From Candidatus Thorarchaeota archaeon (GTDB taxonomy: Archaea; Asgardarchaeota; Thorarchaeia; Thorarchaeales; Thorarchaeaceae): a DNA stretch of 64,000 bases. How positions within the stretch are numbered: the stretch's first letter is position 1; every line of letters begins with the position of its first letter. Made by a program: the position numbers and the translations under genes. Location of the stretch: positions 160,001-224,000 of the forward strand of contig JAWOEX010000035.1 in assembly GCA_046482545.1 (NCBI GenBank), written 5' to 3'. Below the pieces are notes generated by a model. It was not told the origin of the DNA. It saw only the letters and a program-made list of their open reading frames with translations, and did not search any database. Of the stretch, positions 1 through 64,000 are shown piece after piece.

Positions 1-2
1 CC

Positions 3-164
3 CGTACATCATCTGATTTTTTCAAAGCTATACCAAAAAACCAACAGAGTGTAACCTGTCCCGATTGTGGATTATCGTTCCGTGTGTCTAGCGCAACTAG
101 ATTCGGACAGAACGTTGTTTTATGCCCGGTATGCAGTGCAAGGCTCCGTATTAACAAATCATAG
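3..164 (+). CDS. 3' end of a protein with a C-terminal zinc ribbon (partial)
   Basis: Open frame from the window edge: ...VTCPDCGLSFRVSSATRFGQNVVLCPVCSARLRINKS*, two CxxC pairs. Confidence 0.6.
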   Translation, partial: RTSSDFFKAIPKNQQSVTCPDCGLSFRVSSATRFGQNVVLCPVCSARLRINKS

Positions 165-252
165 GATAGGTTATCCTACTATTTCTGATGAACTTTATTA
201 TTTGTTTCTCCAGTGAATAGCATTGAGAATTTGCAACAGAAAAGGATGGGTT

Positions 253-399
253 TGGCGCTGGGAGGGGGATATTCGGAATCTACCAGAAGGTAGACACCTT
301 TCGAACCCCCGCGTGCTTAAGCACACCAGCTGTCAGCCCGCCTGCTTCGCGTGAAGGCGATTAGCAGGCTGGCTCCATACCAGGCTAGGAGATCCCAGC
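253..399 (-). tRNA. tRNA-Ser(GCT) with two introns (37/38 at 332-361; 59/60 at 270-299)
   Basis: Acceptor GCTGGGA/TCCCAGC+GCCA, anticodon arm CCAGC-CTGCTA|A-GCTGG, long variable arm, T arm GGGGG-TTCGAA|T-CCCCC; removing two 30-nt introns leaves 87 nt. Confidence 0.92.
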
Positions 400-541
400 T
401 TGCTTATGTAGCGGAAGCCGTGGTACATCTTCTCTCGCTTATTGTCTTTCTCTTAAACATTACCGTAGGAAGCTTTCTGTCTACAAACTATGTTAAGGAA
501 AAAAGGAACGACCCAATCAATGATTTATGCTGCAAATAGGT

Positions 542-852
542 GCAGTGGCCCCCACCTTTCGGATGTCCCGTCGCAGATGACCCTTTCGCTGCGTTCCTCA
601 AAGCAGCTACCTCCGGGGCTCTACTGCTCCCCCTTAGGGCTGTTCCCGCCAGGGCCTGACCCGTTTCGGGGGTCTAAGACAATCCCATTGGTCCTACGAC
701 CAATGATATGCCCGTTGCAGACTCCGAAGACTGCTCATCAACGTCACACGACGAACGTCAGCTGAAACGGGGTTCATCCTCATACATGGGTTACTGGCAC
801 CACTATAGCCGTGTGGTCATGGTCGCGGCTAACGACCTGCCCTACCCACTGC
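542..852 (-). ncRNA. ffs: Signal recognition particle (7S) RNA
   Basis: About 310 nt with paired ends (GCAGTGG/CCACTGC), helix 6 CATTGGTC-GTAG-GACCAATG with GNAG loop, helix 8 GGGT-CAGG-CCC-TGGC-GGG-AACA-GCCC. Confidence 0.88.
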
Positions 853-897
853 AGTTCCCAGCTAGTCGTAATTTGCCTAAAAATATTCAGGTACTCC

Positions 898-2679
898 CTA
901 GATAATGGCTCCAGCGTCTCTTTTGACTTGGATAATTTCTTTCAAAACCTCAATTTCGGTGGGGCGGAGGTCTTCCTTAAAGTCCCGCATGATAGCGTAG
1001 ATGTGTTCAATAGGCACATCAGTATAGAGTACGTCGTCCTTCTTTACTTGGCGGCCAATTGTTGGCCCGCGAATGGATACAGCTACCTCCATTCCGTCAG
1101 TAGCCTCATCTATGGTAATGCTTCGGTCCTGTATCTGGAGAACCTTCCCCACCCGATTTCCCTCCGTATCTATCAATGCTGTTTTGGGTTTAAGCAAACC
1201 ATGCACTGTTACACCAACTATAGCTGGGCTACTCATCCTGAAAACGTAGTCAGGCATCAACTCAAGCTTGGCCGGTCTGATGATGGCCTCCAGTGATTCT
1301 GCCTTGGCTTGCTCTTCCTTCAGAATAGTCCACGCGTTGTACTCATCATACAGGCGATAGATTACATTATTCCTGAACACCTCAACCCCATACTCGGCTG
1401 CTAAATCTTCTATCCCTGGTGCGAAATCAACATTGAAACCAAGTATCACAGCGTTGAGTGGGTCCTTTTCACCTGCCGCCTTTGCCTCTATCACATCACG
1501 CTTCACTATCGGCCCAACATCGGCTATCCTTACTGATGCTTTTCGTTCCTGAAGGTACTGTGTCACAGCTTCTAATGAACCAAGAGTGTCCGCCTTCAGT
1601 ACTATTCCGGACTTATCAGTCTTGATTCTTATTTCACCTATCTCTTCTCGTACCCTCTTCTTGATCTCCTCGATAGACTCTTTGTTCTGAACACCATACA
1701 CAGGTGCGCCAGCTACTGCCTTCTCTACATCCGGGGCTACTATCTTCACACCCGCTGCAGCATGCACTTCTGATACATGGGCGAACTTCTCCTTGGGATC
1801 GCGAATCTCGTCGAGTTCCTTCGGCTGCAATAATGTACGAACCTTAGCGACCATCACATCGTCAAGGCCTCCAACTACCACTATATCTGATTCTCTCAAT
1901 ACGCCATCGTATATTATCGTGTCAAGGGTTAGTCCCAATCCAGTTTCTTCTCTTACTTCCAATATGGCTCCTTTCGCAGGCCCCTCACTTACTGTTAATC
2001 GCTCTTTCAAGTACTGTTGAGTCAATCCGGCAAGCACCATAAGCAGTTCCGGTATTCCCTCACCTGTTTCAGCACTTGTGGGTACGATTGCAACGCTCTT
2101 CTGGAAGCTCTTTACACGATCGAAACGTTCGGAGAGAATATCATTGGCGGAAAGAGCTCCCACTATTTCATAGATTCGCCTATCAATTTCTGATTGTGTC
2201 ACCTTGCTTTGCGATTTGATTGCCTTTATGAGGCTCATATCTGGTTTTGACTTCCAACCTGGTATTTTATCCAGCTTATTTGCTGCTACCAAAAATGGGG
2301 TTTTTCCGGAGCGGAGAATTCTCAATGATTCATAGGTTTGTGTCAGGGGGCCTTCTGTTATGTCAACAACGAGAATAGCGATATCTGCTATAGCCCCTCC
2401 CCTTCTCCGCAGATTCAGATATGCTTCGTGACCTGGGGTGTCGATGAAAAGCAGACCATCGATTGTGAGACGCCTTTCCAGACGCTGTAGCAAATCTCCA
2501 CACACTTGCTCGATTGTCTCTGTTGGGAAGAATGAAGCACCAATGTGTTGTGTAATCCCAGCAGCTTCCCTACTCTGGACTGCTGTCCCTCGCATCTTGT
2601 CCAAAAGCGACGTTTTCCCATGATCAATATGTCCTAGGAGTGTGACAATTGGCGAGCGCAATCTTGGATTCTGTGACAT
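898..2679 (-). CDS. infB: Translation initiation factor aIF5B/IF-2
   Basis: LRSPIVTLLGHIDHGKTSLLD, GITQHIGA, DTPGHEAY, NKLD, KADTLGSLEA; ATG (MSQNP) preceded by GAGGTG. Confidence 0.97.
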   Translation of the reverse strand: MSQNPRLRSPIVTLLGHIDHGKTSLLDKMRGTAVQSREAAGITQHIGASFFPTETIEQVCGDLLQRLERRLTIDGLLFIDTPGHEAYLNLRRRGGAIADIAILVVDITEGPLTQTYESLRILRSGKTPFLVAANKLDKIPGWKSKPDMSLIKAIKSQSKVTQSEIDRRIYEIVGALSANDILSERFDRVKSFQKSVAIVPTSAETGEGIPELLMVLAGLTQQYLKERLTVSEGPAKGAILEVREETGLGLTLDTIIYDGVLRESDIVVVGGLDDVMVAKVRTLLQPKELDEIRDPKEKFAHVSEVHAAAGVKIVAPDVEKAVAGAPVYGVQNKESIEEIKKRVREEIGEIRIKTDKSGIVLKADTLGSLEAVTQYLQERKASVRIADVGPIVKRDVIEAKAAGEKDPLNAVILGFNVDFAPGIEDLAAEYGVEVFRNNVIYRLYDEYNAWTILKEEQAKAESLEAIIRPAKLELMPDYVFRMSSPAIVGVTVHGLLKPKTALIDTEGNRVGKVLQIQDRSITIDEATDGMEVAVSIRGPTIGRQVKKDDVLYTDVPIEHIYAIMRDFKEDLRPTEIEVLKEIIQVKRDAGAII

Positions 2680-2837
2680 TGGTGCGCACCTCACAACTAG
2701 CTAAAGAATGCCTTCAATGTTTGCTTTTGAAATTGTCGTTAGTAGTGGTTAGATTATGATTTGTGTGGTTGTCATAACCCTAAAATACGGTACTCTCTGT
2801 CGGTCTCAAATACGTACGGTCAGGATTGAAGGTCAAT

Positions 2838-3494
2838 ATGGAACGTTCGTTGGTATTAATCAAACCGGATGGAACTGTTAGGCGGGCTGCTGGTGCCGCA
2901 GTACTTGAGAGGCTCCTCAACAAGGGCTATAACATCAAAGCATTCAAGGAGATGAAGGTTCCAGAATCTCTGGCAAAAGCCCATTATGCTATCCATAGTA
3001 AGAAACCATTCTTCCCTTGGCTTGTTGACTTCATTACCTCTGCGCCCATTTTGACTATGATTTTAGAAGGTGAGAATGCGATTCAGGGCATTCGAGACGA
3101 ACTAGGGGCCACCTTTGTACAAGAAGCCGATGCAGATAGCCTACGGGGGAAATACGGCATTTGGGCTGGAATTAATCTCGCTCATGCTTCCGATAGCCCA
3201 GAAACAGCTGAAAACGAGATTGAGCTATGGAAAGAACAAGGTGGATTAACAGAATCGGAAGAAGCTCAACAGAAGGCGTTGAACTATATCGAGAAATACG
3301 ATTCTATGGATGAGCATACAACTAGTCTCCGAAATGTAGTGAAGAATGCAATAGAGAATGGAGAAGTCTCAGCCGAACTTACGACTGTCATCGAGCGCAT
3401 TCTCACGAAAGATGCCAAAAATATTGCCAAAAGCGATATTCAGGCTTTGAGCGTTACAATCCACGATTTAATACTTGAAGAAGTAGAGAAATAG
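2838..3494 (+). CDS. ndk: Nucleoside diphosphate kinase with C-terminal extension
   Basis: ERSLVLIKPDG, HY..H..KPFF, LGAT, SLRG, INLAHASDS with catalytic His; about 80 extra C-terminal residues. Confidence 0.9.
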   Translation: MERSLVLIKPDGTVRRAAGAAVLERLLNKGYNIKAFKEMKVPESLAKAHYAIHSKKPFFPWLVDFITSAPILTMILEGENAIQGIRDELGATFVQEADADSLRGKYGIWAGINLAHASDSPETAENEIELWKEQGGLTESEEAQQKALNYIEKYDSMDEHTTSLRNVVKNAIENGEVSAELTTVIERILTKDAKNIAKSDIQALSVTIHDLILEEVEK

Positions 3495-3513
3495 AATCCC
3501 GGAGTGGCACTTG

Positions 3514-3714
3514 TCACTCCTCAGCCTTTTTACCCTTTTCAAACTCATTGGTCCACTTTGTTACTCTGGGCTTCATTCCTTTTTTCAACATGCTTACCTT
3601 GCATTTCTTTGAACAGAACCAAAGAAGGGTTCCATCTTTTGTTCTGACATATGCGGATCCCGTTCCTGGTTCAATATCTTTTCCGCAAAAGATACACTTC
3701 TTGGTACCAACCAA
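3514..3714 (-). CDS. rpl24e: 50S ribosomal protein L24e
   Basis: CIFCGKDIEPGTG...FCSKKC, PR..KWT. Confidence 0.96.
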   Translation of the reverse strand: MVGTKKCIFCGKDIEPGTGSAYVRTKDGTLLWFCSKKCKVSMLKKGMKPRVTKWTNEFEKGKKAEE

Positions 3715-3716
3715 AC

Positions 3717-3944
3717 TTAACGCCTCCTCATCTTGCGGGCTTCCCGTTCTGTTTCTCGCAGAATAAGTATATCTCCTTGCCTAACAGGACCCTTTACATT
3801 CCGTGTCAATACTCGCCCCTTGTCCCGCCCCTCCAGTATCTTTACGCGAACTTGGGTTATCTCCCCGGTGACTCCTGTTCGTCCCAGTAGCTGTATGACT
3901 TCAGCCGGTATGGCTGGAGTACTGTTGTCTTTGTCATTACTCAT
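3717..3944 (-). CDS. rps28e: 30S ribosomal protein S28e
   Basis: [35 protein letters not shown]. Confidence 0.97.
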
Positions 3945-3971
3945 TTGAACCTATCACCTGAAATAACAGTT

Positions 3972-4343
3972 CTATTTACGGAGTGCAGCTATTTTATCTA
4001 CAATATCCGATACTAAATCCTTCGCTTTCCCTTCGACAAGAATTGAAGCAGCAGAAGTGGGTCTCTCGATACCAGCTGCTTCGCCAAGATTGTTCTTGCT
4101 ATTGACAAATATGTACGGGACTTTCTTATCATCACAAAGGCCGGGTAGGAACATAATGATTTCTGGTGGATCGACATCTTCAGCAATCAGAACCAGTTTA
4201 GCTATCGCTCGTTCCACAGTCTTGGTTGTCTCATTCACACCCTTCTTAATTCGGCCAGTCTCTCTAGCTATTTCTAGGGCTTCTAGTGCTCTCTTTTCAA
4301 TTTCTTCAGTTGCTTCCCATTCAACAAAACTTGGTTTTGGCAT
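3972..4343 (-). CDS. rpl7ae: 50S ribosomal protein L7Ae
   Basis: GRIKKGVNETTKTVER, LVLIAEDVDPPEI, LGEAAGI. Confidence 0.97.
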   Translation of the reverse strand: MPKPSFVEWEATEEIEKRALEALEIARETGRIKKGVNETTKTVERAIAKLVLIAEDVDPPEIIMFLPGLCDDKKVPYIFVNSKNNLGEAAGIERPTSAASILVEGKAKDLVSDIVDKIAALRK

Positions 4344-4349
4344 TATTTC

Positions 4350-4376
4350 ATACCTCTGTTTTCACTTCATTGGCAT
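4350..4376 (-). promoter_or_regulatory. K-turn/K-loop in the rpl7ae 5' UTR overlapping the Shine-Dalgarno sequence
   Basis: Minus strand ATGCC-AAT-GA-AG-TGAAAA-CA-GA-GGTAT: C-stem, 3-nt bulge, tandem G.A pairs; GAGGT lies inside. Confidence 0.7.
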
Positions 4377-4448
4377 TGTGTGCTTAATGATAGGCGGGCT
4401 CTAATTGGCCTGCTGTCAACTTCTTTTAAAAGTGTCGAAGCATGATAG

Positions 4449-5444
4449 CTAGCAGTATGCTAGCTCCTTCAACGCGCATCTGATTTGACTATTTTGTGTA
4501 TTTAGATGTTCCAGTATGGAATATCTTCCCCGCTTTTTCATAATCCGCTGTGCGTGATGGATGTCATCTAGAAGAAGATTCATGCTTAGATTCAACTCTT
4601 CAAGCGTGGATGGAAGACCATTTTCTTTCAAGAATCTCTGTACTTGTATAGCATCATATTTGGTATATCCTGTTCTCTCAAGGAAGTGGATATTCAACGG
4701 GGTTGCAAATGCTACTTGGAGGCCATGCAGCGTGTGTTTTCGCCTATCCATTGCATGAGAAATGGCATGCTCCGTACCTGAACATGGCCTTGAACTGTCG
4801 AACATACTCATCGCTTTCCCGCACTGCACCTCCGCCCTTACCAAACTCTCTGTATCCGTATTTTCCATGATGAGGTGGAGTGCCTTGTCAACTGTAGCGT
4901 ATATTTCCTCATCGAAATCCTCAATACTCTCTTCGCTTGCAAGCCTCCATTCTGGAAGACTAGAAGCTTTACTGACAATATCTCCTAGACCTGCCAGTCT
5001 CAGTTTTGCCGGTGCTTCATCAATGATTGAAAGGTCAGCTATCACTACCCTAGGGGCTTTACATTTCTTTGAATAACGATACCCATTTTGTATAATCGAT
5101 GCTACATTACTTGCAATGCCATCATGTGAAGCAGCAGTAGGGACCGATATCCAATCTAACCCACTGTCCTTCGCCATGAGTTTGGCCACATCGATGCTCC
5201 TTCCCCCTCCAAATCCAATTATAATGTCCTGATTGGTGAGATCTTGCTGCTCCCCAGCATGATAATCTCCTGCCAACTGCCAAACCATCTCTTTTCCTGT
5301 ATGCTTCAGCAATTGCTGTTGATAATGTGAGAAGATATACTCGTCAGTAGCCACAATAGGGTGCTCATAATCGCTAAGGATGCTACCTAATCTTCTTAGG
5401 GCTCCTTCTGCTATTATGACCTCCTTGGACACTATAGGTGACAT
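4449..5444 (-). CDS. egsA: sn-glycerol-1-phosphate dehydrogenase
   Basis: GFGGGRSIDVAK, SVPTAASHDGIAS, SRPCSGTEHAISHAMD, HGLQVA. Confidence 0.88.
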   Translation of the reverse strand: MSPIVSKEVIIAEGALRRLGSILSDYEHPIVATDEYIFSHYQQQLLKHTGKEMVWQLAGDYHAGEQQDLTNQDIIIGFGGGRSIDVAKLMAKDSGLDWISVPTAASHDGIASNVASIIQNGYRYSKKCKAPRVVIADLSIIDEAPAKLRLAGLGDIVSKASSLPEWRLASEESIEDFDEEIYATVDKALHLIMENTDTESLVRAEVQCGKAMSMFDSSRPCSGTEHAISHAMDRRKHTLHGLQVAFATPLNIHFLERTGYTKYDAIQVQRFLKENGLPSTLEELNLSMNLLLDDIHHAQRIMKKRGRYSILEHLNTQNSQIRCALKELAYC

Positions 5445-5646
5445 GATATCTACTCCCGGGTTCACATTTGTCCTGCTTGTTAAGCTCTTCTATGACGCAC
5501 GAAATCTAGTATCCACAATCTGTCTTTTCGCTATTCTTAAGTACCGGCCAAGAACGCCACCATTCAACCACGAGTCAGTGTTATCTGTGAAACACATCAG
5601 CTGATATGTCTGAGGTCGAACAGAGAGAATACCGGAGTATATCTGT

Positions 5647-6147
5647 ATGACACGATATGTCAAGGTAGCATTAATGGGATCCGGATACGCGGGTAAATCA
5701 ACTCTTATTCGGCTTCTTACCGATAACAATACGCAGAAATTGGACTCCAACTACAAACCTACCGCCGGCATGGACTGTGGCACAATCACTCTTGACAGCA
5801 CTACAAAAGTAACCTTAGTTGAAATGGGTGGCCAAAAACATTTCGAGTTTATGTGGCCGGAATTTATGCAAGGGAGTCGGCTTGTCGTCGTTGTTACAGA
5901 GAGTAATCCAAAAGCAGTATTGAAAACGAGGCAGTTGTTACACAAATACAATGATTTACTCTGCGATAAGCAGGTCATAGCAATAGCAAACAAACAAGAC
6001 CTTCCGGATGCTATGCGACCAGAGTCAGTAGAAGATTTACTCGATGTTCCAACGTATGGAATGGTAGCAATCGATCCGAAACAAAGGCTGCACGGTTACA
6101 AATTGCTCGTTCGCGGTCTAAAAGGCATGGTCCAGATTGCTGCATGA
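5647..6147 (+). CDS. Small Ras-superfamily (Arf-like) GTPase
   Basis: G1 GSGYAGKST, G2 PT, G3 EMGGQ, G4 ANKQD. Confidence 0.85.
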   Translation: MTRYVKVALMGSGYAGKSTLIRLLTDNNTQKLDSNYKPTAGMDCGTITLDSTTKVTLVEMGGQKHFEFMWPEFMQGSRLVVVVTESNPKAVLKTRQLLHKYNDLLCDKQVIAIANKQDLPDAMRPESVEDLLDVPTYGMVAIDPKQRLHGYKLLVRGLKGMVQIAA

Positions 6148-6225
6148 GCGTAGAAACGATATCTGATTCCCTCTCAATTCGCCTTAGGACAATCCTTTTA
6201 TATATCTCAATTCGAGGCAACACTA

Positions 6226-6284
6226 CCCAGGACACGGGCGAGTGAGCCGTTGATTACTCAACGAATTCGGCGAGTCCGTCCGGG
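6226..6284 (+). promoter_or_regulatory. Structured leader upstream of rpoD with a K-turn-like motif
   Basis: ACGGGC-GAGT-GA-GCCG pairs with CGGC-GA-GTCCGT; TATA-like TTTATATA near 6197. Confidence 0.45.
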
Positions 6285-6328
6285 ATGTTGTCTTTTGGGT
6301 AGCAATTTCACCACGGCAAGGTGTAATA

Positions 6329-7129
6329 ATGGAACTTACGATAATCGACAAGCAGCCGGATAAGATTCAGTTCCTAGTCGAAGGCACAAGTGCTGCATTC
6401 GCTAATGCATTGCGACGAACCATGCTCATGAGAGTCCCAGCCATGGCGATAGACGAGGTGCTCATTCTCGAGAATACAAGTGTAATGTACGACGAGATGC
6501 TTGCACATCGTTTGGGCCTTGTTCCCCTAGTCACGGATTTGGAGGCCTATAACCTTCCGGAAGAATGTGATTGCGAGGGGAAGGGTTGTAGTCTTTGTCA
6601 ATGCACTCTGACTCTTGAAAAAGAGGCTGTAGACGAAGAGATGATGATTTATTCTGGTGACCTTTCATCTCAGGATCTAGAAGTGGTTCCTGCATCTGAT
6701 GATATTCCACTTGTGAAGATTGCACCAAATCAGCGGTTGATTATTGAAGCATATGCGCGACTGGGCATGGGGCAAGAGAATGCAAAATTCCAGCCTGTTG
6801 CTACGGTTGCGTACAAGTATGTTCCTGTGGTTAGTGTGGACAAGTCAAAGTGTGAGATGTGTGGAGATTGCGTAGATATCTGTCCAAAGAACATCCTTGT
6901 CATTGAAGATGACACAATTGCTACGCAGAATACACTTGACTGCAGTCTTTGTGAAGCTTGCATGAAGGTCTGTGAACCTGATGCAATACGAATTGAATCA
7001 AAGAGCGGCAGCTTCCTATTTACGGTTGAGTCTTCGGGTGCTCTACCACCCGAGAAGATTATCGAAGCTGCGACTGACATACTGAAAGAAAGAATAGGTG
7101 TCGCTCTTGACTACGCCAATTCATTATGA
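6329..7129 (+). CDS. rpoD: RNA polymerase subunit D (Rpo3) with ferredoxin-like Fe-S domain
   Basis: ANALRRTML..VP..AIDEV, ENTSVMYDEMLAHRLGLVPL, two CxxCxxCxxxC motifs. Confidence 0.96.
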   Translation: MELTIIDKQPDKIQFLVEGTSAAFANALRRTMLMRVPAMAIDEVLILENTSVMYDEMLAHRLGLVPLVTDLEAYNLPEECDCEGKGCSLCQCTLTLEKEAVDEEMMIYSGDLSSQDLEVVPASDDIPLVKIAPNQRLIIEAYARLGMGQENAKFQPVATVAYKYVPVVSVDKSKCEMCGDCVDICPKNILVIEDDTIATQNTLDCSLCEACMKVCEPDAIRIESKSGSFLFTVESSGALPPEKIIEAATDILKERIGVALDYANSL

Positions 7130-7140
7130 GGCGATTATCT

Positions 7141-7503
7141 ATGGTACGAACTGGACCGACTAATCCGAATACACGTGCACTCATCAATTCACTAAAGAAG
7201 ACCTCGACGAAGCATGATGTAGGGATATGGAAAAGAGTAGCAGAATTAGTATCCCGCCCAGCAAGGAAGCGCCCAGTTGTCAATATTGGCAAAATAAATC
7301 GCCATACCGAAGAAGGCGATATTGTGGTCATCCCAGGGAAGGTCCTAGGGTCTGGCGTGCTCGGGCATAAGGTAACCATAGCCGCTCTCAATACTTCGAA
7401 GAGTGCCGCATCACTCATCACAGGAGCTGGAGCAACCCTCATCACAATCGAAGAGCTGCTAGAGAACAATCCGAATGGATCCGATATCATTGTATTGACA
7501 TAG
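7141..7503 (+). CDS. rpl18e: 50S ribosomal protein L18e
   Basis: TNP, IWKRVAE..SRP.R.R..VNIGKINR, VVIPGKVLGSG. Confidence 0.95.
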   Translation: MVRTGPTNPNTRALINSLKKTSTKHDVGIWKRVAELVSRPARKRPVVNIGKINRHTEEGDIVVIPGKVLGSGVLGHKVTIAALNTSKSAASLITGAGATLITIEELLENNPNGSDIIVLT

Positions 7504-7510
7504 GAGATTA

Positions 7511-7963
7511 ATGATTATGAGTTCAGTCAAAATTTACAACGCGGATCACATGGTTGTCGGGAGATTAGCTTCGAAGGTAGCAAAGGCAGCCTTAATGGGT
7601 GAAGAGATAGTTATAGTTAATGCTGAGAAAGCGGTAATAACGGGAAACAGAGAATCTGTTATTCGTGCTTTCAAAGACAAACACAAAATCAAGACCTCGT
7701 ATAATCCTAAAAGAGGGCCATTTCATCATCGGCGCCCTGATAAACTGGTACGGCAAGTTATTCGTGGTATGCTTCCTTGGCCAAAGCCACGAGGAAAGCA
7801 AGCATTCAAACGAATCAAAGTATTCATTGGCGTACCCCGAAAATATGAAGAAAAGGAGAAGATTGTACTGGAAAGCTCGCGCTATGACAGCCTCAGAAGG
7901 CGATATATAACGGTCGGAGATTTGAGTCAGGAGTTAGGCTGGCGTAATATGGAGGTCGTATAG
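7511..7963 (+). CDS. rpl13: 50S ribosomal protein L13
   Basis: VGRLASKVAK, VNAEKAVITG, GPFH.RRPD, IRGMLP. Confidence 0.96.
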   Translation: MIMSSVKIYNADHMVVGRLASKVAKAALMGEEIVIVNAEKAVITGNRESVIRAFKDKHKIKTSYNPKRGPFHHRRPDKLVRQVIRGMLPWPKPRGKQAFKRIKVFIGVPRKYEEKEKIVLESSRYDSLRRRYITVGDLSQELGWRNMEVV

Positions 7964-7964
7964 A

Positions 7965-8363
7965 ATGCGTGTTGTTGTAACTGCTGGTAAGCGTAAGACA
8001 GCTATTGCAAAAGCAACAGTCAAAGATGGTAAAGGTAGAATCCGAATAAATGGCACACCCTTGCCCATCTACGAGCCGGAGGTTGCCAGACTTAGGATGA
8101 TGGAACCATTGCTTCTATTCGGCGATGGCTGGAGGAATTATGATGTCCGAGTACGTGTTAGCGGGGGTGGCTTCATGGGTCAAGCTGATGCTGTACGGAT
8201 GGCAATAGCCACCGGACTTGTACGAATGAGTCAGAATTTCGAAGCTCGCTCTCGGATGATTGAACATGACAGAACGATGATTGTAGGTGATCCTAGACGG
8301 ACTGAACCAAAGAAGTTTGGTGGCCCATCAGCTCGGAGTAGGTATCAGAAATCATACAGGTGA
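7965..8363 (+). CDS. rps9: 30S ribosomal protein S9
   Basis: [43 protein letters not shown]. Confidence 0.97.
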
Positions 8364-8371
8364 TATGCACG

Positions 8372-8584
8372 ATGATTATTCCCGTACGTTGCTTTACATG
8401 TGGAAAAGTAGTAGCTGATAAATACGAAGAGTTTAGGCGCAGAGTCAGACAAGGTGAAGATCCAGCGCAAGTGCTAGATGACCTAGGTCTCGAACGTTAC
8501 TGCTGCCGGCGAATGCTTCTCTCACATATTGATGTAATTGACAGCTTCATGGCTTTCGCCACAACCGAAGCGGAGAGTGCATAG
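8372..8584 (+). CDS. rpoN: RNA polymerase subunit N (Rpo10)
   Basis: [30 protein letters not shown]. Confidence 0.97.
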
Positions 8585-8585
8585 A

Positions 8586-9245
8586 ATGAGCGAGGAAGAT
8601 GTAGCTTCGATAGATGTAACTGAAGTAGATTTGCTAACCTCTATGGACAAATACCTAGCTGCAGGCTGTCACATCGGAACACAGGTTAAGACCCAAGACA
8701 TGGAACCATTTGTCTATAGACAGCGTCCTATAGGGCTTTTTGTTCTTGATGTTCGTAAGACCGACGAAAGAATTAGGACCGCAGCCAAATTCATCTCTCG
8801 CTTCGAGGCTGAGAAAGTAGCTGTAGTCTCGGGGCGTGTTTACGGGAAACAACCAGTACAAACCTTCTCGTATTACATTGGGAGTCGTGAGTTTACTGAT
8901 AGGTTTGTGCCGGGCACGTTTACAAATCCAAACATTGCGACTGGCCCTCTAGAATATGTAGAACCCGAAGCAATAATCTTGACGGATCCTAGGACTGATA
9001 GACAAGCCCTTGATGAGGCCGGTAGAATCGGTGTACCCGTTATTGCACTCTGCGACACTGACAACTATACCCGCCATTTAGACTTCGTTATTCCCTGCAA
9101 CAATCGTGGGCGGAAGTCGCTTGCCCTAGTGTACTTCTTACTAACACGACAAGTACTACGAGAACGCGGAGACATACCACGCGATGAAGAAGTTATCTTC
9201 TCACCAGAGGACTTCGAACCAGAAATTCGAACTGCTTTTCTCTAG
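8586..9245 (+). CDS. rps2: 30S ribosomal protein S2
   Basis: YLAAGCHIGT, RFVPGTFTNP, DPR.D.QA..EA, IPCNNRGRKSLA. Confidence 0.97.
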   Translation: MSEEDVASIDVTEVDLLTSMDKYLAAGCHIGTQVKTQDMEPFVYRQRPIGLFVLDVRKTDERIRTAAKFISRFEAEKVAVVSGRVYGKQPVQTFSYYIGSREFTDRFVPGTFTNPNIATGPLEYVEPEAIILTDPRTDRQALDEAGRIGVPVIALCDTDNYTRHLDFVIPCNNRGRKSLALVYFLLTRQVLRERGDIPRDEEVIFSPEDFEPEIRTAFL

Positions 9246-9291
9246 TCGAACAACAGATATGCATTGCTGAACGCAAGAGAATTCAGATGAT

Positions 9292-9319
9292 TGGTGTCAG
9301 ATTCTGCCCTCTGACACCA
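9292..9319. terminator. 10-bp inverted repeat between convergent rps2 and the mevalonate cluster
   Basis: TGGTGTCAGA-ttctgccc-TCTGACACCA. Confidence 0.4.
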
Positions 9320-9370
9320 CTTCCCTCATTAGGTTTTTACACGATTTTCCAGTCATGCAAGACTCTTTTG

Positions 9371-9763
9371 CTACTCTGAAAGTACAATAGTTCCTTCGTC
9401 AGCATCCACTTTCACTTTTTGTCCGGTCTCGATAGAGCTCGCATCGATTTGGTCAATAGCAGGAATTTCTGATATGATACAGCCCACGGCTACAACAGGA
9501 TCGGTAGATTCATTGATTATGGCTCGAGGCGCCATATTGGCTTTCTTCAACGAATAGAGCACATATGACCCCACTGTAGATCCTTTTCCTGTTGGGAAAA
9601 CAAGTACTTTCCCTGCAACAGATTTTCCCTCGAGTTCGTGTCCTTTCTCGACCACTACACCTGTATCTGGATCGACACCGCCATAGAAGCTGATGTCGTC
9701 ACTGGTTACGAGTGCTTCGCCCTCAGCCTTGCCCTTGAATATTTTCCTTCCTTGCAGTTTCAT
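9371..9763 (-). CDS. Phosphomevalonate dehydratase small subunit (aconitase X swivel domain, DUF126)
   Basis: ISFYGGVDP.TG, GKVLVFPTGKGSTVGSYVL; overlaps the large-subunit stop. Confidence 0.88.
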   Translation of the reverse strand: MKLQGRKIFKGKAEGEALVTSDDISFYGGVDPDTGVVVEKGHELEGKSVAGKVLVFPTGKGSTVGSYVLYSLKKANMAPRAIINESTDPVVAVGCIISEIPAIDQIDASSIETGQKVKVDADEGTIVLSE

Positions 9764-10947
9764 TCTACCGCCTCCTGAATGCATTCTTCTACTTTTCTTA
9801 TTTCTGTCTTGAAGTTGTTCTTGCCCCGGGCATAGAAACAGGCCTTTGCTGAGTCTGTCATCAATCCCTTGAAACGTCCCTTTAGTGGTGCAACTGCACA
9901 GCACGCATCACTAACAAGAAATGCTCCTGCTTCCTCTATTGTATCATAGTACCCCATTTTCGTTGCGAGGTCTTTGGTTGGCTTGGCTGTTGTAATCCAC
10001 ACGGTCTTGCTGTCTGCGATTTTTTTCCCATCAAGCAATTCCGCAACTTTCTCAATTTCCTTGATGCTGGCATGTGGGCAGCCTATACTAATAAAATCGA
10101 TTTTAGCATCTGCGTCATCCAGTTGTGCTCTTGCCTCAGCCATATCCTCCTCGGTAACAACTTCGGTACGGGTTGGAATCGTTGTTCTGTTGGGTGTGAT
10201 CCCTTCCATATGGAATAGTGCTATTCCGCCAAAAGTTGCAATTGATGCACAGAAAGACTTGAGTTTTTCAGTAGTTGCGTTATCTATTCCCGTAATGTAC
10301 GGTATCTCCTTTCTTGTCCTCTTCCCTATTACTTCACCCAGCAGACCAAAATCATCAGTGTATTCGATTTCTGCTTGGATTTCGTATTTTACTTCAGCCT
10401 GTCTATTCTCATCTAAATGGAACCCGTATTCAGCTGTTCTGCCAGTAAGCGCAGCAGCTAAAGCACTAGGTCCCCCTTCCCTATTTGTTCGAGCACCGAT
10501 GACAGAGTTTGCAAAGCACACGGCTGATGATTCTGCCCAAGCTATGTGCTCCCCGTAGTGAGGTAGGTTTCCAATCAGGTATGGTGTGCATGTGCACGTA
10601 GTCACTACACCCATTCGTGAGAACGCCTCTACAACTCTTTGCTGATTTTCAGCAAAATCAGGGGCGATACCGTGTTTCTTCCATTCATCCAAATCCATCC
10701 CAGCAGGGTTCAGCGTAGTAAGAACCCTCGTCTTACCATCTTCCGCCATTTCAGCCAAGTATTCCAAACCAGCTTCTCCTAGGTTGTGATATGAAACACC
10801 AGCAATTTGCACACTGGATACAGGGATAAGCCTCTCGGCCCCATATATTTCGCCAAGCGTGGTAATGATTTGCATGGCTTTCTGGGTGGCATTCCCATAT
10901 TCTCCAGCAAGCATTTCTTCTTCTTGTTCTGTTAGTGCTAGTCCCAT
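9760..10947 (-). CDS. Phosphomevalonate dehydratase large subunit (aconitase X, DUF521)
   Basis: IAGVSY, TTLNPAG, TCTCTPY, AWAESSAV.FANSV.GARTNREG, IGCPH, DACC. Confidence 0.9.
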   Translation of the reverse strand: MGLALTEQEEEMLAGEYGNATQKAMQIITTLGEIYGAERLIPVSSVQIAGVSYHNLGEAGLEYLAEMAEDGKTRVLTTLNPAGMDLDEWKKHGIAPDFAENQQRVVEAFSRMGVVTTCTCTPYLIGNLPHYGEHIAWAESSAVCFANSVIGARTNREGGPSALAAALTGRTAEYGFHLDENRQAEVKYEIQAEIEYTDDFGLLGEVIGKRTRKEIPYITGIDNATTEKLKSFCASIATFGGIALFHMEGITPNRTTIPTRTEVVTEEDMAEARAQLDDADAKIDFISIGCPHASIKEIEKVAELLDGKKIADSKTVWITTAKPTKDLATKMGYYDTIEEAGAFLVSDACCAVAPLKGRFKGLMTDSAKACFYARGKNNFKTEIRKVEECIQEAVE

Positions 10948-10949
10948 TA

Positions 10950-12257
10950 CTAATCCCTCAGGAATTCATCGAGATTGACTTCTGGGAACTCGGCTTTCTT
11001 GAAGCTTTTTCCTTTTGTGACCAATGGCATCGTACAATCAAAACCGATTTTGGTAGTAATCTTCGTACCTGGTTCTGCACTTGGATCCAATGAGCTGCCT
11101 GGTTCTGGATCCTTGATTAGCATATCTGTGTCTCCTTGGAATCTTGTCGCGAATGCCCATTCGCGTTCTTGCTCATTGTATATATCGATGTCATTATCAT
11201 ATATCCACACATGCTTACCGCTGCTATGGCCTGCAAAAGCTCCTTCGATAGCTTTGATTCCATCATCATCCGTCTTTTTGTTTATTCTGACTGCGATGTG
11301 TAACCAGCTCGCGCCTCCTGGTGTTAGATTTACATCACGAACATCTACTCCCCGCTTCTTTATTTCGCGGTACACTGTTGGCTCGCGAGGCATACCCATG
11401 AGTACCTTGTGTTCAGCTCGCCCAGGAAGCAGAGCTTGCCAGATTCCATTCTTCCTGTGAGTAATCTTCTTGACTTTGAAAACCGGCTCTTGACGAACAA
11501 CGTCAACAGTTTCGGTTAAATCTATGAACGGACCTTCATCTGCCTTTTCATCGAGTATGACTGTTCCTTCCAACACGAACTGACAGTCGGCAGGAATCAT
11601 CAAGTCTACAGATTTGGCTTTGGTGACTCTAATTGGTTTAAGAGCATTAGCAATTTCAAGCTCGTCAATGCCGGTTTCTACTGAAGTGGCAGCAGCAACG
11701 AGGATTTCCGGTGTATTTCCGATACAATATGCCACGTCCACCTCGCCATTCCTTTTAAGAAATGTATGGAAGTCCCTACCTTTGACAACCCGGGTAACCA
11801 TTTCGTTCTTGCTAGTCTGCATCGCTCTGTGAAAGTCAAGGTTCTGTCCGTATTCTGGATCCGCTGCAACTACAACTCCCGAGGATATGTATGGCCCTCC
11901 ATCAACCTGATTATGTATGAGTATGGGCAATTCGTCCAAATTCACTGTATCCTGCACAACTTCCTGACATGGAGCATCATCTATCTCTTCGGGTGGTGAT
12001 TTCTCTTCGATTGCGTTCGTCAATGTCGGAATGAGTTTCTCTACATCAATACCGAAGTAGTCTGCAATCTGTTTCTTGGTACAGAATAGATTTCCTGCTA
12101 TCTGAAACGAGGAATCTGAGACGTTTTCAAATAATGCAGGTTTCGGCTCAAGAGCTTTAAGTATTCCCGCAATCTCCAATTTCTTCGATGCGGGTTGACT
12201 CACAACTTCGATTTCATCTTGTTTCCTTAGTTCTTCAATATGATTTGCAAATGTCAT
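10950..12257 (-). CDS. UbiD-family decarboxylase (anhydromevalonate phosphate decarboxylase)
   Basis: DGGPYISSG, EGPF.D.T, EHKVLMGMPREP, WA.ATRFQ, GSSLDPS; lies between mvk and the AcnX genes. Confidence 0.88.
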   Translation of the reverse strand: MTFANHIEELRKQDEIEVVSQPASKKLEIAGILKALEPKPALFENVSDSSFQIAGNLFCTKKQIADYFGIDVEKLIPTLTNAIEEKSPPEEIDDAPCQEVVQDTVNLDELPILIHNQVDGGPYISSGVVVAADPEYGQNLDFHRAMQTSKNEMVTRVVKGRDFHTFLKRNGEVDVAYCIGNTPEILVAAATSVETGIDELEIANALKPIRVTKAKSVDLMIPADCQFVLEGTVILDEKADEGPFIDLTETVDVVRQEPVFKVKKITHRKNGIWQALLPGRAEHKVLMGMPREPTVYREIKKRGVDVRDVNLTPGGASWLHIAVRINKKTDDDGIKAIEGAFAGHSSGKHVWIYDNDIDIYNEQEREWAFATRFQGDTDMLIKDPEPGSSLDPSAEPGTKITTKIGFDCTMPLVTKGKSFKKAEFPEVNLDEFLRD

Positions 12258-12272
12258 TTAGTTTCCTCCTTT

Positions 12273-13223
12273 CTAAAGTCCAAACGCGGTTGTCCATACT
12301 CCGGCCGCTCCCCCCTCTTCAAGTGAAGCCGCAATCTTCTCAGCTGCTTCTTTGTCCTTTGCCAAGGCTATCATATTGCCCCCTCTTCCTGTTCCTGTAA
12401 GTTTTGCCCCCAAAGCACCCGATTCCCTGGCAAGTGCAGTTAAACTATCGAGCTCTTCACAGGACACGGTCAAATCCTTCAGCAAGTCATGATTTTTGTT
12501 CATAAGTCTGCCCACTTTCTTGGTTTCAAGGTTGACAAGTGCTTCTCGGGCATCATAAACTAACTGTTCATATTCCTCGGCTATCTTTTCGAACCAAGAT
12601 GGGTCTTCCTCTTTCTTTGAGCGCACATCTCCTACCACCTCGACTGTACTCGCTGTTAAACCGGTGGATCCGATAATTAGATTCATCGCCTTATCCAGCT
12701 TTATCTTCTCAAAAGTCGGAGGCCCGCCGTCTAAATCTCTCTCATACCAGACCAAACCACCGAAGGTTGAAGCCGTGTTATCTATTCCCGACGGGGTGCC
12801 ATGGTATGCTTTTTCTCCCTCATAAGCGGCTTCGTTAATTTCTTCGTCAGTCATATCAAGTCCGAATTCATCATTGAGTGCTCGTGCTAGAGAAACACAA
12901 CTTGCGGCACTTGCCCCGACACCGGAGGCACATACCAAATCGCCGGCAAATTCAATGTGAATTCCTTCATTAGAAAGGTCTACACCACAGAAATCAATCA
13001 CATTGTCGATTGAATCCTTCTGCTGGTCTAATTTTTTTGCCTTGTAACCCGGTACTGCTGGCCGGTTATCATCAAGAGTCCAGCCAGGAGAATCTTTCTT
13101 TCTGACTTTAGCAACTGTTTCCGATTCGATGCCGGCGGCTAAAGCCGGAAGACCGTATACAACAAAATGCTCACCAAATAGAATTGATTTTCCTTTTCCA
13201 GAGCCTGTTCCCAATCTTCTCAT
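12273..13223 (-). CDS. mvk: Mevalonate kinase (GHMP family)
   Basis: GKSILFGEHFVVYG, SGVGASAA, E...HGTPSGID, GAKLTGTGRGG. Confidence 0.93.
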   Translation of the reverse strand: MRRLGTGSGKGKSILFGEHFVVYGLPALAAGIESETVAKVRKKDSPGWTLDDNRPAVPGYKAKKLDQQKDSIDNVIDFCGVDLSNEGIHIEFAGDLVCASGVGASAASCVSLARALNDEFGLDMTDEEINEAAYEGEKAYHGTPSGIDNTASTFGGLVWYERDLDGGPPTFEKIKLDKAMNLIIGSTGLTASTVEVVGDVRSKKEEDPSWFEKIAEEYEQLVYDAREALVNLETKKVGRLMNKNHDLLKDLTVSCEELDSLTALARESGALGAKLTGTGRGGNMIALAKDKEAAEKIAASLEEGGAAGVWTTAFGL

Positions 13224-13375
13224 GCTCCCTATGCCTTGTAAAACTTGCTACGAGCTGGTAGTTCATCGCTACTTTTGAAAATTTCCATCGACAAAATTAC
13301 AAGTTTCATGGACCGTGCCGTATGAATACCTCACAACTAACCGTCATCACTCTATGAGGCGAAACAGTATATGTG

Positions 13376-14662
13376 TCATATGATAGATGGAATCTTGGCC
13401 TTTGATCCATGAAGCTTGCCGAGTATAACAGATTTCAATGCACCCAGTTTCGAAGGCACCAAATCGAGGGAATTGATATCCATTAGTTTGCAGAGTGCAG
13501 ACATAGTTCGGGCCAAGGAATTACATGCTGGACTTACCAGAATATTCGACTTTCCAAGTGTTTTCTCTAGGTATTGTTTGGTCTCATCTATTGCGCAATC
13601 GCCTGTAATCAACACGGCCCCCTCAATTGTTTCCAAGGTCCTTGTGTCATGACCTTCTCCCATGATAATCGTAAAGTCTCCCTTTCCACCATGGTCGTAG
13701 TACAACATTTGGACAAGCATACGCACATTCAGTTCGCATCCTTCTGGGCACAACTTTCTCGTGCCTTTGAGAACCCTAACAACATCAGGAAACATGTCCA
13801 AAGTCTGGTACGGATATCTTTTCGTGAAACGTGAAAGATCACCATCTACCTCATTAAGAACCGAGCTCACATTCTGCGTTTTTGCGGCGAGCGAGAGATG
13901 TTCTACTTCTTCAATGTCATAACCCAGAACCTTTGCTCCCACTACATCAACAGCCAAAGCGTTGGTCCCTCCTATGAGTATATCTAGCCGCTCAATACAT
14001 CTATCTAGGAATTGTTGGAGTGGATAGTGACCATGAAATACAGCATGGGTTCCATCGATGATTGTGTAATCGGGTTTGACTATGCTATAGATGTCTGCCA
14101 GTACTTGGTGCAGTCTATCGTCGTGATTATGGGACCTATCAATGTGATTCATGAACGCCATTTGATTTTTGACACCGAGGGTCACTGTTGTCATTGGATG
14201 TGTCTTCAGCTTGGGCAAGGACACGTACAGTGAATCCCTTTCTTCAGATGTGAATTTCGTTGCAATCAGTTCCGGTATTTTTACCTCTTCTCCTAACGTC
14301 GGGAGAACAACCATTGTATGTGGTTCTTCATCTAGATGAACAGCCTTTGCACCAGTGTCTTCTATCACTTCTTTGTAGCCTGTGAATTGGAAAACAAGTC
14401 TTGTCATATTTCCCTGCGTAGAATTCTCCATTACGTATACTTGACCAGCTCCTTTGTTGTAGAAGAAATCGATTACTGCTCGGAGTAGTTCAGGGTTCGT
14501 ATATGAATATGGTTTAAAATCAACACCATTTGGTTTGATATAGACGCGCTCTCTTCCGTCTAGTACCGCGGGATTCTCTCCTATTTTCTGGAATATACAC
14601 CTGACTGCTTGATGAAAATCGTCTTCTACATCCTGTATCACTGTGTTGCTCAATTGAATCAC
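13376..14662 (-). CDS. DUF362-family putative Fe-S protein
   Basis: VYIKPN, TNPELL, SLPKLKTH, TLGVKN, IIDG; Cys motifs CPEGC, GDCA, ACN. Confidence 0.75.
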   Translation of the reverse strand: MIQLSNTVIQDVEDDFHQAVRCIFQKIGENPAVLDGRERVYIKPNGVDFKPYSYTNPELLRAVIDFFYNKGAGQVYVMENSTQGNMTRLVFQFTGYKEVIEDTGAKAVHLDEEPHTMVVLPTLGEEVKIPELIATKFTSEERDSLYVSLPKLKTHPMTTVTLGVKNQMAFMNHIDRSHNHDDRLHQVLADIYSIVKPDYTIIDGTHAVFHGHYPLQQFLDRCIERLDILIGGTNALAVDVVGAKVLGYDIEEVEHLSLAAKTQNVSSVLNEVDGDLSRFTKRYPYQTLDMFPDVVRVLKGTRKLCPEGCELNVRMLVQMLYYDHGGKGDFTIIMGEGHDTRTLETIEGAVLITGDCAIDETKQYLEKTLGKSNILVSPACNSLARTMSALCKLMDINSLDLVPSKLGALKSVILGKLHGSKAKIPSII

Positions 14663-14692
14663 TCTAGTATTGTTCGTTACGTCAGAAAAAGT

Positions 14693-14802
14693 TGGTGGGC
14701 CGGGTGAGATTTGAACTCACGATCCCCTGGACCCGAACCAGGAACCATAGCCAATCTAGCCCCGCCACAACAAGTGTGCTGGAGTAGCTAGACCACCGAC
14801 CC
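14693..14802 (-). tRNA. tRNA-Pro(CGG) with a 32-nt D-loop intron (14754-14785)
   Basis: GGGTCGG/CCGGCCC+ACCA, CCTGG-TTCGGGT-CCAGG, GTGAG-TTCAAAT-CTCAC; CTAG/CTAG central helix with 3-nt bulges. Confidence 0.9.
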
Positions 14803-14832
14803 AATAGTTCACGAGACCCACGTTTTTAGTAA

Positions 14833-15666
14833 TCATTTAACCATTTCGACCAAGCGCTCCCGCAAGAAGCGGACAGTGCCCAAATAGGTACCCTGTGCGC
14901 TGTAAACTTCTGACTTCGGCAAATTGGCACACCCATTATCGAAGAACGGCCCTCTGAACGTGGATTCTGGGCTATCAACTGGAATGCCTGATATGAGCTT
15001 ATTGAAACTTGGCAACGTAACAAGAAAGCCTTTTGTCCTACTTTCGTCCATAGATAAATCCCCCTTCTTTTCCACACAGTTTCTGTCCAATTGAGAACGG
15101 AGGATAACGGGTATTGATCTCCCTCGCCTCCTGATAGTCCTATACAGGGTTCGCGAAGAAACAGCTCTAAAGTTACTCAGTGTTGGATGGTTATGCCCCA
15201 CAAGTATCCAATCTGCACTCAGTACTTCGGGTGATGGCCATGCATGCCCGTGAATCAGTCCCACCGAGAACCCCCCCTCTTCTATCTTTTCTCCTCTGAT
15301 TCCACATAGCGAAACATCTCTAGGTAACAGAGATTCTAAATCTCCGTCATGATTCCCCGGCACAATAGTGACCTTGGTTCTCTCAGCTAACGACTCCATA
15401 AACTGGGGAATTCTTTGCCAATTAAACGAAACGTCAGGTCCCAAAGAATGCTTGATATCTCCAAGAAAATACAGGTTCCCTATGTCATGTTGATTGATTA
15501 GAGCATGTATCTCACTCAACATTACTTCATCTTGCGATGGAAATTGCGCTCCAGTTGACTGGGCTAGATTAATGTGCCATCCAAGGTGAAGATCCGCGAT
15601 AACAAGAATTCTTTCATTTCCTTCTAGAATCACGGCTTTCCCGTCAATTATACGTTTCATCATCAC
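14833..15666 (-). CDS. Calcineurin-like metallophosphoesterase
   Basis: IADLHLG, LGDIKH, PGNHD, IHGH, GHNHP, LPSFN. Confidence 0.85.
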   Translation of the reverse strand: MMMKRIIDGKAVILEGNERILVIADLHLGWHINLAQSTGAQFPSQDEVMLSEIHALINQHDIGNLYFLGDIKHSLGPDVSFNWQRIPQFMESLAERTKVTIVPGNHDGDLESLLPRDVSLCGIRGEKIEEGGFSVGLIHGHAWPSPEVLSADWILVGHNHPTLSNFRAVSSRTLYRTIRRRGRSIPVILRSQLDRNCVEKKGDLSMDESRTKGFLVTLPSFNKLISGIPVDSPESTFRGPFFDNGCANLPKSEVYSAQGTYLGTVRFLRERLVEMVK

Positions 15667-15712
15667 TTGATGGTTCCTATAACAATTTTAACCTCATCAT
15701 ATGTAGAACTAG

Positions 15713-16108
15713 ATGAGACACATGCCACTCAGTACCTATGAAACAAAACGCCTTTCTCAGAAAGTGCTGGAACAACATGATATTGAGTACTTTAAACGGA
15801 AATATGGGAAGCGATTCATCAGAGCTCTGAGAGCCGTTGAAGAAGAACGCGTTCATAAATACATATTCAACGAGGGGGAAGCAGTTCGATGGATTGTTGA
15901 AGGCAGCAAAAGAGATTACCTCATATTTCCTAGGACGTTTTGTACCTGCACAGACTTCTATCAAGCAGTTGTACTAGATGGTACTGTTGACATGTGCTAC
16001 CATCTATTGGCACAGAGAATTTCAGAGCTGCGTGGTGAATACTTGACTATAACCGGTAATGAATCTCAACGAAGGCGCTTCAGCAAAATATGGAGAAGAT
16101 CTGGTTGA
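15713..16108 (+). CDS. SWIM zinc-finger protein (SWS1/ZSWIM7-like)
   Basis: FCTCTDF...MCYHLLA gives CxC-x15-CxH. Confidence 0.75.
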   Translation: MRHMPLSTYETKRLSQKVLEQHDIEYFKRKYGKRFIRALRAVEEERVHKYIFNEGEAVRWIVEGSKRDYLIFPRTFCTCTDFYQAVVLDGTVDMCYHLLAQRISELRGEYLTITGNESQRRRFSKIWRRSG

Positions 16109-16229
16109 GTTTAGGCATTGTACGTATTATCGATAAGTAAGCATTTCAAAATACATGCCCTGTTGAGAAAGCCTTAAAACTTTCACTGGATTGTGCACGC
16201 TGTCTGAGTAAGACGGCAGGTATTAGCAT

Positions 16230-17339
16230 ATGTCATATTTTAGAACTGATTCGCGGATAATCCTAGCATTGGTAGCTGTGCTACTTCTATCGACAGCACT
16301 CCATATTCCGGTAGAAGCTCAGACGGAAAACCTTGATCCTGTTGTCGTTATGTATGATGAGAGTCATTCGCAGCAGTTCTCTGCTGATGACGAGGAGGAT
16401 GGAATCAAGCTAATGCTCGATATGGTAAACGACTCGAGCAGGTATCTTGTGAAGACCAACAGTGAAAACCCCCTCAATTTGACCACGCTTAGTGATGTAG
16501 ATATCTTAATACTTGCCGATCCTGATGCTTCTGCTCCTTTTGAGAAGGAGGAGATTGCTGGAATATCTGATATGCTCTCTAATGGCAGCTCTCTTCTTAC
16601 TCTAGGAGATCCCAAAATTGACCAAAATTCTACCTACTGGAAGGAAACTGCCTTCAGAGATATAGGTGAGAATGATGCATTGAACAGACTCTTTTCTTCT
16701 ATCAATATGACCGGGGTGAGATTCAGTGTTAACGAAACCACATCCGGTGTGATACGGGCAGATTCTCTTTTTGATTATGAGCATGCATTGAATGAAACAT
16801 CTCCCCAACTAATAGAGCTGGATGCTACAACTTGGAATTCAGACCATCCTATTTTCAATGATATAAACCGCTTGGTTACAATGACTGCGACACTCAAACC
16901 AATTGATGCGCCAAGTGCTATAGCTACTGGTTATGAAACGTCATTTGCACAGTATCGCAGGGGTCCGAACACATTTGGTAACACCTCATTTCCAAATATG
17001 ACTCTCTCCGAATTTGAGGAGAAGCCGTTCTCCTATTCCGCAATAAACGGAACATTCCCGCCATGGTTATCCGCCTTTGAATTCAATAGCAGTAGAGTTG
17101 TAATCGGTGGATCGACGATAATGTTCTCTGGACGAGTACTTGATTTGCATGAGAGTGACGACAGGTCAAGCGAACAATGGTTTTACCAAGCAGATAATTC
17201 TCGACTCTTCATGAACATGCTAAACTGGCTATCGGAGGATTTTGTTACTGCTCCTGAAGCAATATACCCTCTCCTAGTAATCTCTTCAGTCATATTGCTG
17301 GTTGGGGTGGCGTTCTACGTTTTCAAGAAGCTTCGGTAA
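16230..17339 (+). CDS. Type I membrane glycoprotein with a GIFT/WBP1-like domain
   Basis: Signal peptide, YDESH, DILILADP, SRVVIGGSTIMFS, DN..LF.N.LNWLS, C-terminal TM helix, ends KKLR; 11 N-x-S/T sequons. Confidence 0.6.
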   Translation: MSYFRTDSRIILALVAVLLLSTALHIPVEAQTENLDPVVVMYDESHSQQFSADDEEDGIKLMLDMVNDSSRYLVKTNSENPLNLTTLSDVDILILADPDASAPFEKEEIAGISDMLSNGSSLLTLGDPKIDQNSTYWKETAFRDIGENDALNRLFSSINMTGVRFSVNETTSGVIRADSLFDYEHALNETSPQLIELDATTWNSDHPIFNDINRLVTMTATLKPIDAPSAIATGYETSFAQYRRGPNTFGNTSFPNMTLSEFEEKPFSYSAINGTFPPWLSAFEFNSSRVVIGGSTIMFSGRVLDLHESDDRSSEQWFYQADNSRLFMNMLNWLSEDFVTAPEAIYPLLVISSVILLVGVAFYVFKKLR

Positions 17340-17345
17340 GGTAGT

Positions 17346-17945
17346 CTACGGCCAATCTGGACTCCTCACTCCTGATTGAACAAGTGTCTGCTCCACAGTG
17401 TGTTTCAACCGTCCAATGTTCTTGTCTTCTTTAGCAGAAATCGGTACGATAATCGGCTCTTGGTTGGGCATATACTCAAGCAACCTCCTCCTAAGATAGT
17501 CTAGCTCGACCCATCTTTCCGTCTTCTTGAGCTTGTCCATTTTGTTTGCGGTAACAATTACGTTTGATGCTATTTCTGAGAGAAAAGTGTAGAATTCAAC
17601 ATCAATGGGGATTTCACCACGGGAACTCCACCGCTCATACAATTCCCTGAAGAGCGATATATCAACAATTAGAATAGCAAGAATAATATCATCGCTCCAT
17701 CTCTCCAGTTTTCTGATGATTGAGGTTTTCGTCTGATCTATACGCTTCTTACTCATTCCAGACATAAAACCGAATCCAGGGATGTCGACCATCAGAACTG
17801 AACCCATGTCTATCTTGATTTCTTTCTTAGTACTCCCGGGCTTCTTTCCAACTGTTACTTTCTTGCCTGTCAAATGCCTTATGACACTGCTTTTGCCGAC
17901 ATTACTTCTTCCTGCGAATACAACAAGCGGTTTCGTCATAATCAT
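17346..17945 (-). CDS. engB: GTP-binding protein EngB
   Basis: GRSNVGKSS, GKKPGST, DIPGFGFM, GEIPIDVEF, NKMDK, ISAK. Confidence 0.92.
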   Translation of the reverse strand: MIMTKPLVVFAGRSNVGKSSVIRHLTGKKVTVGKKPGSTKKEIKIDMGSVLMVDIPGFGFMSGMSKKRIDQTKTSIIRKLERWSDDIILAILIVDISLFRELYERWSSRGEIPIDVEFYTFLSEIASNVIVTANKMDKLKKTERWVELDYLRRRLLEYMPNQEPIIVPISAKEDKNIGRLKHTVEQTLVQSGVRSPDWP

Positions 17946-17947
17946 CC

Positions 17948-20806
17948 CTACCAAAACTGGCGTGTTCTTGCGTACTGCCTTTCAGCCTTTGCGATTTCTC
18001 GCAGTAATGATATTCTATCCATTGTACTAGGCCTCAAAATTCTTGCCGCAGTAGTTGGGCCAATCCCTCGTCCCGCTAGAGTAAGCAGAGCTTTTCTTCC
18101 ATAATTGGCAACCAGAGTTGCAGCCAGATTTGCCTTCTCTAGGATTCTTTCGTCTTCACTTGTTAACTCTTGCCCACGGTGAGCTTTCTCCAAAGCCTTC
18201 TCCAATCGACTAGAAGATGATCTTCCAATTGCAATCATCTTCGACTCACAGGTCGGGCATCTGATTGTTGATTCGAGTGTTGAGATTGTTCTTATTGTAT
18301 GCCATGTGCAATTAGTACAAACTAGCTTCACTTTCTTGGATTCCAGACGGTGCTGCATCACATTCAAGATTTCTCGCTCTTCTGTAACCTCTCCAATGAC
18401 TTCAAACCGCGTACGCGTTTCAACAATGAGATTGGCAAGACTAGATGGCTTCTCTCTCTCAAGGCACATAACCTCTATGAATCCATCCTGAACCTGTTCG
18501 AATATCCTTACTGTCCTTTTCTCATCCAGCTTGTCCTGCAAGACTTCTGCAACCGCGGCGGCAAAGACTGGTGTACTTTCCATGCTCTCCATAAGGCGAT
18601 TTACAGGCAGGGAAGTAATCTGCACATCGCGGCGAATAACCCCCATTCTTCTCGCAACATGGATGAATCTTGATTCAAGCGTTCGAGTCTTCTTGAGTGC
18701 CATCTCTAGAATAGCAGACACTTGCTCAGGCGTGTACTCTTTAAATACATCTGTAACTAACTCTCCATCGATTTTTTCATCTGCTGTCAGTAACACTCGA
18801 TATGGATCACTTTCGGCTGCTATATCTCCGCCAACTCTTGTACCAAGTAATGCGGAAAGAAGTATCGCAAGCGCATCATTTGTTTTGGTCCCGAATGGAG
18901 CGTGAAGGACAAGCCCTCCTGGAAAGCTCTCGACGATGAGCCGTTTTGTTTCAGGGAGTTGACCCAGCTCATTCTTCGCCTGTTCTATTTCCTTGATTAC
19001 ATACTCTACTGCCCTATCTTCAAGCCCATAGGACGATTTAAGCCAGTTACGAGCATCCCTCTCCTCTCTACTTACTATATCATTCATGACGCTTGATACT
19101 TCAGATGCTACCTCATATGGTACCGGAATATTCTCACCAATCCAATGTGGGGCCTCAAATTGGCGGCCTCCAGCTGGTGCACAGATGATTTCTTCGTCTT
19201 CGACACTTATTATCTCCCAAGGCTTACCACGAATGACAAAAACATGACCCGGCTCAAGGCTGCTAACGTAGTTTTCATCCAATACTCCCACTGGTGCTCT
19301 TGTTGCTGCATCAACGACCACAGACTGCTGAACATCAGGTATTGTTGAGAGGTGGGTATAATAGAACGTGAGCACTTTCCACCCACGAGATACTGAAGTA
19401 TCATTCAAGCTGATGTAGCCCTTATTCTCCATGAAACGGAGCAGCTCTAGAAGTTGCTTCCTTTCCACGCTTTTGAATGCATAGGAACGCCTGACGAATT
19501 TCAATAAATCTTGGACTGAAACCTCTTCTCTATCGAGCAATATTCCACATATCTGATGACACAATACATCCCACGCATGGCTTGGAGTCTTTGCTTCTTC
19601 AACTCTGTTGAGTTTGGCCCGCCGAAAGATAACACCAGCTTCCAAAACGTCATCGATATTCACTGTAGCAATGATTATGCCTTTCGCAATCCCTTCAAGA
19701 GTGTGCCCGGATCTTCCTATTCTCTGTAAGCCTCTGGACACCTGCCGGGGACTAGAATACTGCACTACTAAATCTGCTTCTCCTATATCAATGCCTAATT
19801 CCAAACTGGAAGTTGCAATGATACCCTTGGAAGCACCCTCTTTCAGCCTCTGTTCTGCTTCTATTCTGGCCTCTTTAGATAGAGACCCATGATGTACATC
19901 AAATTCAAAGTTCGGTTCAAGGACTCTCATCTTCGAGCCAAGAACTTCTGTGAACGATCTTGTATTAGTAAAAACGAGCGTCGACTTGTGGTTATCAATT
20001 AGGTCAATTATTCGCCGAAGGCGTGCCATCGAGTGTGGTGGGTAGTATATCTTTCTTCCAAGCTCATGATCCTTAGACGTTGGAGTGGGCATTTCAACAT
20101 TCAAATTCATTCTTCTGGCCCTATATCCCGCCCAAACTATTGTTGCCTTACTGACCTCTGTCTCAAGCAGACCAGCAACTTCTTTGGGATTTCCCACTGT
20201 GGCGGATAAACCGATTCGCTGTACATTAGAATTGGTAATCGAATCTAGTCTCCCAAGCCCCAAGCTCAGCTGAACCCCCCGCTTTGTACCTGCAAGTTCA
20301 TGAACTTCATCAATAACAACGGCAAAAACCGTTTGCAGGTGATATCTAAGACGTCTCCCGGGTAGGATTGCCTGCAGTGTTTCAGGTGTAGTTATTAACA
20401 GATTGGGTGGCTTGATTGCTTGTTTTCTTCTTTGGTATTGGGTAGTATCACCGTGTCGTACATCGACAGTAATTCCAAGCTTCTCGCATAATTCTTCGAT
20501 TCGGCGAAACACATCTCTATTTAACGCTCGAAGGGGCGTAATGTAGAGAACATAGAAACCAAACAATTCTTTGTCTAGACTTCTTTCATACAGTATATTC
20601 AACAACGGCAAGAGCGCAGCCTCAGTCTTACCACTACCTGTTGGTGACAACAAGAGAGCATTCTTCCCGCTCAATATCGTTGGTATGGCATCTTCCTGAA
20701 TTGGTGTAGGTTCCTCTATGCCCTGTTCCTGCAACAGTTGAGTGAGCTCTCCCGATAGAGAGTCGAAGGCATTCATGGAGAAGGCTTCCGTGTTTTCAAA
20801 CCTCAC
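17948..20806 (-). CDS. lhr: Lhr-family SF2 helicase with C-terminal zinc finger
   Basis: SPTGSGKTEAA, YITPLRALNRD, TTPETLQ, DEVHEL, GLSATV, HHGSLS, ATSSLELGIDIG, QRIGRSGH; CTNC...CPTC. Confidence 0.9.
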   Translation of the reverse strand: MRFENTEAFSMNAFDSLSGELTQLLQEQGIEEPTPIQEDAIPTILSGKNALLLSPTGSGKTEAALLPLLNILYERSLDKELFGFYVLYITPLRALNRDVFRRIEELCEKLGITVDVRHGDTTQYQRRKQAIKPPNLLITTPETLQAILPGRRLRYHLQTVFAVVIDEVHELAGTKRGVQLSLGLGRLDSITNSNVQRIGLSATVGNPKEVAGLLETEVSKATIVWAGYRARRMNLNVEMPTPTSKDHELGRKIYYPPHSMARLRRIIDLIDNHKSTLVFTNTRSFTEVLGSKMRVLEPNFEFDVHHGSLSKEARIEAEQRLKEGASKGIIATSSLELGIDIGEADLVVQYSSPRQVSRGLQRIGRSGHTLEGIAKGIIIATVNIDDVLEAGVIFRRAKLNRVEEAKTPSHAWDVLCHQICGILLDREEVSVQDLLKFVRRSYAFKSVERKQLLELLRFMENKGYISLNDTSVSRGWKVLTFYYTHLSTIPDVQQSVVVDAATRAPVGVLDENYVSSLEPGHVFVIRGKPWEIISVEDEEIICAPAGGRQFEAPHWIGENIPVPYEVASEVSSVMNDIVSREERDARNWLKSSYGLEDRAVEYVIKEIEQAKNELGQLPETKRLIVESFPGGLVLHAPFGTKTNDALAILLSALLGTRVGGDIAAESDPYRVLLTADEKIDGELVTDVFKEYTPEQVSAILEMALKKTRTLESRFIHVARRMGVIRRDVQITSLPVNRLMESMESTPVFAAAVAEVLQDKLDEKRTVRIFEQVQDGFIEVMCLEREKPSSLANLIVETRTRFEVIGEVTEEREILNVMQHRLESKKVKLVCTNCTWHTIRTISTLESTIRCPTCESKMIAIGRSSSSRLEKALEKAHRGQELTSEDERILEKANLAATLVANYGRKALLTLAGRGIGPTTAARILRPSTMDRISLLREIAKAERQYARTRQFW

Positions 20807-20994
20807 AGTTTATTTATTAGAATGCGTATATCAGTTGAAAACGTTAGGTCTGCCATTTCCTTGTTAGCAATAAGAAACCCAATGGCTTCAGATACTGAAT
20901 CTGCCTCTTGAATTGTCTTCTCTACCAGATGTCTCATCTCGCTCAGATGTGAGATATACGATGCAGCCAACTCAAAATATTCTTTATCCGACAA
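20803..20994 (-). CDS. Small hypothetical helical protein
   Basis: 63 aa, TTG start, stop overlaps the lhr start. Confidence 0.55.
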   Translation of the reverse strand: MSDKEYFELAASYISHLSEMRHLVEKTIQEADSVSEAIGFLIANKEMADLTFSTDIRILINKL

Positions 20995-21013
20995 AATCAG
21001 TCTCTCTCTGAGC

Positions 21014-21115
21014 CTACTCTTCCTGCTCCTCTCCGTAGACAGAATAGGCTAGAATGATCAGCAATGCAGCTATGGCCATTGCATTTAGCACGATTCCTAT
21101 CAATTCAGTTTGCAT
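21014..21115 (-). CDS. 33-aa single-TM mini-protein, OST4-like (not in the ORF track)
   Basis: MQTELIGIVLNAMAIAALLIILAYSVYGEEQEE*; ATG preceded by GAGGT; fills the gap in the elf1-lhr gene run. Confidence 0.6.
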   Translation of the reverse strand: MQTELIGIVLNAMAIAALLIILAYSVYGEEQEE

Positions 21116-21201
21116 AATACTCAAGTTACCTCGCTAAAATTCTACTTATAATCGTTCCTCAAGTCCATCCATAAAAAAGAAATGGCCATTACTATGTTCA
21201 T

Positions 21202-21423
21202 TTATTCATAGTACTGGTCGATGAACTCTCCATAGATATCTACTGCTTCAGTCAGTGGGTTCACTTCATCAATTATCATCTTTAAACCGCAGGAGCCACA
21301 CTTGACACTTGCTATCTCCTCCTCCCTAAACACATCAATCTTGATGGCGGTCTTTCCGCATGAAGGACAGGGATAGACGGAGGGAAGTCTTCTGCGTGAC
21401 CGACTACTGGATCTTCTACCCAT
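21202..21423 (-). CDS. elf1: Transcription elongation factor Elf1
   Basis: MGRR basic N-terminus, LP..YPCPSCG...CGSCG, EAVDIYGEFID. Confidence 0.9.
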   Translation of the reverse strand: MGRRSSSRSRRRLPSVYPCPSCGKTAIKIDVFREEEIASVKCGSCGLKMIIDEVNPLTEAVDIYGEFIDQYYE

Positions 21424-21586
21424 TGCTATTCACCTCTAATTCCCCTAGAACATGATAAGATAGGCTCTGAGAGAAGTCGAGCATATTGACCCTCAAAAGC
21501 GAGAATTTAAGGATTTTGTTAAAGGGTTTTACTCTGAGAGTTCTCCCTGATGAAAGCTTTAATATCGAAGTCTCAGCCGCATATCT

Positions 21587-21823
21587 TTGATGACTGATTT
21601 ATCTCCGAACGAAAAATGTGTGCTGCAGATTCTTGAGCATGAGGGTCCACTAACTACTGCAGATCTCATCAAGGCATCTCGTTCCAGTGAGTACTCTCAT
21701 TTATGTACTGGTTGTGCAGGCGGAGACGCAATCCTCTCAGCAGCCCAGAGTCTTCTTCATAGTGGTTCTATCTCACGAGAACTTGGGAAGGACGGCTATT
21801 GCTGGCATTTGAAGGTTGAATGA
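21587..21823 (+). CDS. Small winged-helix-like protein with CxxC
   Basis: LSPNEKCVLQILEHEGPLTTADL, CTGC, LLHSGSISRE; stop overlaps the next start. Confidence 0.55.
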   Translation: MMTDLSPNEKCVLQILEHEGPLTTADLIKASRSSEYSHLCTGCAGGDAILSAAQSLLHSGSISRELGKDGYCWHLKVE

Positions 21824-23076
21824 TTTCAATGGGTGACATCGAATGGTCTAAAATTAGAAATGACTTTCCGGTTCTAAATCGAAAGATTAACAGCCAAGGA
21901 ATTGTTTACTTGGACAGCGCCTGTATGGCTTTGAAGCCTGCGGTCGTCATAAATGCTATGAACGAATACTATGAGAAATTTTCTGCGTGTGGAGGACGTA
22001 GTGTTCATACACTTGCTGAGGAAGTCTCCAATGCTTTCTCAGAATCTAGGGCAGACTTCGCTCATTTCATAGGTGCATCACACTCCGAGGAATGCATCTG
22101 GACCAGAAACGCTACAGAATCCATCAATATGGTGGCTAGGTCCCTTCACATTCCACATGGTTCTAAGATTGTAACCAGTAGCCTAGAGCATCATAGTGGC
22201 TCGCTCCCATTCGTGGAACGAGCAAAGCGGGATAATCTCGAAGTGGAAGTTGTCACACCCAATAATAATGGCATCTTTGATATTGAAGACTGGAAGAACG
22301 CTATCGACTCAACCACTCGGATAGTATCCATTGTTCATTCGTCAAATGTAACGGGGACCATTGCACCGGTGGAGGAGATTGTGGAAATTGCTCATGATTG
22401 TGGAGCACTTGTACTTTCTGACGATGCTCAGTATGCTCCTCATCATCCACTTGATGTCAGGAAAAGCGATGTTGATTTCTCAGCTATTTCTGTTCACAAA
22501 ATGTGCGGCCCGACGGGGATGGGTGTGCTATACGGAAAATATGAACACCTAGAAGAGATGGACATGTTTCTTCATGGTGGCGATACAGTACAAGATGTGC
22601 GCTTTGAGCATGGTGAAATTAAACCCGAATATCTTCCCCCTCCAGAAAAATTCGAGGCTGGTTTACAGAATTACGCTGGAGTTATAGGCGCAGGGGCGGC
22701 AGCAAACTATCTTTGTTCCATAGGGATGGAACAAATCGAAAGACACGAGAAAGGTCTTCTTGATACCCTTCTATCAGAGCTTAGTTCAATGGAGCATGTG
22801 AGGATTGTAGGTCCACAATTCACCGAGAAAAGAACTGGACTCGTTACCTTTAGTATAGATACCGTTGCTTCAGCTCATGATGTAGCAACTTATCTTAGCT
22901 CAGAAAGAAATGTATTCATCCGTTCTGGAACTCATTGTGCCAATCCTTTTCATTATCAAATTGGCATTCCACCCGAGAAAGGCACTAACAGGGCCAGTGT
23001 CTACCTTTACAATAACAAGGACGATGTCAATTCACTATTGAATGCTATTAGTGATTTTGTTGAAGTGACCTCCTAG
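21820..23076 (+). CDS. SufS/CsdA-type cysteine desulfurase
   Basis: IRNDFPVL, YLDSA, NATESIN, EHHS, D.AQ..PH, SVHKMCGPTG, FEAGL.N, RSGTHCA. Confidence 0.9.
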   Translation: MISMGDIEWSKIRNDFPVLNRKINSQGIVYLDSACMALKPAVVINAMNEYYEKFSACGGRSVHTLAEEVSNAFSESRADFAHFIGASHSEECIWTRNATESINMVARSLHIPHGSKIVTSSLEHHSGSLPFVERAKRDNLEVEVVTPNNNGIFDIEDWKNAIDSTTRIVSIVHSSNVTGTIAPVEEIVEIAHDCGALVLSDDAQYAPHHPLDVRKSDVDFSAISVHKMCGPTGMGVLYGKYEHLEEMDMFLHGGDTVQDVRFEHGEIKPEYLPPPEKFEAGLQNYAGVIGAGAAANYLCSIGMEQIERHEKGLLDTLLSELSSMEHVRIVGPQFTEKRTGLVTFSIDTVASAHDVATYLSSERNVFIRSGTHCANPFHYQIGIPPEKGTNRASVYLYNNKDDVNSLLNAISDFVEVTS

Positions 23077-24845
23077 CTCAAAAGACTTGAAATGCTTTTC
23101 TTCAATCGTTTAATCTCGTCTACTGGATCCGCGAAATCTAGATTAGCAGCTGATAGATTGACGGATTCTCTATACTTTCTGACCCTTCCTTGTACCACCA
23201 CATACTTCCCAAGAATCTTATCTGAGTGGTTTTCCAATGGTTCTAGTTGGTTCTCAGATTCAGAGATCATCTCATTAGCCTCGGCAGCTGTCATTCCAAG
23301 AAGATGTTCCCCTGTTTGCCCGAATAGGGTTGTTCTGATAGATCCTGATCCATCATCAATGGTGATTTTATAAAGCATTCTGGGTTCCGGCTCGTCAATC
23401 TCCCCACATACTCTACAACTGTAATTGCCATTTTGCTTCTCTACCTTTTTCCTGCAATTGGGACATGCCAAATACACGGGGCTAGTCTGCCCAACAGAAA
23501 CTATTATCCCACATATCTCCACACTCTTACCCTCATCTTCTTCGTCAATATTGTCAATCATTACCCTCCCCTCACGAACGGGTCCGCTAGTGGTGATTTC
23601 TGATGTGTCGAGCTGACCGAGTTCAGAATCGTTGGGATTGACTTCTACTTCTGCTTTCCGACCCAAATGGAATTCGACATCATCTCGAAAACCCTCTTTG
23701 ACGTAGCCGTGTTGTACCCGAATGATATCTCCTTCCTTCAAATCCTCCAATTTATCTACATTCTCATTCCAGATTGTTACGCGAATGCTACCTGATTTGT
23801 CAGCAGCAACTAAGTTCTGCACCTTTCCTTCTTTCTCATCTTTCTCGAAAGATTTTGGAGGAAATATCCTGACTACCTTCGCTTCTATGTCTACATCCCA
23901 CATGCCCACATCCAATTTGGAAATCTCCTTTTTGCCAGCACTTTCTCTGCCTCCTTCAGAGCCAACAAGCTCTTCTGACACTTCTATCTCCTTGTCCAAT
24001 CCCCTCTCAATTGTAGACGTTCTTCCCGCGTGCAACTCAACTTCGTCATATTTTCCTTTTCTAGTGTACCCCCCCGTCAGCCGGATTACTTCTCCTTCAG
24101 ATACATCTTTCATTTCTTCGGCATTATCGTCCCAGAAGACTAGTCTGATACTACCTGTTTCGTCTGCACCAATCAGGCTTATCACTTTTCCTTCCTTTCC
24201 ATCCGATTTTCGAGTAAAGGTAGAGAATCTAAACACTCGCATGACCTTCACAACTAGGGAAACATCGTATACCCCCTCTTCCAGGTCTTCTATCTGGACT
24301 TGCTCTACATCTGGAACATCTAGGTTGAATTCTTCCTTTTCGTATTCATCAAGCACCTTTATCCCCCCCATTCGACCTAGATTTAATTCCAATGAATCTC
24401 CCAACCCCTTCTTGACATACCCCCCTCTTATTTGAACCACATCATCTACGTTGATTATGCTCTCTGAGACAGCTCTTGTTTTTTCGTCCCATAGGACCAC
24501 TCTCAACCTTCCCGTATCATCTCCAACCATGATGCTAGTAACTCTTCCTTCGGTACCATCCTTACGCTCAAAAGTTCTAACAGTGCCAACACTCACAACC
24601 TTAGCTGTTAGGTTAATATTTCTACTACCATCTGCTATGTCCTCTATTTTTAATCGGCTCTTTGGCGAGACCTGATGGAGGTCTATACCAAGCTCTCGTG
24701 CTACAATCATTGCAGCCGATTCTTCGTTTACTACTTCGGGTCCTAGCTCTTGTCGTTTCTCTTCAATCATCTCCAGTATGTCTTTTCGTTCATATTCCGG
24801 AAGATGTTTTAGTATCAGTTGGATTATTTCTTCAAGCGAAAGCAA
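23073..24845 (-). CDS. rpa: Replication protein A, large multi-OB subunit with zinc finger
   Basis: Three repeated OB folds (D.TG.IR.V.W) plus a fourth OB with YLACPNC...CRVCG and DDGSG. Confidence 0.9.
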   Translation of the reverse strand: MLSLEEIIQLILKHLPEYERKDILEMIEEKRQELGPEVVNEESAAMIVARELGIDLHQVSPKSRLKIEDIADGSRNINLTAKVVSVGTVRTFERKDGTEGRVTSIMVGDDTGRLRVVLWDEKTRAVSESIINVDDVVQIRGGYVKKGLGDSLELNLGRMGGIKVLDEYEKEEFNLDVPDVEQVQIEDLEEGVYDVSLVVKVMRVFRFSTFTRKSDGKEGKVISLIGADETGSIRLVFWDDNAEEMKDVSEGEVIRLTGGYTRKGKYDEVELHAGRTSTIERGLDKEIEVSEELVGSEGGRESAGKKEISKLDVGMWDVDIEAKVVRIFPPKSFEKDEKEGKVQNLVAADKSGSIRVTIWNENVDKLEDLKEGDIIRVQHGYVKEGFRDDVEFHLGRKAEVEVNPNDSELGQLDTSEITTSGPVREGRVMIDNIDEEDEGKSVEICGIIVSVGQTSPVYLACPNCRKKVEKQNGNYSCRVCGEIDEPEPRMLYKITIDDGSGSIRTTLFGQTGEHLLGMTAAEANEMISESENQLEPLENHSDKILGKYVVVQGRVRKYRESVNLSAANLDFADPVDEIKRLKKSISSLLS

Positions 24846-25127
24846 TGTTTACCACTAACCGTATTCCGATATTGTACGACTCTGTAACTATGATTTGGGG
24901 ATTAGGCTATAAAGTGATATGCTCACCAATACAGAGTTATTCTTTATTTTCACAGTCTGATTCATCTTCTGCTCCCCTGTGGATACTTTCCTCTAGCAGT
25001 AAAAACAGAAAAACCCAAAACATGCTGCATCCGTTTAGACAGAACGACTCTTCCGGAATACGCGAAATTAAAATTCTTACTGCCAATAGAAAATGCTTGA
25101 GCCATGTTGAAATGCTTGTGATACAAA

Positions 25128-28100
25128 ATGGACGACTCTAAACCCGATCTCCCTGTGCACACGATATATTATGACGCATATTTCGAGTCGCTAAATGAAC
25201 GCATCCATAAAATCTACAATATTGCTGAGACTGCCCGAGGGCAGGGCTACGATCCTAAGCCCTTTGTGGAAATACCTCCTGCACACGATGTTGCAGCTAG
25301 AGTAGAGGCCACACTAGGGGGCCCAAAAGGGGTTGCAAATCGTATTCGTGAGCTCCAAAAAGAGATGACTCGGGAGGAAGTTGCTTTCACCGTTGCAGGT
25401 GAAATTGCAAAGGGCGATTTGGGTAATATGGACGATGATGAAAAAGCAGCTGATAAGGCTGTTAGAGTTGGTCTGGCTATTCTAACAGAAAGCATCACTG
25501 CTGCCCCATTAGAAGGCATTGCTAAAGTTCGGATTAGGGGATCCGACTCAGACAAGTATTTGGCATTATACCTAGCTGGTCCGATTCGCGCGGCCGGTGG
25601 AACTGAAGCTGCTATGACTGTGTTGGTTGCTGACTATGTTCGTCAAACATTAGGTCTTCCACCTTTTCAGGCATCAGATAGGGAAATCGAACGCGCTGTT
25701 GAAGAGGTAGAGCTTTATTCGAAATCAGTCCATCTACAATACCCCGTTCATTCAGATTTGGTTCGTTTTGCCTCATCGAAGTTGCCTATCATGCTTACCG
25801 GTGAACCAACGGAGGAATTTGAGGTGTCAGGTAGTAGAGACCTTGACCGGGTGGAGACCAACCGCGTAAGAGGCGGCTCGGTGCTAGTATTAAACGATGG
25901 AGTAGTTGGAAGAGCATCCAAGCTGGCGAAGATTGTCAACAGCATGAAGATAAAGGGTTGGAACTGGTTGAATGAGCTTGCTGGAAAAACAAGGAAAGAA
26001 AAGGAGGGAAAAGACAATGACGCTACTGAGATACTATCGCCAAAATCTGATTATTTAGCTGATGTAATCGGTGGGCGTCCAGTATTTTCTCATCCTTCGA
26101 GACGGACAGGGTTTCGCTTACGGTATGGTCGGTCTAGAAATACGGGTCTCGCAGGCGTGGGAGTCCATCCTGCAACTATGTATCTTGTTGAGTCATTTCT
26201 TGCACCGGGTACTCATATTCGAACTGAGCGCCCAGGCAAAGGCTCGATTGTTACACCTGTTGATTCAATTGAAGGGCCAATTATTCTTCTCAAGAATGGC
26301 ACTGTTAAGCAAATTGAAACTGCAGCAGAGGCACGTGAGATTCAAGATTGCCTTGAACGCATACTGTATCTAGGAGACATAATGATTGCTTTGGGTGAGT
26401 TCATTGAGAATAATCATCCTCTTGTTACTCCGGGATACTGTGAAGAATGGTGGTCTCATGACCTAGAAAATGCATGTTCCCAGCTGAGTGTCCAAGAGCT
26501 CGAAGTCAAGCTTGGTGATACAGACATCAAATTAGAGCGACTGAATGCGATTATCGACTATCCTTTGTCCGAGCGTCCTACACCTAGTGAAGCTATACTT
26601 CTTTCCGAAATTCTTGATATTCCACTGCATCCAAGGTATACCTATCGCTGGCCAGCTCTATCACCAGATGAGTTTAAGACCCTCCGGAAATGGTTTTTCG
26701 CTAATTATGAAATTGAAGAGACCGATGGACATAGTATGATTATTTTGCCTTATGATGCGGATCAGAAAGAACTTCTCTGTAAGGCAGCTATACCTCACTC
26801 ACTTTCGTCAAATGATTCGAGAATTCAGCTTTCTGATGTTATTCAAACGGTACTGGCTCAGTTTGGTGATGAAAACCAAGAATGCAAAGGTGATGATGCT
26901 CTTCAACTGGTTAATTCAGTTACAGAAATACCACTTCGTGACAGGATTGGTTTCTCTATTGGAGCACGAATGGGTCGACCCGAAAAGGCTGAAGAACGAA
27001 AGATGCGCCCTCCGGTCCAAGTTCTTTTTCCGGTAGGTCGTTCGCTATCAAGTGAGCGCGAAATCCAGAAAGTGGCTGAGGCTTCAAGAAGAATTACAAC
27101 GCTAGAATCGTTTGAGGGTAAACCCGATGATGAAGGTAAGCACAAGCCTTCGGGCACTCCTCTCGAGATGGTTTCAAGGGCATGCAAATCATGTGGGGCT
27201 AAAACTTTCGAATCACGTTGTCCAGAGTGCGGTTCTCACACAGAATTGGAGCGATGGTGTTCTCAAGAGGACTGCGGTCGTCCAGTGGATGAGGACACAG
27301 GCCTTTGCCCTGTTGGTCATAATCCAAATCTAGTCAAATCGACAAAGACGTATTGCGTTGATCTTGAGCATTTATTGGAGCATGCAAAAGCAGAAATTGG
27401 TGAACCTCAAACGTATGGTGTTCGGGGTGTTCTAGGCTTAACTAGTGAACAGAAGGTTCCTGAACACCTCGGAAAAGGTATACTACGGGCCAAACATGAA
27501 GTTTACTGCTATCGAGATGGTACAGCCCGCTTTGATGCCACAGATGCCCCACTCACGCATTTCCGCCCATCTGAAATTGGGATTTCCATAAAACGCCTTC
27601 GTGAATTAGGGTACACTAATGACTACGAGGGAAAGTCTCTTACATCGAAAAATCAGATACTCGAACTGAAAGTACAAGACTTGGTAGTTCCGAAGAATTG
27701 CGCAGAGTATCTTTTGAGGGTAGGGAATTTTGTAGATGATTCCTTGAAGAGAATATACGATTTGAATCCCTATTATAAGTTCAGAAGAACTGACGATTTG
27801 ATTGGGCAGCTTGTAATCGGACTTGCCCCTCATACCTCTTCTGGTATCATTGGGAGAATTATTGGTTTCACCGATGCAAGTCTATGTTATGCCCATCCCT
27901 ACTGGCATGCGGCTAAGAGGCGCAATTGTGACGGTGATGAGGACGCATTAATATTGGTATTAGATGCGCTCCTCAATTTCTCTAAATCGTATCTGCCCGC
28001 GGGTCGAGGTGGTTTCATGGATGCCCCTCTAGTTCTTTCCGTCATTCTGGATCCAAAGGAGGTTGACGATGAAAGCCACAACATCGAAATTTGTAGTAGA

Positions 28101-28670
28101 TATCCTGCTGCATTTTATGAAATGGCAGCACAAAGAAAACACCCCAAGAGTGTCGAAAGCTTGGTGGATATTATTGCCTCACGATTAGGCTCTTCAGCTC
28201 AATACGAGGGATTCTCCTTTACCCACGATACTTCTTCGATTGATGAAGGCCCAACAAACACACGATACAAAACGCTTGGTTCAATGGTAGACAAGCTTGA
28301 AGCACAACTACGGCTGGCCCACCTCATCGATGCTGTAGATGTCAAAGATGTTGCTGAAAGAGTACTATCACATCATTTCATACGCGACATAATGGGCAAT
28401 CTTCGTGCCTTTTCGACCCAGAAAGTCCAGTGTCTCAAATGTCGACGCGTCTATAGGCGCATTCCCCTTTCAGGTAAATGTGTGTGTGGCAAGGACTTAT
28501 CTTTGACAGTTCGGCAGAAGAATATATCAAAATACCTCGGGATAGCGCAGAAGATGATTGAAGATTACCACCTTGGGACATACCTTCGACAGCGACTTAA
28601 CTTAATAGATGATGCTATTGATTCGCTATTTTTCTCGGAGCAGACTGCCCTAACTGATTTCTTAGAGTGA
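25128..28670 (+). CDS. polC: DNA polymerase D large subunit DP2
   Basis: AGPIRAAGGT, FRLRYGRSRNTG, ERPGKG, IGARMGRPEKA, HAAKRRNCDGDED; C-terminal PIP-like QTALTDFL; no intein. Confidence 0.97.
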   Translation: MDDSKPDLPVHTIYYDAYFESLNERIHKIYNIAETARGQGYDPKPFVEIPPAHDVAARVEATLGGPKGVANRIRELQKEMTREEVAFTVAGEIAKGDLGNMDDDEKAADKAVRVGLAILTESITAAPLEGIAKVRIRGSDSDKYLALYLAGPIRAAGGTEAAMTVLVADYVRQTLGLPPFQASDREIERAVEEVELYSKSVHLQYPVHSDLVRFASSKLPIMLTGEPTEEFEVSGSRDLDRVETNRVRGGSVLVLNDGVVGRASKLAKIVNSMKIKGWNWLNELAGKTRKEKEGKDNDATEILSPKSDYLADVIGGRPVFSHPSRRTGFRLRYGRSRNTGLAGVGVHPATMYLVESFLAPGTHIRTERPGKGSIVTPVDSIEGPIILLKNGTVKQIETAAEAREIQDCLERILYLGDIMIALGEFIENNHPLVTPGYCEEWWSHDLENACSQLSVQELEVKLGDTDIKLERLNAIIDYPLSERPTPSEAILLSEILDIPLHPRYTYRWPALSPDEFKTLRKWFFANYEIEETDGHSMIILPYDADQKELLCKAAIPHSLSSNDSRIQLSDVIQTVLAQFGDENQECKGDDALQLVNSVTEIPLRDRIGFSIGARMGRPEKAEERKMRPPVQVLFPVGRSLSSEREIQKVAEASRRITTLESFEGKPDDEGKHKPSGTPLEMVSRACKSCGAKTFESRCPECGSHTELERWCSQEDCGRPVDEDTGLCPVGHNPNLVKSTKTYCVDLEHLLEHAKAEIGEPQTYGVRGVLGLTSEQKVPEHLGKGILRAKHEVYCYRDGTARFDATDAPLTHFRPSEIGISIKRLRELGYTNDYEGKSLTSKNQILELKVQDLVVPKNCAEYLLRVGNFVDDSLKRIYDLNPYYKFRRTDDLIGQLVIGLAPHTSSGIIGRIIGFTDASLCYAHPYWHAAKRRNCDGDEDALILVLDALLNFSKSYLPAGRGGFMDAPLVLSVILDPKEVDDESHNIEICSRYPAAFYEMAAQRKHPKSVESLVDIIASRLGSSAQYEGFSFTHDTSSIDEGPTNTRYKTLGSMVDKLEAQLRLAHLIDAVDVKDVAERVLSHHFIRDIMGNLRAFSTQKVQCLKCRRVYRRIPLSGKCVCGKDLSLTVRQKNISKYLGIAQKMIEDYHLGTYLRQRLNLIDDAIDSLFFSEQTALTDFLE

Positions 28671-28677
28671 GGAGTGT

Positions 28678-29523
28678 CTATTCAACTGCAAGCTTCAGCA
28701 AATCTCTATCCTCAATCATACCGATTAGAGCATTCTTCGCAGATAGCACAGGCGCTTGGTCTATATTATTCCTTCTAAGGATTCTCACACATTCTGCTAC
28801 AGTTGTAACTTCACTTACATTGATGATTTTCTGTGTCATGACCTCACTTACTGGCACATGCGGTAGCCGTAGCAGTTTCTTTGTTACGACTAGGAAATCT
28901 TTGGACGTCCAACCCCACTCTACGCCTGTTTCAGTCCCGCTGAAAGTGGAACTTACATTATCTTCAACGGTAACTTCTGATAGCCGAATGAAATCACTAA
29001 CGGAAATCAGACCAGTTACACCACCGTTCTCATTCATTGCAACAAGAGCGTTCTTCTGGGCCATTTCCATTATCATATAGGAAAGCGGCAAAGGGGTTTT
29101 CTCCCATATAGCTATTACTCTCTCATTGATGTAATCTACAATGTTTTCTTTCTGATATTTGTCGCTTGGTTCAAGTACCGCTCCCAATATATCCGGGATT
29201 GTAACCAGTCCCAACAATTCATTGTTTTCAACAACTGGTAGTCTACGAAAGTTCTCCTCGACCATTATCTGCGCAGCTTCATGGATATCAGTATCGGGTG
29301 ATACTGTGATTGGATCTCTAACCATTAGCATAGCAAGTTGGTTCTCATCTGGTTTACGTAACAAATCGCTTCTTGTTACTATGCCTACCAATTCCTTCGT
29401 TCCTTTCTTGCAGACAGGAAAACCATTAATTTCCTTCTCTGCCATGATTTGCAGTACATCATCCCTTGTACCTGGGACGGAAACGTACACAACATCGGAT
29501 TTCATGCAGTCTGATACCTTCAT
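28678..29523 (-). CDS. Four-CBS-domain protein
   Basis: LVGIVTRSDLL, FRRLPVV, GLISVSD, PVSEVMT, GMIEDRDLL. Confidence 0.88.
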   Translation of the reverse strand: MKVSDCMKSDVVYVSVPGTRDDVLQIMAEKEINGFPVCKKGTKELVGIVTRSDLLRKPDENQLAMLMVRDPITVSPDTDIHEAAQIMVEENFRRLPVVENNELLGLVTIPDILGAVLEPSDKYQKENIVDYINERVIAIWEKTPLPLSYMIMEMAQKNALVAMNENGGVTGLISVSDFIRLSEVTVEDNVSSTFSGTETGVEWGWTSKDFLVVTKKLLRLPHVPVSEVMTQKIINVSEVTTVAECVRILRRNNIDQAPVLSAKNALIGMIEDRDLLKLAVE

Positions 29524-29661
29524 TGTTGAGTCTACTCCGGTATTATTCACTAAAACCTGTTCAAGAGATTCCACAAATGGTTCGTCTATTCTGTTCCATG
29601 TACCCCTTTGTGAGAATAAGCGTAGACACTTTCCCAAACATAAAAGGTTGTCGAAATGCTT

Positions 29662-30222
29662 CTACCATGGCTTATCCTTCAAACCAAGCGTATAGCCGGT
29701 GATATTGGATATACAATGGACACCAAGGGTTATCATTATGAGAATTGAGGTATATTGTCGTGCCGGCGATATAAGGGGTGATGAGAATAATAATGCCATG
29801 ATGATGAAGCCAAGCTGGTCGAGTACAGGCGCAGGATTACCACTACGAATGTCAGCTCTTCTCTTTACAAATGATCCAATCATATCTCCTGTCAGTGCGC
29901 CTATAGATTGTAGAAATGAGATTGATACTGTCAAATTAAGGACTGAAAGCATTTCAGGAGTGACCAGAACATAATGGCTCACCTCTGCTATTAAAAAAGG
30001 CGCTATGAACGACTGGATTGCTCCTATAACCGTTCCAAAGAGAACCCCACTAGCGAATCCCTTTATTGTTTTTCCATCTCCTAGAACTCTCTTTCCGTCG
30101 ATGAAATTTCTTCCCATATCTATAGGCAAACCGCCGCCAAGAATAACAGGTACAGCATTTGCTATCCACGCCGGCAGACCAAGCCAAATAGAGAGACCTA
30201 CTAGAGCTAACACCTCATACAT
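29662..30222 (-). CDS. carS: CDP-archaeol synthase
   Basis: PAWIANAVPV.LGGG.PID, DGKRVLGDGKT..GF, GDMIGSFVKRR, P.LDQL.F, LKDKPW. Confidence 0.93.
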   Translation of the reverse strand: MYEVLALVGLSIWLGLPAWIANAVPVILGGGLPIDMGRNFIDGKRVLGDGKTIKGFASGVLFGTVIGAIQSFIAPFLIAEVSHYVLVTPEMLSVLNLTVSISFLQSIGALTGDMIGSFVKRRADIRSGNPAPVLDQLGFIIMALLFSSPLISPARQYTSILIMITLGVHCISNITGYTLGLKDKPW

Positions 30223-30246
30223 GTCTCATTCTTTGTCCCCTAATTC

Positions 30247-30951
30247 TTATCTATCAATCTCTTCTCTATGAACCTTCAGTCCCGCCTCAGTTAGATATAG
30301 GCTTCGCTTATTTGATTCTCCTTCGTTCTTTTGACGTTCGACTATTCTCTCCCCGTTTTCCCTACCAACCGCCATTCTGAGAGTGCGGTCCGCCCAGTAT
30401 TGCATTATATTCTTTGCAACTGGTTCGAAGTCAGTAGCAGCATCGAAGCTACCTCTAGCCTGATTCAGGACGAGTAACGCCATATCTTGCTGCTTGATGA
30501 TTCCCTTTAGTATGCCTGTTTGAGTATTGAGCTGGCGATGGGCAGCATAGTTTCTCTTCTTGTTACTAAGCACACTTCTGTAGAGTCTAGTCATAGTGTC
30601 CACTACAACAAGCTTCGTGTTTTCTCTTGCATACGATTCCAGTTCAGCAATGATTTCTCCCTGTTGCTGAAAGCTTACTGGCGAAACCAGTGTGACTTTT
30701 TCTTTCAGTTGTTCGAATTGCTTGTTAGATATCTGCTCTAGCCTCGAGATGGGGGATGCCGACTCCGAATTAATATATAAACTCAGAATTCCAGTTCTGT
30801 ATGCTGATTGGACAAACTGCAATGCGAGAGTGGTCTTACCAGCAGCGGCTTCTCCGTAGATATGCGTAAGCTGGCCAGTATGTAAACCCCCTTCCAGCAA
30901 TGTGTCAACTGCACAATTTCCGGATGGAAGAATCAATAATTGGTTCACCAA
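30247..30951 (-). CDS. radB: RadB-like RecA/RAD51 paralog (ATPase domain only)
   Basis: D.LLEGGL, IYGEAAAGKTT, YINSE, VVVDTMT.LYR, LNQ. Confidence 0.8.
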   Translation of the reverse strand: MVNQLLILPSGNCAVDTLLEGGLHTGQLTHIYGEAAAGKTTLALQFVQSAYRTGILSLYINSESASPISRLEQISNKQFEQLKEKVTLVSPVSFQQQGEIIAELESYARENTKLVVVDTMTRLYRSVLSNKKRNYAAHRQLNTQTGILKGIIKQQDMALLVLNQARGSFDAATDFEPVAKNIMQYWADRTLRMAVGRENGERIVERQKNEGESNKRSLYLTEAGLKVHREEIDR

Positions 30952-31019
30952 TCTGAGGACTAATTAATTTGCTACATAAACCTAATCTTAGATATGATAA
31001 CGAAAGAAGGTACTAGCAG

Positions 31020-31775
31020 ATGGAGAAATTTCAGGTTGCCGTAGCAACGAGGAATCCAAGAACCATATATCTAAGTGTTCAATTGCTTGAAGATTTGGGT
31101 TTATCCTTCGTCATTTGTCCACCTAATGACATTCGGTGCGCTTCGGCTAAAGTTGTAATTACTGATACTGATGACACCCCTTGTACCTTTAATCCGGGAA
31201 GGCAAGTTGTTGTTTCAGGATATTTTGACGTTGATATTGTTGCCATTGAAATCATGATGAACCTTTTCGAGATTGATGCCCCCCACTCCTTGGCGATTGG
31301 TGTTGACCCTGGTTTAAGATTTGGATTAGCATTAGTAGCTGATGGCACCGCAGTTTATGCAAAAACGCTGTGTTCACCATCTGAAGCTGCGCAGGATACT
31401 AGGCACTGGGTCTCGGAGCTTTCCACACACACCGGATTTCCGCATACAACGGTAAGAGTGGGAACTGGTTCGCGACTGTATGCTGCTCTGTATCTTCGAG
31501 AGCTATCATCTCGTTCTGAGGATATTCCTGTTGAGATGGTAGATGAAAGCTACACTAGCATTGATGCTTCTGATGAATCTTCAGCTGTTCTCATTGCCTC
31601 CCGTCGCGGGAGAGAGTATCTGGAATCAGATTCTAAGCTTGAACCTAAGCGAGGATATATCCGCTCCTTAAAGCATCTGGTCAGGACCCTTAGTCAAGGA
31701 CGTGTAAATCTTACGACAAATCAAGCTCGCGAGGTGCTTCTTGGTAGAATGGGGCTTTCTCCCTTTTTGGAATGA
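31020..31775 (+). CDS. Hypothetical protein with an RNase H-like (YqgF/RuvC-type) domain
   Basis: LAIGVDPG...GLALV, VRVG.G, VEMVDESYTS, D..SAVLIA. Confidence 0.55.
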   Translation: MEKFQVAVATRNPRTIYLSVQLLEDLGLSFVICPPNDIRCASAKVVITDTDDTPCTFNPGRQVVVSGYFDVDIVAIEIMMNLFEIDAPHSLAIGVDPGLRFGLALVADGTAVYAKTLCSPSEAAQDTRHWVSELSTHTGFPHTTVRVGTGSRLYAALYLRELSSRSEDIPVEMVDESYTSIDASDESSAVLIASRRGREYLESDSKLEPKRGYIRSLKHLVRTLSQGRVNLTTNQAREVLLGRMGLSPFLE

Positions 31776-31781
31776 TAATCC

Positions 31782-33707
31782 CTAGCGAAAGAATCCCCGC
31801 ACCTCATCTTCTACCATATCGGGATTATCCGGCAGAGTATGGGTAACCTCAAGTAGCCAATTTGGCATGAATCTTTTCAGGTATCCTGTTGCAAAACGTT
31901 GATCCAAGAATGCTATTATGCCCTTATCATCCAGCTTTCTAACTGGTCGTCCCGCTGCCTGTATTGCCCTAGTCATGGCAGGTAGCACATAACCATAATC
32001 TCTCCCCTTCCCATTGAATCGCTTGTCATAGTAATCAATGAGCGACTCAATACGAGGAGTCGGTTTTGCATAGGGCACTCCCACAACTACCACGCTCTCC
32101 ATGGTTGCCCCTGGAAAATCACCTCCCTCCGAGTTGCGCCCTCCCTGCACACCAAGAAGTACTGCACCCCCATTTTCAGCTCTGTCCTTAAACTCTTCAA
32201 CCAGTATATCATTCTCCGAGCCCTTTAATCCGCGTTCTTCGACAAACAACTTCTTGTTGATTTTTCCTTCGAGTCCTGCTGATAGTAGTTCCTTAATGAG
32301 ACCATAGCTGGTTGTGAAAATGCCGGTATTCGTGGGAGTAGCATGCGCAATTGCTACACAATGCGCTACGATTCTCTTGAACATCTCTTTGCTTCTCAAT
32401 CTATACGAAGTTTCCACACCTTCAACAATTATACCCTTTCTATTCTCTTTAGCGAATGGGTTGTAATATGTAAGATTCTTAGAATCAGAGCCAAATCCCA
32501 GCATTTCTGAATATGCATCAATAGGTGAAAGGGTTCCGGAGATGGCTACAGAGCTCCTAACTAGTCGCAGAATGGGAGATGTAACAGCTGTTGGATCCAG
32601 AGCAACTAGCTCCAGTGACACCTTTCTGCTCTTGTTTCTGGTTATATCAGATTCCATCAAGAAAGCGTAATTATCACGTTCAATGTATTTCAGCCAGTTC
32701 ATCATGAAAACTGCTACCCTGTGAATAGTGGACCTGGGGAATTTTCCAGCTTGGAGCAACCCTTTCCGGATATTCATCCCAAGATCTCGCATATGCATGA
32801 GAATCTGCTCTTTCTCACCTAAGTCTGCATTGTCTACTGCAGTCTTATAGATTGCTTTGGGCTTCACGCTTATCTCGTCATAATCCTTCATGCCAGCTGA
32901 TAAACTGAGAATCGTTTCTGCCAAACCCCTGCAGAATTTCTTACTCTTAGTATCATTATATGTTGAAGCTTCTCTGATGGCCTGTCTAACTATTCCAATC
33001 GTCAGTGAATCGCTTGCTGAGTCAAGTGCTGTGCTTGGAACATTATGTGCTTCATCTTGTATCAGTACCATTCTCGATACTGGCTTATCCAGTTCAGGCA
33101 GAAAGGCTTCTCGAACAAATGGGCTGAAGACATACAAATACGAGAGCGATATTACATCAACCACCTGTGCGAGGCTTTTGGCTAATTCATAAGGACAGAG
33201 CTCATTTCTGGCAGCAAACTCTACTATTTCTGGAGCCTTCAGTACGGAAGATGGTAACTTCTCCAGCAGCTCCATTCCCCCTCCGCTTTTTTTCAGATTC
33301 TCGTAATAGGCACATCTCTTGCTAGTCTTGAGCTGTGCACATACATCCCCTAGTGATGAAACGAAACCAGCATTCTCTAGCACAAAGGGGTTTACACACA
33401 TATGACGTCGCCCTCTAAAGGATACTCCACTTACGCCTTCTCTCTTCTCTATCTCTTTGAGTTCCTCCATTACCCGATCCAATTGCCGATGAGTACGAGC
33501 ACAATAAAGAATTATTCCATTATTTTCCTTGATCCAAGGAAGTGTGGCTGCCAATGTTACCGCTGTTTTTCCAAACCCGTTAGGTGCTTCTACACAGACA
33601 TTCTTGCCTTTCCTAACTGCGTTCTCTATGCGGGCCATCATCTCGCCTTGTCCTGGCCTCTCCTGTTTATAGGGAAAGAAGTGGTTTGAAGTGAATTCGG
33701 TTTTCAT
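31782..33707 (-). CDS. xpd: XPD/Rad3-family Fe-S DNA helicase
   Basis: FPY...RPGQ, EAPNGFGKT, ARTHRQL, four Fe-S Cys including CPYE, DEAHN, SGTLSP, SEG.DF, QAAGRPVR. Confidence 0.9.
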   Translation of the reverse strand: MKTEFTSNHFFPYKQERPGQGEMMARIENAVRKGKNVCVEAPNGFGKTAVTLAATLPWIKENNGIILYCARTHRQLDRVMEELKEIEKREGVSGVSFRGRRHMCVNPFVLENAGFVSSLGDVCAQLKTSKRCAYYENLKKSGGGMELLEKLPSSVLKAPEIVEFAARNELCPYELAKSLAQVVDVISLSYLYVFSPFVREAFLPELDKPVSRMVLIQDEAHNVPSTALDSASDSLTIGIVRQAIREASTYNDTKSKKFCRGLAETILSLSAGMKDYDEISVKPKAIYKTAVDNADLGEKEQILMHMRDLGMNIRKGLLQAGKFPRSTIHRVAVFMMNWLKYIERDNYAFLMESDITRNKSRKVSLELVALDPTAVTSPILRLVRSSVAISGTLSPIDAYSEMLGFGSDSKNLTYYNPFAKENRKGIIVEGVETSYRLRSKEMFKRIVAHCVAIAHATPTNTGIFTTSYGLIKELLSAGLEGKINKKLFVEERGLKGSENDILVEEFKDRAENGGAVLLGVQGGRNSEGGDFPGATMESVVVVGVPYAKPTPRIESLIDYYDKRFNGKGRDYGYVLPAMTRAIQAAGRPVRKLDDKGIIAFLDQRFATGYLKRFMPNWLLEVTHTLPDNPDMVEDEVRGFFR

Positions 33708-33801
33708 TGGCTTGTCCTATCATTTCAGCTTTATCAGCTTGATAATGCTGTTGTTGTCTGACTCGTTAATGATTTAATAGACGTATCCAGTACCAGAGGG
33801 C

Positions 33802-34158
33802 GTGGACCACATGGACACTCAGAGTATTGATGATTTAGACGTTGAGACAACAACAGGATTGTTGAGATTGCGAGTTATGTATCTTGAAAATGGTCTTATC
33901 GTTTTATTGTCCGATTCAAGCAACTTCAAATTGGGAAATACTGCAGTTAGCATACCGGAAGGTACTGGCAGGAATGAACCTACTTCTACAACGCTCTTTT
34001 CAAATGCTCTTGATTCGACCTTGGCAAGGACACTAGCTGAGCGTGTTTCAAGCTGGACTAATCAGGCATGTATCTTAGTTGTATCCGCAAAGGATTTGAA
34101 TAGAGATTCTACGATGGAAGTCATGAAGGTGTTGAAACAACATCTCCAGCAAGAATAG
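33802..34158 (+). CDS. Proteasome assembly chaperone 4 (PAC4/PSMG4)-like protein
   Basis: VMYLENG..V..., LGNTAVSIP, PTSTTLF, ARTLAERVS..TNQ follow the PAC4 pattern. Confidence 0.65.
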   Translation: MDHMDTQSIDDLDVETTTGLLRLRVMYLENGLIVLLSDSSNFKLGNTAVSIPEGTGRNEPTSTTLFSNALDSTLARTLAERVSSWTNQACILVVSAKDLNRDSTMEVMKVLKQHLQQE

Positions 34159-34354
34159 CATCCGCAACGTCTTTGACCCAACGCCCCGTCAAATCAATTT
34201 CAAGCACTTTTTGTAGATAACTATCATAGGAAATATCCAGCCCCTGTTTCCAGCTATTATATACCCTCTCAAGATTTTCTTTAGCTATCTGATGATATTC
34301 GCAAAGATTGCTCTCTTCTGACAAATCTCGGCCACAAATTATACAACCAGTCAC
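34121..34354 (-). CDS. Small zinc-finger hypothetical protein
   Basis: CIICG...LCEYH; start overlaps the topA stop. Confidence 0.6.
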   Translation of the reverse strand: MTGCIICGRDLSEESNLCEYHQIAKENLERVYNSWKQGLDISYDSYLQKVLEIDLTGRWVKDVADAILAGDVVSTPS

Positions 34355-36468
34355 TCATTTTCCTCCTTTTCTTTTTCTGATTTTCTGTCCTTCAAATCCT
34401 TCAAGTCTTCTTGTCTTCCTGGACAATCAGCCCAGTTTACACAGGTTTTCCAAGGATGTCTACCTGAATGGACTCTTATCATTGTATGTCCACAATGAGG
34501 ACAGACCTCATCTAATGGGGTTATTTCTCCTTTCTGTGGTAGTGGAAATGTTTGGTCGCAGCCTGTTTTCCTGTAATTGGAACATCCTACGAATCTCTTT
34601 CCGCTCTTGCGTGAACGGACTATGACCAAGGTGCCGTCATCGCAGTTTGGGCATGGTCCCAATTCTCTCTTACGCTTCCAATGCCGCTTCAATCCGCGAA
34701 CAAGCTCGGCTCCTATGTCCTGTTCCCGCTCTTTAAATGCTTTCAACAGCTTTGAAAGGGTGTTTTTGGTTTCTTCCAGTACCTCATCCAGTTTCGTCCT
34801 TCCTTCCTGTATAGCATTCATCTTATCCTCAAGCTCTCGCGTCATCTCAACGGAGAGGATTTCTGGAACATGTTCGTTCAAAGTCTCATAAATTGCATAT
34901 CCAAGCTTTGATAGTTCGAATCGATCACCTATTGTGTATCCGCGTGATTTCAAGGAATCTACTATGCTTGCTCGAGTTGCCTTCGTTCCTAAGCCAACTT
35001 TCTCTAATTTCTTTACCATACTTGAAGGATTATATCTGGCTGGTGGTGAAGTATACCGTTCATCAACATCCACAGAAATGATATCTACAGTACTACCCGC
35101 TTCGAAGTCTGGTATTGTTTTTTCATCTTGTGAAGCATATTCGCCGTAGTAGGCCATCCATCCTGCGTCAAGTGTTCTCAATCCTCTGGCATACAATACA
35201 TGCTTGTTGCAATGAATATCTGCGCGCACACTCTCTCTTACAGCGCTTTTCCCAAATAGGGAAAAGAAACGGCGAATAATAAGATCGTAAATCTTTACTT
35301 CACTAGTGGAGAGCGCTTTCTCCGGCCTCTTTCCTGTAGGATGAATAGCTGGATGGGCAGGATCTTTCTTTTTTCCTTCTCTTGGTTTGAGATTCTTGCT
35401 TTTCAAAATTTCTTGAGCAAGCAGGTCATACTTTTTCTGCTCTTTAAGGTCCTCAAGTATTTCCTTGACATCAATACTTTCGGGGATTTTCTGACTACTT
35501 GTTCGCGGATAGGAAACAAGCGCTCGAAGATAGAGCCCCTGCGCGATAGCCAAAGTACGACTTGGTTTGAAACCGAAGTGTCTATAGCTCTCGGATTGAA
35601 GTCCGCTGAGGTTAAAAGGGACTGGAGGTTTCCTTTCGAAGGTCCGTTGTTTGAATTCCTCCACCGTTCCTTCCCCACCCATCAAATCATCTTGAATCTT
35701 GTTTACCAAATCTTCTCTTCCTATCTGCTCTTCGGAGTACTCAAGATCAAATTCTTCTCCATTGAATTTTCCTCTTGGAAGTATGACCCAAAATGGCTCT
35801 GGGACAAAGAGATTTACTTTTCTATCTCTATCTGCAGCAAAGGATAAAGTGGGGCCTTGAACCCTTCCAGTGCTAACGATTTTGAACCAGCCTGCAACCT
35901 CCTTTATTGCAAGTGTCAACGCTCGAGTGAGATTGATTCCGTAAAGCCAATCAATTTCGTGTCTCGCAATGCCCGCATCTATCATGGAGAAATCAAGATC
36001 TCTTGAAGGATTCTCATATGCATTACGAAGCTCTTTTTCCGTAAGCGTCGAGAAACGCATACGCTGGGTTTTCTGTGGATCCCCTTCGCAGGCATACTTG
36101 AGTACATGGTATCCTATGAGGCTCCCTTCAATATCCAAGTCAGTAGCAATCAGGAACTTGTCTGCATCTATCGCCGCTTCCTGAATGAGCTCAATCAATG
36201 GTTTGCTTCTCTTGTCTTTCTTTTCCACCTCATATCTCGGTACCCATTCTGTTTCGAGTCTAGGATATGTCCATCCTTTCTCCGCTTGCTTGAGCTCATA
36301 TAGGTGTCCCAATGCGTAGACTACACGTATTCTTCTCCCCCCTTGCTCAAATTCGAAGTAAGACGGCCACCCCTTCTTAATCTCGCCAAGTTCACCTTCT
36401 GTTGCCAAGGCTTGAGATATACGTCTTGCTGCTTGAGGTTTCTCAGCTATTATTATTGTGGTATTCAG
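34351..36468 (-). CDS. topA: Type IA DNA topoisomerase with C-terminal zinc ribbons; probable CTG start
   Basis: IIIAEKP upstream of the tracked start, GHLYEL, ATDLDIEG, STGRVQGPTL, SYPRT, AHPAIHPT, GLGTKATRA. Confidence 0.93.
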   Translation of the reverse strand: MNTTIIIAEKPQAARRISQALATEGELGEIKKGWPSYFEFEQGGRRIRVVYALGHLYELKQAEKGWTYPRLETEWVPRYEVEKKDKRSKPLIELIQEAAIDADKFLIATDLDIEGSLIGYHVLKYACEGDPQKTQRMRFSTLTEKELRNAYENPSRDLDFSMIDAGIARHEIDWLYGINLTRALTLAIKEVAGWFKIVSTGRVQGPTLSFAADRDRKVNLFVPEPFWVILPRGKFNGEEFDLEYSEEQIGREDLVNKIQDDLMGGEGTVEEFKQRTFERKPPVPFNLSGLQSESYRHFGFKPSRTLAIAQGLYLRALVSYPRTSSQKIPESIDVKEILEDLKEQKKYDLLAQEILKSKNLKPREGKKKDPAHPAIHPTGKRPEKALSTSEVKIYDLIIRRFFSLFGKSAVRESVRADIHCNKHVLYARGLRTLDAGWMAYYGEYASQDEKTIPDFEAGSTVDIISVDVDERYTSPPARYNPSSMVKKLEKVGLGTKATRASIVDSLKSRGYTIGDRFELSKLGYAIYETLNEHVPEILSVEMTRELEDKMNAIQEGRTKLDEVLEETKNTLSKLLKAFKEREQDIGAELVRGLKRHWKRKRELGPCPNCDDGTLVIVRSRKSGKRFVGCSNYRKTGCDQTFPLPQKGEITPLDEVCPHCGHTMIRVHSGRHPWKTCVNWADCPGRQEDLKDLKDRKSEKEKEENE

Positions 36469-36606
36469 AATGAAGACCCCTTATGTTTCAACCAGATAAC
36501 AGTTTTCCTCTGGAGCTTAAATATTGAACGATAGAATCATGGTACGCTTCTGCATCCCACGATACTCTTAAAAGAGCTTTTTGAAAGCAAACGACTCGAG
36601 GTAGCA

Positions 36607-37032
36607 TTGTTGAAGCCTTGGTGGCCTAAGATTATTGTCAAACCGAGATTGAGACTTGGAAGGCCGCGATTTGGGATGCCCAGTCGACCGCCCGACATCG
36701 TAATCTTCGGTGTAGTTTTCCTTGGCCTTCTCTTCATTCTTGGTGGGAATATCTACACACTTGTAAAAAACCCTCCCGCCATCGCTGGTGGTCAAGATAA
36801 TCAGCCTATCTTGGTTGCACCGGGCACTAATCAGCAGCTAGGTATGGAAGGAATCGTAGCATCTTTCGTCATATTCATGGGCACTGTGGGATTGGGACTC
36901 ATCTACTATGCATCGAAGTATGTATTCAATCCCGGATACGCAACCCGATTACTTGTACTTGGAAGTATTCTTGCTGGCCTCGCATTCCTAATATTCGCCT
37001 ATCTATATGGTGTTAAAACGGGTCAATTTTAA
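36607..37032 (+). CDS. OSTC/DC2 (OST3/OST6 membrane domain)-like oligosaccharyltransferase subunit
   Basis: Three TM helices; KPRLRL..P, LGGNIY..V..PPAI, NQQLGMEGIVASF, terminal K.G.F. Confidence 0.8.
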   Translation: MLKPWWPKIIVKPRLRLGRPRFGMPSRPPDIVIFGVVFLGLLFILGGNIYTLVKNPPAIAGGQDNQPILVAPGTNQQLGMEGIVASFVIFMGTVGLGLIYYASKYVFNPGYATRLLVLGSILAGLAFLIFAYLYGVKTGQF

Positions 37033-37075
37033 CATCCTGTATCTTCCAGAAGAGATTCAGGTCTAGCGTCCGCTT

Positions 37076-37789
37076 CTAATCGAATAGTATATACTCGGTG
37101 TCATCCTGTTGCCGAAGTTCGTTGATTAGCCGCTTTGCAATATCAAGCTTGGCTTGCTTCATGGTGTTCGCCTTGAAATGATGATCCTCATTTGGCTTAG
37201 ACCATCTGCCCACGATACTCCCGAAGTCCATTCCAGCTAAGATGATTTTCCTAGGGTTGTAGTGTGATGCAATGAAACAAGCTCTATCTCCATCAGTAAA
37301 TCCGCCCCAAAGGAATACTCTGCTTGTTGGCTTCACTTGTGTGCTACCCAATACTGGCAACATCTCTGGCACCACCCTCTTCAAAATCGGTATATTGTCA
37401 CCATGCCCATGAACTATCGTTAGAGCACCTTTTCGATTCATTGTAACCAAATCGTTCCTATCTCCATCCAAGTCTGTGACAATAATATCACACATCTGTT
37501 CCAATTCAAGGAATGCAGAGGTAGCTCCGTCTGCAGCAACAAAGACAGATTGAGACATTCTTGGGTCTCTGATTATCTCCTGCAGATGCCTGTCTAGTGA
37601 TGGACCCCCGCCACATACAACGACATCGTTCTCTTCAATGAGGGACTCCAATCTGTTTAGCAAAGGTCGAGGATTTGTATTAATGAGAAGATGATGTAAC
37701 ACCTCAGTTGCTGTTCGGTCTGATTCTGTATCGAGGTCAAGCTTGGTCGCGATTTTCTCATAGTACGGTTCCCATGTCTCCCATTTCAA
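37076..37789 (-). CDS. mptE: 6-hydroxymethyl-7,8-dihydropterin pyrophosphokinase
   Basis: W...Y..I, GGGPSL, AADGAT, VTDLDG, VHGHGDN, GGFTDGDRA, GMDFG. Confidence 0.88.
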   Translation of the reverse strand: MKWETWEPYYEKIATKLDLDTESDRTATEVLHHLLINTNPRPLLNRLESLIEENDVVVCGGGPSLDRHLQEIIRDPRMSQSVFVAADGATSAFLELEQMCDIIVTDLDGDRNDLVTMNRKGALTIVHGHGDNIPILKRVVPEMLPVLGSTQVKPTSRVFLWGGFTDGDRACFIASHYNPRKIILAGMDFGSIVGRWSKPNEDHHFKANTMKQAKLDIAKRLINELRQQDDTEYILFD

Positions 37790-37837
37790 GAACCAGTCAC
37801 CTTTCTCCTGTGCTGCTTTTTCATTATTTCCTATGGA

Positions 37838-38671
37838 CTAGTCGGCATCCTTTACCGCGAGTCCGACTTGGCTGGCTATCACAGCTTCGTTGACATCATG
37901 CGCACGAATAATGTCTGCACCTTTGTTAACAGCTATCGCGGTGGCAGCTATAGTGCCTGTAAGCCTATTGCTCGGCTCAGGTTGATTGAGTAACTCTCCT
38001 AGAAATGCCTTTCGAGAGATACCAACCAATACGGGTTGTTCCATCTCTAGAAACAGACGCAGGTTTTTGATGATTGCAAAATCCACACGAGCTGGTTTTC
38101 CGAAGCCTATTCCTGGATCGAGTATGATTTGATTACGGCTTATCCCCGCATCTGCAGCTATATCGAGACTTTTTCTCAGAGATTTGATTGACATATTGAC
38201 ATCAGTACAAACCCCTTTGCAGTGCGCCATTATTACTACCGGAACTTCATATTCAGCTACTAACGAGGCCATTCTATCATCCCGCTTAAGCCCCGAAATA
38301 TCGTTCACTAGGGATGCCCCCTTTTCCAAGGCTAGCTCCGCAACAGACGAGGAAGTGGTATCAACAGAAATTGGCAAATCGGTACATGAATTGATTATCT
38401 CCATAGCATGTCCGATTCGATGTATCTCCTCCTCAATTGATACCTGCTTCGTTCCGTAGATGACTTTGGGAGCGCTAGACGCTCCTCCAACATCTATAAT
38501 ATTGGCTCCCTCCGTTTCCATAGACTCGATCATGGAAACAATCTCGTTTTCTTCTGATGCAACTGAGTTATCGTAGAATGATTCAGGAGAAGCATTTAGG
38601 ACTCCCATTATTAAGACGGTCTGACAATTCCCTATCTTCATATCTTCCAACTGAACAATACACTTCTCCAA
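37838..38671 (-). CDS. folP: Dihydropteroate synthase
   Basis: IMGVLN.SPESF, IIDVGG, ISVDT, VNDISG, ILDPGIGFGK, GISRK, IIRAHDV. Confidence 0.93.
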   Translation of the reverse strand: MEKCIVQLEDMKIGNCQTVLIMGVLNASPESFYDNSVASEENEIVSMIESMETEGANIIDVGGASSAPKVIYGTKQVSIEEEIHRIGHAMEIINSCTDLPISVDTTSSSVAELALEKGASLVNDISGLKRDDRMASLVAEYEVPVVIMAHCKGVCTDVNMSIKSLRKSLDIAADAGISRNQIILDPGIGFGKPARVDFAIIKNLRLFLEMEQPVLVGISRKAFLGELLNQPEPSNRLTGTIAATAIAVNKGADIIRAHDVNEAVIASQVGLAVKDAD

Positions 38672-38755
38672 GATGATTTCGACCCAGCGAAATTGTCAAA
38701 AAGAAGAAAATAAAACCTACCGAATGAAAGTAACGCCCGAAGCTGATGATGAAAC

Positions 38756-39889
38756 ATGAATGACAGTCTTAAGCGCACACATCTGTATAACTGGCACGCA
38801 TTCAATGGTAATATTGTTCCTTTCGCTGGCTGGGAAATGCCTGTCCGCTATTCGTCTATCCGTGAAGAGCATATGGCTGTCCGAGAAGGAGTCGGTGTCT
38901 TTGACACATCGCATATGTATCGCTTTCACATTAAAGGAACAGAAGCTGCAGAATTCTTGCAGCGACTTACGACTAATAATGTTTCCAAGTTGAAAGTGAA
39001 TAAAGGGCAATACAGTACTTGCCTTAACCCACAAGGCGGCACGCATGATGATCTCATGTTGTATAGAATTGAGGAAGATCAATACATCTGGATTACTAAT
39101 GCAGCCAATGGTCCAAAGATTTGGAATCATCTGAAGAAGCACTCAGGCGCCTACGAAGTTAATGTAGAAGACAAATCCCACGAAATCGTGATGATTGCTG
39201 TCCAAGGGCCGAAGGCTCTCACCTTGCTGAACAGATTGACAGAGGCTGATGTAACCGAGACATCGCGTTTCAGCTGCAATCCCATTGAGATGTTGGGCCA
39301 TCACACGCATCTATGTCGTACGGGATATACGGGAGAGGATGGTGGCGAGATTCTTCTACTGGATACCCCCTATAATGAGGAGGGGAAGAAGAAGGCAATA
39401 TCATTTTGGGAAGAGATTCTCGCGGAAGGGCAAGAGTTTGGAATCAAACCATGTGGACTTGGTGCGCGTAATTCCACCAGACTAGAAGCAGGTTTTGTGC
39501 TGTATGGTCACGAACTCGACGAAGAGACCACCCCTCTTGAGGCTCGGATTCCTTTCGCTGTGAAATTCAAAGTATCTCCACATTACATTGGATATGATGC
39601 TCTAAAGAAACAGAAGAAATCGGGTGTGGATAAGACACGAATTGGTCTTGCTATGACTGAACCTGGTATTCCGCGGCAAGGATATAGAATTTTTCATAAT
39701 GACAAGGAAATTGGACACGTTACGAGTGGAATACCTTCACCCGTTCTGGACAAGGGGATTGGCATGGCATATGTCAGTGCCAAATCCGTGAAAAAAGGCG
39801 ATATAGTACATGTCGATATACACAATCGTCTCAGGGAGGCAAAGGTTGTTTCTTGGCCTTTCTATGATACTGATAAGTACGGCATGTGA
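38756..39889 (+). CDS. gcvT: Glycine cleavage system T protein
   Basis: FAGWEMPVRY, EH.AVR, FDTSHM, AVQGP, RTGYTGEDG.E, GLGAR...RLEAG..LYG.E. Confidence 0.96.
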   Translation: MNDSLKRTHLYNWHAFNGNIVPFAGWEMPVRYSSIREEHMAVREGVGVFDTSHMYRFHIKGTEAAEFLQRLTTNNVSKLKVNKGQYSTCLNPQGGTHDDLMLYRIEEDQYIWITNAANGPKIWNHLKKHSGAYEVNVEDKSHEIVMIAVQGPKALTLLNRLTEADVTETSRFSCNPIEMLGHHTHLCRTGYTGEDGGEILLLDTPYNEEGKKKAISFWEEILAEGQEFGIKPCGLGARNSTRLEAGFVLYGHELDEETTPLEARIPFAVKFKVSPHYIGYDALKKQKKSGVDKTRIGLAMTEPGIPRQGYRIFHNDKEIGHVTSGIPSPVLDKGIGMAYVSAKSVKKGDIVHVDIHNRLREAKVVSWPFYDTDKYGM

Positions 39890-39956
39890 GGAAGTCGTAA
39901 TATATGACAACTGTCATATAGTTGTCATTTGTCAACTATAAAGTGGTGGACTAAAA

Positions 39957-40355
39957 ATGAGCGAAGACACCGAAGTAAAAGATGGGCTATATTATTCTGA
40001 AGAACATGAATGGGCCTTGATTGAAGACGAAACCGTTACCATCGGCATAACAGATTATGCCCAAAACTCGCTACACGAAATTACTTTCGTCGAAATTTCA
40101 GGTTTAGGAGACGAAATCAACGCTGGTGATGAATGTGGCTTTGTTGAGTCAATGAAAGCCTCTTCCGAGATTTATTCACCCTTGAGTGGAGAAATCGTTG
40201 ATATCAACGATGATTTGGAGGACGCTCCCGAACTACTGAATGAGGATCCGTATGGGGAAGGCTGGTTGTTCAAACTTAAAGCATCTGCTCTCGATGACGA
40301 GCTAAACGATCTGATGGATGCTCAGGCTTACGCAGAATATATAGACTCTCTATAG
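39957..40355 (+). CDS. gcvH: Glycine cleavage system H protein
   Basis: YS.EHEW, IGITDYAQ, VESMKA with lipoyl Lys, PLSGE, NEDPYGEGW. Confidence 0.96.
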   Translation: MSEDTEVKDGLYYSEEHEWALIEDETVTIGITDYAQNSLHEITFVEISGLGDEINAGDECGFVESMKASSEIYSPLSGEIVDINDDLEDAPELLNEDPYGEGWLFKLKASALDDELNDLMDAQAYAEYIDSL

Positions 40356-40624
40356 CAGACAAAATATCGAGCTGGAATGGAGAATTCTCCTTCCATTCCT
40401 TCTCGTTTTATGTATTGATATATCACAACTATAGTGTTCTCAATCAACCTATGCAATGATTGAATTGCCAAATTCCATCTTGTTCGAATGAACTGGGAAT
40501 ACTACTTCTCATTCTTGTTTATCACTAAATCCACAACGTACAACCGTAGAACTAACAGCAACCTTTTTAGCAGACCAAAGATTTTCTCGCTTGAATCCGA
40601 GGCACAAAGGAGACAGTATATTTC

Positions 40625-43402
40625 ATGTCACGATTTAGTAGATTCAAACGGTCTGCTGAGAGATTCTTTGGGAAAGCTTTCCATAAGCCTAGGGCAGAAA
40701 TTAACCGTGGCTCAGTTATGTTGATTGCTTCTTTGGCCCTCATTTTCTTTGCTGCACTAGGAGTACGTTTGGCGCCTCTCATTGATGCTCAGCCTTTGGT
40801 TCGCGCTTTCGATCCTTGGTTCCAACTTCGGGTGACTGAATATATTACCGATCAGGGATTTGGAGCTTTCTTCAGCTGGTATGATGAATCAACATGGGTT
40901 CCATACGGTCGTAACATGACTGAGACAAGCTACATCGGTGTTCCATTTACTAGTGCTTTCTTCTATATGCTGATGAATAACTTGGGACTTAGTATCAGTA
41001 TCAAATATGTTTCACTGATTATGCCTGCTTTTATGGGCGCGCTCACTACAATTGTCGCCTTTTTCCTTGGAAAAGAAATTTCGAATAATACCGTTGGTCT
41101 ACTTAGTTCATTATTCATGGCTTTCATGCCCGCATTTATTCAGAGAACTGTTGCAGGTTTCTATGACAACGAATGTATTGGTGTATTTGCTATTGTCTTA
41201 GGTCTCTATTTCTTTACTAGGTCTATTAGGAGAGACTCTCTATCTTCAGGTGTACTCGCTGGTCTTTCTTTGGCCTATTTACGAGCATCTTGGGGGGCAG
41301 GAGATTTTCTATTAGTCCTATTTGCCTTGTATGCCTTTACAATGCTGCTCTTTGGAAGGTATAGTAAAAGGCTCCTTTCCTCCTATGTAATCACCATCTC
41401 TTTGGGGCTTTTTGTGAGTGGTCTTGTACCTAGAATTGGATTTGGTAACCTCACTTCCTTTTCTCTCCTTGTTCCCATTGGTGTAGCATTTCTACTTGTT
41501 GGATACGAAATATGGCTAAGAATTGGGGCCTATCGGAGAGCAACAGCTGAGCTTCTTGCCCCTCACATGCGTTCGATTGGGTTGGGTCTGCTCACTTCAG
41601 TTGTCGCTGTAGCAAGCTACTTCATCTACGCAGGGGAGAGAGCTCTAACAATTACTCCATACAACACGAACCCTGTCATTAGACTCGGTGGCAAATTCAT
41701 TACAGCCATTAATCCCTTCTATCGTTTAGATGAACGGATTTTCGCGTCCGTTGCTGAACATCTTCCTAGCCCCTGGAGTAGTTTCTATCAGACCCTTTCT
41801 GTCCTAATTTTCTTCTTTCCATTGGGAATGTATTTTGCTTTCAAAAGAGGGAAAGACGAGGATTGGCTTATCCTCCTGTATGGGCTTGCTTCAGTGTATT
41901 TTGCAGGAAGTATGATTCGCCTTTCACTGATCCTTGCGCCGGGTGTTGCGGTACTTTCTGCAATTGCAATCAACAGAGTACTTTCTCCCTTCGCTAGAAT
42001 CGTAACTGAAAAGACAGTTTTCGAGAGACGCCGGTTTAGGATGAGCAAGTCGCTCACATCTGAACATGCTCTCGCCGCTTATGCATTTGTTGGGCTTCTC
42101 CTCGGTGTCAATTTGATTCTCGGTGTGCAATATGCGACTAACCAAATCCAAAATCCTGAGTTTGCGCGTTCGCCATTGTCTGAGGAAAATCAACAGACCG
42201 ACTGGCAAACTGCGATGACATACGTGAGGAATGTACTACCAGATGATGCAATTGTTGCAAGCTGGTGGGACTATGGCTATTGGTTGAATGGAGCAGGAGG
42301 CACGCAGACCATCGTTGATAATGCGACATGGAACAGCACACAAATTGCAAAAATGGGATATGCATTGATGGCACTTAATCTGACAGAGTCACTACGCACA
42401 TTCAAAGCTTGGAATGCCTCCCATGTAGTGGTTAACTGGGGTCACGGTATTCAGGGTTTAGGTGGAGATGAAGGAAAGTGGCCATGGATGGTCAGGATTG
42501 CTGAAGACAAGCTTGGCACCGCCGTCATAGATGATGAGACCTATCTGGGTGATGATCCTTCAACCCCAGATACTGAAGAAAGCGAAGCTACGCTTGAGCC
42601 ATTCTATTCTTCAACACTATTCAAGCTGCTTAGCTACGGCGAACCCGCGTCTGCTCAAGCTGCTCAGCAACAAGCTCAGCAAGGGACCTTGCCCCAAGGA
42701 CGTGCGAGCATCGATGCAAGCGATGGATCCTACGCCAATGATGAAAAGTGGACTTCTCATATGCCAGTGAATCTGCATGGTGCATTCAAACCTCCGTATT
42801 ACAGTTCACCATATGGTATTGTCAAGATATACGAGATCGACTATACGATGTACTACCAGTGGCTCAACCGTAGCAATGCTGACTGGGTGCTAGACAAGAA
42901 TACGCTCTCTGGAGTATCCATGGATGGGAGTCTTTCTGGTGCTGAAGAGGGCTTTAGCAAGTTCGATATTGTATTCGGTGGTGGATACAATGCATCAGTG
43001 TATTCCGCTGCAAATTCAACCCATGTGTACTATGGCATCAAAATGAACAACTATACAAATACGGAGGACGCAATCGGGTTCCAAATTGCTCCGGTTGATA
43101 ATCCTGGAGAGGCTGATATCCGGGTAGCAAACTTCAGTGGTCAAGAATACTATGATGGAAATGTAGGCTATAATGGAGAATGGGCAGAAGACTCCAGCGG
43201 TAGTAACTCAACCGAACTCGCTGGTGGAGCCAATTTCACCGAGTTCCTACTCCCATTGGATAGCGGAGACTCACAGGATACAATCATGTCTCCTGGAATG
43301 AACTACCAAATCCGTTTCATGTTCTGGAACAACATCCGGAGCGGCGAACCAACATTTACTTCCGATTGGAAGAGCTTCTGGGTTCCAATTGAACTCTACT
43401 AG
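40625..43402 (+). CDS. aglB: Oligosaccharyltransferase catalytic subunit STT3/AglB with C-terminal DOMON-like domain
   Basis: FDPWF, GFYDNE, SVAEH, WWDYG, DNATWN, DEGKWPWMVRIA; many TM helices. Confidence 0.95.
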   Translation: MSRFSRFKRSAERFFGKAFHKPRAEINRGSVMLIASLALIFFAALGVRLAPLIDAQPLVRAFDPWFQLRVTEYITDQGFGAFFSWYDESTWVPYGRNMTETSYIGVPFTSAFFYMLMNNLGLSISIKYVSLIMPAFMGALTTIVAFFLGKEISNNTVGLLSSLFMAFMPAFIQRTVAGFYDNECIGVFAIVLGLYFFTRSIRRDSLSSGVLAGLSLAYLRASWGAGDFLLVLFALYAFTMLLFGRYSKRLLSSYVITISLGLFVSGLVPRIGFGNLTSFSLLVPIGVAFLLVGYEIWLRIGAYRRATAELLAPHMRSIGLGLLTSVVAVASYFIYAGERALTITPYNTNPVIRLGGKFITAINPFYRLDERIFASVAEHLPSPWSSFYQTLSVLIFFFPLGMYFAFKRGKDEDWLILLYGLASVYFAGSMIRLSLILAPGVAVLSAIAINRVLSPFARIVTEKTVFERRRFRMSKSLTSEHALAAYAFVGLLLGVNLILGVQYATNQIQNPEFARSPLSEENQQTDWQTAMTYVRNVLPDDAIVASWWDYGYWLNGAGGTQTIVDNATWNSTQIAKMGYALMALNLTESLRTFKAWNASHVVVNWGHGIQGLGGDEGKWPWMVRIAEDKLGTAVIDDETYLGDDPSTPDTEESEATLEPFYSSTLFKLLSYGEPASAQAAQQQAQQGTLPQGRASIDASDGSYANDEKWTSHMPVNLHGAFKPPYYSSPYGIVKIYEIDYTMYYQWLNRSNADWVLDKNTLSGVSMDGSLSGAEEGFSKFDIVFGGGYNASVYSAANSTHVYYGIKMNNYTNTEDAIGFQIAPVDNPGEADIRVANFSGQEYYDGNVGYNGEWAEDSSGSNSTELAGGANFTEFLLPLDSGDSQDTIMSPGMNYQIRFMFWNNIRSGEPTFTSDWKSFWVPIELY

Positions 43403-43581
43403 GGTCACTGGTCTATCCAGAGAACTTCAGTACATGCTTTAAAATAGGGATGTCAGAAAGCCAGTAAATCCATATTGGTTTACAATTGGATAGCGATTTG
43501 CTGACATCTTTGACACTTTTTTTTAATCTCATACTGCCTGACTGGACAAGTCAAAACGGCAAAAAGAATTGTTTGAACAAT

Positions 43582-43755
43582 TCACTTCAAATCTGGTCTG
43601 CTCTTCCGCTTTGCTACTCGCCGATATTCGCCGTACTTGTCTTGTGGAGAATACCTTGCAGGATGTGGATTCCCTACTTCTCCCTCACACTCAGGGCAGG
43701 TTTCGTCGTTGAGTGTATATCTGCCACATTTTGTGCATCTGAAAAGACGAGTCAT
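43582..43755 (-). CDS. nop10: H/ACA RNP protein Nop10 (not in the ORF track)
   Basis: MTRLFRCTKCGRYTLNDETCPECEGEVGNPHPARYSPQDKYGEYRR; follows aIF2-alpha, its usual position. Confidence 0.93.
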   Translation of the reverse strand: MTRLFRCTKCGRYTLNDETCPECEGEVGNPHPARYSPQDKYGEYRRVAKRKSRPDLK

Positions 43756-43764
43756 AATTAACTC

Positions 43765-44559
43765 CTATTTGCGTTTGAATTCCATTGACCCGTTGTACTT
43801 CTCAATTTTCTTCCTGATATTGTCAAGCACATCAGAAAGGAGATCTTCGCCTTCTTTGTAGTTGAGGCTCTCTATACGCAACTTGTATCTGGGCGATCCC
43901 AAGGTGTAGATTTCCAGTGACAAATTCTCGTGCCCCTCAGCAACTTGCAGACCCTCTTTTAGGGCTTCCTTTATCACTTCAACACCTCCCGAACCAGGCA
44001 CCCGTATGCTTACTTCGCCATCAATCTCAACCGACGGGATTTCAATTCTGTCGGTAGCGAGTTCAACAACTAACTCCTTGATTTTCTTGTTGGCATCTAT
44101 ATCCTTCAGAGCTTCCATTTCCTCTACCGAGGCCATTTCAAGCCCCTTGTAGATCTCACCATACTGATCTTCCAACGGCCATCCTATCTTTTCATATGTC
44201 TCTTCTAGAGACATATCGCTTTGTTCGCCTACAATTTCTAGGAGCTTCTCGGCTTTCTGAGATCTTTTCCAAGCCTCGTTTTTCGCCCTTTTTGCCTCGT
44301 CCGAAACCCGTCTGAGTGAGCAGTCAATATGCCCCTTTCGCTTGTCTACGTCCAGAACTCTAACAACAATGCGCTGATTCTCGTGAATGTGATTGCGGAT
44401 GTTCCTGACCCACGTGCTACTAACTTCGGAAATATGTATGAAACCTTCTTTGTCTCCATATTCGGGCAATTCTACATATGCACCGTATGGTGCTACCTTT
44501 GTCGCAACGGCTACTGCATATTCGTCTGGTGCAGGCCATTCAGCACGCTTGAGGACCAT
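43765..44559 (-). CDS. eif2a: Translation initiation factor 2 alpha
   Basis: YGAYV.L.EY, EGFIHISEVSS.W, V.VL.VD...GHID.SLRRV, G.PRY. Confidence 0.96.
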   Translation of the reverse strand: MVLKRAEWPAPDEYAVAVATKVAPYGAYVELPEYGDKEGFIHISEVSSTWVRNIRNHIHENQRIVVRVLDVDKRKGHIDCSLRRVSDEAKRAKNEAWKRSQKAEKLLEIVGEQSDMSLEETYEKIGWPLEDQYGEIYKGLEMASVEEMEALKDIDANKKIKELVVELATDRIEIPSVEIDGEVSIRVPGSGGVEVIKEALKEGLQVAEGHENLSLEIYTLGSPRYKLRIESLNYKEGEDLLSDVLDNIRKKIEKYNGSMEFKRK

Positions 44560-44596
44560 GTATCATCATATCTCCATACTGTTCGCTGCCATTCCT

Positions 44597-44794
44597 TCAA
44601 GGAAGGACTTCTATTTCTCTTGCGTTGGGTGTAAGATTTGCTTTGCCTGTACTGGGAGTGGCAAGAACCTTACCACAATTAAGGCATTTCACTTCGGTTG
44701 CTGCACTACCGAATATAATCTGCTCTTCTTCGCAGTCAAGACATTTGACACGCAAGAATCTAGACCGGGGTTGTTGAACGAATTCCTCTGGCAT
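44597..44794 (-). CDS. rps27e: 30S ribosomal protein S27e
   Basis: PRSRFLRVKC.DC, C..CG..LA.P.TGKA. Confidence 0.95.
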   Translation of the reverse strand: MPEEFVQQPRSRFLRVKCLDCEEEQIIFGSAATEVKCLNCGKVLATPSTGKANLTPNAREIEVLP

Positions 44795-44916
44795 TTATGG
44801 TTAATCTCCCATTTAACTAATCTCTGAGGTAGCCTGGAAAGGGAAAAATACCCCTCTGGGGCTTAACTACGGGTTGACATCCGTGATATTATAACTCTAT
44901 CGAAGCGGAGCGTGTT

Positions 44917-45198
44917 TTATGCGCGGACAATTTCGATTTTCTTGAGCCGCATACCTGACTTTTGAATTGTATGACCACATTCTCGGCAGGTATACTTCAA
45001 CGAAACCTTCTTTGTGGTCTTTGCGAAGCGCTTCTGAATCGGCTTAGGGAAGGATCCGTACCCCTTCAGCTTCCGCTCCATACGTCTATTCCCTTCGGAC
45101 ATCGGGCTTTCTCGACCTTTTTTGTACTGAGATATACTGTGCTCTGTGTACTGATTGCATCTCGGACAATATTTGTTCAAAACATTCTTGATTTTCAC
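44917..45198 (-). CDS. rpl44e: 50S ribosomal protein L44e
   Basis: YCPRC...TEH, YKKG, GYGS.PKP, AKTTKKV.L...C.ECG; GTG start inferred. Confidence 0.93.
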   Translation of the reverse strand: MKIKNVLNKYCPRCNQYTEHSISQYKKGRESPMSEGNRRMERKLKGYGSFPKPIQKRFAKTTKKVSLKYTCRECGHTIQKSGMRLKKIEIVRA

Positions 45199-45285
45199 AG
45201 TTTTCAAACTCCGATGCCGTCTATATCTTCCCTCTTTAGATTGTTTATAACCCTTAGGAAACAATCAGTGAGGTGTGATTCTCTC

Positions 45286-45474
45286 CTAGACTAAAATATG
45301 GGAAACGACCATTGCAATTAGGAGTATAGCCGCGAAAATGACAACAACAGTAGGTCCAACTTTGATTCCTGGTGTTTCATCTTCAAAGAACCGGATAAGA
45401 CCGGCACCACCAGATGGCATTGGCCCTTCACCGCTACTTCTACTTCGTCCTCGTTTCTTGCGCTTCTTGGGCAT
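45286..45474 (-). CDS. secG: Protein translocase subunit Sec61beta/SecG
   Basis: AGLIRFFEDET.GIKV.P followed by one TM helix. Confidence 0.92.
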   Translation of the reverse strand: MPKKRKKRGRSRSSGEGPMPSGGAGLIRFFEDETPGIKVGPTVVVIFAAILLIAMVVSHILV

Positions 45475-45597
45475 CTATGTTAATCTCCCAATTGAGGCAA
45501 CATCTAGACGTTTTTAACGTTTTTGACAAGAGCTGTTAGCAGATGATTGTATACCAGTGAACAGCTCACATTCTCATCATCTACCGAGGTTTAAAGT

Positions 45598-45885
45598 CTA
45601 CGGGCAAATACAGGGAGACCTATCACATTTTGAGCATACACCACTGTATTTCGTATGTAGAGCTTCGGCCAGATCGATATCTAGGAGATTGGCCAGCGAA
45701 CAAATCCAAGCCAGCACATCTGCCAGCTCATCCATAACCAAATCCCTCCTCTTCTCCTGTATGATTGCATTGTTCAATTCAGCTAGCTCCTCAAAGGTGC
45801 GAAGCAGAGCGTGATTCAAGCCTCGCTTACAGTCCCTCTTGAAGTAAATCTGGCGCATCATATCTTGTGCTTCTTCGAGCTCCAT
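45598..45885 (-). CDS. MazG-like nucleotide pyrophosphohydrolase
   Basis: Y..RD..RG, EELAEL, ELADV.AW..SLANL, C-terminal CSKC...PC.C. Confidence 0.85.
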   Translation of the reverse strand: MELEEAQDMMRQIYFKRDCKRGLNHALLRTFEELAELNNAIIQEKRRDLVMDELADVLAWICSLANLLDIDLAEALHTKYSGVCSKCDRSPCICP

Positions 45886-45939
45886 CTCAATCCATTCCAA
45901 ATGGCTGTATTCGGGAGGTTCAACTGTCTGCTGAATTGG

Positions 45940-47262
45940 TTATTTGAATCGGATGTACTTGTAGGCGTCTGTATCTGTGTCAAAGGCATAGTGTACCTTC
46001 TGATACTCTTCTCTGAACGCTCCAACTTCCTTGGAGATTTTATCAGTATCTTCATCTTTGACTACGACACGGTGAATGAAGTCGGCTATCGCATCCATCT
46101 CGGATTCTTCCATTCCTAATCGAGTTACCTCGCTGGTTCCTAACCGGATTCCACCAGGCTTTCTATAGTCTCGGCCCATCTTCTTGTCCCAAGGCAGTAA
46201 GTTCCGGTTGATTATGATGTTGGATTTCTCCAGCTCTTCCTCAACTTTTCTGCCGTTCTTCATTGGTGTATCTGCTACGTCAACAAGGATTGTGTGAGAC
46301 TCGGTGAAACCTTTATGCTCCGCAACAACATTCAGTCCGCGCTCATAGAGCGACTGTGCCAATGCCTGCGCATTGTCAATAATCTGTCCCGAATACTCCT
46401 TTCCAAACTCTGCCATCTCTGCTAGTACTACTGCTAAACCGGCTACATTGTGCAGGTGATGATTACTCATCATACCCGGAAATGCAGCCCGCTTTATCGC
46501 ATCACTGAACTCTTCTTTGGACAGGACCATCCCATGCTGTGGTCCTGGGAGAGTCTTGTGAGTAGAAGCTGTCATAATATCTGCCCCTTCTCTTAGCGGA
46601 TTTTGGAACCGACCCGCAGCGATAAGACCCGACACATGAGCTGAGTCATAGCCGATGTGCATATCGAATTCCTTTGCAACCTCTCTAAATTCCTCTACAG
46701 GGTGAGGGAACGGAAAGACACTGCCGCCAAACAACAGGAACTCGATTGGTTTTCCTGAGTCCTCAACTCTACGGATTTTATCGATGCTTGCATCAACGTC
46801 TATATTGAATTCCTCTTCATCGAAGACATAGGTCTGAACTTTGTGTCCTCTGATTGCTCCTGCAGTTCCGCCGAGGCTTCGCCTAGCGTGTGAGATGTGC
46901 CCGCCATGAGCTATGGAAAGGGCCATCATCCGTTGCTTGGGTTTCATCATGGATGTGTACATCATCAGGTTCGCAACTACACCTGATATTGCTCTGACAT
47001 CCGCAAATTCTGCATCGTAGAGGTCTTTTGCCAACTCTATACAGGTCAATTCGACTTCATCAATATATTTGCAGCCCGCATACACTCGTTCACCAGGCCA
47101 TCCTTCTGCATACCGATCCCGAAAATCGCACATGATGGCTGACCTGACTGCCGGTGAGGATACATTCTCCGATGCAATCAGATTTATGGTGTTGCTCATC
47201 CAATTCTCATGCTTCTCTATCAGATTGAATATCTTTTCATACTGCTCCTTTGGTTTTGTCAA
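45940..47262 (-). CDS. glyA: Serine hydroxymethyltransferase
   Basis: INLIASEN, RYAEG.PG.R.Y.G, GGH.SH, YDSAHV, STHKTLPGP, GIRLGT. Confidence 0.96.
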   Translation of the reverse strand: MTKPKEQYEKIFNLIEKHENWMSNTINLIASENVSSPAVRSAIMCDFRDRYAEGWPGERVYAGCKYIDEVELTCIELAKDLYDAEFADVRAISGVVANLMMYTSMMKPKQRMMALSIAHGGHISHARRSLGGTAGAIRGHKVQTYVFDEEEFNIDVDASIDKIRRVEDSGKPIEFLLFGGSVFPFPHPVEEFREVAKEFDMHIGYDSAHVSGLIAAGRFQNPLREGADIMTASTHKTLPGPQHGMVLSKEEFSDAIKRAAFPGMMSNHHLHNVAGLAVVLAEMAEFGKEYSGQIIDNAQALAQSLYERGLNVVAEHKGFTESHTILVDVADTPMKNGRKVEEELEKSNIIINRNLLPWDKKMGRDYRKPGGIRLGTSEVTRLGMEESEMDAIADFIHRVVVKDEDTDKISKEVGAFREEYQKVHYAFDTDTDAYKYIRFK

Positions 47263-47538
47263 GATGCGCACTCCCAATATTGAGGCTATATTCCAGTAAC
47301 AGGGCCTCAGTTATATGACTTATGACTCACTTATTTCCCACTTTACTGGTTCTGTGGAGAAAGCAGGCGGAATTGTTGTGAGAAGATGAAATGAGCTGTC
47401 AATTCGCTATTCAAACGCACGGATCCTGACAATCAGGAACAATAATATGAATCACTCCGATATGTTGGTATGACTTTTTACACAGAGCCCACTTTACCAC
47501 AATCTCTATAAATTGATAGCAACCATCCACAAAAACGT

Positions 47539-47711
47539 GGGCCAGTGGCTAAGCCAGGTATAGTGTCAGATTTCATCTGATGCACCTAGAGCGACAGGCT
47601 CTTATGCTGCGGGTATCCCGGTATCGGGTTCGCGGCAGAGACACTTGTTGGTCAGGGGTTCTTGGCTTTTGATTTCCAAAGGCCAGCCCAAAAATCCCCT
47701 CTGGCCCGCCA
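47539..47711 (+). tRNA. tRNA-Lys(CTT) with three introns (22/23 at 47562-47589; 37/38 at 47605-47642; 56/57 at 47662-47691)
   Basis: Removing 28+38+30 nt gives a clean 77-nt cloverleaf: GGGCCAG, GCTA-AGCCAGGTA-TAGC, ACAGG-CTCTTAA-CTTGT, AGGGG-TTCAAAT-CCCCT, CTGGCCC-GCCA. Confidence 0.92.
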
Positions 47712-47847
47712 TTCTTAAAATAGGATTCTCATAACCTTCCTTCTAATACCAAATCATTTCAAGAAGATTTTATCGTCATTGATACGTGCTCTTATGAGAA
47801 TGGTAATGCACAATCAGATGTAGTAGAAACACGTCATCAAATATCTG

Positions 47848-49380
47848 TCACTCTTTGTATCTGTGCAGCTTTATCACGTACTTGTTCCTGCCCATATCAT
47901 CGTTCCTAGAATACTCGATACTACTGCGATATCTTTCTAGCAGAAGTCGCACGCTGAATAGATTAAGATTGAGGGTTGTAATCTCGGGGACATCAGTGCT
48001 CAGCAGTTGGTCAAGTTCAGAATCCGTAGGTCTGGATCCGTCCGTCACAATTTGGACCTCGACTTGGTTGTCTACAGACGTGGTATCGACAGAGATGAGT
48101 ATCTCCCCGTCTCGTGAGAGTATCTCGTTGACGAATAGGTTGGTGAGCAGGATGTCCAGTTTGTTGTCAGCCAGCACCAGCAGACTATCATCAATCTCAC
48201 TGATTTCGAATCTGAACTTGGCTCCCTTGAGCATCTGTTCCACAGTCTGTTGAGCTCTCTCTATTGCGGTCTTGAGCTTATAGGGGACAAGCTTCTTTTC
48301 ACCAATGGACTTTATCTCTGAGAGGGTTGCCACCTGCCTGTTGAAGAAGGTTGACTCCTTGCTCAGTTTCATTGCTGTCTCGATGGCTCGCTTGTAAGCG
48401 TCGTCCACTGGTTCTTCGAGGGTTAAGATTTCCAAGCATGAAACAATTCCCTGAAGGAGGTTTCCCATCTTGTGCACCCACATTGAGAGGTAAAGGTCAC
48501 TCTCTTTCCGGGCGGTCTCAAGTTCCTTTGTCCTCCTCTCAACAAGGGACTCAAGACCGCGGTGTGGCTCAATAATGGCAGTGAATATCATCGCAATGCT
48601 CAGGATGATGAACCCCGCTATCACTCCACCAATCCATAAGAACTCGGCTACTTGATAGGGGTCTTCAAGGAGGCTATAGACAACGAAAGTGTATAGCCAG
48701 AAAACCAGAGCTAGTGTTGAACCCAGCACTATCCTATCGCGAGCATTGAACCATTCCTTAGTATATCGTACCAAGGACAGTACTGCAGTGCTACCTACCA
48801 CGATTGTCAGTAACCATCCAACAGGTGTGAGTCCTGCCAGGCCACCAGTTGGATCAGTCACCTTGAAGAGGGGATCTTTAGTCAGTATTAACGATATTGA
48901 GAACAAGGGCTGAAGTACCAAACCCCAGAGTATGACAAAGCTCCTGTTCCTCGTTGTCAGTTCTTTTCCACCAAAGACCGACCCCGCAAGCACACCAGGC
49001 GTGAGTAGGAACCCAAGAGCTGTGACTACTGTCCTGTTGCGATCACGGCCTGCAAGTGGTGAGCCCAGAGCGCTAGGATGAGTTACCAAAAACAAGAACG
49101 AGAATACGACAACATTTGCCCCCAGAAACATGATTATCAGGCTTCTTAGGTTTGGCAACTGAGCATAGTGAACAAGCGAGTAGATGAAGACGACACCCGC
49201 GGACATGGCCAAGAAAGCCATTAAGAACGCAATCCTGAAGAAGGCTCTCTCATCAGAAACACTATTCCACGCAGCGCCTGTCACGAGGAAAGAACATAGG
49301 ATGGAGAACATGACAATGAACAGCACCAAGAGCATGTAGTCGTAGTACTTACTCTTCACCGTGGCACTCAAAGATGTCAC
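47848..49380 (-). CDS. Multi-TM sensor histidine kinase-like protein with a degenerate ATPase domain
   Basis: About 8 TM helices, VERRT.EL coiled coil, H-box WVHKMGNLLQ, N-box LLTNLFVNE, degenerate G-boxes. Confidence 0.65.
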   Translation of the reverse strand: MTSLSATVKSKYYDYMLLVLFIVMFSILCSFLVTGAAWNSVSDERAFFRIAFLMAFLAMSAGVVFIYSLVHYAQLPNLRSLIIMFLGANVVVFSFLFLVTHPSALGSPLAGRDRNRTVVTALGFLLTPGVLAGSVFGGKELTTRNRSFVILWGLVLQPLFSISLILTKDPLFKVTDPTGGLAGLTPVGWLLTIVVGSTAVLSLVRYTKEWFNARDRIVLGSTLALVFWLYTFVVYSLLEDPYQVAEFLWIGGVIAGFIILSIAMIFTAIIEPHRGLESLVERRTKELETARKESDLYLSMWVHKMGNLLQGIVSCLEILTLEEPVDDAYKRAIETAMKLSKESTFFNRQVATLSEIKSIGEKKLVPYKLKTAIERAQQTVEQMLKGAKFRFEISEIDDSLLVLADNKLDILLTNLFVNEILSRDGEILISVDTTSVDNQVEVQIVTDGSRPTDSELDQLLSTDVPEITTLNLNLFSVRLLLERYRSSIEYSRNDDMGRNKYVIKLHRYKE

Positions 49381-49811
49381 ATCTAATCTGGACTAGAGAA
49401 CATATTACCCCGAGCTATAAAGCGCTTCCTCGTTGTTCGTATGAAGCATTCGACACACACAATCTACTGAAAGCCCCATTCCTGTTTTTCTTCATAGGTC
49501 AGAATCATAGCATCATCTGTCGTGGTTTCATACAGTCCTATGAGCATACGCATGATTCTCTCAGGCGAGCCTAGTATTCCAAAGTCATTGCCGAAAGAGA
49601 CAGACATTGTCAAGAGATTCCCTTGACGAGAGAAAAACATGGCTCAAAGCGGCTGAAAACATCAAGTTTGAGACTCAGGGTGTCTTGGAGAAGCAAGAAT
49701 CATAATGAATTCAAAGGCAAATGAAAGACCTTTTCTAGTGTTAGAATATTAGAATCCCAAGGTTTACCGGTCTAGTGGCATGATACAGAGTCTCTAAGGA
49801 GCAAAATCAAA

Positions 49812-50567
49812 ATGCAACTGCCGACGGATCCGATAGCACTTGGAGCCATAGCCAGCTTACTCGCAGGTACCGCCACTGGATTGGGAGCAATTCCTGTGCT
49901 ACTGGGCGGAAATTTTGGGCGGAGGACACTGGACATTATGCTCGGCTTTGCAGGCGGTGTTATGCTGGCAGCGTCAGCCTTCAGTCTCCTGATACCCGCC
50001 CTTGATCTGAGTGGAGCATGGATTACTGCTTTCGGGTTTGCCTTGGGTGGTATCTTTGTGCATGTTGCTGACAAATATATCCCTCATGAACACGAGGTAA
50101 AAGGTCATGAAGGGCCACCAACGAATCTTTCACGCATCTGGTTAATCGTTCTTGCGATAACAATCCACAACTTTCCCGAAGGCTTGGCAGTGGGTGTAGC
50201 TTTTGGAACTGGAGACACCGGTGCCGGCCTAACTATAGCTTTAGCTATAGGTCTTCAAAACATCCCTGAAGGGCTTGCCGTTGCCATGCCCTTGGTACGA
50301 GAAGGCTATTCTAGAGGAAGAGCAGCAGGTTACGCTTTGCTCTCAGGACTGGTAGAACCAATTGGAGGTATACTTGGTGTTTTTGTGGTATCCTTCTCGC
50401 GTTTCTTACTCCCGTACGGATTGGCCTTTGCTGCTGGTGCTATGGTATTCATAGTGTCTGATGAAATGGTGCCAGAAAGTCATTCGGGCGGCTTTGCCCG
50501 AGCTGCAACAGCTGGGCTGATGCTGGGCTTCATAGTGATGATGATTCTCGATACAAGCCTTGGATAG
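49812..50567 (+). CDS. ZIP-family (GufA/ZupT) metal transporter
   Basis: GFAGGVMLAAS, PHEH, ITIHNFPEGLAVG, IGLQNIPEG, AAGAM, EMVPESH. Confidence 0.93.
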   Translation: MQLPTDPIALGAIASLLAGTATGLGAIPVLLGGNFGRRTLDIMLGFAGGVMLAASAFSLLIPALDLSGAWITAFGFALGGIFVHVADKYIPHEHEVKGHEGPPTNLSRIWLIVLAITIHNFPEGLAVGVAFGTGDTGAGLTIALAIGLQNIPEGLAVAMPLVREGYSRGRAAGYALLSGLVEPIGGILGVFVVSFSRFLLPYGLAFAAGAMVFIVSDEMVPESHSGGFARAATAGLMLGFIVMMILDTSLG

Positions 50568-50585
50568 GTTCATGAAAAGAGAGGT

Positions 50586-50662
50586 TGGCGCCGCCGCCAG
50601 GAATCGAACCTGGGGCCAACAACTTAACAGGCTGTCGCTCTACCGGACTGAGCCACGGCGGC
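50586..50662 (-). tRNA. tRNA-Asn(GTT), no intron
   Basis: GCCGCCG/CGGCGGC+GCCA, ACAGC-CTGTTAA-GTTGT, CCAGG-TTCGATT-CCTGG. Confidence 0.95.
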
Positions 50663-50769
50663 ACTATTCATTTCGAGGCTGGGAGGAAATGCAATATTAA
50701 GATTGTTGTCCGGAAACTTCCGAATCCGCGCAGCCTCTTCTTGACAGCCGCACTTCGCTACTTTTCTAC

Positions 50770-51336
50770 TCACACCATTGCACCATCGTTTTTCTCAAAC
50801 GAAAGAGTAGATTTCTTCAAAGTATTCCAATCAGTCTTGTAGAGAACTATTTTCACAGTAGATCCATCTACCTCCATTTCAATAAAACTGGCTTCTTGTC
50901 GGCCGGTTGATACACCCGTAGCACCTGATAGTGTCCCGGGGTTTAGAATCAATCGCCCCTCATAGAGCTTGACTTGTGCTTCATGAGTGTGGCCATGGAT
51001 GGCTATATCGCACCCGACATTATCTAGGATGTCTCGGATTTGCTCAATACTGCCACGTGGTCGTAATTGTGTACCGTGGAGAAGCAATATTTCCAAATCA
51101 CCGATATTGATTTCTTCATGGAAATTATGATCATATGAGTAGTCCATATTTCCCCGTACTATGCAACATCGAGGAAGGATGGGCAGAGATTCTCGCATTG
51201 CATGTTCTTCTACCAAGTCGCCAGTTATCAATGCCAAGTCATAATGTCTATCCTCAATAATCGAGTAGAAAGCATCCGGAATGGAATCTCTGCGAGTAGG
51301 AATGTGTGTATCGCCAAAAACTAGAATTTTCATCAT
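50770..51336 (-). CDS. YfcE/MJ0936-family phosphoesterase, Vps29-like
   Basis: GDTHIP.R, TGDL, VRGNMD, HG.Q..P.G, GHTH, NPGT..GA, SF..M. Confidence 0.85.
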   Translation of the reverse strand: MMKILVFGDTHIPTRRDSIPDAFYSIIEDRHYDLALITGDLVEEHAMRESLPILPRCCIVRGNMDYSYDHNFHEEINIGDLEILLLHGTQLRPRGSIEQIRDILDNVGCDIAIHGHTHEAQVKLYEGRLILNPGTLSGATGVSTGRQEASFIEMEVDGSTVKIVLYKTDWNTLKKSTLSFEKNDGAMV

Positions 51337-51345
51337 GAAGACCGC

Positions 51346-53580
51346 TCATATCTCTTCATGGCGAGATTTATTCAGGTTATCAAGAATTTTAGAATACACA
51401 CGCTTCTTGTCCCCCTTGGCTAACTTTGCTAGGCGTTCCACAATCAGCTCGGGGGTGCTCCTAGCCAAGTACCCAAAACGTGGACTTCTGTCAACAATCA
51501 AATCGAGATTCTTGTCAAGTCCTCTGGCTTCTATTCCATCGATTCTGATGTCAACAATGGAGACTTCCTTGATTTCACTTGCAAGATGGCTGCAGATGAC
51601 CGTTGCGCTGTTCGGGTCCTGCTGTAGGATTTCGAGCAAACCCGCAATTACATTCGCAGCACTTCCTGGTTCAGTCATCGCTTCAACTTCATCAAACAGA
51701 GCAAGCTTTGGCTTATTGGAAGTGACAATCTCAGCAAATTGCTCCAACATTGTCTCAAATGCACCTGCGCTAACCATTCCTCGACTCTTATAGAAGAAAT
51801 AGACTTCCTCAAACACTTGAACATACGATTCTCTAGCAGGTACCGGAAAGCCAGCTTGGGCCATTGTTACTATCTGTGCAATAGTCTGAATTGTTGTGGT
51901 TTTACCACCGCTGTTAGCACCTGACAATACCGCGCAGTTCTCTCCATCAGTCCCTACAGGTTTGAATGGATTCTCTCCGATGGAATAGTCTATCGGCTGA
52001 ACTTCACCATGTTTTCCTTTGAGCCTGCTTCGTGTTAGGAAGAGATTAGTCGCGTCCTTGATTCCTACACCGTGGTAATGTGCGGATACATCTGGAGTAT
52101 GAAGACCATAATCCCGGGCAAAGAGACCTACGGCTAGGAACAAATCGAATTCAAGCAAGGTCTGAACAGCTTGTTTCACTGCGTCTCGAAGGCCTTCCAA
52201 TTCATTCGCCAGTTCACTCATGAACTCAAAACTCAGTTCTGCATAGACAGATCTAATCTTATCCTCCAAGTCGTTTATTCGCGCCGAGACCATATTCACC
52301 GGGAGCGATATCTCTTCGCTAACAATTCCTGCGACCCAATCTGCTTCTCGTAAATCCAATCCAAGGAATTCGAGTAATCGATCTTCTGCTTCTTGCGTTA
52401 CAGTAGAGAATATTTCAACAATCTCTGGGGGAAGCATGCTTCGCATAGCGTTACTTTCAGCTCCTTCCATATCGGCGGATTGAAGAATGCTGATTATTTG
52501 TTGCCCCCCAAGGGTAACCTCGCTTTCGGATATGCGGCGCTCTATCTCCTCGTTTGTCCACGCTTCAGTTTCAGCTATCGCAGTTTGGAAATTATTCACT
52601 GCATGGGCATATCGGTCAAGCTCATCGTCAATCCCCTGAGCAATAGACCCATCTTCGTTAAGTTTCTCAAGAAGGGCACCAACTCTGTTGAGGCTCTCAG
52701 CGTCGATGGCTTCAGAAAACTGTTTCATAGCTTCATTATCTGGAAGATTTGAGAAAATATCCGCAAGTTCGCTTGCAGCACGGATAACATGATAATTCCT
52801 AGTATAGAACCCAACTGTTTGCTCTGGAAGAATCTGATCGATGGACCAGTTTTCTCCTAACAACTCGACATTCTGAAGCATATCCATCGAATCGTCATAA
52901 AAACCGGATGTTGATATGTAGAAAACCAAATCATACCCCTGTGCATAATCCAGTGCTCTCTCCCCTTCCGAAAGAACATAGACTGGACACCACTTGTCGA
53001 CTCCTTGGTTGACCAGTTCGTCAAATACCTCTTCGTCAGTAGTGAGTACAACTCGCCCTTCGAGCCGTTTCGGTCTTACACGATGAAGTAAACCTCTAAT
53101 GTTCTTCAGGTTCTGCTGTAGAATTTGACAATCATCATTCTTCAATGCATGAACCATTTCCATTGCGTTGCCGAAATAGCGTTGTCGTTCACGAATAGTA
53201 TCGATTTTATCTGGCGGCAATGGGAAATAGAGATATAGTTTGTCTTTGGCATAGGTAGTATTGGCATAGTTTTGAATTATTTCAATAACTGCTTCGAAAA
53301 TATCCTGAACATCAGAAGTTCGAAGTATGCTTTTCGAGCTTGTGCCGAATTGTTGTTCAAAGGCGCCTTTCACAATATTTACTGCTTGCCTTGAACCAAT
53401 CTGTGGTACTGAAGCAACTAGGTCAACGCGCGAATCTAGTATCACTTTCAGAGCTACTTTTTCACTGCCAAAGTACTCCGTAAGAACCCGCCTGTATTTA
53501 GGCCCTATTCCAGGAATATCGGATAATTTGGTTATACTCGCAGCGTTCTCCTCTGAAGACATGATATCATTGATGGTCAT
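51346..53580 (-). CDS. Archaeal MutS-family (MutS5-like) ATPase with N-terminal HhH motifs
   Basis: LSDIPGIGP, SVPQIG; VLSGANSGGKTT, MAQAG.PVPA, SAGAFE, LFDEVEA.TEPG, SHL. Confidence 0.85.
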   Translation of the reverse strand: MTINDIMSSEENAASITKLSDIPGIGPKYRRVLTEYFGSEKVALKVILDSRVDLVASVPQIGSRQAVNIVKGAFEQQFGTSSKSILRTSDVQDIFEAVIEIIQNYANTTYAKDKLYLYFPLPPDKIDTIRERQRYFGNAMEMVHALKNDDCQILQQNLKNIRGLLHRVRPKRLEGRVVLTTDEEVFDELVNQGVDKWCPVYVLSEGERALDYAQGYDLVFYISTSGFYDDSMDMLQNVELLGENWSIDQILPEQTVGFYTRNYHVIRAASELADIFSNLPDNEAMKQFSEAIDAESLNRVGALLEKLNEDGSIAQGIDDELDRYAHAVNNFQTAIAETEAWTNEEIERRISESEVTLGGQQIISILQSADMEGAESNAMRSMLPPEIVEIFSTVTQEAEDRLLEFLGLDLREADWVAGIVSEEISLPVNMVSARINDLEDKIRSVYAELSFEFMSELANELEGLRDAVKQAVQTLLEFDLFLAVGLFARDYGLHTPDVSAHYHGVGIKDATNLFLTRSRLKGKHGEVQPIDYSIGENPFKPVGTDGENCAVLSGANSGGKTTTIQTIAQIVTMAQAGFPVPARESYVQVFEEVYFFYKSRGMVSAGAFETMLEQFAEIVTSNKPKLALFDEVEAMTEPGSAANVIAGLLEILQQDPNSATVICSHLASEIKEVSIVDIRIDGIEARGLDKNLDLIVDRSPRFGYLARSTPELIVERLAKLAKGDKKRVYSKILDNLNKSRHEEI

Positions 53581-53727
53581 TGGAATATTCCTCGAAAGGG
53601 TATCTCTTAAACACGTTGACTGATGGATGAATCCATGTCAAGGAAAACAACTAGTTGACAGATTAGTGTTGTCTCCTCTTTCCCTGACTTTGATTGCAAA
53701 TTATTCTCTATAGATTTGACTGGACTT

Positions 53728-54711
53728 TCAGTATTCATTCTCTATATCAACCTGATTTAATGGCTCCTCTCCTTCGATAAATCTGAGGATGTTGTGAGCC
53801 ACAAACCGAATCTGTTCCTTCATAACATTCTCTGAATAGGCTGCACGGTGTGGAGAAAGGATCACATTATCTAACTTGTGAAACGGATGCTTTTCGGAAG
53901 GGAACTGACCGGCCGAACCCCATTCAGCAGGATAATTCCACCATACATCGAGAGCGGCACCAGCGATTTCTTCATTCTCTAGCTTGCTAAATAGTACCTC
54001 TTGCTCAATAATAGGAGCCCGAGAGACATTTATGAGAAATGCAGATTTCTTCATGTATGAGAGAAACTCTTCGTTAACCATTCCGTGCGATTCCTTGGTA
54101 AGTGGCAATGAGAGAATGATGAAATCTGCTTGTCTGATATGATTCTCAGCATTTTCAATAGAGACAAGCTCATCCACAGAAGATGCAGAACCTGCCCCAG
54201 TCCTTGTAGCTGCTACTAGGTAGATGTTGAATGCCTTAAGGTGCCGAGCTATTTCAGAGCCTATATGGCCCAAACCTATAATCAAACATGCTTTGTTTCG
54301 GAGTTCGATGTTGGGCAAATCACTGCCCCACGCCATCTTCCAGTCCCCTTTTCGCAGTAGCCTATCGCTGCGTAGGATTCTCTTTGCCAGAGCCAGTAAG
54401 AGCATTACTGCATATTCTGCCACCTCTTCCGAATTCTGATGACAATTACAAACAATAACATCGCCCCGCTCTCTGAGAGCGTCCATATCGATTTTATCTA
54501 CTCCTGCACCGAAAGCCTGAATCATCTCCAGTGATTCCACACTTCGGATGTATTTTTCAGGGACCCGTCCTGAAGCTATGATGCTTGCATCGTCCCCTTG
54601 TTCAAGCATTTGCTCAGGAGTTCTTTCAGACGTGACAACCTCTGCCCTGTCTCCAACTATCTGCCGGATTCTATCAGCAAAATCTTCGCTATATGGAACG
54701 AGAACTTTCAA
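53728..54711 (-). CDS. D-isomer-specific 2-hydroxyacid dehydrogenase
   Basis: GAGVDKID, VAEYA, IIGLGHIG, LPLT, INVSR, AALDVWW, SPHRA. Confidence 0.9.
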   Translation of the reverse strand: MKVLVPYSEDFADRIRQIVGDRAEVVTSERTPEQMLEQGDDASIIASGRVPEKYIRSVESLEMIQAFGAGVDKIDMDALRERGDVIVCNCHQNSEEVAEYAVMLLLALAKRILRSDRLLRKGDWKMAWGSDLPNIELRNKACLIIGLGHIGSEIARHLKAFNIYLVAATRTGAGSASSVDELVSIENAENHIRQADFIILSLPLTKESHGMVNEEFLSYMKKSAFLINVSRAPIIEQEVLFSKLENEEIAGAALDVWWNYPAEWGSAGQFPSEKHPFHKLDNVILSPHRAAYSENVMKEQIRFVAHNILRFIEGEEPLNQVDIENEY

Positions 54712-54787
54712 CTTATGAACTCCCTCAATTTTCAGGCTCAGCTGCAGAGGTTCTGCGGCGTGTAGTTGTTAGGAGCCCTATTATCTT

Positions 54788-56260
54788 TTAGTAAGAGCGT
54801 GCGACATAGACAACTGCATTTGCGGGTTTTCCGCATGCTACACAGATGCCTTCGGCTTCTTCTTCCACATCAATCCGCGTACCTCTGATTTCTCCGCCAG
54901 TTTGATTTTTAATCTCCTCGCCACATTGTTCACCATCCATGTCTGTGCTACAGAACGGTATTCGTGCGATCTTTCCTTTCTCGAGACCGTCGTCTATGGA
55001 ATTCATATTCTCTGCATCAACAACCAAGTCCTTGAGCTCTGATTGAGCTTGCTCCAGCAAAGCTGCATCGATTTCTTCACCTAGCGTCTCTATGCTCTCT
55101 ATGATTTCATCTGAATCAACAGTTTCGCGTTCCATTAGATCTCTTCTGAATAGCACTGCAGTCTCGTTCTTCACTTCGCGAGGACCTATATGAACACGGA
55201 TGGGAACCCCTTTCATCTCCCAGTAGTTGTACTTCCAACCAGGTGTCGAATCCGTATCATCGAGATGAACCCGCAAGCCATTCGCTTTCAGTTTGTCTTC
55301 TATTTCCCTACAGCGCTGAAGTACCATTTCCTCCTTATCTCCCCTGAATATCGGGATGATTACTACCTGATAGGGTGCTATCTTGAACGGCAACCGAAGG
55401 CCTTGGTCATCGCCATGGATTGATATCATTGCTCCATAAATTCGTGAAATGGCCGGACCATAGCAGGTCTGGTAAGCATAGACATATTCATTGTTCTCGT
55501 CAAGGTATTCTATCTCAAATGGCTTGGCGAAGTTATCTCCAAGATCGTGAGTTGAAGGTAACTGGATGACCTTACCATCAGGCATCAACGCATCAGCAGC
55601 ATAAGTATTCACACCTCCAGGGAACTTGTCCCATTGAGTACGCTTGAACACCATTACTGGGATGCCAAAACAGTCTGTTACAACCTCTTTTGTTGTCTCC
55701 AAATCCTCTTGCACTTGCGCTTTTGCTTCTTCATGTGTTCTGAACACGTTATGACTCTCAATCCACAGGAATTCGCGTCCTCGAAGGAAAGGTCGGGTAC
55801 TCTTAACTTCGGATCTGAAGACAGAACACCTCTGGTAATGCTTCATGGGAAGATCTCGCCAGCTACGAACCCATAGGGAATACATCGGATAGATAGCTGT
55901 TTCACTGGTGGGTCTTAGTGCTAGCCTTTCTTCCAGCTTCTTTCCATCGCCATACTCTTCTATCCAGAATACTTCGGGAGTGAAACCCTCCACATGCTGA
56001 GATTCCTTTCTCAGATTTCCCTCTGGGATAACTGTAGGAAAGAGCATAGGTGTGTGCCCTTTCTCTTGAAGCGCTTTCTCATAGAAATCGAACATGAGAT
56101 TCATACTCATGACGCTCCATGGTTGAAATGGTGTAAAACCCTTTACTCCGTATCTGATATCCGCTAATTTAGCTACTTTACATATTTCGCCAAACCAATC
56201 CGGGAAGTTTTCATCATGTGAGATATCGAATATGGCCTTGTTACTATCATCGCTATTCAT
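54788..56260 (-). CDS. proS: Prolyl-tRNA synthetase, archaeal/eukaryotic type
   Basis: KE..HVEGF.PEV.W, LRPTSET, R.E...TRPFLRGREFLW.E.H, PGWKYN.WE.KGVP, ARSY end. Confidence 0.97.
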   Translation of the reverse strand: MNSDDSNKAIFDISHDENFPDWFGEICKVAKLADIRYGVKGFTPFQPWSVMSMNLMFDFYEKALQEKGHTPMLFPTVIPEGNLRKESQHVEGFTPEVFWIEEYGDGKKLEERLALRPTSETAIYPMYSLWVRSWRDLPMKHYQRCSVFRSEVKSTRPFLRGREFLWIESHNVFRTHEEAKAQVQEDLETTKEVVTDCFGIPVMVFKRTQWDKFPGGVNTYAADALMPDGKVIQLPSTHDLGDNFAKPFEIEYLDENNEYVYAYQTCYGPAISRIYGAMISIHGDDQGLRLPFKIAPYQVVIIPIFRGDKEEMVLQRCREIEDKLKANGLRVHLDDTDSTPGWKYNYWEMKGVPIRVHIGPREVKNETAVLFRRDLMERETVDSDEIIESIETLGEEIDAALLEQAQSELKDLVVDAENMNSIDDGLEKGKIARIPFCSTDMDGEQCGEEIKNQTGGEIRGTRIDVEEEAEGICVACGKPANAVVYVARSY

Positions 56261-56411
56261 TGGCTTACCCTTCTATAGACTGATTGAGATATAGATTCAT
56301 AGCTAGGTTTGAGAAAAACACCACTAATATGGAACGTATTCACCTAGCATTCTACGTTCACCGTGAATTCGTCCTCTCGCCTAGTTATTTAAACTCTACC
56401 TTGCAAGATTG

Positions 56412-56942
56412 TTACTTCTTCAGAGTCACTTCACCAATCTGACGGACCCTCTCATCCATCTTATGCTCTTCAATTATCTCAACGACCGCGTCTGGAACAA
56501 ATGACTTCCATTCTGGATTCCCTTGACGCATGAGCCTCCGGATATGCTTACCGCTATACTCTGACCGATTCAGTAACTCAGTCGTACCCACTGTAATATC
56601 TGCATCTCTAAGAAGACTTCGAACAATCGGATTATGGCTATACACCTTTTCGAAATACGGGACTAGCGAACTCAGATGAGCCACCCATAGCGGATGGATG
56701 TGTATGTCTGGTACTGGTATGATGTCAATGGTATCCATTGACAGATTTTCATCGAGTAGAGCACATCTTATTTGCATAACTCGTTCTCCACCCGAAAACG
56801 GATTGCTTGGAGTATGAGAGTACTGCGCCGAACCGATTGCAACTACCAATTCCTCATCTCGGTCGAGAATCTGGCTTATTGAATGGAGATGCCCATTGTG
56901 AATGGGTTGGAATCTACCGACAAATACGGATCTCAATCTCAT
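56412..56942 (-). CDS. nadM: Nicotinamide-nucleotide adenylyltransferase
   Basis: VGRFQPIHNGHL, IGSAQ.SH...NPFS.GER, SG..IR, W...VP. Confidence 0.93.
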   Translation of the reverse strand: MRLRSVFVGRFQPIHNGHLHSISQILDRDEELVVAIGSAQYSHTPSNPFSGGERVMQIRCALLDENLSMDTIDIIPVPDIHIHPLWVAHLSSLVPYFEKVYSHNPIVRSLLRDADITVGTTELLNRSEYSGKHIRRLMRQGNPEWKSFVPDAVVEIIEEHKMDERVRQIGEVTLKK

Positions 56943-57071
56943 CACTGATTCCGAGCTTACTATTCTGTAATTAAGCATTTGGCAAAGGATTTGATTGGAC
57001 CGATCTACCGTACTTGTGAAAGCGAAAAAATTAATCCGAGAAGACCCTTGAAAAAACAAGGTTGGAATTCG

Positions 57072-58139
57072 ATGATTGAAATCGATGGCTCTTATGGCGA
57101 GGGTGGCGGTCAAATTCTTCGTACGGCAATATCGCTCTCTGCAGTTACGATGGAACCAGTTCGGGTTGTAAACATCCGAGCAGGGCGGCCTACACCAGGC
57201 CTCAAGAATCAGCATATTGCAGGAATTGAAGTTACTGGGCGGCTGGTAAATGCAGAAATCAAGGGCTTGAGAATTGGCAGCACCACAATCGAGTTTCATC
57301 CTGTAGAAAGACGAGGGGGACGAATCAGTTATGATATTGGTACCGCGGGAGCCATATCACTTGCCCTCCAGGCCGCACTCCTTCCGGCAGTCCTTTCACC
57401 AGACCAATCATACATTGAGATAACTGGAGGTACTGATGTCCTCTGGAGTCCGCCTATCGATTACATGAAGCATGTCTTTGATTTCATGTTACAGAAAATG
57501 GGCCCAAAAATAGAGATAACCCAGCATCGAAGAGGGCACTATCCACGAGGTGGTGGAAGGGTATCTTGTGGCATAAAATCTGTAAATGAAATCCATAGTA
57601 TTGATCTTGTCGAATTTGGTGAAATTCTGGAGGTAGTAGGGATTTCTCATTGTGCAAGATTACCGGCGCACGTTGCCCACCGCCAAGCAGACGCAGCAGA
57701 ATCGTATCTCAGGGGAAAGGGCCTTGAAAACATCAACATTGAGAGAGAGTACTGGTCCAAGGAAGACGATCCGCATCTCGGTGCCGGTAGTGGAATCGTC
57801 ATCTGGGCCGAATCCAACCGTGGTGTGAGAATCGGTGGCGATAGTCTAGGCAAGAAAGGGAAGCCGGCAGAGAAAGTCGGAAGAGAGGCGGCAATACAGC
57901 TCGTAAGTGAATTGTCGACTGGAAAGGCTGTTGATTCGCATCTTTGCGATATGCTAGTTCCCTACATGGCTGTTGCGCAAGGCAAAAGCAGTATTGGAGT
58001 CACAAAAATAACCTCTCATCTCGAGACAAATATCTGGGTTGCGGAAGAGATGCTTGGTATTGAAACCCAATTGGAGGGAGAATCCGGAAAACCTGGGAGA
58101 TTAACCCTCAAAGGAACTGGTGTCACCTCTAGCAACTGA
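57072..58139 (+). CDS. rtcA: RNA 3'-terminal phosphate cyclase
   Basis: MIEIDGSYGEGGGQILRT, IRAGR..PGL..QH, GGTDV.WSP, RRGHYPRGGG, T.HL.TN. Confidence 0.96.
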   Translation: MIEIDGSYGEGGGQILRTAISLSAVTMEPVRVVNIRAGRPTPGLKNQHIAGIEVTGRLVNAEIKGLRIGSTTIEFHPVERRGGRISYDIGTAGAISLALQAALLPAVLSPDQSYIEITGGTDVLWSPPIDYMKHVFDFMLQKMGPKIEITQHRRGHYPRGGGRVSCGIKSVNEIHSIDLVEFGEILEVVGISHCARLPAHVAHRQADAAESYLRGKGLENINIEREYWSKEDDPHLGAGSGIVIWAESNRGVRIGGDSLGKKGKPAEKVGREAAIQLVSELSTGKAVDSHLCDMLVPYMAVAQGKSSIGVTKITSHLETNIWVAEEMLGIETQLEGESGKPGRLTLKGTGVTSSN

Positions 58140-59177
58140 TGCTATGAGGTCCTCAATCGATTTTTCCTGCTCGGGAATATCAGCCAGCTCAACAGCATCT
58201 TCAATTAGCTCTTCTACTCCAACGCCTTCAGTGGCTATTATTTCATAGGCATCTTCCATGCGCAATCTGACTTCCTTCAGTTTGTCTTCCGGTGTGATAT
58301 CTATCTTATTGAAAGCGACAAGTATGGGGCTTACGGGAAACATCCGCCTAACTTCAGAATATAGGTTGAATTGCTCGTCTATGCTCCAGCCACAGCTCTG
58401 TGATGGGTCTATGATGAATAATACAATGTGTGCCAAATACTTCAAAGCGGCAACTGCTTCTCGTTCAATCTTGTTACGTTCGCTCATGGGACGATCAAGA
58501 ATTCCTGGTGTATCTACAATCTGAACTGAAGAACCACGTACACGGAGATGACCAAGAATAACTTGCTTGGTCGTAAATGGATAGTACGCAATTTCAGGTT
58601 CAGCTGAAGATACCGCTTTCACAAGAGTGGATTTGCCAACATTTGGAAAACCCGCACATACAATAGTGGGTGAATTTGGCAATATCCCCGGCAATCTCGC
58701 AAGGTCTCTCTTAGCCTCAATGATGAAATCTAGATTCGAGGCTGTACTTCTCAGTACTGACGCTATCCTTCCCTTGGCTGCACTCCTACTCCGTTTCATC
58801 TTGCGATAGTCATTTGCAAGCTTCAATGCTTCAAGATGATTTTTGGCTATCTGATCTATGGTTGGAATGCAATTATAGACCGCACCTAGGGCTTTTTTCA
58901 ACTCGTCAGTTCCGACTATAATGTCTGCCAGCTCACGATAGAACGGATGAAGTTGGTCAAGAGATGGGAAGCCCTCTACCACGGCTTTTAGCTTCGTTTT
59001 GACTTGTTTAGTGAACTCTTTAAGGCGCGCTATCTCTCTTATACGGGTTCTTTCTCTTCTCCGCATCTTCAGTGAGCCTTTCCGTGAAATCTTCATAGAA
59101 CGATTATGCGCAAACTCTATGATTTCCTCAGCGGTCATTATCGACGGGATATTGTGGAAGGGGTTGAGCTTCTTCAT
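58101..59177 (-). CDS. NOG1-family GTPase
   Basis: FP.LDQLHPFYREL, GFPNVGKS, PEIA.YPFTT, DTPGILDRP..ERN.IE, NKID. Confidence 0.92.
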   Translation of the reverse strand: MKKLNPFHNIPSIMTAEEIIEFAHNRSMKISRKGSLKMRRRERTRIREIARLKEFTKQVKTKLKAVVEGFPSLDQLHPFYRELADIIVGTDELKKALGAVYNCIPTIDQIAKNHLEALKLANDYRKMKRSRSAAKGRIASVLRSTASNLDFIIEAKRDLARLPGILPNSPTIVCAGFPNVGKSTLVKAVSSAEPEIAYYPFTTKQVILGHLRVRGSSVQIVDTPGILDRPMSERNKIEREAVAALKYLAHIVLFIIDPSQSCGWSIDEQFNLYSEVRRMFPVSPILVAFNKIDITPEDKLKEVRLRMEDAYEIIATEGVGVEELIEDAVELADIPEQEKSIEDLIASVARGDTSSFEG

Positions 59178-59296
59178 GAATTTCACTCTCGCCTGCTGAC
59201 TCACAGAAGGACAGTTATCTGTCCATCTGAACACTTTTAAAAAGATGGGAATTGACCATACCAGAGCTCTGTTCCCTAAATAGGAGATGATATCAA

Positions 59297-59884
59297 ATGT
59301 CGCTTCCAACCGGTGCCACAGTTGTTGGCTTAAAGTGTAAAGATGGTGCAGTAATTGCTACGGATTCCCTAATTAGCTGGGGAACCATGGTCTTGACAGA
59401 TAAAGGAATCAAAACATTCAAGCTGACAGATACTATAGTGCTTGCTTCAGCAGGTCTTACCTCTGATTATCAAATGCTTGTTAACAGAATTAAGGCTCAG
59501 ATACGATTGTATGAGATGGATCAGAAAAAACCGATTACGGTGAAGGCACTGGCGAAAATGATTGCAAATACATTATACCGTAGGAAACTAAGCCCCCTCT
59601 TCGTACAGACGATTGTTGTGGGAGTTGATGATGAGCCGGCTCTCTATGCGCTTGACATGGGTGGCTCTCTCCTTGAAGAGGACTATGCTGCAACAGGAAG
59701 CGGGGTTCAGACCGCCTATGGTGTGCTTGAGAAAGAGTACAGAGAGGGCATTACCGTAAAAGAGGCTGAAGAAATTGCAGTCGATTCGGTTCGAGCTGGA
59801 ATTGAGAGAGACGTGCAGTCTGGTGGCAAGGTCCACGTTATGACTGTAACAGAAGATGGCGTAGAAGAGCGCGTTGTAGAATAA
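59297..59884 (+). CDS. psmB: Proteasome beta subunit lacking the canonical catalytic Thr1
   Basis: PTGATVVGL...DG.V.ATD, AG..SD.Q, ATGSG, RD..SGG. Confidence 0.9.
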   Translation: MSLPTGATVVGLKCKDGAVIATDSLISWGTMVLTDKGIKTFKLTDTIVLASAGLTSDYQMLVNRIKAQIRLYEMDQKKPITVKALAKMIANTLYRRKLSPLFVQTIVVGVDDEPALYALDMGGSLLEEDYAATGSGVQTAYGVLEKEYREGITVKEAEEIAVDSVRAGIERDVQSGGKVHVMTVTEDGVEERVVE

Positions 59885-59895
59885 AGTGCGTGTAG

Positions 59896-61146
59896 GTGTT
59901 GTCGCCAGCTACATTGGTCTTCAGATTTCATAAGAATACTAGGTATAGCATAGCAGCCCTGTTGGGAGCAGTAGAAAACGATTCTCGACTACAGCATCTC
60001 CAATTGACAGCACCACCTGAACTTGACCTGGACTCTATTTCTAAGGTAAACAAAGATGGATTGGTAGTCATTGCCTATTCTATACTGAGTACTGACACGA
60101 CGAGAGTGAGAAAAGAGGTTCAGCTAGTTAGAAAACACTTTGGCAACTCTGTTATCTTGATTGCAGGAGGTGCGCATACATCTGCAAGACCAATAGAAGT
60201 CCTGCAATATGGGTTCGATTTTGTAGTTATTGGCGAAGGAGAGAAAGCTCTCTGCGATCTCCTTGATTGCGTGATTCACGAGAAGGAACCAAATGGCATT
60301 CCGGGGGTTGTTTCTGGCGAAATTGATAATCCACCAGCACCGAAGAATCTTCCCACAGTAGATCTTGATGAATATCCGCCCTTTGCAGTGAAGATGAATG
60401 TAGTAGGCCCCATTGAAGTAACGCGCGGCTGTCCATATCGGTGTAAATTCTGTAGCACACCTTTCTTGAGTGGTGGGCGAGTTCGGCACAGATCGATAGA
60501 GACCATAATCAAATGGCTACAGAAGGCTGTTACTCAGCGAGGATTTAGTCGCACATGGTTTTTATCACCGAATGCACTGTGTTATGGCGGACCCGGTCGT
60601 CGGCCTGCCCCGGAAAAACTCGAGGCTCTTCTTCAAAAATCCACCGCCATTGATGGGCTTGAAGAGGTTTATTTCGGCTCCTTCCCGTCGGAGGTACGGC
60701 CTGAGTTCGTCGATTCAGATATCCTAACGATGATGCGGAAGTACGTCGCAAGTGAAACTCTGCAAATCGGCCTACAGTCTGGCAGTAATGAAGTACTACG
60801 GATAAGCAATAGACAGCATACAGTCTCCGAAGGCATGAGCGCCATTCGGACCGCTCTTGATTGTGGTTTTGTCCCTCATGTAGACATGATTTTTGGGCTG
60901 CCTGGTGAAAGCCAAGATGATGCACGTAGAAGCCTTGAGACATGCCATACAATCGTAAATATGGGCGGAAAAATACATGCTCACGTTTTCATGCCGTTGC
61001 CGGGTAGTGAGTTTGAATACATGTCTCCAGGCAAATTGGATTCGCACATCAGAGCTGAACTGGGAGAGCTTGCCCGAAAAGGTGTGCTTACTGGCTCTTG
61101 GTATCAGCAAGAACAGATTGCACAACGCCTTGCAAGCTCAGACTAG
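59896..61146 (+). CDS. B12-binding domain radical SAM protein
   Basis: GGAH, GEGE, IEVTRGCPYRCKFC, GSFPSEVRPE, GLQSGS, DMIFGLPGE, FMPLPG. Confidence 0.88.
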   Translation: MLSPATLVFRFHKNTRYSIAALLGAVENDSRLQHLQLTAPPELDLDSISKVNKDGLVVIAYSILSTDTTRVRKEVQLVRKHFGNSVILIAGGAHTSARPIEVLQYGFDFVVIGEGEKALCDLLDCVIHEKEPNGIPGVVSGEIDNPPAPKNLPTVDLDEYPPFAVKMNVVGPIEVTRGCPYRCKFCSTPFLSGGRVRHRSIETIIKWLQKAVTQRGFSRTWFLSPNALCYGGPGRRPAPEKLEALLQKSTAIDGLEEVYFGSFPSEVRPEFVDSDILTMMRKYVASETLQIGLQSGSNEVLRISNRQHTVSEGMSAIRTALDCGFVPHVDMIFGLPGESQDDARRSLETCHTIVNMGGKIHAHVFMPLPGSEFEYMSPGKLDSHIRAELGELARKGVLTGSWYQQEQIAQRLASSD

Positions 61147-61238
61147 TTATGTGTTCCAGAATAGCATATTGGAAATACCCGCCAAGACTATTAGTCAAGG
61201 CTGATAAGCAGGGCCTATATAGCTGAATCGAATCAGAA

Positions 61239-62204
61239 TTGACTTCCGGAATGCCAAAGCAGCTTCGTGCAAAACTCAACCGCCAAGGTTATCATCTATT
61301 AGGCGAGAGAGGGGCTTTCAAAGCCTGCCAATGGCAACAGAAAAGCTTGCTTTATGGAGACCACTGCTATAAACAGAGATTCTATGGGATTGAGAGCCAT
61401 AGGTGCCTACAAATGACTCCAGTGGTTGACAAGTGTACTCAGAACTGTCAATTCTGCTGGCGTGTTACACCCGATGATGTAGGTGTAAATTGGGATCAAA
61501 TCACGGTGGAGAAATCGGCTGTCTTAGATGCTGCCAAGCTCCTTGACGATACACAAATGGCGAATTTGCGCTCACTTGGTGGATATAATCCTGAGGCAGG
61601 AGCTGATGTACCCCAGAAGATGTATGATGAAGCACGCAATCCGAAGCATGTAGCAATCTCCTTGGCAGGAGAGCCAACATTGTACCCCTATCTTGGCGAA
61701 TTCATAGAGGAAGTAAATCGCAGAGGCATGACATCATTTCTAGTAACAAACGGGACGATGCCTGAAGTATTACGGAAAATCACGCCCCCAACTCAGCTCT
61801 ATATCACATTGGCAGCTCCGAATGAAGAAACCTACAGACGATTATGTCATCCAAGCATTAGCGATGGCTGGCAAAGGCTGAAGCAGTCACAAGAGCTCCT
61901 GCAGTCCCTAGAATGCCGAACTGTAAATAGGTTGACTATGGTATCTGAACGCAATATGCATCATCCACGTTCGTATGCAGACCTCATCATCAGTGGTGAG
62001 CCCGACTTTGTTGAGCTCAAAGGGTATATGCACCTAGGCGCTTCAAGAAGGCGGTTGAGTAAGAGAAACTCTCCTTCGCACCAAGACATCGAGTCTTTCG
62101 CAGAGAAAATCGCAGCACTTACTGGTTACTATCTAGTTGATGAACAAGTTGAAAGTAGAGTTATTCTATTATCGCGCCGCAAACAAATTAAAAAAATAGA
62201 ATGA
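61239..62204 (+). CDS. taw1: 4-demethylwyosine synthase TYW1/Taw1
   Basis: K.C.W, CYKQRFYGI.SHRC.QMTP, CTQNCQFCWR, HVAISL.GEPTLY, PTQLY, E.KGYM..G.SR. Confidence 0.95.
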   Translation: MTSGMPKQLRAKLNRQGYHLLGERGAFKACQWQQKSLLYGDHCYKQRFYGIESHRCLQMTPVVDKCTQNCQFCWRVTPDDVGVNWDQITVEKSAVLDAAKLLDDTQMANLRSLGGYNPEAGADVPQKMYDEARNPKHVAISLAGEPTLYPYLGEFIEEVNRRGMTSFLVTNGTMPEVLRKITPPTQLYITLAAPNEETYRRLCHPSISDGWQRLKQSQELLQSLECRTVNRLTMVSERNMHHPRSYADLIISGEPDFVELKGYMHLGASRRRLSKRNSPSHQDIESFAEKIAALTGYYLVDEQVESRVILLSRRKQIKKIE

Positions 62205-62222
62205 GATTTGAGATGATTTGAG

Positions 62223-62858
62223 ATGAGTTTAGAGCCGATACTTGAACCGATATTGGAAGAAATTGAATCTGATGACACGATTCGCGAAAAAGCGCTCCCG
62301 CTTTCACGAAAAGCAGTTAGAACATGTAGTCAATCCATAAAGGCATCTCATAGAGGAGACTTCGAAAAAGCGGAGTCATTGCTTCAGGAAGCCCATACAA
62401 TCATCGAAGAAGGGAAGCAAATAATGTCAAAGAGTGACTACATCTCAAAATCGAATATTATGAGACAGGCTCATCAAGAATTGGCTGAAGCAGCTAATGT
62501 CCTCTCTCTTCTCAAAGACGGAACCTACACCCCTCCCGAAAAATACAATATCGAGTTACGGAGCTACCTGACCGGGTTAGGGGACACTGTTGGTGAACTC
62601 AGGCGGGCAATTCTGGATTCGCTTCGAGAAGACGAAGTTGACTATGCTGAGAGTCTTTTGGAATTCATGGAAGAAATTCTTGAGGAATTGAATGGATTCG
62701 ATTTTCCGAATGCTCTGATACCCAACCTACGGCACAAATGTGATGTTGCAAGGTCCTTGATTGAAAAAACAAGGGGCGATATCACAAGTGCGGTGCGACA
62801 GAAGATGATTGTTGATGAACTTTCGGATTTTAGGGAGTGGATGGGCAACGAGAAGTGA
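62223..62858 (+). CDS. Translin/TRAX (C3PO)-family RNase
   Basis: REKAL..SR, SI...HRG, QELAEA, YLTGLGDTVGELRR, LRHK.D..R. Confidence 0.88.
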   Translation: MSLEPILEPILEEIESDDTIREKALPLSRKAVRTCSQSIKASHRGDFEKAESLLQEAHTIIEEGKQIMSKSDYISKSNIMRQAHQELAEAANVLSLLKDGTYTPPEKYNIELRSYLTGLGDTVGELRRAILDSLREDEVDYAESLLEFMEEILEELNGFDFPNALIPNLRHKCDVARSLIEKTRGDITSAVRQKMIVDELSDFREWMGNEK

Positions 62859-62871
62859 CATCATTGATCGA

Positions 62872-63510
62872 ATGATAGAAGAGGCAGGGAAAGAACAAGA
62901 AGAGATGGCCAAACAAGTTCGAAGAGATGACATCCCACCATTTGATGAAGAAGGGCTTGTGACTGGGGTTGACGTTTCTTATGTCGATGAAAAAGCAATT
63001 GGAGCAGCTGTAACCATAGATTTGTCCAAAAACAAAACCATAAGAAAAAGAACGTTGGTCATTCCGTGCGAATTTCCGTATGTCTCTGGTTATTTCCATC
63101 TTCGGGAAAGCCCTGTCTTGATATCATTACTCAATGAACTTGGTGAAACTGGCCCGATTCTCATTGATGCAAATGGAATCTTACATCAGCGGTGTTGTGG
63201 TTTAGCTTCCTATGTAGGAATCAAAAGCAATAGACAGACTATAGGAGTAGCCAAGAGTCTCCTATTAGGAGACATCGGGCCCCGTCGAGGGGATATTGCA
63301 TTGATAACAGATGCTGAAGAAACTGTTGGTGCTACTCTTTGGCTAGGAAAAGAGAATCCCCTTTATGTTTCCATAGGGCACAGAATAACACTTGAAACGG
63401 CAATAGAAATAGTTAACAGAGTAGCAAAGTCAGGCAGACCCGAACCTATAGTAAAAGCGGACCATGAATCTCGTAGGGTGGCTGAAGGCGTTAAGGAGAC
63501 GATAATATGA
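62872..63510 (+). CDS. nfi: Endonuclease V
   Basis: GVDVSY, FPYVSGYF.LRE, IDANGILH.R..GLAS, IGVAKS, PLYVS.GH, PEP...AD; start uncertain. Confidence 0.9.
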   Translation: MIEEAGKEQEEMAKQVRRDDIPPFDEEGLVTGVDVSYVDEKAIGAAVTIDLSKNKTIRKRTLVIPCEFPYVSGYFHLRESPVLISLLNELGETGPILIDANGILHQRCCGLASYVGIKSNRQTIGVAKSLLLGDIGPRRGDIALITDAEETVGATLWLGKENPLYVSIGHRITLETAIEIVNRVAKSGRPEPIVKADHESRRVAEGVKETII

Positions 63511-64000
63511 TTTCGCCGGACAATTGGTTCACACTCTACACATTGGCAAAAGATGGAGCCATTCACAGGAGATGCAATATTACAACAAGTGAACTGGGCG
63601 AAAGACTTGATGTAAGCCAACAAACTGCTTCGAGGAGACTGACATCCTGTGTTGAAGAGGGTCTTATTGAAAGAAGCCATACTGCTAATGGGATGCTAGT
63701 GAAGATAACTGAACGCGGAAAAAAACAACTTATCGATATACTGAATGGGCTGGAAGTGGCGTTTGCACCACCATCTGAAGATATTATCATAAGAGGTGAG
63801 ATAGTAGATGGGATTGGTGAGGGGGCATATTACGTTGATATGTATTCAAAACGATTCAAAGAGGCATTAGGTTTTGAACCATATTCCGGAACGTTGAACG
63901 TGAGAGTAACCGATGAGACATCACGTCAATCGATAAAACGAATGAAACACAGTACGCCCTTGGTTGTCCCTGGATTCAGCCACAAGGAACGCACATTTGG
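63507..64000 (+). CDS. ribK: CTP-dependent riboflavin kinase with N-terminal wHTH (RbkR type), partial; not in the ORF track
   Basis: ELG..LDVSQQTASRRL, ITE.G, GEIVDGIGEGAYYV, LGFEPYSGTLNV. Confidence 0.88.
   Translation, partial: MISPDNWFTLYTLAKDGAIHRRCNITTSELGERLDVSQQTASRRLTSCVEEGLIERSHTANGMLVKITERGKKQLIDILNGLEVAFAPPSEDIIIRGEIVDGIGEGAYYVDMYSKRFKEALGFEPYSGTLNVRVTDETSRQSIKRMKHSTPLVVPGFSHKERTF

Follow-up and report, generated by a model that had tools for sequence, protein, structure and literature searches.

The window analysed here, a stretch of 64,000 nucleotides of Candidatus Thorarchaeota DNA, contains a short open reading frame (ORF) at positions 21014 to 21115 which raises the question of whether Asgard archaea possess a counterpart of OST4, the single-helix protein that accompanies STT3 in the eukaryotic oligosaccharyltransferase (OST). 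The original prediction proposed this identity as a possibility and was aware of no earlier description of an archaeal OST4. The suggestion that none exists is wrong: Eme et al. (2023, Nature 618:992, PMC10307638) reported Ost4 and Ost5 homologues in most Asgard classes.

A membrane microprotein gene beside elf1

The ORF encodes 33 amino acids and, as originally predicted, begins with ATG and is preceded by GAGGT; its strand, previously unstated, is the minus strand. The ATG occupies positions 21115 to 21113 and the stop codon ends at 21014, while on the plus strand the same interval reads as nonsense. The GAGGT motif (21128 to 21132, minus strand), a possible ribosome-binding site, lies 12 nucleotides before the ATG, and similarly spaced purine-rich motifs occur at the microprotein loci of many relatives, their conservation not being strict. 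Because Met-Gln opens all 30 orthologues of the same family, the ATG is the start, rather than an alternative in-frame TTG at 21124, from which the product would be 36 residues long. AlphaFold2 predicts one helix, spanning residues 2 to 27 (mean pLDDT 89) and including Tyr24, ahead of an acidic tail. The 30 orthologues likewise end in Tyr-x-x-Tyr/Trp-Gly followed by an acidic tail, and 40 of 49 members of the wider family have a tail with a net negative charge.

The ORF is a genuine protein-coding gene for a protein with one membrane helix, and it is under purifying selection. Conservation of the ORF next to elf1 in relatives had been named in advance as a check on the prediction, and an orthologue lies directly downstream of elf1 in all 30 elf1 loci of the same family. 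Majority-base identity among these orthologues is 0.69, 0.86 and 0.46 at codon positions 1, 2 and 3, respectively. Comparison of the window copy with two genomes of the same genus gives a pN of 0.07-0.10 against a pS of 0.53-0.61, and stops interrupt four of the five other frames in 25 to 28 of the 30 sequences.

Read along the minus strand, the genes are elf1 (21423 to 21202; Pfam Elf1, E 8e-17), which is the upstream neighbour throughout the family, the microprotein, a 63-amino-acid ORF (20994 to 20803) and an lhr-like helicase gene (17948 to 20806, minus strand). The slot between elf1 and lhr, initially described as otherwise empty, thus holds a second conserved gene, whose four-helix product is without a Pfam match and has as its top Foldseek match Pyrococcus PF2048.1 (TM 0.86, 29% identity, E 0.09). 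In the window this 63-residue ORF is about 10 residues shorter at its end than its relatives in the same genus, and it closes at a TGA that overlaps the GTG start of the lhr ORF. On the other side of elf1, a 78-amino-acid winged-helix-like ORF with a Cys-x-x-Cys segment (21587 to 21823, plus strand) overlaps the start of a gene for a SufS-like desulfurase. Further away, the plus-strand gene at 16230 to 17339 encodes a 369-amino-acid protein with a hydrophobic N-terminus, one C-terminal membrane helix and an ABC_transp_aux (GldG-like) match slightly below the cut-off; proteins resembling it occur near elf1 in other Asgard genomes. A link of this protein to WBP1/OST48 is not shown, since it has no PDB sequence match.

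Distribution across Asgard archaea

Pfam and NCBIfam miss the microprotein family, the gene is usually unannotated, and the public database entries that we checked carry either no name or the label "hypothetical protein". Profile searches recover the gene in 85 of 86 genomes of the Thorarchaeota family, namely that of the window and 84 of 85 others. With the family extended by three rounds of profile search and the reading of loci, it matches at E ≤ 0.005 in 248 of 400 genomes, with a single copy in almost every case, and members were read from 20 Asgard families in total. The first profiles missed most families of Heimdallarchaeia, the class being recognised here by Ca. Heimdallarchaeum aukensis. 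One member of that class was located between lhr and a dinB-like gene, and a profile including it matches 56 of 83 Heimdallarchaeia genomes at the loose threshold of E ≤ 0.05; all 27 Heimdallarchaeia loci that were read contain short membrane ORFs of the microprotein type. A search of 1.84 billion proteins returned 20 matches, all of this type. None of 29 genomes from a single archaeal phylum outside Asgard gave a match, a sample too small to claim Asgard specificity.

Some Thorarchaeota genomes (G162 and G391) have a second copy, which in G162 (L122:3001-3117, plus strand) lies away from elf1, amid genes for membrane proteins. In the largest Asgard family sampled (f9; loci L125, L129, L131, L135, L138 and L142) an Obg/YchF-like GTPase gene adjoins that of the microprotein, and the microprotein ORFs often have a hydrophobic N-terminal extension of 15-40 residues which might be a signal peptide.

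Sequence likeness to OST4

Like eukaryotic OST4 (PF10215; PDB 1RKL, 2LAT, 6C26, 6EZN, 6S7O, 6S7T), the microproteins are about 33-45 amino acids long with one helix, and the OST4-like size claimed for the window copy is confirmed. A Tyr is present in 48 of 49 members, at positions 24-30, compared with position 25 in OST4. Ten residues ahead of it, both the yeast and the human OST4 have L/F-G-I/V, a motif shared by most members of the window's own family (26/29) and by 23 of 48 pan-Asgard members. The Tyr-His of OST4 is found in 18 of 22 aligned Heimdallarchaeia members and in one other family, and one Njordarchaeota member has His-Tyr. The family differs from OST4 in its acidic C-terminal tail, in having His after the Tyr in some Asgard lineages only and in scoring below the Pfam cut-off; the window copy itself has Ala in place of Gly at -10 and Ser in place of His after the Tyr.

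The markers on which the original prediction relied fare unevenly. The Tyr is close to invariant, while the Asn 13 residues before it, cited together with an I-x-x-N pattern, occurs in 11 of 29 own-family and 4 of 48 pan-Asgard members; as yeast Ost4 has Ile at this position, Asn is not a marker of the OST4 family. The M-x-T-D/E start is not conserved. The tail is present as described, its character being acidic rather than merely polar.

Profile comparisons provide additional clues. When aligned to the family profiles, yeast and human OST4 (1RKL and 2LAT) fall into one ungapped Gly(-10)/Tyr(0) register. With pan-Asgard profiles, yeast Ost4 is outscored by only 2-10 of the 1313 membrane segments of the window's own genome (top 0.2-0.8%), and human OST4 ranks by PSSM in the top 7-13% of the same segments; profiles built from the own family only or from Heimdallarchaeia only have no preference for OST4 over membrane segments. 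In hhalign comparisons, 2 of 300 nulls reach the score of yeast Ost4 and 8 of 300 that of human OST4. When the small membrane ORFs in intergenic regions of its genome, 26 in number, are compared, the microprotein is also the most OST4-like, by a lead of one point over the next.

Formal homology searches remain below threshold. The profile search with the Pfam Ost4 model, proposed at the outset, gave no match above threshold: no member reaches the 25-bit cut-off of PF10215, the best attaining 16.6 bits (E 0.0073), and a weak match is seen in 4 of 49 members, the window copy not being one of them. A PF10215 search of the window's genome and 251 Asgard genomes gave no match above the cut-off; most of the sub-cut-off matches looked at were segments of larger genes or fortuitous ORFs, and none belonged to the microprotein family. 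PDB sequence profile searches with four alignments (A1, A3, A7 and A8) did not retrieve OST4, and Foldseek with the single microprotein helix, an uninformative query, found no match. Since yeast and human OST4 themselves match at only E 0.08, these failures constitute weak evidence. With no member at the Pfam cut-off, descent from a common OST4 ancestor is suggested, not shown. A weak match at L117 was dropped from the family, being without context and without the motif. No second OST4 candidate was found beside aglB, either in the window or at 20 distant loci.

Predicted docking on AglB and alternative scenarios

The predicted partner of the microprotein, the catalytic OST subunit AglB/STT3, is encoded in the same window (40625 to 43402, plus strand; Pfam STT3, E 5e-54). 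It is single copy in its genome, its top PDB match is human STT3A (E 7e-85), and its best solved relatives are the eukaryotic STT3s. A homologue of DC2/OSTC, of the OST3/6 family (36607 to 37032, plus strand; Pfam OST3_OST6 over the cut-off, human OSTC E 1.6e-6), lies 3.6 kb upstream of aglB. The same genome has a ribophorin-I match slightly above the cut-off and a two-helix Ost5/TMEM258-like protein (L146:1417-1680, plus strand, contig C10) at a sub-cut-off Pfam E of 0.004. Given AglB and these DC2/OSTC-, ribophorin-I- and Ost5-like proteins, an OST4 would have the partners that it needs. Counterparts of all three components of the eukaryotic OST subcomplex II (STT3, OST4, and DC2 or Ost3/6) would be encoded within the 64 kb of the window; they are not in one operon, and their assembly is inferred. 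Downstream of aglB, at a distance of 1.9 kb, a 62-amino-acid ORF (45286 to 45474, plus strand) reads like a Sec61beta/SecG protein. The cytoplasmic loop between TM12 and TM13 of AglB (window positions 42017 to 42058, residues ~465-478) is Arg-rich and net positive in all 45 aligned Asgard AglBs.

Docking with this AglB had been put forward from the outset as a check. ESMFold2, supplied with AglB residues 25-745 (45-row alignment) and the microprotein (49 rows), returned ipSAE values of 0.79, 0.78 and 0.79, against 0.00 for the best of three controls, which are not stated to be membrane helices. For calibration, 58 of 80 pairs with a solved structure attain the ipSAE mark, compared with 2 of 110 mismatched pairs, figures that with custom alignments serve as a rough guide only. 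The runs have at least 94% of contacts in common, with a partner pLDDT of at least 78. Predicted contacts fall on AglB residues 28-54, 154-167, 450-461 and 486-505, that is, on TM1, TM3, the end of TM12 and TM13 in hydropathy numbering, which places the microprotein between TM1 and TM13, at the Ost4 site. Yeast Ost4 is lodged between TMH1 and TMH13, and growth is severely impaired when charged residues are substituted within its positions 18-24 (PMC7226087); the best-defined contact residues of the microprotein, 13-21, overlap the equivalent of this segment. As STT3-OST4 structures have been solved, the pass may reflect memory of those complexes, and it attests to likeness rather than to binding of the window copy. 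Conservation of AglB at the predicted interface does not exceed that of the remainder of the same helices (0.50 vs 0.59).

The orientation of the helix can be approached from the same model. The order of the contacting pairs runs antiparallel to AglB TM1 and TM13, so the N-terminus of the microprotein would be outside and its C-terminus inside. OST4 has its N-terminus in the lumen and its C-terminus in the cytosol. Under the positive-inside rule, the acidic tail lends this orientation no support.

Other scenarios have to be weighed. The microprotein could be a functional analogue which binds AglB at the Ost4 site and arose independently of eukaryotic OST4. That every homology score is sub-threshold fits this scenario, as do the ease with which a one-helix groove filler might evolve and the acidic tail and Thorarchaeota Tyr-Ser/Thr/Met, both unlike OST4. 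Nevertheless, the length up to the Tyr, the register and the Gly spacing are the same as in OST4, Heimdallarchaeia members and one Njordarchaeota member have Tyr and His side by side, the other OST subunits of the genome are true homologues, and weak scores are to be expected from the yeast-human comparison; we consider an independent origin improbable. Slightly less probable still is that the protein is an accessory helix of some other membrane machine, such as a translocon, an ion pump or a transporter regulator (cf. MgtS, KdpF, regulins), its OST4 likeness and docking being generic. Sec61beta, Sarcolamban, SecF and other single-helix families do match weakly in Pfam and NCBIfam at E-values like those of Ost4, the ESM Atlas has no match at 0.9 or above and only MgtS/YldA-like neighbours under that value, and the complex prediction covered one partner, AglB. 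Yet none of these family matches comes close to its cut-off. The AglB model, both confident and reproducible, has the helix at the known Ost4 site, with the score falling to 0.00 when AglB is replaced, and a separate Sec61beta-like ORF appears to lie downstream of aglB.

Gene neighbourhood opens one more scenario, in which the microprotein would regulate, or anchor to the membrane, the Lhr/SWIM/metallophosphoesterase module that is usually encoded next to it. The most frequent neighbours among 56 microprotein loci are lhr (20/56), the commonest across Asgard, and a SWIM-like gene (18/56), and this linkage persists in several Asgard classes. Neither aglB nor a DC2-like gene adjoins the microprotein at any of the 56, a point against an OST4 role. 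Several lineages, however, keep the gene among unrelated neighbours (a GTPase gene, a HerA-like ATPase gene/rps3ae, an RPA-like gene), and the protein is almost devoid of a soluble part with which to bind a helicase, so that a role in this module is highly improbable. The persistence of the microprotein despite changing neighbours counts in favour of an OST4 role.

Overall, we favour as quite probable that the microprotein is the counterpart of OST4 in Asgard archaea and works on AglB as a non-catalytic component of an oligosaccharyltransferase with several subunits; that it shares ancestry with eukaryotic OST4 is a slightly less secure, though still likely, proposition. The original prediction is partly supported: the predicted docking at the Ost4 site, the ungapped register and the Tyr-His of Heimdallarchaeia favour an OST4-like role, homology scores stay below threshold, and several markers first cited fail. 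In the model, the helix of this OST4 counterpart would run antiparallel to TM1 and TM13 of AglB, with its N-terminus out and its C-terminus in, and would fill a groove lined by TM1, TM3, TM13 and the last part of TM12. By analogy with yeast Ost4, it may stiffen AglB and help to retain the DC2/OST3-type subunit. Its acidic cytoplasmic tail might conceivably pair with the basic N-terminus of AglB and the Arg-rich TM12-13 loop, a plausible but speculative pairing, as cytoplasmic loops are commonly basic.

The family is likely to correspond to the Ost4 homologues of Eme et al. (2023), whose reported presence in most Asgard classes fits the wide distribution described here; sequences, a motif or docking for Asgard Ost4 were not found in the text consulted. 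A study of the translocon of MK-D1 published in 2024 does not list OST4 (PMC11417166). In a bolder scenario, which we regard as unlikely, the pan-Asgard family would represent the true ancestor-type OST4 and be either distinct from, or far broader than, the family listed by Eme et al., a complete STT3-OST4-DC2 assembly would predate eukaryotes, and Tyr-His would derive from a Heimdallarchaeia-like lineage. Asgard relatives of OST4 were already claimed in 2023. The present results are supporting detail rather than a surprise; they furnish that brief claim with actual sequences, a motif and an interface prediction. If the assignment is true, it would support the view that the archaeal ancestor of eukaryotes possessed an OST of several subunits.
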